Of a stretch of 38,359 nt of DNA, positions 1-38,359 are shown piece after piece. Every line of letters begins with the position of its first letter. Within the stretch, counting starts at the first letter, position 1. The position numbers were made by a program, and so were the translations under genes. Origin of the DNA: Patescibacteria group bacterium (GTDB taxonomy: Bacteria; Patescibacteriota; Minisyncoccia; Phycocordibacterales; JBBUBG01); contig JAZKIQ010000005.1 in assembly GCA_040384765.1 (NCBI GenBank), forward strand, positions 87,558 through 125,916, given 5' to 3'. Below the pieces are notes generated by a model. The model was not told the DNA's origin, ran no database searches, and saw only the letters and a list, made by a program, of their open reading frames with translations.

Positions 1-22
1 AACGCCCGTAAGGGCGTTTTTT
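1..22 (+). terminator. Rho-independent terminator of an upstream gene outside the window
   Basis: AACGCCC-GTAA-GGGCGTT stem with GNRA loop, followed by a T run. Confidence 0.7.
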
Positions 23-65
23 CGAGTGTGGTACGATAGTCAAAAATTGGTCGCCAAAAAAAAGA

Positions 66-1328
66 ATGATCCCTCTCATGAATCTCGAATCCATCACGAA
101 ACAGCGCTCCACGATCATCATCGGCTTTCTCTCTGGCATGGCCGGCAGCATGCTCGTGCTTTTGTTTGCTCTACCTTTTCTTGGAGACAGGTCGCTTCGG
201 CTCGGTAGCCAAAACGCCGATGACACCACAGTCCGCACAACCAGCAGCTCTGTATGGAACTCGCTCTTTGGCACAGATGCGGAGAGCAGCGACACGCCAA
301 TTGTGCGCGCGGTAGAGTCGGCAAGCCCAGCCGTGGTATCGATCATTATTTCGGAAGAGGTGCGTGCGCGCGACTCGTCGGCACTCCGCGACCCCTTTTT
401 CCGCTATTTCTTTGGAGACGACCTTCCCTTTGAAACTCCCCGCGAGCCCGGAACAAAAGAGGAGACAGGCGGCGGCTCCGGATTTCTCGTATCAAGCGAT
501 GGCCTCATCGCCACCAACAAACATGTGGTAGACAACACCGATGCCGAATACGCGGTGTACACCAACGATGGCAAAAAGCATCTCGCCAAAGTAGTGGCGC
601 TCGACCCGGTGTACGATATCGCGCTCATCAAGATCGAAGGGAGTGGCTACGCGCATCTCTCGTTTGGCAACTCGGACACGCTGCGAGTCGGCGAGACAGC
701 AATAGCCATCGGCAACGCCCTGGCAGAGTTTCGCAACACTGTATCGGTGGGCGTGATCTCCGGGCTTTCGCGCTCTATCGTAGCAAGCGACCTCACTGGA
801 AGCGCAGAGTCACTTGAGGATGTTATCCAAACAGACGCGGCGATAAATCCTGGCAACTCAGGCGGGCCCCTCCTCGACACGAGCGGCCGCGTCGTTGGCA
901 TGAATGTAGCGGTAGCATACGGCTCTCAGAGTATCGGCTTTGCCCTCCCCGGAAACGAGGTAAAAAAGGCGGTCGAGTCGGTACTCAAGCATGGCACGAT
1001 AAAGCGTGCGTTTCTCGGCGTGCGGTACGTAGCTATCACTCCAGAGATTGCCCAGGAAGAAGGGCTCTCGGTCGACGAAGGGATTCTGATTCTCCCGGGA
1101 GACTCGCGCGATGAGCCAGCAGTGGTGCCCGGCTCCCCTGCGGCAAAAGCAGGCCTGCGTGCCGGAGACAGCATCATCGAGATCGACGGCACCAAGCTAA
1201 CCCTCGACCACACCCTCTCAGTACAGATAAGGAAAAAAGATCCAGGGGAGACGATCCGGCTTCGGGTGCTGCGTGGAAACACCGAGCTCCTGATAGATGC
1301 GACCCTTGGCGAAACACCAAAGGAGTAA
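66..1328 (+). CDS. htrA: HtrA/DegP-family serine protease with N-terminal membrane anchor and one PDZ domain
   Basis: GSGF..TNKHVV, DIALIK and IQTDAAINPGNSGGPL catalytic-triad motifs; C-terminal PDZ (AFLGV...GSPAAKAGLRAGD). Start could be ATG 66 or 78. Confidence 0.95.
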   Translation: MIPLMNLESITKQRSTIIIGFLSGMAGSMLVLLFALPFLGDRSLRLGSQNADDTTVRTTSSSVWNSLFGTDAESSDTPIVRAVESASPAVVSIIISEEVRARDSSALRDPFFRYFFGDDLPFETPREPGTKEETGGGSGFLVSSDGLIATNKHVVDNTDAEYAVYTNDGKKHLAKVVALDPVYDIALIKIEGSGYAHLSFGNSDTLRVGETAIAIGNALAEFRNTVSVGVISGLSRSIVASDLTGSAESLEDVIQTDAAINPGNSGGPLLDTSGRVVGMNVAVAYGSQSIGFALPGNEVKKAVESVLKHGTIKRAFLGVRYVAITPEIAQEEGLSVDEGILILPGDSRDEPAVVPGSPAAKAGLRAGDSIIEIDGTKLTLDHTLSVQIRKKDPGETIRLRVLRGNTELLIDATLGETPKE

Positions 1329-1340
1329 AGCTAGATAACG

Positions 1341-1455
1341 AAAAATGGGCCACCGGTTCTTTTCTACTGAAAAGCCCCGCAGCCCCCGCCTCCCTCGCCT
1401 TCGCTCGGTCCGGCCGCGATCTTCCGTTTGAAATGGGGGGTGGCCCATTTCAAAC
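1341..1455. repeat. Structured intergenic repeat, family A copy 1
   Basis: 38-nt core 1378-1415 matches 19129-19166 at 34/38 positions; flanked by hairpins. Confidence 0.8.
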
Positions 1456-1456
1456 A

Positions 1457-1485
1457 AAAAATCGCCCCAATAGGGAGCGATTTTT
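1457..1485. terminator. Bidirectional terminator between convergent htrA and transglycosylase genes
   Basis: AAAAATCGC..CCC / GGG..GCGATTTTT stem with A and T tails. Confidence 0.65.
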
Positions 1486-1538
1486 CGTTAGCGCGTTTCG
1501 GAAAGTCAGTGACGTACCGTAACGGCTTTCACAAGATA

Positions 1539-2024
1539 TTAGATTGCTGCGCGCTTTAACACCTTGGCATGGCATGTCCAGTGACCTTCTTTGCCGTTGG
1601 CAAAGGCGATCATGGCAAGCTGAATGCTATCTTCCGGATCTGTATAGTCGAGACCGGAGAGCTTGAACTCCCGAGCGAAGAGGGTAAACGTCTGCTCATG
1701 AAACTGATAGATTCCATAAGCGAGACCGTGATCCCCGTACACATCGGGACGAAGCTCGGATTCGCACTGAGCAACAGCGACTGCATGCTTCGGATCTACT
1801 CCGTAGCGCTTCGCATACTGCTCGATGAGCCCCTTCCAATACTCACGGGTACCGTTTACGCGTCCATCCCCGATCTGAGCGTTTTTAGCGTTCATACGCG
1901 CGGTGGACACTTTCGGTACTGTAGAGGCAGGAAGCGACACATCTGCGACCGTGACAGGGGCCGTTTGAGGCACCCCAGCGGAAAGCGTTGTGACAATCGC
2001 AAGACTTGCGACAGCCTTCTGAAT
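1539..2024 (-). CDS. Secreted lysozyme-fold protein (SLT/transglycosylase- or Rpf-like)
   Basis: YAKRYGVDP..AVAVAQCES (catalytic Glu), GIYQF, DPEDSI, HWTC. The frame is open upstream of GTG 1973 to 2069 and encodes a signal-like segment; start tentatively placed at ATT 2024. Confidence 0.8.
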   Translation of the reverse strand: MQKAVASLAIVTTLSAGVPQTAPVTVADVSLPASTVPKVSTARMNAKNAQIGDGRVNGTREYWKGLIEQYAKRYGVDPKHAVAVAQCESELRPDVYGDHGLAYGIYQFHEQTFTLFAREFKLSGLDYTDPEDSIQLAMIAFANGKEGHWTCHAKVLKRAAI

Positions 2025-2127
2025 GACGAGCGTTAAGATATAAGTGAACTTAAGAGGATCGGTCGCTTCTCAAATGAAGTATGCGCGACTAGCACATGCC
2101 TCGTTTATGCCGTTTCTAGATGAGTAT

Positions 2128-2156
2128 ATTATACCACGACAGGTGTTAATTGTCAA
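2128..2156 (-). promoter_or_regulatory. Perfect sigma70 promoter for the transglycosylase gene
   Basis: Minus strand TTGACA (2151-2156), 17-nt spacer, TG-n-TATAAT (2128-2133). Confidence 0.85.
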
Positions 2157-2385
2157 GCTTCCGGACGAAGGCAGTGGTACTAAAATACCCTTATGTTGTC
2201 TCATATTTGAGACAGATGTACCCCTCTGGACACTGAGGGAGTAGGGCGTATTTTTAGCATAGTAAAGCTCAGTTTGCAACCCATAAAACGACGAAGCAAA
2301 ACGGCCCATCCTTTCCCCTCAAAACGCGACAGTTTGCCCTTGTTTTGCTACCATGCAAGTCATTACTTCTTAAACTTCACGCAGG

Positions 2386-2964
2386 ATGAACTACCAGGAA
2401 AAAACATTCGATTTCGGTACGCTCGACGGGTTCTCCGAGAAACAGATTTCCGAACACCTCAAGCTGTATGCGGGGTATGTAAAGAATGTGAACAGGATAG
2501 AGACCGAGATTGGCGCCCTCATGGCAGATTCTGAGAAAAACGCTCTTTCCCTCTCAGAGATCAAGCGACGCCTCGGCTTTGAATGGAACGGCATGCGCCT
2601 CCACGAGCTCTATTTTGATGCCCTGGGACATGCATCTGGCCTCGATCCTGCATCAGGCCTCTCGCAGGCAATCGAGAAGCGCTGGGGCTCGGTAGATGAA
2701 CTCAAGGCACAGCTTAAAGCTATCGGCCTCATGCGCGGCATCGGCTGGGTACTGCTCGTAAACGACCGCGCAGCTGACATGCTTCAAACAGTATGGGTGG
2801 GCGACCACGAGGTGGGTCACCTTGCGGGAACAGAGGTGCTCCTCGCCATGGATGTGTGGGAGCACGCGTACGCTGTAGACTATCTCCCTACGGGGCGCGC
2901 AGCATATATCGACGCCTTTATGAAAAACCTTAATTGGGGGAAAGTCGCAGAACGCTTTAATTAA
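2386..2964 (+). CDS. sod: Fe/Mn superoxide dismutase family protein
   Basis: ISEHLKLYAGYV, LHELYF, GIGW and DVWEHAY metal-ligand motifs. Confidence 0.9.
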   Translation: MNYQEKTFDFGTLDGFSEKQISEHLKLYAGYVKNVNRIETEIGALMADSEKNALSLSEIKRRLGFEWNGMRLHELYFDALGHASGLDPASGLSQAIEKRWGSVDELKAQLKAIGLMRGIGWVLLVNDRAADMLQTVWVGDHEVGHLAGTEVLLAMDVWEHAYAVDYLPTGRAAYIDAFMKNLNWGKVAERFN

Positions 2965-2969
2965 AAGTG

Positions 2970-3698
2970 ATGGAAAATCCTCAAAACCCCTCGAATCCGT
3001 ACCTAATCCCTGGTGCCATTGTGATGGCGGGCCTCATTATTGCAGGCGCTCTCTATTTCTCCCGCACAGCGAATCAGCCAACTACAGATACTGGCCCTTC
3101 TCCCGAAGAACAGCTCGCGAAGCTCGAGAAGATCTCCCCTGTCACTGCAGCCGATCATATCCTCGGCAATCCAGAGGCACCTATCAAGATCGTGGAGTTC
3201 TCCGACCTTGAGTGCCCCTTCTGCAAACAGTTCCACAACACTCTCACGCGCCTCATGAGCGACTACGGCAAGACGGGAGAGCTTGCATGGGTATACAGAC
3301 ACTTCCCGATCGACAACCTCCACCCAAAGGCACGGAGCGAGGCGTACGCCCTCGAGTGTGCGGCAGAGATAGGCGGCGAATCAAAATTCTGGCCGTTCAT
3401 GAATGAGATCATGGCGATCACCCCCTCCAACAACGGCCTTGAAGCAGCCGAGCTGCCAAAGATCGCCACAAGGCTCGGAATCGATCGTGCGAAGTTTGAG
3501 ACCTGTCTTGCGAGCGACAAGTATAAACAAAAGGTGGACAACCAGATCGCCGAGGCGATCGCCACTGGAGCACAAGGCACCCCGTGGAGCATCATGCTGG
3601 TTACAAAAGATAGCAAAGTAAAAGTGCCAATCAACGGCTCGCTGCCCTACGACGATGTGAAGGGTGCTATCGACGAACTGCTCGCGAAGTATAAATAG
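2970..3698 (+). CDS. DsbA/DsbG-like thioredoxin-fold oxidoreductase with membrane anchor
   Basis: N-terminal TM segment; EFSDLECPFC (CxxC), YRHFP, GTP cis-Pro loop. Confidence 0.92.
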   Translation: MENPQNPSNPYLIPGAIVMAGLIIAGALYFSRTANQPTTDTGPSPEEQLAKLEKISPVTAADHILGNPEAPIKIVEFSDLECPFCKQFHNTLTRLMSDYGKTGELAWVYRHFPIDNLHPKARSEAYALECAAEIGGESKFWPFMNEIMAITPSNNGLEAAELPKIATRLGIDRAKFETCLASDKYKQKVDNQIAEAIATGAQGTPWSIMLVTKDSKVKVPINGSLPYDDVKGAIDELLAKYK

Positions 3699-3729
3699 GA
3701 AAATCTTAAAGCGTAGCGTCTCCATATAG

Positions 3730-3762
3730 TAAGGGCCAGGTTCCTCCGGAACCTGGCCCTTA
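3730..3762. terminator. 15-bp perfect hairpin between convergent genes
   Basis: TAAGGGCCAGGTTCC-TCC-GGAACCTGGCCCTTA, followed by TCTTTTT. Confidence 0.7.
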
Positions 3763-3779
3763 TCTTTTTAGACCCACCT

Positions 3780-4148
3780 TCAGTCCCAGAACCCAAAGAG
3801 TGATGCTACTGCTTCGTCGTAGCATTCTTCGGGCATTTCTGGCATCACGATCGAGCTGTGTCGTTTGTCGCGCTCGTGAAATACAGCGCCGAACATGCTT
3901 ACCAAGAGCGCGCGACCCCATCCCACGCGAGCGACGAGGCCAGGCTCAAGGTTCTTCACATTCTCAATCTCAATAAAGCTCTCCACTCCACGCCTAAACA
4001 CCAGGCGATCTCCCTCAAACGTGAAAGGGAAATCTCTGCTTTTACCGAGGAGCGTATTCGTCACCGTGAAGACCCCTTCGTGGCCTAGCTCTGTTTCTGA
4101 CCGGAGAAGGCGACACTTTAGCAAACGGAACTCTTTCTCGTCTTCCAT
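3780..4148 (-). CDS. Hypothetical protein (122 aa, orphan)
   Basis: Open frame with AGGGAGG Shine-Dalgarno 5 nt before ATG 4148; no family recognised. Confidence 0.65.
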   Translation of the reverse strand: MEDEKEFRLLKCRLLRSETELGHEGVFTVTNTLLGKSRDFPFTFEGDRLVFRRGVESFIEIENVKNLEPGLVARVGWGRALLVSMFGAVFHERDKRHSSIVMPEMPEECYDEAVASLFGFWD

Positions 4149-4254
4149 GAACACCTCCCTCTTTTATCTATCACAGACGAGATATCTGTCCAATCGATTT
4201 AAAAAAGAACCTCGGCGCAGAGCGTCGAGGCATCTTGGGGCTGGAATCCCCTGG

Positions 4255-4446
4255 CTAGTCGCCGGGCGCGTTGTAGTCGTCCGGCTCCTCCCACATATCG
4301 CGGGGATCGGTATCGCTTGCGGCAGGCCAAGGGTTTGGCCAGACGTCAGGCCCCTTTTTCTTGAGAGGCATGGCGAGCCCCGCGCACGAGAGCACAAACA
4401 CGAGGATGAAGGCCACCGTGGCCAGCACCTCTGCAAAAGGTATCAT
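4255..4446 (-). CDS. Small single-pass membrane protein (63 aa) with acidic, Pro/Trp-rich tail
   Basis: AGGGAGG SD before ATG 4446; MIPFAEVLATVAFILVFVLSCAGLAMPLKKK hydrophobic helix. Confidence 0.6.
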   Translation of the reverse strand: MIPFAEVLATVAFILVFVLSCAGLAMPLKKKGPDVWPNPWPAASDTDPRDMWEEPDDYNAPGD

Positions 4447-4685
4447 ACAGCACCTCCCTTCTGAATGGCTTTTTACCACATTTTTTGAGAAAAAGCAAGT
4501 AATGTTGCCACAAAAAAACAAAAGGCCCTTGCGGGGCTTTTGGAGAACTTTTGAGATTATCGCTTTGACCACTGGTCGCTTCGCTCCCAAGAAACCCACG
4601 GTTTCTTGCGCTCGAGTACGAGCTTTTTCCTCCACGGGAAGGGACAATCTCCCTTCCCGACCCCAACCCAGCAGTCTCGCAAACT

Positions 4686-4725
4686 ATAAAAATAAAACCC
4701 GGCATATGCCGGGTTTTATTTTTAT
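4686..4725. terminator. Perfect 40-bp palindrome ending the ribosomal protein operon
   Basis: ATAAAAATAAAACCCGGCAT/ATGCCGGGTTTTATTTTTAT, overlapping the rpsI stop codon. Confidence 0.8.
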
Positions 4726-5126
4726 CGCTTACTCCACTGTGGGCTCTTGCGGGCCTTCTTGAGACCGAACTTGCGGCGCTCCTTAATGCGAGCATCGCGA
4801 GTGAGCATACCGGCTTTCTTTACCGGAGCTTTGAGCTCTGCATCGTGCTTTACGAGGGCGCGAGCAATACCGTGAGCGAGTGCTTCTGCTTGCGAGTGAA
4901 TACCGCCGCCCTTCACGTGCACACTGATATCGAGCTTTGCCTCTGGGGCCATCTCATTGAGAGGATGCATAACTATCGTGCGCATCTCCTCTGTTGGGAA
5001 ATATGCGTCAAGCGTTTTTGAGTTTACGTGAATTGCAGATTTCGTGCTTTTTGAAATACGAACACGCGCGATCGATGTTTTGCGCTTTCCTACTCCTTCT
5101 ACGTATGGTGTCTTTACGGCTGTCAT
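4722..5126 (-). CDS. rpsI: 30S ribosomal protein S9
   Basis: GKRKTSIARV, GGG..QAEA, ERRKFGLKKARKSPQWSKR. Confidence 0.98.
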   Translation of the reverse strand: MTAVKTPYVEGVGKRKTSIARVRISKSTKSAIHVNSKTLDAYFPTEEMRTIVMHPLNEMAPEAKLDISVHVKGGGIHSQAEALAHGIARALVKHDAELKAPVKKAGMLTRDARIKERRKFGLKKARKSPQWSKR

Positions 5127-5138
5127 ATATAGTAAAAA

Positions 5139-5498
5139 CTAGTCTAGAACCGTAAGGTTCTTAATAATGCGATCTGAAAGTTTGTTGTCTGGAAGCATGC
5201 CGTATACAGCCTTCTTGAACACTTCGCCGTATCCCTTGCGGGCAATCATCTCAGCGAGCGTAAACGCCTTCTGTCCGCCTGGATAGCCTGAGTAGTGAAG
5301 GTACACTTTGCCGTCGAGCTTGCGCTCACTCACTTCGATCTTGCTCGCGTTGACGATCGACACCTTTACGCGCGGCTCGATATGGTTTGCAAAAGAGGTC
5401 TCTGCCTTTCCGCGCAGGAGTTTAGCCGCCGCTGACGCTACGCGTCCAATCGACTTTCCTGCTGCGTCCAACGTATGTGTAGTGTATGCGGTAGACAT
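5139..5498 (-). CDS. rplM: 50S ribosomal protein L13 (short form)
   Basis: LDAAGKSIGRVAS, HYSGYPGG, AVYGMLP; ATG 5498 preferred over upstream TTG. Confidence 0.96.
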   Translation of the reverse strand: MSTAYTTHTLDAAGKSIGRVASAAAKLLRGKAETSFANHIEPRVKVSIVNASKIEVSERKLDGKVYLHYSGYPGGQKAFTLAEMIARKGYGEVFKKAVYGMLPDNKLSDRIIKNLTVLD

Positions 5499-5502
5499 GG
5501 TA

Positions 5503-5853
5503 TTAAACGAGTTCAATCACAGCCATCGGGCTTCCGTCAGAAAGGCGGCGAGGAAGCTTGATAACACGAGTGTATCCCCCTGGACGCTCTTTATAGCGCG
5601 GAGACACCTTCTCGACAAGGGCCTTTGCACGAGCTGCAGTGCCAAGGCGTGTCACGAGAACGCGTCGGGATGCTACCGAATCAGTCTTGCCACGAGTGAT
5701 AAGCTTCTCTACAAAGCTCGAAAGCTCCTTTGCTTTTGCCTGGGTAGTGGTGATTTTGCCATGAAGAATCAACCCCTCTGCGAGTGATCGCAAGAGTGCG
5801 AGGCGGAGGTTCGACTTTCGTCCGAATTTTCGATTTGAGTTATGGTGTCTCAT
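5503..5853 (-). CDS. rplQ: 50S ribosomal protein L17
   Basis: MRHHNSNRKFGR, ITTTQAKAKE, RPGGYTR. Confidence 0.98.
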   Translation of the reverse strand: MRHHNSNRKFGRKSNLRLALLRSLAEGLILHGKITTTQAKAKELSSFVEKLITRGKTDSVASRRVLVTRLGTAARAKALVEKVSPRYKERPGGYTRVIKLPRRLSDGSPMAVIELV

Positions 5854-5860
5854 GGTGGCT

Positions 5861-5890
5861 AGGGTTCAGAGCTCAGAGTTTAGAGTTCAG
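5861..5890. repeat. Heptamer tandem repeat (AGAGTTC-like x4)
   Basis: AGGGTTC AGAGCTC AGAGTTT AGAGTTC fills the rpoA-rplQ gap. Confidence 0.7.
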
Positions 5891-5891
5891 T

Positions 5892-6857
5892 CTACTTGAG
5901 GGTTATGCCGAAATTAGAAAGCACGCGCTTGATCTCGCCGATCCCCTTCTCTCCCATACCGGCAATCTCGAGAAGATCCTCCTCGCGCTTGCGGGCAAGG
6001 CCGCCAACCGTGCGGATCGATGCAGCCGTAAGAGCATTGAGCGTGCGAGCCGAGAAGCCAAGATCCTCGATACGAGTCTTGAGAGCGTCCTCGTCTGTCG
6101 ACTCCTTATCTTTTGAGTCGGAGATCTCCTCCTTGTCTGCCATCGGAGCCGATACAACAACCTCTTCCTCTCGGAAGCCAACAATAGCGCGAAGCTGGTC
6201 GATCATAAGAGCGACCGAGCTCTCGAGTGCCTCGCGAGGAGAGATGATACCATCTGTCTCGATCGAGATACGAAGACGGTTGTAATCAGTACGATCGCCA
6301 ACACGCATGTTTTCTACTTCGTAGTTTACGCGACGGATTGGAGTGAAGATGGCATCTACGGCAATCATGCCCACCTCCACCTTCTCCTTTGCATGCACCT
6401 CCTTTGGCACGTAGCCAAGGCCTTTTTCAATAGTGATCTCCATCTCAAGCGTCGTGCCCTTGTCGGTAACGTGGCAGATCTCAAGCTCTGGGTTTGTGAG
6501 CTCTACCTGGCCTGGGATCTTGAGGTCAGCACCCGTGACAGTCTTTACGCCCGAGACTTTGATGGTTGCCTTCTGTGGCTCATCGCTCGAGAGACGAAAA
6601 CGAAGCTGCTTGAGGTTGAGGAGAATCGTGATGACATCTTCCTTCACACCGTCGATGGTCGAAAACTCATGAGCTACACCGTCGATCTTTACAGCAGTAA
6701 TAGCCGCGCCGGGAAGCGAGGAGAGGATGATGCGGCGAAGCGAGTTGCCGAGTGTGTGTCCGTATCCCGGATACAACCCGTCGATCTCGTAGACTCCCTT
6801 TGAGTCTTTCTCAACGACGATCTTCGGCTTTGAAGGCAAAATAATGCTGTATGACAT
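5892..6857 (-). CDS. rpoA: RNA polymerase alpha subunit
   Basis: GYGHTLGNSLRRIILSSLPG, HEFSTIDGVKED, alpha-CTD (IEDLGFSART). Confidence 0.98.
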   Translation of the reverse strand: MSYSIILPSKPKIVVEKDSKGVYEIDGLYPGYGHTLGNSLRRIILSSLPGAAITAVKIDGVAHEFSTIDGVKEDVITILLNLKQLRFRLSSDEPQKATIKVSGVKTVTGADLKIPGQVELTNPELEICHVTDKGTTLEMEITIEKGLGYVPKEVHAKEKVEVGMIAVDAIFTPIRRVNYEVENMRVGDRTDYNRLRISIETDGIISPREALESSVALMIDQLRAIVGFREEEVVVSAPMADKEEISDSKDKESTDEDALKTRIEDLGFSARTLNALTAASIRTVGGLARKREEDLLEIAGMGEKGIGEIKRVLSNFGITLK

Positions 6858-6875
6858 GGCGCAGTCTTTATAAAA

Positions 6876-7484
6876 TTAGCGGCTATAAAACTCAACGATT
6901 GCGTGGAGATTCAAGCCAGATGCAGACATTTCAGACGGACTCGGCGCCCCGAGTACTTCACCAGTAAGTACGTCACTCTTTGTAAGGAGCCACTCCGGTG
7001 AGCGGTGCTCCTTTAGCTTCTCATTCATATTGCCGAAAAGGGATGAACCTTTCGATCCCTCTCGCACACCGATCACCTCCTTTGTATCAACATGGTAGGA
7101 AGGGATCGTCACGCGCTTGCCATTGATCGTGATATGTCCATGAGAGACCATCTGTCGTGCTGCACGACGAGACGCTGCAAACCCGAGGCGGTACACCACG
7201 TTGTCGAGACGCATCTCGAGCGAGCGATAGAGGAGCTCGATCGTATTTGAGCCTCGCTTTTCACGAGCCGCGGTGACGTAGTTTGAAAACTGTCGCTCAG
7301 TAATACCGTACGCAAATCGAATCTTCTGCTTTTCGGTGAGCTGTGTACCGAAATCACTTTTGTTGCCACCTCTCTTGCCCTTTCCTTTTACAGGAGCGGC
7401 TGTCTGAAAGCGCGGTGACTGGCACTGAGGGAAAATACGGTCTCCTACGCGGCGGCAAATTTTAAATTTCTTTGGAGCAATCAT
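6876..7484 (-). CDS. rpsD: 30S ribosomal protein S4
   Basis: QLTEKQK, LEMRLDNVVYRLGFA, ARQMVSHGHI, IVEFYSR. Confidence 0.98.
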   Translation of the reverse strand: MIAPKKFKICRRVGDRIFPQCQSPRFQTAAPVKGKGKRGGNKSDFGTQLTEKQKIRFAYGITERQFSNYVTAAREKRGSNTIELLYRSLEMRLDNVVYRLGFAASRRAARQMVSHGHITINGKRVTIPSYHVDTKEVIGVREGSKGSSLFGNMNEKLKEHRSPEWLLTKSDVLTGEVLGAPSPSEMSASGLNLHAIVEFYSR

Positions 7485-7496
7485 GGAAATATATGA

Positions 7497-7925
7497 CTAT
7501 ACGCGACGAGGCTTTTTAGGCTTCGGACCGTTGTGGGGAATGCCAGTAATATCCTTGATCGAGCCAATACTGATACCCTTTGACGAAAAAGCTCGAATCG
7601 AAGACTCGCGGCCTGACCCTACGCCCTTTACCACTACGTCCACCTCGCTAATACCTAGTGCCTGCGCTTTTTCAGCGAGGGTCTCGGCCACCTTGGCAGC
7701 TGCAAAAGGGGTGCCTTTCTTGGCGCCCTTAAAACCGAGCGATCCGGCCGATGACCAGAAGAGCGCGTTGCCACCTCCGTCGGTCACGAGAAGCTTGGTG
7801 TTGTTGTACGTCGACTGCACGTGCAAGATGCCGGTCGAAATCTTCACTCTCGAAGAAGCAGGTGCCTTTGGGGCACCAGCACCTTCTGCTCCTTCTTCTT
7901 TTGTAATTATCCGTTTCTTACCCAT
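7497..7925 (-). CDS. rpsK: 30S ribosomal protein S11
   Basis: STYNNT, GFKGAKKGTPFAA, IPHNGPKPKKPRRV. Confidence 0.98.
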   Translation of the reverse strand: MGKKRIITKEEGAEGAGAPKAPASSRVKISTGILHVQSTYNNTKLLVTDGGGNALFWSSAGSLGFKGAKKGTPFAAAKVAETLAEKAQALGISEVDVVVKGVGSGRESSIRAFSSKGISIGSIKDITGIPHNGPKPKKPRRV

Positions 7926-7952
7926 TGGAAAGTCTGTATTCTACGCTAATTT

Positions 7953-8333
7953 CTATTTCTTTTCAAGCTTCTTCTTTCCGGAGCCCATAGTCTTCCTTAC
8001 GTTGCCCCTACGGGTGCGGGAGTTGGTCTTGGTGCGCTGTCCGCGAGAAGGGAGTCCGCGCTGGTGGCGCATCCCCCGATATGCCTTGATATCCTTGAGG
8101 CGCTTTATGCTTGCAGCCACTTCGCGCTTGAGGTCACCTTCGATCTTGAGCCCCTCCATCACCTTGCGGAGCTTATTCTCCTCATCCACCGAAAGCTCCG
8201 CAGACTTCTTCTCATACGGAACGCCCGCCTTGTCGAGAATCATCTTTGCTCGGGAGCGGCCAATGCCATACACGGCAGTCAGTCCGACTTCGAGGCGCTT
8301 CTTATCTGGAATGGTTATACCTGCTACACGCAT
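7953..8333 (-). CDS. rpsM: 30S ribosomal protein S13
   Basis: LTAVYGIG, YRGMRHQRGLPSRGQRTKTNSRT. Confidence 0.98.
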   Translation of the reverse strand: MRVAGITIPDKKRLEVGLTAVYGIGRSRAKMILDKAGVPYEKKSAELSVDEENKLRKVMEGLKIEGDLKREVAASIKRLKDIKAYRGMRHQRGLPSRGQRTKTNSRTRRGNVRKTMGSGKKKLEKK

Positions 8334-8348
8334 CTGTATTAAAATAAA

Positions 8349-8462
8349 TTAGCCTTGGCGCTGCTTATGCTTCGGGGTTGGACAAATAACATACAAGCGC
8401 CCCTTGCGCTTGACCATACTGCACTTCGAGCAGATTTTCTTGATGGATGATCGTACCTTCAT
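8349..8462 (-). CDS. rpmJ: 50S ribosomal protein L36 (Zn-binding C+ form; below the ORF-track cutoff)
   Basis: Manual translation [37 protein letters not shown]. Confidence 0.97.
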
Positions 8463-8463
8463 A

Positions 8464-8682
8464 TTACAGTCGCTTTATGATCCGCCCTCGCTCCCCATAC
8501 TGATCCATGGTGAGCTCAACCTTATCTCCAATAAGCACTTTAATCTTATGAATTCTCATCTTTCCCGAAAGATACGCGAGAACGATGTTCCCGGGCTCGA
8601 GCTCGACGCGAAACATTGCATTAGGCAACGCTTCAGAGACTACACCCATCCTGTTCGTCCCTTTATCATCAGATTGTGCCAT
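8464..8682 (-). CDS. infA: Translation initiation factor IF-1
   Basis: [34 protein letters not shown]; ATG 8682. Confidence 0.97.
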
Positions 8683-8700
8683 ATGAAGAAGCGTTGAAAT

Positions 8701-8730
8701 ATAGTAGCAAAAATAAGGCTTTCCTGTCAA
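8701..8730 (-). promoter_or_regulatory. Probable promoter of the infA-rpsI operon
   Basis: Minus strand TTGACA (8725-8730), 18 nt, TG-C-TACTAT (8701-8706). Confidence 0.65.
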
Positions 8731-8813
8731 ACCCAAGCTATTCCCTGGCTCAAAACAAGGGATTCCGTGTATCAAGCGGTGGCACATCTGCCCTTTCTAG
8801 GCCCGAAAATCGG

Positions 8814-10049
8814 CTATTTGCGGCGGATTGCGATCGCCTCTGGGTTGGAAGGGAAACGAATAATCCAAGGAGGGCTAAAGAGTGCCTCTGCTTTCTCGAT
8901 TGTTGGATATTTTTTAAGCACCTCTCCATAGTCGCTCTTTGAAACACCCACAAGATCCTGCCGAAGAGCAGCTTCGTCGAGCGTCCACCGGAGGTCTGCA
9001 CTGCCAGTAAAGGCCAAAGTGATGGCTGTTACCTTTTCGGGATCAATTGACTCTTTGTTTGCTATCGCAAAAGTGAGAGCTTCTGGGTTTGTAATATCGA
9101 TCGCCTCTCCCCCGTAGCCTTCTATCTTCTTGTGTGCAATCGCGCGAGCAAGGGAGGTGCGCTCGAGGATCACTCCGTAGAGTACCCCTTTCGCATGCAC
9201 CTCGAGCGAGTCGGGCGATGCGGAGCTATCGTCCGATCGAGCAAAGGCAATAGTCCCAAAATCGGCCCCCTCATAGAAAAGGTACCCTTCGGCCGTCTGC
9301 TTTTTTGCCTTCTCGAGCAGTGAAATGCGGAGCGACTCTTCGAGCCGATGTCGTGCGTCAAGAATATCTGTATCTTTGGCTATCTTCTGCTTACCTTGTG
9401 CTCCCCCCTTCATCTCTGTTTTTGAGCGAGCGTAGATCTTTTCGTATTTAGGAGTTCCCTTGAGGCCAGGTACCGTAAAGTCGACAAGGCCAATATTGTA
9501 CGCATCTCCTGCCTCCGCCGCAGTAACTGCAGCTGACACAGAGCCAGGCACCGTACCTTTCATACCCGGAATAACAATCGCCTTGTCGGCTTTGTAGATC
9601 TTGCCATCTGCTGTCTCGAAGCGGGTGTTTGCTACAAGGCGCTGCTCCGCCGCGCTAAATGCGTTGTATACCAAGATAGTGCCGGTCGCTTTTTTGGTGA
9701 CGTCGGAAAATCCGTTTGCAGGCACCTGGGCGGTAGCTTCATCTTCAATCTTCATCACCTCAAAGTGCACCGCCAGAGGATCCTCTTTGCGGAGTGCCGA
9801 ATAGGCATCGTCCACAACGACAGTAGCACTCCTCTGTACGATATCGAGTGTAGCGCTCCCAAAGACAGATGCAGAGAAGAAAAACCCAACAACTCCAAGG
9901 AGTACGAGGCCGATTACGACGCGTTTTTTTGAAAAAAGCGGCCCTCGAACGCGGGGTGACTGGAATGAGGGCTCTGCTTTTGACACCAGAGGCTCGCGCC
10001 GCACGGTCTCCTTTTTTACAAAAATATCTTGGATGAGCTTCTTTGCCAT
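8814..10049 (-). CDS. Single-pass membrane protein with baseplate J/gp47-like extracellular beta domain
   Basis: TM near residues 45-65, then KATGTILVYN..LVANTRF..G..YK...VTAAEAGDAYNIG pattern that I associate with baseplate-J-like domains; assigned from motif recall. Confidence 0.6.
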   Translation of the reverse strand: MAKKLIQDIFVKKETVRREPLVSKAEPSFQSPRVRGPLFSKKRVVIGLVLLGVVGFFFSASVFGSATLDIVQRSATVVVDDAYSALRKEDPLAVHFEVMKIEDEATAQVPANGFSDVTKKATGTILVYNAFSAAEQRLVANTRFETADGKIYKADKAIVIPGMKGTVPGSVSAAVTAAEAGDAYNIGLVDFTVPGLKGTPKYEKIYARSKTEMKGGAQGKQKIAKDTDILDARHRLEESLRISLLEKAKKQTAEGYLFYEGADFGTIAFARSDDSSASPDSLEVHAKGVLYGVILERTSLARAIAHKKIEGYGGEAIDITNPEALTFAIANKESIDPEKVTAITLAFTGSADLRWTLDEAALRQDLVGVSKSDYGEVLKKYPTIEKAEALFSPPWIIRFPSNPEAIAIRRK

Positions 10050-10070
10050 AAGGTAAGTCTATCACGACGA

Positions 10071-11249
10071 CTACCCAAAAAGTGAGTGCACAACTGCTCC
10101 GGCCTCCCAAGTGAGGAGGTCGTCTGGCTTTACCGAAGGCTCAACCCCGAAAAAGGGATGTGGGTAGATGGTGCTCGGGAGCACCGTTTCAAACGCCGTA
10201 TTCTCAATATTAAACTGTCGAAACGAAGGGTCCTGAAAGAAGCTCGTGTAGAAATCTCGAAGTTCTGGCGGAGCAAACAAGAGAAACTGCTTTGGCACAA
10301 GATACAGCTCGCTAATCTCTCCGAGTAGCTCGTGGAACTTTGCCACAAGCTCCTCTCGGGTTTTTCCCAGTGCAAGAGCGCAGCGCATACGCTCCTCGGT
10401 AGAGACAGCGCCAGCGTGCGTAGCAAGGAGCGTCGAAGAGACGACCTCTTTCTCGCACCCCAGCTCCTTCCCAAGAAGGCGCAGCACCACCTCTTTGCCA
10501 AACGGAAAGGTGCCTATTTCACTTATTCGTCCTTCCCTCACCACGACAAGCTCGACATCGTGCGCGGCCACGTCGACAATCACGAGATCACCAAGCGCTG
10601 TTGACGATGAGAGCGTCTGGAAGAGCGCAAAGGCGCGGGCCTTAGACGAGAGCACTGCCCGAGGAAACTCTGCTCGTACCGTCTCCTCAAGCATCGTATT
10701 GAAAGCGGCGGGAGTAACAGACAAAAGCAGATCGAGCGCAATCATCTGCGCCTTTTGTCCCACAAGCGTCTCTATGGAGTAGCCGTTTGCTCGATAGGCA
10801 AGATGCTCTTCGTCGAGAAGGGTAAACTTTGGCACCTCCTCATCCACATCAAACGACTCGGCAACCTCCTTCTTAAAGGAGAGCACTGCCCCTTCGATCA
10901 TATCTTTCTGTGTCTGCTCTGACACGAGTGCGCGGTCGCTGAAATGCGCTTCTGCACGGCGAACATGCGACACAGAAAGGGGTGAACCGAGAATACAGAG
11001 TACGGTGCTCGCATGCACAGCTCCATGCTTCTTTGCCTCAAGCAGTGCATGTACAAACACCTTCTTCACCTCAGCAAAAAAACGCGTCTTTGGGCGAAGA
11101 TAGCTATGCGGAAGCGGATAGCGAGCAGCAAATATCATCGAAAGAGCGTCTCCCTCTTTACGGAAGAGCCCTACACCGATCGAGCCTGAGTCAAAGTCAA
11201 AGAGGAGATGCAGCTCTGGCTCTTTTTTCTTGAACGAGAAAAAACTCAC
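10071..11249 (-). CDS. Degenerate actin-fold (FtsA/PilM-like) protein
   Basis: LLFDFDSGSIGVG (phosphate-1-like), VIVDVAAHDVELVVV (phosphate-2-like), FPFG helix; GTG 11249 lies 6 nt after a TATACT box. Confidence 0.6.
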   Translation of the reverse strand: MSFFSFKKKEPELHLLFDFDSGSIGVGLFRKEGDALSMIFAARYPLPHSYLRPKTRFFAEVKKVFVHALLEAKKHGAVHASTVLCILGSPLSVSHVRRAEAHFSDRALVSEQTQKDMIEGAVLSFKKEVAESFDVDEEVPKFTLLDEEHLAYRANGYSIETLVGQKAQMIALDLLLSVTPAAFNTMLEETVRAEFPRAVLSSKARAFALFQTLSSSTALGDLVIVDVAAHDVELVVVREGRISEIGTFPFGKEVVLRLLGKELGCEKEVVSSTLLATHAGAVSTEERMRCALALGKTREELVAKFHELLGEISELYLVPKQFLLFAPPELRDFYTSFFQDPSFRQFNIENTAFETVLPSTIYPHPFFGVEPSVKPDDLLTWEAGAVVHSLFG

Positions 11250-11285
11250 CTCTAGAGTATAGCGCACATCATGAATCGTGGGGCA

Positions 11286-11978
11286 CTACTCGGCACTCAA
11301 AAGACATTGATTGAGCGCCGCATCCGCACGCCATCCACATGAACCAACAGACGATCGCTCGCACACAGCTGATCGGTAGCATGCGTATGCTTCGCGATAT
11401 TCACACGTTGAGGCGACCTGCGTATCTCCACACACCTGAGCCGAGCAGCCGCTAATGACGCAGCCGTCGTACGCACCAGCCTTGCGATTGGCAAACTGCA
11501 CACCACCTACCACGGGAGTCTCTGCTTTTTTGGTCGCCTTGAGCTTCACGGGGACACGTACCTCGGCATCGTGCTCTGCCAGCCCAGAGGGATTATCTTT
11601 TTTAAATACAAGGACGCCGTCAGTGTCTGCCGACAGCTCATAAGAAATATCTGCCATAAAGGGCACAAATGCATCGGTCATCCACTCCCCCTGTGCTTGT
11701 GCAGGGACGATCGCAAGCTGCTTGCCCGTGCTATCGAGCAGCTCTACCGGAAATGAGGCTTCAAAATACCAATAGCCTCGAGCTTGACCCGAAAGATGAA
11801 TCGGCGAAGAGACCGTGTCCCCTGGCCTTGGCGCGGAGATGGTAATCAGCTCACCCACCTGCGGTGTCGTATCTACGGTAGCCGTGTCGTCAGGCGCCTT
11901 GTCGACGAGCACTGACACCCCTACCACAACAAGAACAAGGATAAAAAGACCAACAATACTTCGTGCTTGTGTATTCAT
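11286..11978 (-). CDS. Membrane-anchored Gmad2-type Ig-like protein with C-terminal eight-cysteine domain
   Basis: TM; ITISAPRPGDTVSSPI.LSGQARG.WYFEASFPVEL...KKDNPSGL; C-terminus has 8 Cys (CVISGCSAQVC..STCE..ACY..CE..CGW..C). Confidence 0.7.
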   Translation of the reverse strand: MNTQARSIVGLFILVLVVVGVSVLVDKAPDDTATVDTTPQVGELITISAPRPGDTVSSPIHLSGQARGYWYFEASFPVELLDSTGKQLAIVPAQAQGEWMTDAFVPFMADISYELSADTDGVLVFKKDNPSGLAEHDAEVRVPVKLKATKKAETPVVGGVQFANRKAGAYDGCVISGCSAQVCGDTQVASTCEYREAYACYRSAVCERSSVGSCGWRADAALNQCLLSAE

Positions 11979-12002
11979 AATGTGTTATCGAGCCATACGT
12001 GT

Positions 12003-12824
12003 TTAAACAAGAGTATACCCCTCGGGCATCTCCTTAAGAAATCCCTCCTTCTCAAGGAGACGGCTTACCTCAGCAATAGTGTCAACCGGAAAATCGGTCG
12101 CGCGCGAAAGCTCTTCGAGCGATAGCATGGGAGACAGAGAAAGAGCGCGCAGGAGTGCACCTCGTATCTGACGGCGGGAACCCACAAAAGGTGACTGCTT
12201 CGTATATGTTTTACTCTTGCGATTCGGATTAGGAACCTTTTTTGCAAGAAACGCTCCATGGTCCATAAGCGCGTAAAACCATTCGCGTGGATTCTTTTTA
12301 TCGATAGTCTCGCCGACAAGCTTGAGAATATCGCTGTCCTTCACCTTTTTTGCTCGCGGAAAAAAGAAGTAAATATAGACGCGACGGATATTGGTCTCGA
12401 TAAATGGCGCGGGAAGATTAAAGGCAAACGCAGCAAGCGAACCGGCAGTAGCTGGACCGATTCCCGGCAAGGTCTCGAGTACCACACTGTCCGATGGAAG
12501 CTTTCCCTGATGGTCTAGCACCACGATCTCTGCCAGACGCTTAAGACCGAGTGCTCGGCGGTTGTAGCCAAGACCTTGCCACGCGCGTATCACATCGGCC
12601 GATGATGCTTGAGCAAGTGCGCTGAAGTCCGGAAACTGCTTTAAAAATGCTTCCCACTTTGGACGCACGCGATCCACCTGCGTCTGCTGAAGCATTATCT
12701 CCGAGATAAGCACCGCATACGGATCAGGATTGTGGCGCCACGGCATCTCACGGCCATACATCTTATAGTACCGCCAGATCTCCTTCTTAAAACTATGAAT
12801 TTTTACTTTCTTTTTTACTGACAT
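12003..12824 (-). CDS. mutY: A/G-specific adenine glycosylase (MutY-like, no Fe-S motif)
   Basis: MPWR..DPY..ISEIMLQQTQV, WQGLGYNRRA, HhH LPGIGPATA; ATG 12824 preferred because the upstream extension runs into a repeat. Confidence 0.9.
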   Translation of the reverse strand: MSVKKKVKIHSFKKEIWRYYKMYGREMPWRHNPDPYAVLISEIMLQQTQVDRVRPKWEAFLKQFPDFSALAQASSADVIRAWQGLGYNRRALGLKRLAEIVVLDHQGKLPSDSVVLETLPGIGPATAGSLAAFAFNLPAPFIETNIRRVYIYFFFPRAKKVKDSDILKLVGETIDKKNPREWFYALMDHGAFLAKKVPNPNRKSKTYTKQSPFVGSRRQIRGALLRALSLSPMLSLEELSRATDFPVDTIAEVSRLLEKEGFLKEMPEGYTLV

Positions 12825-12829
12825 TTTTT

Positions 12830-12950
12830 CTAAGCTCCAAATTACAAACAAACCTCAATCTCAAAAATTATAATAATTCAAACGAATTTAGTTTGTTTAT
12901 TTAATGGTTGAAATTTATCTGGAATTTGGGATTTGATGCTTGGAATTTTT
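12830..12950. repeat. Palindromic heptamer element, family C copy 1 (degenerate)
   Basis: Right arm TTATCTGGAATTTGGGATTTGATGCTTGGAATTT shared with copies at 21818 and 33433; overlaps the nth 3' end. Confidence 0.7.
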
Positions 12951-13703
12951 TAAAAGCCATGGAATTTTGTCGCCAAACTCATGCGTGAGCGGGCATACGG
13001 CATGATCGTGCTTGGTTGCTTTGCAGTAGGTGCGGCCATAGTCGATGATGCGATACGTAAAGGTAAACCACTCTTCCTTTGGCAACAGCTCCATCAGGTC
13101 TCGCTCGATCTTTTCGGGAGTTTTCTCTTTTGTGAGACCGAGTACCTGCGCAAGACGTGTAACATGAGTGTCGACTGCAATCCCCTCTATCACACCGTAC
13201 GCATTTCCCAGCACCACATTCGCCGTTTTGCGCGCAACGCCGGGGATCTCGAGCATCTCCTCCATCGTCTTTGGAATAGCACCGCCATATTTTTTACTGA
13301 CGAGGTTTGCCGCTGCAAGAATATTTTTTGTCTTGTTTTTGTAGAAACCGCTCTGGAAAATATCTTTTTCAAACTCACGCGGATTTGCTCGTGCATAGTC
13401 GGCAAGCGTGCGGTATTTCGTGAATAGCTTTTCGGTGATCTCGTTAACCTTTTTGTCGGTACACTGAGCAGAAAGCTGCACAGCCACGAGGAGCTCCCAG
13501 TTGTTGTTGTAGCGGAGTATCGTTGCCGGCCTCCCGGGAAACAATCTGCCCAGAGCGGCGTGCACTGCCCTTGCACGATTCTTCTCTTTTTCGCTAAAGC
13601 GACTCTTCATCCCGTTAGAAATCAGATCCCCAACTCTTTCTCTGGCGATACGGGTTCTTTTCGGATATTTGGATGAGGACAAGCTATTTCTAACGGGATT
13701 CAT
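12915..13703 (-). CDS. nth: Endonuclease III
   Basis: WELLVAVQLSAQCTDKKVN, HhH IPGVARKTANVV, IAVDTHV; first 31 codons derive from an inserted element (original start ATG 13610). Confidence 0.95.
   Translation of the reverse strand: MNPVRNSLSSSKYPKRTRIARERVGDLISNGMKSRFSEKEKNRARAVHAALGRLFPGRPATILRYNNNWELLVAVQLSAQCTDKKVNEITEKLFTKYRTLADYARANPREFEKDIFQSGFYKNKTKNILAAANLVSKKYGGAIPKTMEEMLEIPGVARKTANVVLGNAYGVIEGIAVDTHVTRLAQVLGLTKEKTPEKIERDLMELLPKEEWFTFTYRIIDYGRTYCKATKHDHAVCPLTHEFGDKIPWLLKNSKHQIPNSR
13610..13698. mobile_element. MITE-like element, family B copy 1 (89 bp)
   Basis: TIR TCCCGTTAGAAAT/ATTTCTAACGGGA, flanked by TTCA direct repeats (13606-09, 13699-702). Confidence 0.8.
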
Positions 13704-13726
13704 CCTTTCAGTCTAGACACGAATGA

Positions 13727-13769
13727 AAAACAAGCAAGCGGCGACCGTAGGTCGCCGCTTGCTTGTTTT
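13727..13769. terminator. 20-bp perfect hairpin with 3-nt loop
   Basis: AAAACAAGCAAGCGGCGACC-GTA-GGTCGCCGCTTGCTTGTTTT, just after the stop of the small charged ORF. Confidence 0.75.
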
Positions 13770-13778
13770 AAAATGAGA

Positions 13779-13991
13779 TTAGAGATCCCCTGAAATATCC
13801 TTATCCTCTACCTGGTCGCGATCTGATTTGTCGCTATCTTCCTCAAACTTTTCTGTCTTATCCTGTTCCTTCTGCCATCCACCACCTCCACCTTCACGAT
13901 TCTCCTTCTCCTTGTCCCGATCCTCCTCGCGCTTTTTGTCCTTATCGTTGTTACCCTGGTTCATCGACTGATTCTTGTTCTTGTTTTCCAT
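13779..13991 (-). CDS. Small highly charged, probably disordered protein (70 aa)
   Basis: MENKNKNQSMNQGNNDKDKKREED...; followed by a strong hairpin. Confidence 0.55.
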   Translation of the reverse strand: MENKNKNQSMNQGNNDKDKKREEDRDKEKENREGGGGGWQKEQDKTEKFEEDSDKSDRDQVEDKDISGDL

Positions 13992-14102
13992 AGTTTTATC
14001 CTTAAAAATGCAGGGCATACTTCCTGCTCTCTCGTAGACGCTTCCCCAAGATAGCTATTACAAAGGACGAGTGGCGCGAAAACCGGCTTCTCGCGACCTC
14101 GT

Positions 14103-15413
14103 TTAGCTAATTTTTTTTACCAAGGAGACAAACTTTCGGCCCCGGTCAAACTCATTCTTAAACAGCTCAAACGAGGCGGCGGCGGGAGAAAAGAGTACAA
14201 TGTCTCCCTTTTTCGCAAGCTTTGCAGCAACCTCCACCGCCTCTTTAAGGCTTTTTGTTTCGGTAAACTCTTTTCGAAGATCATCCTTGAGCTTTTCGGT
14301 TGCCGAGCCTGTGAGAAGTACGAGATCGCGCACATTGCGATTGATCGCGCGAGCAAGATCCTCATACGGGAGATCTTTGTCCGTGCCTCCTGCAATCAAA
14401 ATAAGATGTTCTTTTGGAAATGACGCGATCGCCTGAATGGTTGAAAACGGCGCCGTTGAACAGGTGTCGTTCACCCATATTGCCTTCCGTGTTTTCTTTA
14501 CGGTCTCAAGCCTGCCAAAAAGCGGCTTCGTTTTAACAAGCGCCTTTATGCCATCTGCTTCCTCGATCCCCATAAGCGAGGCGACGAGGAGCGCGCACGC
14601 AGCGTTTTCAACCATATGCTTTCCGGTAAGGCCGAAATTCTTTGCACGCAAGAGCTCATCGAGCTTTTTAGAGTACGCGTACACTCCCGTGCGACCCACA
14701 CTCTCCTCCTTAAGGTCGGAAAGACTTTTTGATACCACGAGGTGATCCCGGGGCGACTGGTATGCGTAGATGAGCTTCTTTGCTCGGGTGTACTCATCAA
14801 ACGACGTGTAGGTGTTGAGGTGGTCCTCTTCGATGTTCGTAATCACTGCAATATGAGGGCTGCGCTCAACGATCTTGAGCGACTCCACCTGCCAGCTGGA
14901 AAGCTCGAGCACAAAGAGATCTTTCCTTTTTGCAGAAAGAAGAAACGGGAGGACCGGCACGCGGATATTGCCCCCCATATGTACCTTGTAGCGGGAGCGG
15001 AGCACCTCTGCGACAAGTGACGTAGTAGTAGACTTTCCTTTTGTGCCAGTGATCCCAATGATCGGATTTTTTGCCCACAAAAAGAACAAGCTGATCTCGG
15101 TGTGTATCGGGACTCCCGCCTTTTTTGCAATCCCAAGATAGGGCGAGCTCTTGCGCACTGCAGGATTTTTGATAATGAGGTCCGCGTTTTTGAAATCTTC
15201 TTCGCGGTGCCCACCGAGCGCGTACGAGATATTTTTATACCGCGCAAGCTTCTTGATCGAAGGGATAAGATGCTCGCGCGACTTGAGGTCTGTTACCACC
15301 ACCTTTGCACCAATTTTTGAGAAAAATTGCACCACACCAAGGCCGCCGCCATGTACGCCAAGGCCCATTACAAGCACTTTCTTCCCTTTGAGGTCATTCC
15401 AGGAGTTGAACAT
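14103..15413 (-). CDS. murD: UDP-N-acetylmuramoyl-L-alanine--D-glutamate ligase
   Basis: KVLVMGLGVHGGG, GITGTKGKSTT, VLELSSWQ, EDHL, SPAAASFELFKNEFDRG; ATG 15413. Confidence 0.95.
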   Translation of the reverse strand: MFNSWNDLKGKKVLVMGLGVHGGGLGVVQFFSKIGAKVVVTDLKSREHLIPSIKKLARYKNISYALGGHREEDFKNADLIIKNPAVRKSSPYLGIAKKAGVPIHTEISLFFLWAKNPIIGITGTKGKSTTTSLVAEVLRSRYKVHMGGNIRVPVLPFLLSAKRKDLFVLELSSWQVESLKIVERSPHIAVITNIEEDHLNTYTSFDEYTRAKKLIYAYQSPRDHLVVSKSLSDLKEESVGRTGVYAYSKKLDELLRAKNFGLTGKHMVENAACALLVASLMGIEEADGIKALVKTKPLFGRLETVKKTRKAIWVNDTCSTAPFSTIQAIASFPKEHLILIAGGTDKDLPYEDLARAINRNVRDLVLLTGSATEKLKDDLRKEFTETKSLKEAVEVAAKLAKKGDIVLFSPAAASFELFKNEFDRGRKFVSLVKKIS

Positions 15414-15417
15414 CAGG

Positions 15418-16128
15418 TTAGCTCTGAGGATACGAGGTAAATAAATAGGAAGCAAGTATCGCAGCTGTTTCCGCCCGGAGCGTGGTGGGCGCAAGCGAAA
15501 CAAAAGTAGCTCCTATTTCACGAGCCATTTCGCGCTCGGCGTCGGTCCACCCGCCCTCTGGGCCAACAAATACATATGAGGTGCCTTTCACTTTCACGCT
15601 ACTCGGAGATCCATATTCCGAGCCTCCATCACAAAAAATCACCGTGCCTTTTCGGTTGGCTCCAAAAAGCGCAGAGTCGAGAGAGATCGGCTCTTCGAGA
15701 GTTGGCACAAACGCGCGACCAGACTGCTCTGACGCTTCCTTCATAATTTTTTCAAGCCGGGGGCGCACAAAACCCTGCTTTACCGTACGCTCGGTTGAAA
15801 GCGGGATGACAGACTCCACGCCAACCTCGACAGCTTTCTGGACCGCGAGCTCAAAATTATCTTTTTTCAGAAGTGAAAGGCATAGCACCACAGGGGCAGT
15901 CGATTCGGTGGCCACCTTCTCCGCTTTACAATTTTCAAGGAAAACTTTTCCTTTTTCATGCCCCGAAATGGTGCAGCGCGAGAGGATACCGTTTCCATTT
16001 CCCACAATAATCTGTTCACCTTTCCCAAGCTTCAGTACATTTACGATCTGGTGGACAACCTCTTGGTCAGTAAGAACCTGGCTTTCACTCTTTGTATCAA
16101 ACGGGCCAATAAAGCGGTGAATCTTCAT
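15418..16128 (-). CDS. rsmE: 16S rRNA m3U1498 methyltransferase
   Basis: QKAVEVGV, EASEQSGR, VGPEGGW, LRAETAA. Confidence 0.95.
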   Translation of the reverse strand: MKIHRFIGPFDTKSESQVLTDQEVVHQIVNVLKLGKGEQIIVGNGNGILSRCTISGHEKGKVFLENCKAEKVATESTAPVVLCLSLLKKDNFELAVQKAVEVGVESVIPLSTERTVKQGFVRPRLEKIMKEASEQSGRAFVPTLEEPISLDSALFGANRKGTVIFCDGGSEYGSPSSVKVKGTSYVFVGPEGGWTDAEREMAREIGATFVSLAPTTLRAETAAILASYLFTSYPQS

Positions 16129-16186
16129 GGGGTAAAATTGAGTGATGCTCTAGTATACCCAAGCCTCGTTTTTTTCCAAAGAAAAA

Positions 16187-16311
16187 TAGGGCGCACGCAG
16201 TTGGATGCAGTTCGAGGCGCGAGCGAGGCTTATGACCAAGCTGTAGACCTACTACTGCGCGGGAGTAAACGAACGAAGCAACGAAGAAATGCGCCGACTG
16301 CGTGCGCCCTA
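16187..16311. mobile_element. Structured TAG...CTA element, family D copy 1
   Basis: TIR TAGGGCGCACGCAGTTGG/CCGACTGCGTGCGCCCTA; internal CGAGGCG..AGCTGTAG-N5-CTACTGCG..GCAACGAAG. Confidence 0.75.
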
Positions 16312-16368
16312 AAAGAAAGACCGCGCACCAGGAGACTGGTACGCGGGTATTTTGAAAATCGGGCTTTC

Positions 16369-17073
16369 CTACTCCCAATAAAACCGTATTGCCCGAGCCT
16401 TTGCAAGCTGATCAGGCCAGGGCATTGCGAGCTCGATCGCGCGCTGGCGAGCGATACCAGCAGCCGTCCGGTTATCACGGCAAGCGAGAAAATCGGCGTA
16501 GGAACGATGAAACCGAGACCGATTCTCTGGATCGAAGTCATCGAGCGCACGCTCGAGCTCCTCATACTCCGCATTGAGCTGCTCGGAGTTGGCACTGAAC
16601 TCCGAGGGCGTACTTCCCGCGATCAGCTTTGCTCTTCCTTCGAGCATTCGCAGCGAGAGGAGCGCGCGGCTGTTCGGCCTGCTCCCTTCCCGTTCGAGAC
16701 CCTCCTGCGCATACGCAATCGCATCCTCTGCGCGTCCAATACGCAGAAAGAATGCAGCGGCCACGTCGCACTGGTCGGCCGTGAGATCTCTCTTCGGGCA
16801 CAGGAGGCACTGGGCTCCGAGCGCGAGTGCACCGAGTCCGCCGAAGAGTACCCGAAGGGGGAGGAAGAGCACCTTGCCGACCCCCGTCGCGCGCGTCGCG
16901 GCTGTACTCGAAGCTGTACCAAACCCGCTCATCAAGATTGAAAAACAGCTTGCGACCTTACCAGAGCAAAAAGCTCCGAGGGCTCTTGCGAGCGCCACGA
17001 CGAGCGCCGTCACCAGCTTCCCCGAATAGGCGGGATCATCAGTCTTGGGCAACTTCTCACCGAGCGTATCCAT
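16369..17073 (-). CDS. Hypothetical helical protein with possible TPR-like C-terminal half
   Basis: AGGAGG SD, own extended -10 promoter; hydrophobic N-half, then A/L-rich helices (RIGRAEDAIAYAQEGL). Confidence 0.65.
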   Translation of the reverse strand: MDTLGEKLPKTDDPAYSGKLVTALVVALARALGAFCSGKVASCFSILMSGFGTASSTAATRATGVGKVLFLPLRVLFGGLGALALGAQCLLCPKRDLTADQCDVAAAFFLRIGRAEDAIAYAQEGLEREGSRPNSRALLSLRMLEGRAKLIAGSTPSEFSANSEQLNAEYEELERALDDFDPENRSRFHRSYADFLACRDNRTAAGIARQRAIELAMPWPDQLAKARAIRFYWE

Positions 17074-17129
17074 ATCGCACCCTCCTGCAGTAGCCCGAAG
17101 CTACCTTTCACTGTTACGAATCAAGGTAA

Positions 17130-17158
17130 ATTATACCATAAAATAAAAGAGCAGGCAA
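17130..17158 (-). promoter_or_regulatory. Promoter of the orphan gene, with -35 inside the alaS terminator arm
   Basis: Minus strand TTGCCT (17153-58), 17 nt, TG-G-TATAAT (17130-35). Confidence 0.6.
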
Positions 17159-17191
17159 CACCGATCGATGTTGCCTGCTCTTTTATTTTAT
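17138..17191. terminator. alaS terminator, 23-bp perfect stem
   Basis: ATAAAATAAAAGAGCAGGCAACA-N8-TGTTGCCTGCTCTTTTATTTTAT. Confidence 0.8.
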
Positions 17192-17193
17192 CT

Positions 17194-19056
17194 TTACGCC
17201 AACACCGCCTTGATTCTTCGTATCCCCTGCGCTACGGCTTCCTCTTTCTGTATTTTGAACTGATGTTTTGCTTCCCCGGTGGCATGGTCTTGGGCGAGCT
17301 CAAGCGTGTGTTCTACGTGTGGACCACCACAAATCTCAAGGCTATACGACTCACCCCCCGCCACTTTTGGGCCGACCTGGTACACCTTTACGATCGGCTC
17401 ATACTTATCTTCAAACACACCTAGTGCGCCCTGTGCTTTTGCATCCTCAAACGGAATCTCACTCCAAGTGACCGGCAGGTCTTCCCTAATCTTCTCATTA
17501 ATAATATCTTCTACTTTTTTGATCTCTTCGGGAGACATTTTTGCCGTGTGAGAAAAATCGAAGCGTAGTCGCTCAGGCGTAATATTGCTTCCTTTCTGAA
17601 GCACATGCTCACCGAGCACCATACGAAGCGCCTGGTGAAGCATATGCGTTGCCGTGTGGTACTTCACAGACATAGGCGAGTGATCTGCGAGCCCTCCCTT
17701 GAACCGCTCTCCTGCACCAGCACGAGATACCTCCTGGTGCTTTGCCAAAAGCACTGCATACTCAGCTTCGTTTTCTATGGCTACCTTAGATGTAGTGCCG
17801 TCTTCATTTTGAATTGAAAGCTCAGAGAGCACCTCTTTTGTTACCTCGGGAGGAAAGCCAAAGCTTTGGTAGAGGTCAAACAGATCCTTTCCGGTGACGC
17901 GTCCCTTCTTTTCAAGTCGATGCGATAGCTCAGCCATACCTTTGTCGAGCGTCTCACGAAAGCGCGACTCCTCTTTGTCGATCTCGCTTTTTATCAACTC
18001 CTCATTCACCAAAAGATTCGCATATACATGCTTGTACGTTTCGATAACGGCCCCTGCGAGCCAGTAGAGCGAGCCATGCTTCATCTCAAGCGAGTCGGCA
18101 AAGCGAACGGCGCGGCGAATAAGACGACGCAAAATATATCCCTGATCAGTGTTCGAGGGCACGACACCATCTCCGACCAAAAACACAGCCGTGCGAATAT
18201 GGTCTGCGATAATACGCTTTGCGCGTATATCGTTTAGTACGGTAAAGTCCTCGAGCTTGTGCATGATGAGCTCGAACAGGTCAGTTTCGTAAGCGGTCTT
18301 CTTGCCCTGAATAAGGGCAACTACGCGCTCGAGACCAGCACCCGTATCAACATTCTTATTCGCGAGCTTACCGATCACCTTTCCATCCTTCTTTTCATAC
18401 TCCATAAACACATCGTTCCAAAACTCAACAACCTGCTGCTTGTCGTCAGCTTTCTTAAACTGCGCGAGTGTCATATCGCCGAGCCCCTCGGGCGTAACAT
18501 CGTAATACATCTCCGTATCCGGGCCACATGGACCGTTGTCACCAGGGCTCCACCAATTTTTGTCGGCAGGCAAGAAGTAGATGCGATGATCCGACACGCC
18601 AAGCGATTTCCAGATTTCTGCTGACTCGGTATCTCGCGGAGCAGTTTCATCTCCTTCGAATACGGTTACGTAGAGGCGTTTTGGATCAAGCCCAAACCCT
18701 TCTTCTCGAGAGGTGATCAGCTCGTAGCTCCAAGCGATAGCATCTTTTTTGAAATAGTCACCCAAAGACCAATTGCCAAGCATCTCGAAAAAGGTGTGAT
18801 GAGTATTATCGCCAACCTCTTCGATGTCGTTTGTGCGTACGCATTTTTGCGCATCGGCAATGCGTTTTCCTGCAGGGTGTTTTTGCCCCAAAAGATACGG
18901 CACGAGCGGCTGCATGCCAGCAGTATTAAAAAGGACCGACGGGTCATTCTCGGGAACAAGCGAGGCGGAAGGGATGATAGCGTGGCCGCGCTTTGCAAAA
19001 AAATCTAAAAATCGCTTACGAATTTCGGCTGAAGTAAGTGTTGGCATATATGACAT
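17194..19056 (-). CDS. alaS: Alanine--tRNA ligase, short form
   Basis: FNTAGMQP, HHTFFEMLGNWS, VDTGAGLER, GYILRRLIRR, editing motifs HTATH and CGGPH; ends GIRRIKA. Start 19056 or 19047. Confidence 0.97.
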   Translation of the reverse strand: MSYMPTLTSAEIRKRFLDFFAKRGHAIIPSASLVPENDPSVLFNTAGMQPLVPYLLGQKHPAGKRIADAQKCVRTNDIEEVGDNTHHTFFEMLGNWSLGDYFKKDAIAWSYELITSREEGFGLDPKRLYVTVFEGDETAPRDTESAEIWKSLGVSDHRIYFLPADKNWWSPGDNGPCGPDTEMYYDVTPEGLGDMTLAQFKKADDKQQVVEFWNDVFMEYEKKDGKVIGKLANKNVDTGAGLERVVALIQGKKTAYETDLFELIMHKLEDFTVLNDIRAKRIIADHIRTAVFLVGDGVVPSNTDQGYILRRLIRRAVRFADSLEMKHGSLYWLAGAVIETYKHVYANLLVNEELIKSEIDKEESRFRETLDKGMAELSHRLEKKGRVTGKDLFDLYQSFGFPPEVTKEVLSELSIQNEDGTTSKVAIENEAEYAVLLAKHQEVSRAGAGERFKGGLADHSPMSVKYHTATHMLHQALRMVLGEHVLQKGSNITPERLRFDFSHTAKMSPEEIKKVEDIINEKIREDLPVTWSEIPFEDAKAQGALGVFEDKYEPIVKVYQVGPKVAGGESYSLEICGGPHVEHTLELAQDHATGEAKHQFKIQKEEAVAQGIRRIKAVLA

Positions 19057-19091
19057 AAGGTATCGTATATCCTACCGTAAACACCATAAAA

Positions 19092-19212
19092 AAAGAATGG
19101 CCACAACTCGTTTTCTGCTAAAAACGGTCGCAGCCCCCGCCTCAGTCGCCTTCGCTCCTTCCGGCCCCATTCTTGTTTTAATGAAGGGTTGCCTTCATTA
19201 AAACAAGAATGG
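19092..19212. repeat. Structured intergenic repeat, family A copy 2
   Basis: Core 19129-19166 matches 1378-1415; followed by a perfect 21-bp stem 19167-19212. Confidence 0.8.
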
Positions 19213-19244
19213 CCAGGTACTGAACTTTCGTTCTGTACCTGGCC
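19211..19244. terminator. Hairpin downstream of the GC-rich cassette
   Basis: GGCCAGGTAC-T-GAAC-TTTC-GTTC-T-GTACCTGGCC (GAAA loop on the minus strand). Confidence 0.55.
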
Positions 19245-19260
19245 GAGAACCGGACGAGGG

Positions 19261-19422
19261 CTATCCCCCCTTGAGGCGGCGCGCATGATTCGGAGCTCTG
19301 GGCTCCCTCCTCTGCGGCTTCTTCACCTCGTCCTTGAGAGACCGCTTCGCCGCCGTGACTTCGAGTGCGATTCCCCGAAGGGCATCGCGCGTCGGCTGCC
19401 AGGCCGGCTGCATGTTGAACAT
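19261..19422 (-). CDS. Small basic protein (53 aa; below the ORF-track cutoff)
   Basis: AAGGAGGTGA SD before ATG; MFNMQPAWQPTRDALRGIALEVTAAKRSLKDEVKKPQRREPRAPNHARRLKGG. Confidence 0.6.
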   Translation of the reverse strand: MFNMQPAWQPTRDALRGIALEVTAAKRSLKDEVKKPQRREPRAPNHARRLKGG

Positions 19423-19455
19423 AAGATCACCTCCTTCCCTTTGTCTGTTCGCAGA

Positions 19456-20667
19456 CTAGCCGAGGAGCGAGATCGCGGCATTGGCCATCCGATCCGCCGA
19501 CTCGCCCAGCCGCTTGGGCATGATGTACACCTCGCCCTGCGTCTTCGCCATCGCCTTCGCCTTGCGGTTGTTCGCTTCGAGCAGCGCGCCGAGCCCCGAG
19601 CGGAGCTTCGTCATACTGCCGTCCGTGGCATCGAAGTACGTGCCCTGCTCCCACGAGGAGTAGCCGACCATGCCGAAGTTCTTCATCGACACGCGCCGTG
19701 CATATTCGCCCGCGCAGTACGAGACGACGGGCACCTTGCGGAACCCGGCGCACACCCGCACCGTGGAGCGATACTCGATGAGCGCATCTGCGGCAACGAC
19801 GAGCTTCTCGGTCGGCATCATCTTCTTCGTGAACACCCGCACCGCCACCGCACCCGAGGAGAAGAGCCCCTCGAAGCCGCGCGCCGCCTTCTCGATCTCG
19901 TCCGTGCTGCCACGGTACTGGTCGAGGAGCAGATCGGCGTAAAACGACTGCTCGTCCTTGCCCGCTGCCTCCATAACCGGGTTAGGAACGAAGGCATGCT
20001 GCCTGAGGATGTTGTCGAGGTTCGACTTGCGCGTCAGCACCTCGCCGGGGTGGAGCGCGAGCGCCACCATGAACTGCATCGTGGAGTCGCACTCGGCCAT
20101 CTCGGCCACCGTGGTGATCGCCGCCTGGAAGAGCGGGATGTTGACCAGGATGTCCTTGGTGCCCGGTACGACGACGAGCTTCTTCTGTTCATCGATGCCG
20201 ATCGACTCACGGACACTCGATCGCGTCGTCTGGTCGAGGGCGAGCCGCTCCCATTCAGGAGAGCCCACGACGACCACCTGCGCGTTCGGGAAGTTCTTGC
20301 GAGCCATCGGGACATCTTCCTTCACGATGACCATGATCATCGTGAACATGTGTGCCACAGAGCTGAAGATCGTAGCGCCACGCCCTGCCGAATCCGGCAC
20401 GTCGAGCACACCAACCACCTTCTCACCTTGCGCCCACGCAGCCGTGATCGCCGGGATCTCGAGGGACTGAGCCCTCGACTCGTCGGAGGTGAGGCCCGTC
20501 ACGAGCATGTCCGCACTCTCTACTTCGAGCCGATTGAGCTTCGCCGGCTTTCCGAGCGCGAACTGCCGGAGCACCTTATGCCCCTGTCGTTCGATCAGAT
20601 CCGCCATCGGCCGCATCACCGTTTCACTGCCAACCATGTCGGCAACGAATGCACACGTGATCTCCAT
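19456..20667 (-). CDS. Divergent GT-B-fold protein (glycosyltransferase / CDP-glycerol transferase / epimerase-like)
   Basis: VVVVGSP linker, ALHPGE, LVVAADALI..STV...AG..KVPVV nucleotide-binding helix pattern; AGGAGG SD; GC-rich codons. Confidence 0.6.
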   Translation of the reverse strand: MEITCAFVADMVGSETVMRPMADLIERQGHKVLRQFALGKPAKLNRLEVESADMLVTGLTSDESRAQSLEIPAITAAWAQGEKVVGVLDVPDSAGRGATIFSSVAHMFTMIMVIVKEDVPMARKNFPNAQVVVVGSPEWERLALDQTTRSSVRESIGIDEQKKLVVVPGTKDILVNIPLFQAAITTVAEMAECDSTMQFMVALALHPGEVLTRKSNLDNILRQHAFVPNPVMEAAGKDEQSFYADLLLDQYRGSTDEIEKAARGFEGLFSSGAVAVRVFTKKMMPTEKLVVAADALIEYRSTVRVCAGFRKVPVVSYCAGEYARRVSMKNFGMVGYSSWEQGTYFDATDGSMTKLRSGLGALLEANNRKAKAMAKTQGEVYIMPKRLGESADRMANAAISLLG

Positions 20668-20752
20668 CTATCTCCTCCTGGGTTTTCCGCACTCTTTGCG
20701 TCACAGACAAAATATACGCTACAACAAAATTACAGATATAGCAATACCTTCG

Positions 20753-21808
20753 CTAAGCGATAATCCCACCGCCTACGCACACATCCCCCTCATAGAGCAC
20801 GAGCGACTGCCCTGGGGTAATCGCTTTTTGTGGACGATCAAAACAGACCTCTGTTTCTGAAAGAAGCGTGCACGCTTCGAGCGGCTGGCGATAGCGAAGG
20901 CGAGCTTGGTATTTTTTATCCAATGCTGGCGCTCGGCCAGAAATGGTGTGAAATTTCTCAACCGTCACCATATCTTTTGCAGCTTCTCCAAGCGGATCGT
21001 GCGATACGGTGATCTCATTTTTCTCGTGATCTTTGGCAACAACATAGTAGGGCAGCTCGCTCGGACTCTTCTTGGTGATAGTAAACCCATGCCGCTCACC
21101 AATGGTGTAGAGAGCCGCCCCATCGTGCCCCCCTATCACCTTCCCCTCTAGGTCAACGACAGCACCAGGGGCTACATCGATATATCGCGCGAGAAAATCT
21201 TTCATATCAACATGTCCCACAAAACAAAGGCCCTGGCTGTCTTTTTTCTCCGCCACCGGAAGACCGTATTTCGAGGCAAGGGCACGCACCTCGGATTTTT
21301 GGAGATGGCCTATGGGAAAAAGCGTATGCGAAAGCTCCTCTTGGCCAACTGTCCAGAGGAAGTAGGTTTGGTCTTTGTTGCGATCTAAAGAAGTTTGTAG
21401 TTGATAGTTTGTAGTTGATAGTTGAACTCGGGCATAGTGGCCAGTCGCAACATAATCCGCTCCCATTGAAAGCGCTTTTTTCAAGAACGCGCCAAATTTT
21501 ATCTCCCGATTGCACATCACATCTGGGTTTGGCGTACGCCCCGCTTTGTACTCTGTGATCATATAGTCGATCACGCCCTCCTTGTACTCTTTTTCAAAAT
21601 CGAATGTCAGAAGTGGGATATCAAGCACGGCTGCCACCCGCATCGCATCACGCCGCTCCTCGGGCCATGTGCACGGCAGCCACTCGGGACTCCAGGTTTT
21701 CATAAACACACCCACGACGTCATAGCCCTGCTCTTTGAGCAAGGCTGCTGAGACCGACGAGTCTACCCCGCCAGACATTCCTACAAATACAACTTTTTTG
21801 CGATCCAT
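20753..21808 (-). CDS. mnmA: tRNA-specific 2-thiouridylase
   Basis: MSGGVDSSV, TPNPDVMCN, ATGHYA, KDQTYFL, DSQGLCFVG, TPGQ; ATG 21808. Confidence 0.97.
   Translation of the reverse strand: MDRKKVVFVGMSGGVDSSVSAALLKEQGYDVVGVFMKTWSPEWLPCTWPEERRDAMRVAAVLDIPLLTFDFEKEYKEGVIDYMITEYKAGRTPNPDVMCNREIKFGAFLKKALSMGADYVATGHYARVQLSTTNYQLQTSLDRNKDQTYFLWTVGQEELSHTLFPIGHLQKSEVRALASKYGLPVAEKKDSQGLCFVGHVDMKDFLARYIDVAPGAVVDLEGKVIGGHDGAALYTIGERHGFTITKKSPSELPYYVVAKDHEKNEITVSHDPLGEAAKDMVTVEKFHTISGRAPALDKKYQARLRYRQPLEACTLLSETEVCFDRPQKAITPGQSLVLYEGDVCVGGGIIA
21391..21425. repeat. In-frame TAGTTGA heptamer tract inside mnmA
   Basis: AAGTTTG TAGTTGA TAGTTTG TAGTTGA TAGTTGA, encoding QLSTTNYQLQT. Confidence 0.8.
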
Positions 21809-21817
21809 AAGTGAAAT

Positions 21818-21944
21818 AAATTCCAAACACCAAATCCCAAATTCCAGAAAAATTCGAATCTTCAACTAACCAAAAAAACAAAGAGTCATTTGAAATTTTA
21901 AATTTGGATATTGTCTGGGATTTGGTGCTTGGAATTTGGGATTT
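21818..21944. repeat. Palindromic heptamer element, family C copy 2
   Basis: Left arm AAATTCCAAACACCAAATCCCAAATTCCAGA; right arm TCTGGGATTTGGTGCTTGGAATTTGGGATTT. Confidence 0.8.
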
Positions 21945-21945
21945 C

Positions 21946-22905
21946 TTAGTCTAGATATCGTCTCTTGTTGGCAAGATGGGATTCGTAAGTGGCAGCATAG
22001 TGCATATTCCCATTGTGATCCGACAAGAAGAACCAATACTTCGACGCCGTGGGATGAATCGCATCGCGAATCGCGGCAAGTCCAGGGTTCGCTATCGGGC
22101 CGACCGGAAGGCCTTTATATTTGTATACGTTGTACGGAGAGTCAATGAGCAGGTCCTTGAGGGTAAGCTCGGAGGTTGGCTTACTGAACAGATAGTAGAA
22201 CACCGCGTCCACCTGAAGTGGCACATTGTTGTCGATGCGTTTCCACAAAATACCGCTAATAGTTTTGCGCGTTTCGGGCGTGCGAGCCTCGCGTTCGAGG
22301 ATCGACGCCATGATCACGGTCTCTTCCCAGGTTCGATTGCTCATTTCTGCAGCAAGCCGCAGCTCAGCCGTTTTTGTGGTGAAATTAGTGCTCATTGCAT
22401 GCAAAATCTCATCTTCGGTCACCCCTTTTGCAAAAATATAGGTGTCCGGGAAAAGGTACCCCTCGAGATCGGCTGCTTTTTTAAGAAATGCCTGCTTGTT
22501 AAACGTGCCAAACTTCTTCTCAAGCATCTGGGCAATCTGCTTGTTGTTCATCCCCTCAATCACCGTCACCCGAACACCACTGATACCAAAAATAATATCG
22601 GTCGTCTTCACGATCACCCCAAAGAGGTTGGTCGGTTCAGTAAAAAGATACTCCCCTGCCACAACACCCCTCACTGGAGATGCGAGCGATGCAACAATCT
22701 TAAAGAGAAACGGTGAACGAATAATATGCATCGCATGGAGCTTGTTCGCCACTTGGCCAATGCTCTCCCCACGATTGATCTCCGCTATAGAGTCCACCGG
22801 AAAGTTGCTTGGTGCGCGGATACCGAAATAGTAAAAGAGCAAGAGTACGGCAAGCGCAGCGACAATGACAAGCTTGAGAGATGTGCGAGAAATGTATCGG
22901 CTCAT
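21946..22905 (-). CDS. mltG: Endolytic transglycosylase MltG
   Basis: N-terminal TM, LEGYLFPDTY, MASILERE, LQVDA, DSPYNVY..GLPVGPIANPG. Confidence 0.95.
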   Translation of the reverse strand: MSRYISRTSLKLVIVAALAVLLLFYYFGIRAPSNFPVDSIAEINRGESIGQVANKLHAMHIIRSPFLFKIVASLASPVRGVVAGEYLFTEPTNLFGVIVKTTDIIFGISGVRVTVIEGMNNKQIAQMLEKKFGTFNKQAFLKKAADLEGYLFPDTYIFAKGVTEDEILHAMSTNFTTKTAELRLAAEMSNRTWEETVIMASILEREARTPETRKTISGILWKRIDNNVPLQVDAVFYYLFSKPTSELTLKDLLIDSPYNVYKYKGLPVGPIANPGLAAIRDAIHPTASKYWFFLSDHNGNMHYAATYESHLANKRRYLD

Positions 22906-22932
22906 GGTGATTGCTAAAGCGTATGCATCCTA

Positions 22933-24174
22933 TTATATCGGAAGATTTACCGGCGCCTCTGATTTCTTTGATTCAATGCGAGAAAGAGTAGGTGTTTCGG
23001 TTGATGCACCCGGAATATGCCACAGCGTAGCAAGCTCCTCGTTTGAAAGCACAAATGAAGGGCGAATGTACGGCTCGAAGAAAAAGCCGCGCTTTGAATA
23101 CTCTTCATAAAACTGCTGCTTGCGCTTCTTGCGACGAATGCCAAACGGATCTTCGATCGCTTCGATATCAAAACCCGTATAGTTCGTAATCGAAAAGTCG
23201 TTGAAGGCATTCGAGCCAAACACGCGCAAAAGCCCGATCTGAGACGCAATATGCGGAACGGTAAATTTTCCTTTGCGAGCAAGATAGACCGAGCGAATCC
23301 CTACATCAAAAAGACGCTTACTCGCCTTTCTTTCGGTCGCCTCTACAATCTCCTTCTCTTGAGTAGAGAGCGTTGACTCAAGAAAGCCGAGCGTCTTTCC
23401 CTCCTTTTCTTTTTTCTCAAGGAGATTGATCTTCCGAATCTCTCTTAGAAACTCCTCGACGCGCTTAGAAAAAGGCGCCGGCCAGTCTCCAGGCTTTGGC
23501 GGCTTCGGGTCGTGCGCCTGAAGCAATATCTGAAACCAGAAGTTTTCTCCCGGGCCCATCGTGCCCATAAACTCAACGATCTGGGAAAGCGGGTCGATCT
23601 TGAACTCCTCCTTTGGGTCTTTGTCGAGGCCCCATTCGATATACGTTTTTATAGGCAACACGTCGCCCGCCTTTGCCTTTGTTTTGTAGTGGGTTGCCCA
23701 CATCTCCCAGTTTTTCTCATCGGGAGTATATGGGCAAAGCGGCGTATAATCCTCGGCCTCGTGAATCTCGATTGCTGGATACTGAGCGTACAGCTGTGAC
23801 TCGATCAGGTTGCGAAACCCGATCGGCGTATAGACATAGAAATGAAGCTCGCCTTCAATAGAAGCGATCTCGAGCGTCCACCAGGGGCGGATCTTGCCAA
23901 GGTAGTACCAGTCCCACCAGTTTGATGGTGAGGTCTGGAACATGGCGTTGCCGATCACCACCTCGATTCCCTTCGGATTTTTCGGAGACTCTTTTGGGAT
24001 CTTTATCTCAAGAAGAACAAACTTTGTTTTAGAAATCGTGAGTTGCTGCACATAGCGCACCCAAAGCTCCCAGAATAAAAATCCCGAGATGAACACAAAT
24101 GCGAATGGAAGATACACAGCAGACGCGGCAAAAGCATCCTGAACTGCTCCCAAAAGTAGTGTTGTCAAACTCAT
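22933..24174 (-). CDS. Conserved CPR membrane protein resembling the N-terminal module of TrwB/VirD4-like ATPases, with no ATPase domain
   Basis: TM; LLEIKIPK, TLEIAS..LHFYV, ESQLYAQYP.IEI.E.EDY, FVLSNEELATLWHIP; no Walker A. Confidence 0.6.
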   Translation of the reverse strand: MSLTTLLLGAVQDAFAASAVYLPFAFVFISGFLFWELWVRYVQQLTISKTKFVLLEIKIPKESPKNPKGIEVVIGNAMFQTSPSNWWDWYYLGKIRPWWTLEIASIEGELHFYVYTPIGFRNLIESQLYAQYPAIEIHEAEDYTPLCPYTPDEKNWEMWATHYKTKAKAGDVLPIKTYIEWGLDKDPKEEFKIDPLSQIVEFMGTMGPGENFWFQILLQAHDPKPPKPGDWPAPFSKRVEEFLREIRKINLLEKKEKEGKTLGFLESTLSTQEKEIVEATERKASKRLFDVGIRSVYLARKGKFTVPHIASQIGLLRVFGSNAFNDFSITNYTGFDIEAIEDPFGIRRKKRKQQFYEEYSKRGFFFEPYIRPSFVLSNEELATLWHIPGASTETPTLSRIESKKSEAPVNLPI

Positions 24175-24211
24175 ACTAAATATGAAAAAACAAAAATGGA
24201 GCGAGGCACCC

Positions 24212-24333
24212 TAGAGTGAATTAAAAGTCCCAGATCCGAGGCGGCAAGGAGAGATAAAGCTGAGCTGTAGATGAGCTACTGCGAGGCTTTTCTCGACGCA
24301 GGCAACGAAGGAGGTGGGCTTTTAAGCACTCTA
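24212..24333. mobile_element. Structured TAG...CTA element, family D copy 2
   Basis: TAGAGTG..TTAAAAG.CCCA / TGGG.CTTTTAA.CACTCTA; internal CGAGGCG..AGCTGTAG-N5-CTACTGCG..GCAACGAAG; CTAG at both ends. Confidence 0.75.
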
Positions 24334-25365
24334 GGCGAGGAGGTAGCGTCCTGCGTCATCCCGCTTGAAACGCTTCGAATTCTGGAGATTCACGCCAATC
24401 GTATTCTCCTTCACATATCGCTCTTTGAGCACTTTCTTTACGATGTCGTTTTTTGTAAGCGGACCCTCCTTTGAAAGGATTGAGGTAATAATATCGCGAA
24501 CTGTGCCTTTTGAGTATCCCCAAGATGAAAGCGCGTAGAGTCCACGGCCAACAAGAACGAATCGTGCGTCTTTAATAAGCTCGTTGTGGCACGTTGCCAC
24601 GTGTGCACTGCGGCCAAACTGGTCTTTGATCGAACGGGCAACTTCGGTGAAATGCATCGGTGAGCCGTGCGAGCGCAGCACAAGAAAAGCGAGATCTCGC
24701 ATACCGCGGATTTTGATGTTGGGAGAAGATGAAACGCCCCATCCGCCAAGCGGGTTTGAGCCAACCTCTTTTGAAAGCGCGAGCCAGCGGCGTGCAACAT
24801 CCTCGTCCTTCATGTTTGGCACGTAGCGCTCGAGATGCGAAAGGAAAAGCGCAGTAATCTCTGCATCTGAAAGCACATCATCCTCATCAAGGTTCTCTGA
24901 AAGCGCGCGAAGTGCGGCATGCACCTTTTCTGAACGATCCTTATTTACCGTCCAGCGATGATGAAACTCATCATCCTCCTTCTGCTTTACGAACTCATCA
25001 CCGAGAACAAGAAGAAAGTGGATATGGTTCTGGAGAGTTTCATCTTTTGCGAGATGCGAAAGAAAATGTCGCTCATGGGCAACACCAGCGCCATACTCTT
25101 CGAGATGGCCCTTGAGCTCAAGGAGCGCGTCTGCAGCCTCGGCATACTCATCTGACTTTTTGATTGCGGCGATCGCAAAGTTTTCGATCTGTCGCACCCG
25201 CTCACGGGTAATATCGTAGCTATCCCCAATCGCTTCAAGCGTCATGCGGTTGCCGCTCTCAAGACCAAACCGCTTTTTCACCACATCGCGAGCGCGAGTC
25301 GGCAATACCGAAAGAAGCTCCTTCGAGACGGCTTTTGGCTTAAATGTGATTTTGATAGTCGACAT
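24331..25365 (-). CDS. Sigma70 region-4 HTH protein with C-terminal winged-helix (RNAP-delta/HARE-HTH-like) domains
   Basis: KRFGL..MTLEAIGDSYDITRERVRQIE; PMHFTEVA..HNELIKDARFVLVGRGLYAL..W. Confidence 0.8.
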   Translation of the reverse strand: MSTIKITFKPKAVSKELLSVLPTRARDVVKKRFGLESGNRMTLEAIGDSYDITRERVRQIENFAIAAIKKSDEYAEAADALLELKGHLEEYGAGVAHERHFLSHLAKDETLQNHIHFLLVLGDEFVKQKEDDEFHHRWTVNKDRSEKVHAALRALSENLDEDDVLSDAEITALFLSHLERYVPNMKDEDVARRWLALSKEVGSNPLGGWGVSSSPNIKIRGMRDLAFLVLRSHGSPMHFTEVARSIKDQFGRSAHVATCHNELIKDARFVLVGRGLYALSSWGYSKGTVRDIITSILSKEGPLTKNDIVKKVLKERYVKENTIGVNLQNSKRFKRDDAGRYLLA

Positions 25366-25410
25366 AATGATGTACTCTTTGTATCACTTCTTGGGAGATT
25401 CGTCAAATAA

Positions 25411-25439
25411 TTATTACCATCTCACGCGGAAAGTGTCAA
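25411..25439 (-). promoter_or_regulatory. Probable promoter of the sigma-4 HTH gene
   Basis: Minus strand TTGACA (25434-39), 17 nt, TG-G-TAATAA. Confidence 0.55.
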
Positions 25440-25509
25440 TCCCGTTAGAGCAAGGAGGCTTTGGAGTTGCCAAAGTCTCATCTGATTAGGCAAGATTGCT
25501 CTAACGGGA
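25440..25509. mobile_element. MITE-like element, family B copy 2 (70 bp)
   Basis: TIR TCCCGTTAGAGCAA/TTGCTCTAACGGGA, flanked by TCAA direct repeats (25436-39, 25510-13). Confidence 0.8.
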
Positions 25510-25513
25510 TCAA

Positions 25514-27991
25514 CTACTCCGCCACAATCGAGAGCAATCTCCCCGGCACATAGACGATCTTCTTGGGCTCTTTGCCCTCAAGCCATCTTTTGACCGAATC
25601 ACGCCCAAGCGCAAGCGCCCGAACCTCCTCCTCGGAGATGGTGCGAGGGACCGAGAGGGTATCTCGTACCTTGCCATTTACCTGTACCGCGATCGTGAGT
25701 AGGGAAAGCTCTAGTTTTGAGCTGTCTGCCTTGGGCCAATGGCTGCGGTAAAGAGGCTCCGAGTGGCCAATCTTCTCCCACAGCTCCTCTGCAATATGAG
25801 GCGCAAACGGCGCAAGAAGCCTGATCAGGGTTTCAAGTGGGAAAAGGGCTACGCGCTCCTCCTTTTCAATATCACGCAAAAGGATCATGAGCGCCGCTAC
25901 AGCTGTGTTCATCTTGAGCTCCTCGATATCGTGCGACACCTTTTCGATCGTCTGGTTGGCAAGCACGAGCAGTGCACTTGATGGCTCTGCCTCTTTATCC
26001 ACCCGAAGTGCAGCCCTCCATGCACGCTCGAGAAAACGGCGCGCTCCGACAAGGCCGTCTGTGTTCCATGCGATAGCCTGGTCAAACGGACCCATGAACA
26101 TTTCGTACACGCGAAGACTATCCGCACCAAACTGCAGAACAATGGCATCGGGGTTCACCACATTTCCCTTTGATTTCGACATCTTCACGCCGCCGTCCGC
26201 AAGGATAAGGCCGTGGGAAGTGCGCTTTGCATATGGCTCCGAAGTGGGAACGTGGCCCTGATCAAACAAAAACTTGTGCCAAAAACGCGAATAGAGAAGG
26301 TGAAGTGTTGTGTGCTCCATGCCGCCGTTGTACCAATCGACGGGGCCGGCATTTTGTAGTTTATAGTTGATAGTTGATAGTTTTTCGTTCGCTCCGCTCC
26401 AGTAGGCGAGCTTTTTGGGGTCGCAAAAAACTTGATCGTTTTTCGGATCAACATAGCGCAGGTAATACCACGAAGAGCCCGCCCAGTTTGGCATGGTGTC
26501 TGTCTCGCGCCGGGCAGGACCTTTGCAGCTGGGACAGATGGTGTTCACCCATTCGGTAATAGCAGCAAGAGGAGACTCCCCTGTATCGGTAGGCTGATAG
26601 TTTTCGACATCGGGAAGCGTGACCGGAAGGTCGGTGAGTGGTACTGGTACCCAATCGCACTTCTCGCAATGAATCATCGGGATCGGCTCGCCCCAGTAGC
26701 GCTGTCGTGAAAAAACCCAGTCGCGAAGCTTGTAGGTGATCTTCTTTTTGGCGAGACCTTTTTCGACAGCATAGGCACTAATTGCATCGCGCGACTGCCC
26801 CGCCGTTTTTCCGGCAAAATCTGCAGGCTCCGAAAGAATCCCCTGCTCCATATCCGAGTAACACACCTCTCGATTTTCTACGCGAGTGCGCTCTTCCGGG
26901 AGAGATGGGAAAAGCACCGGCTTAAGCGGAATGTTATATTTTTTTGCAAAAGCAAAGTCTCGTTCGTCGTGAGCCGAGCACTTCACGATGCCTGTACCAT
27001 ACTCAGCAAGCGCATAGTTTGCGATCCAGATCGGGAGCTCGCCATTTCCTACCGGGTCAACAATGTATCTGCCGGTAAACACCCCTTCAACCTCTTTTAT
27101 CTCCGCATGGCCTGCGGCGCTGCGCCTCTCTGTGATCGCCTTTGCCTCCGCAAGAATCTCTTCCTTATTCGAAACCCCATCGAGAAGGCGCGGGAGCAGA
27201 GGATGATTCGGTGCAATAACAACAAACGTATCCGCACAAAATGCCTCAAAATGGGCGCTAAACGTTTCAATAACGATATCCGTATCTTTTACCGGAGAAG
27301 AAAAAAGAAGTCCGTCTGATTTGCCAATCCAGTTTCGCTGCTGAGCTTTTATTTTTTCGAGGTAGTCTACCGTATCGAGATCCTTTTCAAGACGATCTGC
27401 ATACTTTGTAATCGCGAGCATCCACTGCTCTTTTTCACGCTTCTCAACCTTCGTGCCACAGCGCTCGCAGCATCCGTCGACGACCTCTTCATTCGCAAGG
27501 CCGATCTTATCTTTTGGACACCAGTTGATCTCCATCTTCGCCTTGTAGGCAAGGCCAGCCTTGTGAAGCTCGAGGAAGATCCACTGCGTCCATCTGTAAT
27601 ATGAAGGATCAGTGGTGTTCACCTCGCGCGACCAGTCAAAAGAGAAACCGAGGGCCTGGAGCTGGCGACGAAACGTATCAGTATTTTCTTTTGTAACAAG
27701 CGCCGGCTTTTTGCCTGTCTTGATGGCATAGTTTTCGGTAGGAAGACCGAAGGCGTCCCAGCCGATTGGGTAGAGCACTTCGTACCCTTCGGCACGACGC
27801 TTGCGTGCCACCACGTCCATCGCCGTGTTTGAGCGAACATGCCCTGCATGAAGACCATCTCCCGAAGGATAGGGAAACTCGATGAGGCAGTAGTACTTTG
27901 GCTTTGGCGAGTCGTCACGCGCTTCAAACGCCTTTGCATCTGCCCACGTTTTTTGCCATTTTGGCTCTATCTCCTTTGGGTTATATTCCAT
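25514..27991 (-). CDS. leuS: Leucine--tRNA ligase
   Basis: FPYPSG..LHAGH, GWDAFGLPTEN, DWVFSRQRYWGEPIP, KMSKSKGN, QVNGKVR; ATG 27991. Confidence 0.97.
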   Translation of the reverse strand: MEYNPKEIEPKWQKTWADAKAFEARDDSPKPKYYCLIEFPYPSGDGLHAGHVRSNTAMDVVARKRRAEGYEVLYPIGWDAFGLPTENYAIKTGKKPALVTKENTDTFRRQLQALGFSFDWSREVNTTDPSYYRWTQWIFLELHKAGLAYKAKMEINWCPKDKIGLANEEVVDGCCERCGTKVEKREKEQWMLAITKYADRLEKDLDTVDYLEKIKAQQRNWIGKSDGLLFSSPVKDTDIVIETFSAHFEAFCADTFVVIAPNHPLLPRLLDGVSNKEEILAEAKAITERRSAAGHAEIKEVEGVFTGRYIVDPVGNGELPIWIANYALAEYGTGIVKCSAHDERDFAFAKKYNIPLKPVLFPSLPEERTRVENREVCYSDMEQGILSEPADFAGKTAGQSRDAISAYAVEKGLAKKKITYKLRDWVFSRQRYWGEPIPMIHCEKCDWVPVPLTDLPVTLPDVENYQPTDTGESPLAAITEWVNTICPSCKGPARRETDTMPNWAGSSWYYLRYVDPKNDQVFCDPKKLAYWSGANEKLSTINYKLQNAGPVDWYNGGMEHTTLHLLYSRFWHKFLFDQGHVPTSEPYAKRTSHGLILADGGVKMSKSKGNVVNPDAIVLQFGADSLRVYEMFMGPFDQAIAWNTDGLVGARRFLERAWRAALRVDKEAEPSSALLVLANQTIEKVSHDIEELKMNTAVAALMILLRDIEKEERVALFPLETLIRLLAPFAPHIAEELWEKIGHSEPLYRSHWPKADSSKLELSLLTIAVQVNGKVRDTLSVPRTISEEEVRALALGRDSVKRWLEGKEPKKIVYVPGRLLSIVAE
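26350..26384. repeat. In-frame TAGTTGA heptamer tract inside leuS
   Basis: CATTTTG TAGTTTA TAGTTGA TAGTTGA TAGTTTT, encoding KLSTINYKLQN. Confidence 0.8.
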
Positions 27992-28078
27992 AGACTCAAC
28001 GGATAACATCTGTCTGATGACCAATAACGGGACTCACAAAAAAATCCCTGTTATCTGTCATACGTTATGAGTTAGTAG

Positions 28079-28657
28079 TTACTTTAGCTTCTTAACCCCC
28101 AGCCAGATAAGCGCCGCAAGAGAAAGTGCGAGTACGACAACCTGGAGATACTGCCCGAGCTTCGACCAGTATCCGATCATAGCAATAATGAGCGAGAGGA
28201 CTCCGCCAAGAGAGAGGCCGAGCGACACCGCTTCAACAGCAGCGAGAGCGAACCCTATGACGAGCGATCCGACGCCGAGAATTACCCGCACCACAAACAC
28301 GTTGCGCTGATAAAGATCGTGCGCTGATTGGTAGTTTTTGTTGCAGGTGTAGTTTACATCGCAATATCCACGGACTGTCTCTGCGGGTACACCAGCAGGC
28401 ACTGGCATGCGCTTGTCGAGGTAGTACTGGTTTTCGCTCCAGCTGCCACCTTTTGAAACACACTCGTCTTGAGTTTGAGGAATGGTAGTCACCTGCTCGG
28501 TTGGGCAGTATGCCTGATAGTCAGGCTCAGCATAGACCGATCGAATCGCATAGTAGAAAAACAGGTTGAGAACAATGACGATCGCAAGCGCGAGAATAAA
28601 GCGCAGAAAGCGCCCCGGCCGCGGCGAAACCTCGGGAGAATGGGTGGTTTGGTCCAT
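28079..28657 (-). CDS. Multi-pass membrane protein with 4-Cys extracytoplasmic loop
   Basis: 1+3 hydrophobic helices; loop YC...EC..KGGSW...GYC...TC. Confidence 0.75.
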   Translation of the reverse strand: MDQTTHSPEVSPRPGRFLRFILALAIVIVLNLFFYYAIRSVYAEPDYQAYCPTEQVTTIPQTQDECVSKGGSWSENQYYLDKRMPVPAGVPAETVRGYCDVNYTCNKNYQSAHDLYQRNVFVVRVILGVGSLVIGFALAAVEAVSLGLSLGGVLSLIIAMIGYWSKLGQYLQVVVLALSLAALIWLGVKKLK

Positions 28658-28776
28658 AGAGATGAAGTTAACCTTACCTTTTGACAATATCAGGAAAGAC
28701 CTGCCGCGGCTAGGAGCAGCGTGGAGACCTCCCGGAGCAGTTGAACATTCAGTATTTTATAAAATAAAAGAAAACA

Positions 28777-28798
28777 GCGGCATTCTTGCGAATGCCGC
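28777..28798 (-). terminator. Terminator of orphan gene 28833-29504
   Basis: GCGGCATTC-TTGC-GAATGCCGC (GCAA loop on the minus strand), followed by a T-rich tract on the minus strand. Confidence 0.7.
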
Positions 28799-28832
28799 CG
28801 GACACAGGACAGAGAATCAAACTCTCCGTCTC

Positions 28833-29504
28833 CTACTTGAGCGGAACGACCGCCACGCGGACTGAAGCGATCAGCTCAGCATCCGTGATGGGCTTCCACC
28901 AGAGCATGTAGCGGTAGTCCCGGTGAGCGAAATCCCGCTCGAGCACCAACACGTGACAAAAGGATGTCGACCCCGGAGCAACGATCAGGAGATCCCTGTC
29001 CTTTCGCAGATCCTTGATCCTGTTCTTGTAATCCACGAGAAAGGTGAGCATCTCCGGCGCCGTAGCGTATCGGTACTGCTTCTTGTCGATGGATCCGAAC
29101 AGCTTATCCATGGATGCTGATCCGGAGACGTTACCCTGCCCGAGCAGCACCACCGGCACATCCGAGTCGGCCTTCGCAGGACGCTGATCAAAGTTGCTCC
29201 AGCAAATACCACTTGGATCATCTTCAATCATCCAGCACGTTCGCTCGAGCATCGTCTTGAGCAGACGAGCCAAGTCTCCGACCATCTCCTTCCGATACGT
29301 CACGCGGACTGTCTCGCACAGAAAGGCCCTCCACTCCCAGCCGAGCGCCGAGCGAAACGCCGATCTCGACAGGAATGCGCGATCACCATCGAGGAGATCC
29401 CCGAGGTACCCCGACTCGAGCAGCTCCTGGAGCCGATCGAGCGAATACCCCTTGTCCAGAAGCATCTGGAGTACCTTCATGCCCTGTCTGAGGGTTGCTT
29501 CCAC
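28833..29504 (-). CDS. Hypothetical protein (223 aa, orphan)
   Basis: AGGAGG SD before in-frame GTG 29504; upstream TGGTATAAT (TATAAT at 29583-88); own terminator. Confidence 0.7.
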   Translation of the reverse strand: MEATLRQGMKVLQMLLDKGYSLDRLQELLESGYLGDLLDGDRAFLSRSAFRSALGWEWRAFLCETVRVTYRKEMVGDLARLLKTMLERTCWMIEDDPSGICWSNFDQRPAKADSDVPVVLLGQGNVSGSASMDKLFGSIDKKQYRYATAPEMLTFLVDYKNRIKDLRKDRDLLIVAPGSTSFCHVLVLERDFAHRDYRYMLWWKPITDAELIASVRVAVVPLK

Positions 29505-29704
29505 AGCAAGTCCTCCTAAGTTGTTGGCGTCGTTTTTGGAGCTGACATAGCTCACCAAACGGACCAGTGAACACCAGATTTAATTATACCACTAAATATG
29601 AAAAAGTAAAGCCCGGCGCGCATAGCGCCGGGCATTTATATGTATGCGAGTGTACTCGCGAAGCATTCGCTCTCCCCGATTCACCACCTCCTTGGTTCAG
29701 GAAG

Positions 29705-29897
29705 AAAAACCGCTGCACATTTTTGAAACATCTGCAGAAAACTTTTAAGGGAAAGGAGAAGCAGGAATCCAAAAGAGTGGTCGTCGGACACAAAGTGCCG
29801 GCGGGAACCACGATCCCAAAGGGACTTTTGGAATTCTTGCCGCGACTATTCCCTTTTAAGGTTTCGAAGCCGTTGCAAAAATGTGCAGCGGGTTTTT
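29705..29897. repeat. ~190-bp rod-like inverted-repeat element at the fba 3' end
   Basis: CCGCTGCACATTTTTG/CAAAAATGTGCAGCGG (16 bp perfect) plus nested inner stems. Confidence 0.75.
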
Positions 29898-30765
29898 ATA
29901 GTCCTGCAAACAGCCGCAACTTCTTCTCCACCAACTTCTGCATCTCGCTTAGTGCCGGCCGCAAAATCTTGTACGGAGCAACCTCGTCCTCCTTTTCCTG
30001 GAGCGAAAGCCTCAGCGCGTTGCGCCAGGCCACACGAAGCTCAGTATTTACATGCACAAGCGAAATGCCAGCCGCAATCGCATCTCGAACCGTCTCATCA
30101 GTGAGACCCGATGCGCCGTGAAGCACGAGAGGCAGCGAGACCGCCGAAGAAACTTCTGAAAGCCGTTTGATATGAAGATCTGGATCATGCGATGAGCGAA
30201 GCATCCCGTGCACAGAGCCAATGGCGGGGGAAAAACAGTCGACGCCAGTCTCTTTTACAAACCGTACCGCATCCTCGGGCGTTGTGAGCTCGCTCTCTGA
30301 GAGCGCTGCACCAGAAGGAAGTGCGTCGAGCACCTGAGACGACTGACCGATATAGCCAAGCTCGCCCTCGACAAGCACCTCGCGACCGCTTGCACGAGCA
30401 TAGGCAACCACCTCTTTTGTGATCTTTATATTTTCCTCTAGTGGAAGCTTGGCACCGTCAAAGATAACGCTGTCATATCCGGCGTCGATCGCCTCTTTGC
30501 ATCGCTCGAGCGAATAGGTGTGATCGGCATTTGCAAAGATCGGATAGTCGTACTCCTCTCGCAACGAGCGCACAAGAAGCGCCGTCTGCTTTACGCCAAT
30601 AAAATCGCGCTCACCTTCTGAAGCGCCGATCACCACCGGAAGATCGAGGGCACGTGCGGCATTAAAAATCGCCCAGAGACCATCGATTGTTGAAATATTA
30701 AAATGACCGATAGCGCGCTTTGCAATCTTGGCCTCGGCCAAGCAGTCTTTCAGTGTTTTTTGCAT
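29896..30765 (-). CDS. fba: Class II fructose-bisphosphate aldolase
   Basis: GHFN, NADH, SVIFDG, VEGELG, AIGSVHG, LVLHGASG, NTELR. Confidence 0.95.
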   Translation of the reverse strand: MQKTLKDCLAEAKIAKRAIGHFNISTIDGLWAIFNAARALDLPVVIGASEGERDFIGVKQTALLVRSLREEYDYPIFANADHTYSLERCKEAIDAGYDSVIFDGAKLPLEENIKITKEVVAYARASGREVLVEGELGYIGQSSQVLDALPSGAALSESELTTPEDAVRFVKETGVDCFSPAIGSVHGMLRSSHDPDLHIKRLSEVSSAVSLPLVLHGASGLTDETVRDAIAAGISLVHVNTELRVAWRNALRLSLQEKEDEVAPYKILRPALSEMQKLVEKKLRLFAGL

Positions 30766-30872
30766 GAGACATAGTGTACCACAGCAGTGGTGCGAGGGTT
30801 TTGGGAAACTATTGACACTTACGATAAAATAATGAATGGTACTAGAGAAAGCACAACCAAGGAGGCATAGTA

Positions 30873-31253
30873 ATGTCTACTCCCGTAGTCGTTATCGCAG
30901 ATGACGAAAAAGATCTGCGTGAGATGATCGCGTTCCGGATACGGCGATGGGGCTACGCAGATGTTCGACAGGCCGCAAACGGCTTCGAGGCCATCGCGCT
31001 CGTACTGCCTCTGCTCAACGAGGGCAAGCGAGTAATCCTCGTCACCGATAACGACATGGGGAAGCCGAGCGGCGAAGAGGTGGTACGCGTACTCGCCGAT
31101 AAAGAGAATCTCGCAATCATCATGAATGCGGGAAAGAAACCCGAAGACAAGGCGGTCCTCTCGAAGCTCATCAAGTTCATCGCGAAGCCTGATCTCGACG
31201 AGGTCCTCCCCGTAGCGCTCAAGGAGGCATGGGCCACGCTGTCCGAAGCGTAG
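30873..31253 (+). CDS. Stand-alone response-regulator receiver (CheY-like)
   Basis: VIADDE, AANG.EA, LVTDNDMG..SG (phospho-Asp), FIAKP; AAGGAGG SD. Confidence 0.85.
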   Translation: MSTPVVVIADDEKDLREMIAFRIRRWGYADVRQAANGFEAIALVLPLLNEGKRVILVTDNDMGKPSGEEVVRVLADKENLAIIMNAGKKPEDKAVLSKLIKFIAKPDLDEVLPVALKEAWATLSEA

Positions 31254-31301
31254 GCCTCCGAACTCTGGGGTCCGCACTGCCGCCGACGCCCATGCGCATG
31301 T

Positions 31302-31337
31302 TCCCGTATCCTTCTCGGATACGGGACTTTCTTTTTT
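31302..31337 (+). terminator. Terminator of the receiver gene
   Basis: TCCCGTATCC-TTCTC-GGATACGGGA, then CTTTCTTTTTT. Confidence 0.75.
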
Positions 31338-31378
31338 GTGCACATCAAAAAAAGCAAACCTCACGGTATACTATTCTT

Positions 31379-32374
31379 ATGAAACAGCTCGACTTCGTTG
31401 CGATCGGAGATATCGTAACGGACGCATTTATCCGCCTCAAAGAGGCAGAGGTGCAACCTTCGATAGATCACACCAAACAGGAGCTCTGTATGGAGTTTGC
31501 GGCAAAGATCCCCTACGAGTCGGTGACCATCATCCCTGCTGTTGGGAACTCGGCAAATGCTGCGATCGCCGCAGCCCGCCTAGGCCTTTCGTCGGCACTC
31601 GTCGCCAACCAAGGAGATGACACCTACGCAAAAGAGAATCTAGTCGTGCTCAAAAACGAACATGTTCTTCGAGATTTTATAAAAAACCATCCGGGAGCAA
31701 ACTCAAACTACCACTACGTTCTCTGGTATGGCGCTGAACGTACCATCCTCGTAAAGCACGAAAACTATAGCTATCACTTGCCGGACATCGGATCGCCAAA
31801 GTGGCTCTACCTCACCTCGCTCGGCGCAAACACGCTCACCTTTCATCTTGAGATTGAGGAGTATCTCAAAAAACACCCGGAGGTAAAGCTCGCCTTTCAA
31901 CCAGGCACCTTTCAGATCGCGGCAGGAATCGAAAAGATGCGCTATTTCTATTCACGCGCTGAGGTGCTCGTGATGAATGTAGAGGAAGCGGAAAAAGTGA
32001 CCGGCCTTCCTGGAGATGCAAAAATTCGCGAACTCACCACGGCACTTCATAAACTTGGATCAAAAATTATCCTTATCACCGATGGCCCAAAAGGCGCATA
32101 CCTCTCGACCGGCCGCAATGCATGGTTTATGCCTGCCTATCCTGACCCGAAGCCGCCGTATGAGCGCACAGGGGCCGGAGACGCCTTTGCCTCCACATTT
32201 GTTTCGGCACTCGCTCTGGGGAAGACGCCGGAAGAGGCCCTCCGCTGGGCTCCCATCAACTCGATGTCAGTAGTGCAGCATGTCGGTGCGCGAGAGGGAC
32301 TCCTCTCACTTTCCGTGCTTAAAAAATATCTGCAGAAAGCTCCGCCTGACTACGAGCCAACTCCTCTCGGTTAG
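31379..32374 (+). CDS. PfkB/ribokinase-family carbohydrate kinase
   Basis: AIGD, GNSANAA..RLG, NVEEA, ITDGPKGA, ERTGAGDAF; ATG 31379. Confidence 0.92.
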   Translation: MKQLDFVAIGDIVTDAFIRLKEAEVQPSIDHTKQELCMEFAAKIPYESVTIIPAVGNSANAAIAAARLGLSSALVANQGDDTYAKENLVVLKNEHVLRDFIKNHPGANSNYHYVLWYGAERTILVKHENYSYHLPDIGSPKWLYLTSLGANTLTFHLEIEEYLKKHPEVKLAFQPGTFQIAAGIEKMRYFYSRAEVLVMNVEEAEKVTGLPGDAKIRELTTALHKLGSKIILITDGPKGAYLSTGRNAWFMPAYPDPKPPYERTGAGDAFASTFVSALALGKTPEEALRWAPINSMSVVQHVGAREGLLSLSVLKKYLQKAPPDYEPTPLG

Positions 32375-32378
32375 ATTC

Positions 32379-32408
32379 AAAAAGCAGCGCCCCTGGGCGC
32401 TGCTTTTT
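32379..32408. terminator. Bidirectional terminator between convergent kinase and transketolase genes
   Basis: AAAAAGCAGCGCCC-CT-GGGCGCTGCTTTTT. Confidence 0.75.
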
Positions 32409-32435
32409 TCAAAATGTAAACGAGGAACGGAAACC

Positions 32436-33422
32436 TTACCGAAGCAACACTTTTTTGGCTGCAGCAACAATCGCCTGCACTCCCATCCCGTAGTGCTCGA
32501 GCAGCTCTTCCGGCTTTCCTGACTGGCCAAACTGATCGTGCACGCCAATAAACTCGATCGGCACCGGATGGTTTTGCGCCAGCACCTCTGCCACTGCTGA
32601 CCCCATACCTCCCGCAACCTGATGCTCTTCGATAGTTACCACGCGGCCAGCCTCTTTTGCCACACGTACGACTGACTCCTCGTCCATCGGCTTTATCGTG
32701 TGATTGTTGAGCACAGACACCTCGATCCCCTCTTTTGCCAGCACCTCTGCGGCAAGAAGCGCATTGTGCACAAGCGGGCCACATGCGATAAGCGCTACTT
32801 GGGGATTTTTTGGCGAGCGAAGGAGGTTTGCCTTCCCAATAACAAACGGGGACTCCTTTGTCGTAATGACTGGTGTCTTCTCGCGTGTGAGTCGCAGATA
32901 TGCAGGTGAATCGAGCGCCGGGAGCGCGAGCGTTGCTTTACGTGCCTCATGGGCATCGGCTGGCACCACCACCACCATGCGAGGAAGCGCGCGCATAATC
33001 GCAATATCTTCGAGAGCTTGGTGCGTGCCGCCATCGGGGCCCACCGACACACCCGCATGTGATCCCACAATTTTTACCGGGCGATTATTATACGCAATCG
33101 TCGTGCGAATCTGCTCCCAATTGCGCCCAGGACTAAACGTTGCGTAGGAGGTGATAAAAGGGATCTTGCCCACCGCAGCGAGGCCTGAAGCTACCGTTGC
33201 AAGATTTTGCTCGGCAACGCCTATCTCCACAAACCGCTTCGGATATTTTTCACGGAATGCGAGCATCTTGGTACTCTCGGTGAGATCAGCGCACAGGCCC
33301 ACTACACGCGGGTCGGCATCTGCGGCAAGCACGAGCCCATCACCAAAGCCGTTGCGCACAGGCACGCGCTCCAGATCAGCGTCAAACAGTTTTGGATTTA
33401 GTTTTTGATGCGGTACGAGCAT
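32436..33422 (-). CDS. tkt: Transketolase, C-terminal (pyrimidine-binding) subunit
   Basis: ADLTEST, GVAEQN, GPDGGTHQALED, IEEHQ..GGMGS. Confidence 0.95.
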   Translation of the reverse strand: MLVPHQKLNPKLFDADLERVPVRNGFGDGLVLAADADPRVVGLCADLTESTKMLAFREKYPKRFVEIGVAEQNLATVASGLAAVGKIPFITSYATFSPGRNWEQIRTTIAYNNRPVKIVGSHAGVSVGPDGGTHQALEDIAIMRALPRMVVVVPADAHEARKATLALPALDSPAYLRLTREKTPVITTKESPFVIGKANLLRSPKNPQVALIACGPLVHNALLAAEVLAKEGIEVSVLNNHTIKPMDEESVVRVAKEAGRVVTIEEHQVAGGMGSAVAEVLAQNHPVPIEFIGVHDQFGQSGKPEELLEHYGMGVQAIVAAAKKVLLR

Positions 33423-33432
33423 TGTTTAAGAG

Positions 33433-33537
33433 AAATTCCAAATTCCAAGCACCAAGTCCCAGATAAATCTCAAAGATCCATTTTGAAATTTGAAAAATTG
33501 TCTGGAATTTGGTGCTTGGAATTTGGTGCTTATCATT
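33433..33537. repeat. Palindromic heptamer element, family C copy 3
   Basis: AAATTCCAAATTCCAAGCACCAAGTCCCAGA ... TCTGGAATTTGGTGCTTGGAATTTGGTGCTT. Confidence 0.8.
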
Positions 33538-34389
33538 TTATTCATGGTCAATTTTACCGCCCATGGTTCTTAGTTGCCGAAGGGCCTCTGTTGCCTCGTC
33601 TTTACTAAAGCTTTTTGAATGCCACGGATATTTAAACTCCATGAAGGAAACTCCTCTCCCAGGGATAGTATGGGCGATGATACAGACAGGCTTTTCAAAA
33701 ATAGCGCGCGCAGTCTCAAACGCATTTATGATCTCTCGAAAATCGTGACCGTTTATCTCGAGCACATGCCACCCAAAGGCGCGATATTTGTCTGGAAGCG
33801 GCTCAAGCGGCATGATCTCTTCGGTCATGCCATCGATCTGAATATTGTTACGGTCGATGACAAGCGTAAGGTTCGCAAGCTTCTCTTTTCCGGCAAGCAT
33901 TACCGCCTCCCACGTGCTGCCGCACTGCTGTTCACCGTCGGAAGCAAGCACATACACCTGGTTTGGCATGTCATCCATTCGCAAGCCAAGCGCCATCCCT
34001 ACGCCCTGCGAAAGACCTGAGCCGAGAGGCCCAGAAGAGGTCTCGAGCGCTGGCAAAAAATCTCGATGCGGATGCCCCTGAAGCATTGCTCCAAATTCGC
34101 GAAGGCGATGAAGCTCCTCTTTTGGGAAATATCCAGCGTGCGCCATCGCGGCATAGAGTACGGGACAGATATGCCCATTTGAAAGCACGACACGATCACG
34201 CTCGGGCCATGATGGCTGCATGGGATCGTGCTTAAGAGTATGAAAATAGAGAGCGGTAAAAATATCCGCCATACCAAGAGGCCCCGCGATATGCCCCGAG
34301 CCCGCACGGATTACGGCCTCGATGAGGTCGTATCGAATCGCACGCGCCTTTTCCTCAAGAACTTTTATATTGGTGTCGTCGAGAGCCAT
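33538..34389 (-). CDS. tkt: Transketolase, N-terminal (TPP-binding) subunit
   Basis: SGHIAG, RDRVVLSNGH, LQGHP, SGPLGSG, SDGE TPP motif. Confidence 0.95.
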   Translation of the reverse strand: MALDDTNIKVLEEKARAIRYDLIEAVIRAGSGHIAGPLGMADIFTALYFHTLKHDPMQPSWPERDRVVLSNGHICPVLYAAMAHAGYFPKEELHRLREFGAMLQGHPHRDFLPALETSSGPLGSGLSQGVGMALGLRMDDMPNQVYVLASDGEQQCGSTWEAVMLAGKEKLANLTLVIDRNNIQIDGMTEEIMPLEPLPDKYRAFGWHVLEINGHDFREIINAFETARAIFEKPVCIIAHTIPGRGVSFMEFKYPWHSKSFSKDEATEALRQLRTMGGKIDHE

Positions 34390-34441
34390 TTGTACAGTGT
34401 CATCGCTCACCACCACCTCGCTTAACCCAATCAGGAAACGC

Positions 34442-35164
34442 TTATACTACTCCCTGAAGCCGCTGCGCGGCCTCTTTTATATCTTGCGCTTTGAAAAGTG
34501 CTGATCCTGCTACAAGAATATCCGCACCTGCTTTGAGAACCTTTGGTGCCGTTACTTCAGAAATACCTCCATCAACTGATATTGTAACGTGCGGAAACAT
34601 CGCCCGCAATTTTTGAATGCGTGGAAGCACATCCTCGGCAAACGGCTGGCCGCCAAATCCCACTTTTTCAATCGACATAAGCTGCACGTGGGTCACCCGA
34701 TCCATATAGGGAGCGATAGATTCAATTGGTGTACTGAGATTGAGAGAGAGGCCAGCTTGGCGCTTCATATCGCGAATAATCTCAAGCGCACGATCGAGAT
34801 GTGTTGTAGATTCCGGATGAATGAGCACCCGCTTTACTACACCGTGGGTAAGCCACTCGTGGAGAACCTCTTCAGGATTTACCATCATGCAGTGGAGCTC
34901 GATTGCCACTTTTGTATCGAGCTTCTCAATATCATCAATATCGCCTCCGGTTTCTCCGCTGTCGTGCACAGAGGTATGGTCCTCGTATGGCCAGGTGTAT
35001 GCAGGAACGAAAATACCATCCATCAGATCAACCTGTGCCGTTTTTACTACCCCCTCTACAAGCTCTATCTTTCTTTTCACCTCTGCAAACGTCGTTTCGA
35101 GGATTGCAGGCACGATCTCAGCAGCAAACTGGATATCAGTCGGATCTTTTTTAAGAAATTGCAT
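34442..35164 (-). CDS. rpe: Ribulose-phosphate 3-epimerase
   Basis: DLMDGIFVP, ELHCM, GFGGQPF, VDGGI, GADILVAGSA. Confidence 0.93.
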   Translation of the reverse strand: MQFLKKDPTDIQFAAEIVPAILETTFAEVKRKIELVEGVVKTAQVDLMDGIFVPAYTWPYEDHTSVHDSGETGGDIDDIEKLDTKVAIELHCMMVNPEEVLHEWLTHGVVKRVLIHPESTTHLDRALEIIRDMKRQAGLSLNLSTPIESIAPYMDRVTHVQLMSIEKVGFGGQPFAEDVLPRIQKLRAMFPHVTISVDGGISEVTAPKVLKAGADILVAGSALFKAQDIKEAAQRLQGVV

Positions 35165-35660
35165 CGATTTTAGTTATACGGCGAAGATGACGGCTTTCAC
35201 CCGTGAATGGCGTTTCGAGCCACAAAAGCACAGCCTGCTTTGCCTCTTCATCAGAGAGAAAGCGTGCGCCAAGGGAAAGAACATTTGAATTATTGTGCTC
35301 GCGGGAAAGTCTAACGATCTTTTCATTAAAAGAGTAGAGCACGACGGCACGCACCCCGCTCACCCGATTGACGGCCATCGCTTCGCCCTCTCCAGTGCCT
35401 CCCAAAACGATGCCGCGGGAAAGAGGCGCTCGGGCTACCGCTTGCGCGAGTGGCAGTACGAAATCCGGATAGTCATCGGCGAGATCAAGAGAGTGCGGAC
35501 CGAGATCTTCGAGATCATATCCATGATCAATCAAAAAAGGCTTGAGAACCTCTTTGAGATCGTATCCCGCATGATCCCCTGCAATAAAAAGCTTCTTCGA
35601 CTCTCGGCCTATTGCGGCAGAAAGAGGAGAGTCCTTCGGAAGTGAAGTAAAAATACCCAT
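35151..35660 (-). CDS. rpiB: Ribose-5-phosphate isomerase B
   Basis: GDHAG..LK, DDYPD, GGTGEGE, REHNNSNVLSLGAR, RH.RRI. Confidence 0.93.
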   Translation of the reverse strand: MGIFTSLPKDSPLSAAIGRESKKLFIAGDHAGYDLKEVLKPFLIDHGYDLEDLGPHSLDLADDYPDFVLPLAQAVARAPLSRGIVLGGTGEGEAMAVNRVSGVRAVVLYSFNEKIVRLSREHNNSNVLSLGARFLSDEEAKQAVLLWLETPFTGESRHLRRITKIDAIS

Positions 35661-35695
35661 ACGATGTTCGTTATACTACCACGCCTACGGAGATT

Positions 35696-36724
35696 TTATG
35701 CATACGCCACGGACTTCAAAACATGATTTAAGAGTGTGTACGTATACCCCGCCTCATTGTCATACCACGCAAGCACTTTTACCAGATTGCCGCCAACCAC
35801 CTTTGTAAACGAAAGATCCACAATCGATGCATGCGTATCTCCAATAATATCGGATGAGACAAGCTGCTCGGTGGTAACCGCAAGAATATCTTTCCAACGC
35901 TCAGTTGCCGCCGCATCTGAAAGAAGCTTGTTTACCTCTTCCGCTGTAGTGTTGCGCCTTGCAAGAAAGGTAAGGTCAGCGAGCGAGCCGGTTATCAGGG
36001 GGATACGCAGAGCGATCCCATCAAACTTGCCTGCGAGCGTGGGTATCGCTTTTGTCACGGCAATAGCAGCGCCAGTCGTTGAGGGAACGATATTTGCGGC
36101 ACCCGCCCGCCCGCGCCTCCAATCTTTTGCATCAGGAGAGTCAACAAGCTTCTGCGTAGCTGTGTACGCATGCACCGTAGAGAGTATCGCTTTCTCGATG
36201 CCGAGCGTTTCGTGCAGCACCTGCATCACAGGGCTTGCGGAGTTTGTCGTGCACGAAGCGTTTGAGGTAATAGGACAGCTGCGAAGGTTTGATTCGTTGA
36301 TTCCCATGAGCACTGTATCCTCAATCCCGTCGGTGAGTTCGTGATGCCCTTCAAACGGAGCTGACACGACAACCCTCTTTGCACCGGCAGTGATATGTAC
36401 TTTTGCCTTTTCTGGAGTGGCAAAAAAACCTGTAGACTCGACCACCAGATCAACCCCAAGTTTCTTCCAAGGGAGAAGGCTTGGATCTTTTTCCGAAAAA
36501 TACGGAATGGCGATTCCGTTTACTGAGAGCACCCCTTCTTTTGTTTCCGTCTTAATACCCGAGCGCCCGTAAGCGGTATCGTACCGCAAGAGATATGCGA
36601 TATTTTCAATCTCGGCGAGATCATTGATACCAACAATCTCTATCTCATCGCGCTCAAGTGCGAGCCGGAGAAATGATCGGCCGATTCGCCCGAGGCCATT
36701 TATGGCAACTTTTCTTTTCAACAT
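35696..36724 (-). CDS. gap: Type I glyceraldehyde-3-phosphate dehydrogenase
   Basis: INGLGRIGR, ESTG, SNASCTTN, STTGAA, WYDNE; ATG 36724. Confidence 0.97.
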   Translation of the reverse strand: MLKRKVAINGLGRIGRSFLRLALERDEIEIVGINDLAEIENIAYLLRYDTAYGRSGIKTETKEGVLSVNGIAIPYFSEKDPSLLPWKKLGVDLVVESTGFFATPEKAKVHITAGAKRVVVSAPFEGHHELTDGIEDTVLMGINESNLRSCPITSNASCTTNSASPVMQVLHETLGIEKAILSTVHAYTATQKLVDSPDAKDWRRGRAGAANIVPSTTGAAIAVTKAIPTLAGKFDGIALRIPLITGSLADLTFLARRNTTAEEVNKLLSDAAATERWKDILAVTTEQLVSSDIIGDTHASIVDLSFTKVVGGNLVKVLAWYDNEAGYTYTLLNHVLKSVAYA

Positions 36725-36787
36725 AGATACGTACCAGTGTATCACTCATGCAAAGCGAAACACCAAGTGGAGTGGTGATAAAGAATC

Positions 36788-36913
36788 TAGAGCGTGTCTA
36801 AAAACCCCAGATACGCGAAGCCAAGGAAGAAAAATGGGAGCTGTACATTAAGGTACAGTGAGCGTTTTTCGACCGATGGCGACAAAGTAGGTGGGGGTTT
36901 TAGACACGCTCTA
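36788..36913. mobile_element. Structured TAG...CTA element, family D copy 3
   Basis: TIR TAGAGCGTGTCTAAAA/TTTTAGACACGCTCTA; internal AGCTGTAC-N6-GTACAGTG..GCGACAAAG. Confidence 0.75.
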
Positions 36914-37696
36914 CTAGCCCTTGCGGCTGAAGCCGCTCTTGATTTTAGTAAGCTCTCGGCGTTTTTTTGCGATCTCAGCCTTAAGCTTCTTTTCCCATGT
37001 TGCAAAAAAATCCTGCTCCTCCTTGCGAGCTTTCTCGATCTCACGTTTGAGAGCGTACCATTCACTTTTTGTAAAAGCTCTCAAGCGCTGTTTGAGCCGC
37101 ACGATCCCCACATCGATGGTCCGCAGATGGGCAGAAAGATCGGTCTCCGGTATTGCCTCTGGCAAGAGATCCTCGTCCACTCCCCGCTCAATTGCGCGCA
37201 GCGCATCGATATTACCCTCCGAGTATGCTCGATTGATCTCTTTCATCTTCTCGGCGTTCCCTTCCGCGAGATCTGGATGGTATTTATGAGCAAGCTTTCT
37301 AAACAGCTTTTTAAGCTCTGCAGATTGGGCCACCTTGGGCGAATGCCCCGACTCAGAGGGTGCACCTTCATCGCCAAGCGCCTCCTGCTCACGCTCACGT
37401 GCTTTGGCAAACTCAGAAAAGGTACGCTCCTCTACAAGCTTGCGCGCATCAGCATATGTATACCCCTTTACCATCAGATCATTGATCTTTTTTGACTCGA
37501 ACAGAGAATAGTCAAGCATATCTGACTCGTAGGTGAGCCTGCCGATACGCATATCGTGTTCGTATTTAAGCTCCAGGAGCTCATCCTTTAAGCGCTCGAG
37601 CCTTCCTGCAAGTCTTGAAAACTCCTGTTTTTTCTTGGCAAGAAGGGCTCGCAGTCGCTTGGTAGCAGGTGATTCTGCGGGCAAGTGCGAGGTCAT
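36914..37696 (-). CDS. Coiled-coil protein with internal J domain
   Basis: LKKLFRKLAHKYHPDL...MKEINRAY (HPD motif), flanked by heptad-rich helices. Confidence 0.85.
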   Translation of the reverse strand: MTSHLPAESPATKRLRALLAKKKQEFSRLAGRLERLKDELLELKYEHDMRIGRLTYESDMLDYSLFESKKINDLMVKGYTYADARKLVEERTFSEFAKAREREQEALGDEGAPSESGHSPKVAQSAELKKLFRKLAHKYHPDLAEGNAEKMKEINRAYSEGNIDALRAIERGVDEDLLPEAIPETDLSAHLRTIDVGIVRLKQRLRAFTKSEWYALKREIEKARKEEQDFFATWEKKLKAEIAKKRRELTKIKSGFSRKG

Positions 37697-37780
37697 ATTA
37701 GGAGAAGTATAGCAGTTTTTGACCTAAAAAAACAGGCCTGTCTGGTTGTAAAACAGACCCTAACAGGCTATTCTCAGGCA

Positions 37781-38233
37781 ATGATTCATGAAAATCTCAA
37801 AGGTGAAGTAAAGAAAGCGATGCTTGCGAAAGACGAGCTGCGCCTTTCGGTTATCCGAGGACTCATTGCGGCCTTTACCAACGAGCTCGTAGCAAAGCGC
37901 CGCCAGCCGCAAGAGATGCTCTCCGACGAAGAGGCGCTCGCAGTGATTACGCGCCAGGTAAAGCAACGCAAAGATTCTATCGAACAGTTCACCGCAGGAG
38001 GCCGACCAGACCTAGCCGGATCTGAAAAAGCAGAGCTTGCGATCCTCGAAGCATTCCTCCCTGAAATGATGAGCGAAGAAGAAGTTCGAAAAGTGGTTGT
38101 TGCCAAGAAAGCCGAGATGGGACTGTCCGACAAAGCAGAAGCTGGAAAGTTCACCGGCGTAATCATGAAGGAACTGAAAGGAAAAGCTGACGGTTCACTC
38201 GTAAAAAAGATTGTGGACGAGCTGTTTACATAG
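37781..38233 (+). CDS. GatB/YqeY domain protein
   Basis: KKAMLAKDELRLSVIR, KQRKDSIEQF..GGR.DLA..E..E...LP, LKGKADG. Confidence 0.92.
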   Translation: MIHENLKGEVKKAMLAKDELRLSVIRGLIAAFTNELVAKRRQPQEMLSDEEALAVITRQVKQRKDSIEQFTAGGRPDLAGSEKAELAILEAFLPEMMSEEEVRKVVVAKKAEMGLSDKAEAGKFTGVIMKELKGKADGSLVKKIVDELFT

Positions 38234-38257
38234 AAAAGAAGAGGCCGTATCACAAAA

Positions 38258-38289
38258 AAAACGGGCGCCCCTTACGGGGCGCCCGTTTT
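38258..38289. terminator. Bidirectional terminator
   Basis: AAAACGGGCGCCCC-TTAC-GGGGCGCCCGTTTT. Confidence 0.75.
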
Positions 38290-38301
38290 CTGGACCTCGT
38301 G

Positions 38302-38359
38302 CTACTCAGCTCTTTTTTTAAGCTCCAAATCAATCGCAAGAGGATCTGGAAAAACCAAC
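38302..38359 (-). CDS. 3' end of a gene truncated by the window edge
   Basis: Open frame ...LVFPDPLAIDLELKKRAE* ending just before the terminator. Confidence 0.4.
   Translation of the reverse strand, partial: LVFPDPLAIDLELKKRAE

Follow-up and report, generated by a model that had tools for sequence, protein, structure and literature searches.

Genomic context of the A and B genes

The DNA analysed here, called the window, is a stretch of 38,359 nucleotides from the genome of a Patescibacteria group bacterium. Two genes, A and B, lie one behind the other on its minus strand, with A upstream and, in the list of open reading frames, a gap of 21 nt between the stop codon of A and the ATG of B. 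Gene A (10071..11249, minus strand) encodes 392 aa from a GTG start, the same length as the database form. An alternative GTG at 11267 gives a 398-aa form, in which the in-frame GTG at 11249 is residue 7, and the family alignments start at residues 8–10 of this longer form, whose numbering is used for A throughout. Gene B (8814..10049, minus strand) starts with ATG and encodes 411 aa, predicted to form a bitopic, N-in protein with an external region of baseplate-J fold. Each gene has hundreds of homologues and yields a confident AlphaFold2 fold with high pLDDT, so both are real genes and chance frames are ruled out.

Downstream of B, on the same strand, is infA (8464..8682), a conserved neighbour of B in the short-form clade described below, followed by rpsM, rpsK, rpsD, rpoA, rplQ, rplM and rpsI. 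A promoter-like site (8701..8730, minus strand) lies between B and infA, composed of TTGACA, an 18 nt spacer and TACTAT, with a TG. It agrees with the consensus at 10 of 12 positions in a consensus scan, which says nothing on function, and this putative promoter would give infA its own start. The alaS gene (17194..19056, minus strand; PF01411, E 1.7e-130), the ancestral upstream neighbour of the pair, is separated from A in the window by about 6 kb of other genes. A profile scan of the window genes found housekeeping content and no phage tail genes; pilO, pilB and pilC are absent as neighbours, and an Rfam search of the window gave no family at or above its gathering score. Of the sequencing runs listed for this DNA, a single DNA run contains the window, perhaps as the source sample itself, and no RNA run does. 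Across the whole genome there is no match to the sheath profile (PF04984), and the best match to gp25 (PF04965) scores 12.2 bits, under the cut-off. An earlier note on this DNA, made from the sequence alone, had described two co-oriented genes 21 bp apart, placed directly upstream of the infA operon (infA-rpsM-rpsK-rpsD-rpoA) and free of phage genes around them, and each part of that description is borne out.

Predicted structure of protein A

The AlphaFold2 model of A (mean pLDDT 93.2, pTM 0.90), whose last helix spans residues 383–397, is an actin fold of the FtsA/PilM type, including the extra subdomain, in which the residues of the nucleotide site have decayed. Foldseek matched the model to FtsA (4a2a_B, E 6e-19) and to the PilM:PilN complex (5eou_B, E 3e-18). 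VIA gave FtsA (1e4g, Z 26.1, 349 residues aligned) and PilM (2ych_A, Z 24.3, 323 aligned), with MreB at Z 16.1 and the MreB and actin matches at Z 15–16 over about 256 aligned residues. The actin/FtsA/PilM fold read from the sequence in the earlier note is thus recovered by both programs. The best structural matches include PilM bound to residues 1–12 of PilN (5eou_B), PilM–PilN (2ych_A) and FtsA with residues 1–29 of FtsN (7q6i_B). Hydropathy indicates no transmembrane segment in A. A word-index search returned A alone, and an exhaustive profile-free search was needed to reach its family. The window protein has no match over cut-off to PF14450, PF02491 or PF11104, and PF14450 gives weak matches in 47 of 100 family members.

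The decay is clearest at the two phosphate loops. The phosphate-1 loop (11181..11198, minus strand; residues 24–29) reads DFDSGS, the family consensus being D-I-G-S-G/A-S, with an aspartate at position 26, which is glycine in 76 of 100 family rows. The phosphate-2 loop (10554..10574, minus strand; residues 232–238) reads DVAAHDV and carries alanine at position 235 (glycine in 70 of 100 rows), histidine at 236 (glutamate in 92) and valine at 238 (threonine in 88). The loss of phosphate-loop glycines, also noticed at first reading, therefore holds against family columns that are mostly glycine at positions 26 and 235. No glycine-rich adenosine motif is found in the window protein, which also lacks E236, T238, W97, P168 and W307, residues that are near-invariant even within its own degenerate family. 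These decayed motifs recur in its two closest relatives, whose genes are still intact, and this suggests a stable, nucleotide-free A over a pseudogene.

Predicted structure of protein B

Protein B (mean pLDDT 90.8 in its AlphaFold2 model) is arranged as a conserved N-terminal peptide, a variable linker and a single transmembrane helix, followed by the external region. The cytoplasmic peptide (9990..10049, minus strand; residues 1–20, starting MAKKLIQDIF) is disordered in the model (pLDDT <50), and its conserved columns include D8 in 82 of 89 rows and R17 in 70 of 89. The sole transmembrane helix (9864..9920, minus strand; residues 44–62, Kyte–Doolittle mean 2.55) corresponds to a modelled helix at residues 41–62, and the 12 K/R against 4 D/E before it indicate an N-in topology. 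The single hydrophobic stretch, the charge bias and the modelled helix agree with the short cytoplasmic N-terminus and one transmembrane segment proposed at the outset.

The external region begins with a membrane-proximal beta region (9699..9863, minus strand; residues 63–117), to which no relative can be assigned because most fold matches begin at residue 115; strands are modelled at residues 65–72, 74–86, 94–110 and 113–129. It is followed by a β-barrel of baseplate-J/GlxA type (9384..9698, minus strand; residues 118–222), where conservation of the protein is highest, with 16 of its 20 invariant columns. In VIA the barrel matches GlxA (5lqi_A, Z 15.5, rmsd 1.6 Å, 96 aligned) and the Mu baseplate (9ki1_H, Z 11.9). 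Within the family, PF21110 is found in 81 of 89 members and PF04865 in 7 of 89 at E<=0.01 (best 0.0025); the window protein has no PF04865 match over cut-off. PHROG 6, annotated as “baseplate wedge subunit”, matches the window protein at E 0.0016 and two of its relatives at 5e-8 and 3.7e-9, and both the PHROG 6 and the PF04865 signals map to the barrel. The last part (8817..9383, minus strand; residues 223–411), a helix and the C-terminal domains, aligns with the C-terminal part of phage wedge proteins.

Taken over residues 115–411, VIA matches B to wedge chains of cyanophage A-1(L) (8kea_d, Z 13.4), phage P1 (9vzk_Y, Z 12.8), phiCD508 (9gb2_G, Z 12.4) and diffocin (8v3w_0, Z 12.0), at an rmsd of 13–17 Å, which indicates that the domains match while their arrangement differs. 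Foldseek likewise gives 8kea_d (E 8.7e-8, probability 1.00), and the structural matches in BFVD are baseplate J-like viral proteins. Foldseek, VIA, BFVD and PHROG 6 agree on the baseplate-J/gp47-like character that the earlier note had given to the external part, and in the model residues 115–411 have the phage baseplate-J wedge fold.

Against the baseplate J-type wedges as a group (P2 gpJ, Mu gp47, T4 gp6 and their injection-system counterparts), the match covers model residues 115–411 with a Foldseek probability of 1.00 and VIA Z of 9–13, and the B ectodomain is homologous to the barrel and C-terminal domains of gpJ/gp6/Mu gp47-type wedge proteins. The alignments begin at residue 115 of the model and at about residue 71–90 of the phage chain, B having its transmembrane helix and strands before that point. 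Unlike the wedge proteins, B is membrane-anchored, appears to lack the phage N-terminal part, and is encoded on the chromosome at a housekeeping position throughout the phylum. The closest single-domain match is the β-barrel of GlxA (PF21110), a radical copper oxidase of Streptomyces lividans, which aligns with B residues 118–215 at 24% identity in VIA and at E 0.002 in a profile-to-PDB search; B shares with GlxA only this one domain and has no copper-oxidase propeller.

Conservation and linkage across Patescibacteria

Both families are widespread. Among 401 sampled Patescibacteria genomes, a match to B was found in 345 (86%) at E<=1e-5 and a match to A in 241 (60%) at E<=1e-12; in a hand tally, 220 genomes carry both, 21 only A, 125 only B and 35 neither. 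Homologues of B number 318 at E<=1e-3, and its closest named relatives belong to Paceibacteria-type groups; the Saccharibacteria setting suggested earlier is not established.

Of the 80 loci retrieved, 61 have A immediately upstream of B in the same orientation. This arrangement is also seen in all 20 distant loci, which were picked for A and B matches shown side by side, and in at least 72 of 75 genomes by a reading of the match lists by eye. These counts uphold the expectation that the two genes are conserved together. Directly upstream of the pair, alaS is found next to A in 38 of the 61 loci, and it is next to B in 18 of the 19 loci without A; the ancestral gene order is alaS-A-B. In family f41, whose named members belong to candidate division Kazan rather than to Saccharimonadia, one locus has the order alaS-A-B-ruvX. 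On the downstream side, infA follows B on the same strand in 67 of the 76 loci with room for it, within 300 nt in 64 of the 67. On the B tree the presence of A changes at least three times, with A lost at least three times and B kept. The two proteins also differ in their identity to relatives of the same order, which is about 20% for A and 30–34% for B. A 1013-aa frame in genome G194 was considered as an A-B fusion and rejected, a run of N marking a scaffold gap between alaS and A.

The families occur in two forms. In most classes the pair is of the long form, in which A has canonical motifs (DIGT, DIGGGTTD and CGGGS) and passes the PF14450 cut-off with 50–66 bits, and B has an extra conserved cytoplasmic N-terminal domain of about 80 residues. 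This domain has no Pfam match, and its best sequence match to a solved structure is at E 0.71. The clade of the window is of the short form, in which B has only the 20-residue N-terminal peptide, DxGGG is found in 0 of 100 rows of the A alignment, and the end branches of A are about five times longer than those of the long form. From these comparisons the window pair is best described as a reduced form, the nucleotide site of A being decayed most strongly in the window lineage. In the MreB–RodZ system, an actin-like protein binds a bitopic envelope protein through the small folded domain that the latter has in the cytoplasm, and the layout of the long form suggests a likeness to it. A differs from MreB in its FtsA/PilM architecture (Z 26 vs 16), and the cytoplasmic domain of B has no sequence match among solved structures.

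A third lineage beside FtsA and PilM

In the tree, short-form A, long-form A, FtsA and PilM each form their own clade with support of 99–100, and A falls within neither FtsA nor PilM. The final tree omits one mis-chosen open reading frame (FtsA_L107, branch length 5.1), and the other topology is the same with and without it. The tree thus places A as a third lineage of FtsA/PilM-type actin-fold proteins, apart from the canonical FtsA and PilM clades. The long and short forms of A group together in the best tree with a support of only 18, so their common origin rests on profile matches and shared synteny.

The canonical proteins were looked for in the same genomes. A profile scan of the window genome found two canonical pilM genes elsewhere, one of them followed by pilN (contig C10), and two mreB genes. 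No SHS2_FTSA match was found anywhere in this genome, which is 99.83% complete by marker genes. Its ftsZ gene sits away from A, alone on a contig of 1,968 bp (C8), which means that the neighbours of ftsZ are unassembled, and the absence of ftsA probably reflects a gap in the assembly. A canonical SHS2_FTSA gene is found in each of the 25 relatives searched, and canonical FtsA is present alongside the A-B pair in all five other genomes tested. The pair is therefore not simply the sole ftsA/pilM locus of its genome, the possibility that the earlier note had raised against itself. Its suggested check for canonical copies elsewhere succeeded for pilM, with two genes, and failed for ftsA, probably through the assembly gap.

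A candidate counterpart in Southlakia epibionticum

A locus of similar order is listed for the cultured relative S. epibionticum in Tables S1 and S2 of Wang et al. 2023 (PMC10633639): SEML1_0657 (alaS), SEML1_0656 (“PilM”), SEML1_0655 (“baseplate J/gp47”) and SEML1_0654 (ruvX). As in the loci described here, alaS, an FtsA/PilM-like gene and a baseplate-J-like gene follow one another in these tables. The domains listed for the B-like protein, SpoIIAA-like at the N-terminus, β-barrel and gp6 C-terminal domain III, match the layout of long-form B. Unlike the window, the listed locus, with genes of 1671 nt and 1284 nt, has the long form and continues with ruvX-mltG, not infA. Judged by tabulated annotation, domain layout and gene order alone, SEML1_0655 and SEML1_0656 look like the counterparts of B and A, respectively.

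Both genes are flagged in the tables as core and Patescibacteria-enriched, and the Tn-seq entries give the B-like gene as essential and the A-like gene as growth-deficient (PMC10633639). SEML1_0655 is classed NE/ES/ES: its insertions fall from 48 in the input DNA to 25, 7 and 2 at T0, T1 and T2. For SEML1_0656, classed NE/NE/GD, they number 39 in the input DNA and thereafter 47, 65 and 49 (PMC10633639). Polarity on ruvX, an essential gene, could explain part of the depletion of SEML1_0655 in these data; the tolerance of insertions by the upstream SEML1_0656 argues against strong polarity, itself an indirect argument. From the tabulated values, a B-type membrane protein looks essential in this organism. 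The terms “baseplate”, “FtsA” and “PilM” are all absent from the main text of PMC10633639, so the pair is tabulated there, not described. Searches of the literature on Patescibacteria, the Candidate Phyla Radiation, Southlakia and Saccharibacteria found nothing on the A-B pair among the papers listed. One baseplate paper from the Saccharibacteria search contains passages on an injection system of Haliangiales and is unrelated to the pair.

A putative envelope module and alternative explanations

Our best explanation, held tentatively and at slightly less than even probability, is that A and B in the window represent, in reduced form, a cell-envelope module of two genes that occurs across Patescibacteria, in which the B ectodomain acts as a scaffold and A is accessory. 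B would be the core part, since it is kept where A is lost and the B-like gene is essential in the Tn-seq tables of S. epibionticum. Its ectodomain would self-associate in the manner of wedge proteins, forming on the external side of the membrane a scaffold needed for envelope growth or division, and its cytoplasmic end would recruit partners. A would play an accessory part and organise B from the cytoplasm, driven by ATP in the long form and acting as a scaffold without nucleotide in the window, where it may be on its way to loss, given that near-invariant residues are gone. We infer the self-association and the envelope role from the fold of B and from the neighbours mltG, murD and ruvX, which are ordinary housekeeping neighbours too. 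A contact between A and B is suggested by gene adjacency, weak grounds for binding. Against a paired module, A is undetected in 125 of the 345 B-bearing genomes at the thresholds used.

A more specific mechanism, proposed in the earlier note, is that A grips the N-terminal peptide of B as PilM does that of PilN and FtsA that of FtsN, and so couples the cytoplasm to an external ring of baseplate fold. Several features speak for it: in both systems a cytoplasmic FtsA/PilM-fold protein is encoded upstream of a bitopic partner with a conserved N-terminal peptide, the top structures for A include PilM–PilN and FtsA–FtsN peptide complexes, the layout of peptide, linker and transmembrane helix in B is PilN-like, and in 61 of 80 loci A and B are neighbours in the same orientation. 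The conservation of the peptide, however, does not follow A. The loci without A retain its second half in every case (19 of 19) and those with A in 19 of 61, the figures for its first half being 18 of 19 and 44 of 61, respectively, counts that are confounded by relatedness, the tree offering three independent pairs, too few for any test. Since none of the 19 loci without A has lost the peptide, its binding target cannot be A alone, and since it is best kept where A is missing, the PilN-like idea is unsupported. Prediction of the complex of A with B residues 1–40 scored 0.00 in both runs, with the fold of the partner uncertain, and is neutral on binding. In most classes, moreover, the N-terminus of B is a folded domain of about 80 residues, not a peptide; the window proteins match neither PilM_2 (PF11104) nor PilN (PF05137); the ectodomain of B is of baseplate-J and not PilN fold; the nucleotide site of window A is decayed; and the genome owns a separate pilM-pilN pair. 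We regard this mechanism as unlikely.

Equally improbable, in our estimate, is that B works alone or with other partners and that A is the decaying relic of a former ATPase partner, its adjacency to B being historical. The departure of window A from its own family at near-invariant positions fits such a history, as do the low identity of A to same-order relatives compared with B, the repeated losses of A with B retained and, in the S. epibionticum tables, the tolerance of insertions by the A-like gene, which its B-like neighbour does not share. Against a relic stand the full-length open frame with its mean pLDDT of 93.2, the intact genes of the two closest relatives with the same decayed motifs, and the 21-nt spacing to B that has been kept.

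That A is the divergent cell-division FtsA of this genome, with B as an FtsN- or FtsQ-like divisome partner, is largely refuted and very improbable. FtsA, whose partner FtsN is also bitopic, is the top structural match of A (1e4g, Z 26.1), and SHS2_FTSA is missing from an almost complete genome. However, ftsZ is isolated on its contig with its neighbours unassembled, canonical FtsA occurs in all the relatives searched and in all the A-B-bearing genomes tested, and A differs from FtsA in forming a separate clade (support 100), in having no SHS2_FTSA or FtsA Pfam match in the window, and in not lying beside ftsZ. The last alternative, that B is a prophage or contractile-injection-system remnant beside A by chance, draws on its fold and its weak sequence matches to phage baseplate wedge proteins, and for present-day B it is refuted, with next to no probability left to it, by the spread through the phylum (345 of 401 genomes), the fixed housekeeping position between alaS and infA or ruvX, the absence of tail genes from the window and of sheath or above-threshold gp25 matches from the genome, and the apparent replacement of the phage N-terminal segment by a membrane anchor; an ancient phage origin of the fold is possible.

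Returning to the envelope module, a bolder version of it is possible but doubtful: Patescibacteria would have an undescribed, near-universal and essential envelope machine, in which a domesticated, membrane-anchored wedge protein forms an extracellular ring or lattice organised by a third kind of FtsA/PilM-like actin ATPase, for division, envelope growth or host contact in these ultrasmall, wall-bearing bacteria, and the window would hold a stripped-down version whose ATPase is now a nucleotide-free scaffold. Much of bacterial diversity belongs to Patescibacteria, whose phylum-specific core genes mostly lack a known role, and A and B are in that core. The pair combines two folds that are well understood but that have not been seen in such a setting: B is a phage wedge fold put to use as a cell protein anchored in the membrane, with no injection system nearby, and A is a third branch of the FtsA/PilM-type actins. 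The natural series of a form with ATP motifs, a decayed form and lineages lacking A can show what the actin partner contributes, and S. epibionticum is the one genetically tractable relative, which makes the function of A and B directly testable.

Organization of the locus

Gene A, encoding an actin-fold protein of FtsA/PilM type, and gene B, encoding a membrane protein with an external baseplate-J-fold region, lie on the minus strand of the window and are separated by 21 nt. Gene A can be read from a GTG at 11267 (10071–11267, 398 aa, the numbering used here); a GTG at 11249 (10071–11249, 392 aa) is the likelier start, since it matches the public gene call and the family alignments begin at residues 8–10. 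Gene B (8814–10049, 411 aa) is followed on the same strand by infA (8464–8682) and then by rpsM, rpsK, rpsD, rpoA, rplQ, rplM and rpsI, which agrees with an earlier note, made from the sequence alone, that placed the pair directly upstream of the infA operon. The strings read in that note are also found, DFDSGS at residues 24–29 and DVAAHDV at residues 232–238 of A, and MAKKLIQDIF as the first residues of B. Neither protein of the window reaches the Pfam or NCBIfam cut-offs. On the other side, alaS (17194–19056, minus strand) is parted from A by about 6 kb containing rsmE, murD, two HhH glycosylase genes and the gene of a secreted protein with Gmad2 and eight-cysteine domains, with mnmA and mltG just past alaS.

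B carries a baseplate-wedge fold on a membrane anchor

B contains one hydrophobic helix (residues 44–62), preceded by 12 K/R against 4 D/E, and its N-terminus is therefore cytoplasmic; this bears out the short cytoplasmic N-terminus and single transmembrane helix proposed earlier, the structural model also having the helix. In the model, built from 89 relatives (pLDDT 90.8), residues 118–215 form a β-barrel that fits onto that of GlxA (Z 15.5, rmsd 1.6 Å), and residues 115–411 align domain by domain with the baseplate wedge proteins of phages and tailocins (cyanophage A-1(L), P1, phiCD508, diffocin, Mu, phi812, Pa193, T4 gp6 and AFP; Z 8–13), the overall rmsd being high because the domain arrangement differs. 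Predicted viral structures labelled “Baseplate J-like” match B as well. At the profile level, PF21110 is found in 81 of the 89 family members and PF04865 in 7, and PHROG 6 (“baseplate wedge subunit”) matches the B of the window at E 0.0016 and two relatives at 5e-8 and 3.7e-9. The baseplate-J/gp47-like pattern that had been recognized in the external region is thus supported by the structural model and by the PF04865 and PHROG 6 signals.

A is a lineage apart from FtsA and PilM

The model of A, from an alignment of 100 relatives (pLDDT 93.2, pTM 0.90), has FtsA and PilM as its best structural matches (Foldseek E 6e-19 to 3e-18). By VIA it scores Z 26.1 against Thermotoga maritima FtsA (349 residues aligned) and Z 24.3 against PilM, far above the Z of 15–16 over about 256 residues obtained with MreB, actin and Hsp70; the predicted structure therefore has the architecture specific to FtsA and PilM, as the earlier note had supposed. 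Among the 100 aligned relatives, weak matches to FtsA are found in 47 and matches to Ppx-GppA in 17. When MreB serves as the root of the tree, canonical FtsA, PilM, the long-form A and the short-form A, which includes that of the window, form separate clades with support of 99–100, so that A is a lineage outside FtsA and PilM and nested in neither. The long form belongs to other classes, whose B has an N-terminal domain of about 80 residues, and the short form to the clade of the window, whose B has an N-terminal peptide of about 20. The two forms of A are grouped weakly in this tree (support 18); they are taken as kin on the strength of profile matches near 1e-30 and of identical synteny.

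The long-form A, of about 420 aa, passes the PF14450 cut-off and keeps the textbook motifs of the actin family, DIGT, DIGGGTTD and CGGGS. In the short-form A (about 390–400 aa) glutamate replaces the third glycine of the canonical phosphate-2 motif, none of the 100 rows of the alignment has the canonical DxGGG, the glycine-rich adenosine motif is lost, and the end branches are about five times as long as those of the long form. The A of the window and its two closest relatives are decayed further (G26D, G235A, E236H, T238V, W97L, P168L and W307L), the family residue being E at 236 in 92 of the 100 rows and T at 238 in 88; the loss of phosphate-loop glycines noticed at first sight is thus real. 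Identity to relatives of the same order is about 20% for this A and 30–34% for its B.

The long-form B, of 519–657 aa, consists of the strongly conserved cytoplasmic domain of about 80 residues, a low-complexity linker, the transmembrane helix and the same ectodomain. Its first 85 or so codons (loci L115–L135, alignment A3) have a mean column identity of 42%, and the domain has neither a Pfam match nor, by sequence, a match among solved structures. In the short-form B (410–450 aa) the N-terminus is reduced to a conserved peptide of about 20 residues, which, to judge by eye from two consensus lines, may be a collapsed remnant of that domain.

Conservation and gene order

A word-indexed search with B recovers 318 homologues (E ≤ 1e-3), and all those named beyond “bacterium” are Patescibacteria (Kaiser-, Zambryski-, Lloyd-, Taylor- and Vogelbacteria, Paceibacterota or Minisyncoccota). 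The same search with A recovers A alone, because A evolves fast; an exhaustive search yields 997 relatives at E ≤ 1e-3. The ESM Atlas neighbours of both proteins, taken as leads only, all come from groups of the candidate phyla radiation. Across 401 evenly sampled genomes of the phylum, B is matched in 345 (E ≤ 1e-5) and A in 241 (E ≤ 1e-12), counts that take in one genome marked unpublished and positive for both (G154), which bears on nothing else stated here. Tallied by hand, 220 genomes have both genes, 21 have A without B, 125 have B without A and 35 have neither. Thirteen of the 21 belong to one family, whose other B matches are weak, and in another family neither gene was found in any of the 23 genomes sampled.

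The two genes are conserved together, as the earlier note had expected of a true pair. An A-family frame lies directly upstream of B on the same strand in 61 of the 80 loci fetched around B relatives, and in distant classes A and B stand side by side, counted by eye, in no fewer than 72 of 75 genomes for which both places were listed; the three exceptions are two fragmented assemblies and one genome with both matches at contig ends. A is also directly upstream of B in 20 of 20 distant loci fetched, these having been picked because the matches were already printed side by side. In five genomes lacking A, the A profile gives weak cross-matches only, the best being canonical FtsA beside FtsZ in four and the single match of the fifth being PilM. 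Since alaS is the immediate upstream neighbour of A in 38 of these 61 loci with A, and directly upstream of B in 18 of the 19 loci without A (the other having a periplasmic-binding-protein gene), the ancestral order is alaS-A-B. A locus of candidate division Kazan reads alaS-A-B-ruvX. Downstream, 76 loci had at least 400 nt available past B; infA comes next to B in 67 of them and starts within 300 nt in 64. An apparent fusion of alaS and A (L135, G194:C11) was rejected, the 1013-aa frame being joined across a scaffold run of N that automatic scans could mistake for a fusion.

Putative counterparts in a cultured saccharibacterium

Wang et al. 2023 (Cell, PMC10633639) performed Tn-seq on the saccharibacterium Southlakia epibionticum, which is cultured and genetically tractable, and in their tables the order mnmA, alaS (SEML1_0657), SEML1_0656, SEML1_0655, ruvX, mltG is found. 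SEML1_0656 (annotated as PilM, a protein of pilus assembly, 1284 nt, K03590, PF14450 only) and SEML1_0655 (“baseplate J/gp47 family protein”, 1671 nt) are putative members of the A and B families, respectively, by annotation, domain layout and gene order as tabulated there. The domains listed for SEML1_0655 are a SpoIIAA-like domain (6–105), a β-barrel (256–365) and a gp6 C-terminal domain III, the first label (Table S2) falling on the counterpart of the N-terminal domain of the long-form B. The study marks the families of both genes as core and as enriched in Patescibacteria. Its call for SEML1_0655 is NE/ES/ES, or class II essential, with 48 insertions in the input DNA and then 25, 7 and 2; SEML1_0656 is called NE/NE/GD, with 39 insertions in the input DNA and then 47, 65 and 49, its reads dropping from 2427 to 660 to 221. 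The canonical FtsA of this organism (SEML1_0174) adjoins FtsZ, away from the pair. Automatic annotation has already given the two genes names, and this one study tabulates them; “baseplate”, “FtsA” and “PilM” do not appear in its main text. Our literature search found no paper on the pair and no description of it as a system.

Possible roles of the pair

The preferred reading, held with slightly less than even confidence, is that B would be the core of an envelope module, given that it is more widely retained than A, is kept where A is lost and is scored as essential in S. epibionticum. The wedge-type ectodomain of B would self-associate outside the membrane, A would act as an organiser on the cytoplasmic side, dependent on ATP in its long form and working free of nucleotide in the window, and the process served would be envelope growth or division rather than pilus assembly or injection. 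With a lower but still substantial probability, A and B would be what can be seen so far of an essential envelope machine that is as yet undescribed.

As a couple of an actin-fold protein and a bitopic partner, A-B resembles PilM-PilN and FtsA-FtsN, and also MreB-RodZ, from all of which it differs in its unprecedented ectodomain and its separate actin lineage. The first of these likenesses had led to the proposal that A grips the N-terminal peptide of B as PilM grips PilN. A peptide made to bind A should decay where A has been lost, and the opposite was observed: of the 19 loci without A, all keep the latter half of the peptide and 18 keep the first half, against 19 and 44, respectively, of the 61 loci with A. 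On the B tree, A is gained or lost three times or more, and the comparison thus comprises three independent contrasts, too few for statistics. Since it is kept without A, the peptide serves something besides A, or more than A, and direct binding of the PilM/PilN kind, one of the two chief alternatives to the preferred reading, is considered unlikely. The other, similarly improbable, is that in this lineage B works without A while A decays, a reading consistent with the substitutions in the A of the window and with the loci that have lost A; the A frame here still stands beside B and is modelled with the FtsA/PilM architecture.

Much less credible is the idea that A is simply the only ftsA of the genome. 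The assembly (822,710 bp, 12 contigs, 99.83% complete by marker genes) has no match to SHS2_FTSA, so that the canonical ftsA sought elsewhere was not found in this genome itself. However, ftsZ is by itself on a contig of 1,968 bp (C8, locus L106, 1–1968), the 680 nt upstream of it holding a 5′-open frame of 138 aa unlike FtsA, and canonical FtsA is present in 25 of 25 relatives searched; the missing ftsA is therefore probably an assembly gap. Canonical FtsA was likewise found in all five other genomes searched that carry the pair. The canonical pilM was located as expected: PF11104 matches two PilM genes, and a PilN gene comes after one of them. The A-B locus is thus neither the ftsA nor the pilM locus of the genome, and the only-ftsA explanation is largely excluded. 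The genome also encodes MreB twice, with MreC next to one of the two on its downstream side; these full paralogues, in a genome of 0.82 Mb, lie on contig C5 at 13198–13671 and 18983–19459 (loci L003 and L004; PF06723, E 1e-131 to 1e-133).

Despite its fold, B as a prophage remnant is scarcely conceivable and largely excluded. Searches of the genome gave no match to sheath and none above the cut-off to gp25, and B is thus an orphan wedge-fold protein with a membrane anchor in place of the phage-type N-terminal part.

Other features of the window

Between the stop of B and the start of infA, a consensus scan gives a sigma-70-like match (8701–8730, minus strand; TTGACA, 18 nt, TACTAT, with TG), from which infA and the ribosomal genes may be transcribed apart from A-B. 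On the other side, a frame at 11286–11978 (minus strand), the end of which is 18 nt upstream of A's alternative GTG (11267), encodes a secreted or membrane-anchored protein of 230 aa that carries a Gmad2 immunoglobulin-like domain (E 4.9e-14) and, at its C-terminus, an eight-cysteine cluster domain (TIGR04289, E 3e-6); the frame is part of the insertion of about 6 kb between alaS and A in this lineage. A putative 79-aa ORF between nth and murD (13779–14018, minus strand) consists of little but K, D, E, N and G. Long ORFs without a Pfam match at E ≤ 1e-5 are found near mltG, mnmA and alaS, at 22933–24174 (minus), 19189–20763 (plus) with 19456–20667 (minus), and 15958–16941 (plus) with 16369–17073 (minus). 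In the latter two regions the frames overlap on both strands, and one of these regions lies in a stretch where G+C is raised to 0.58–0.59 (19–21 kb).
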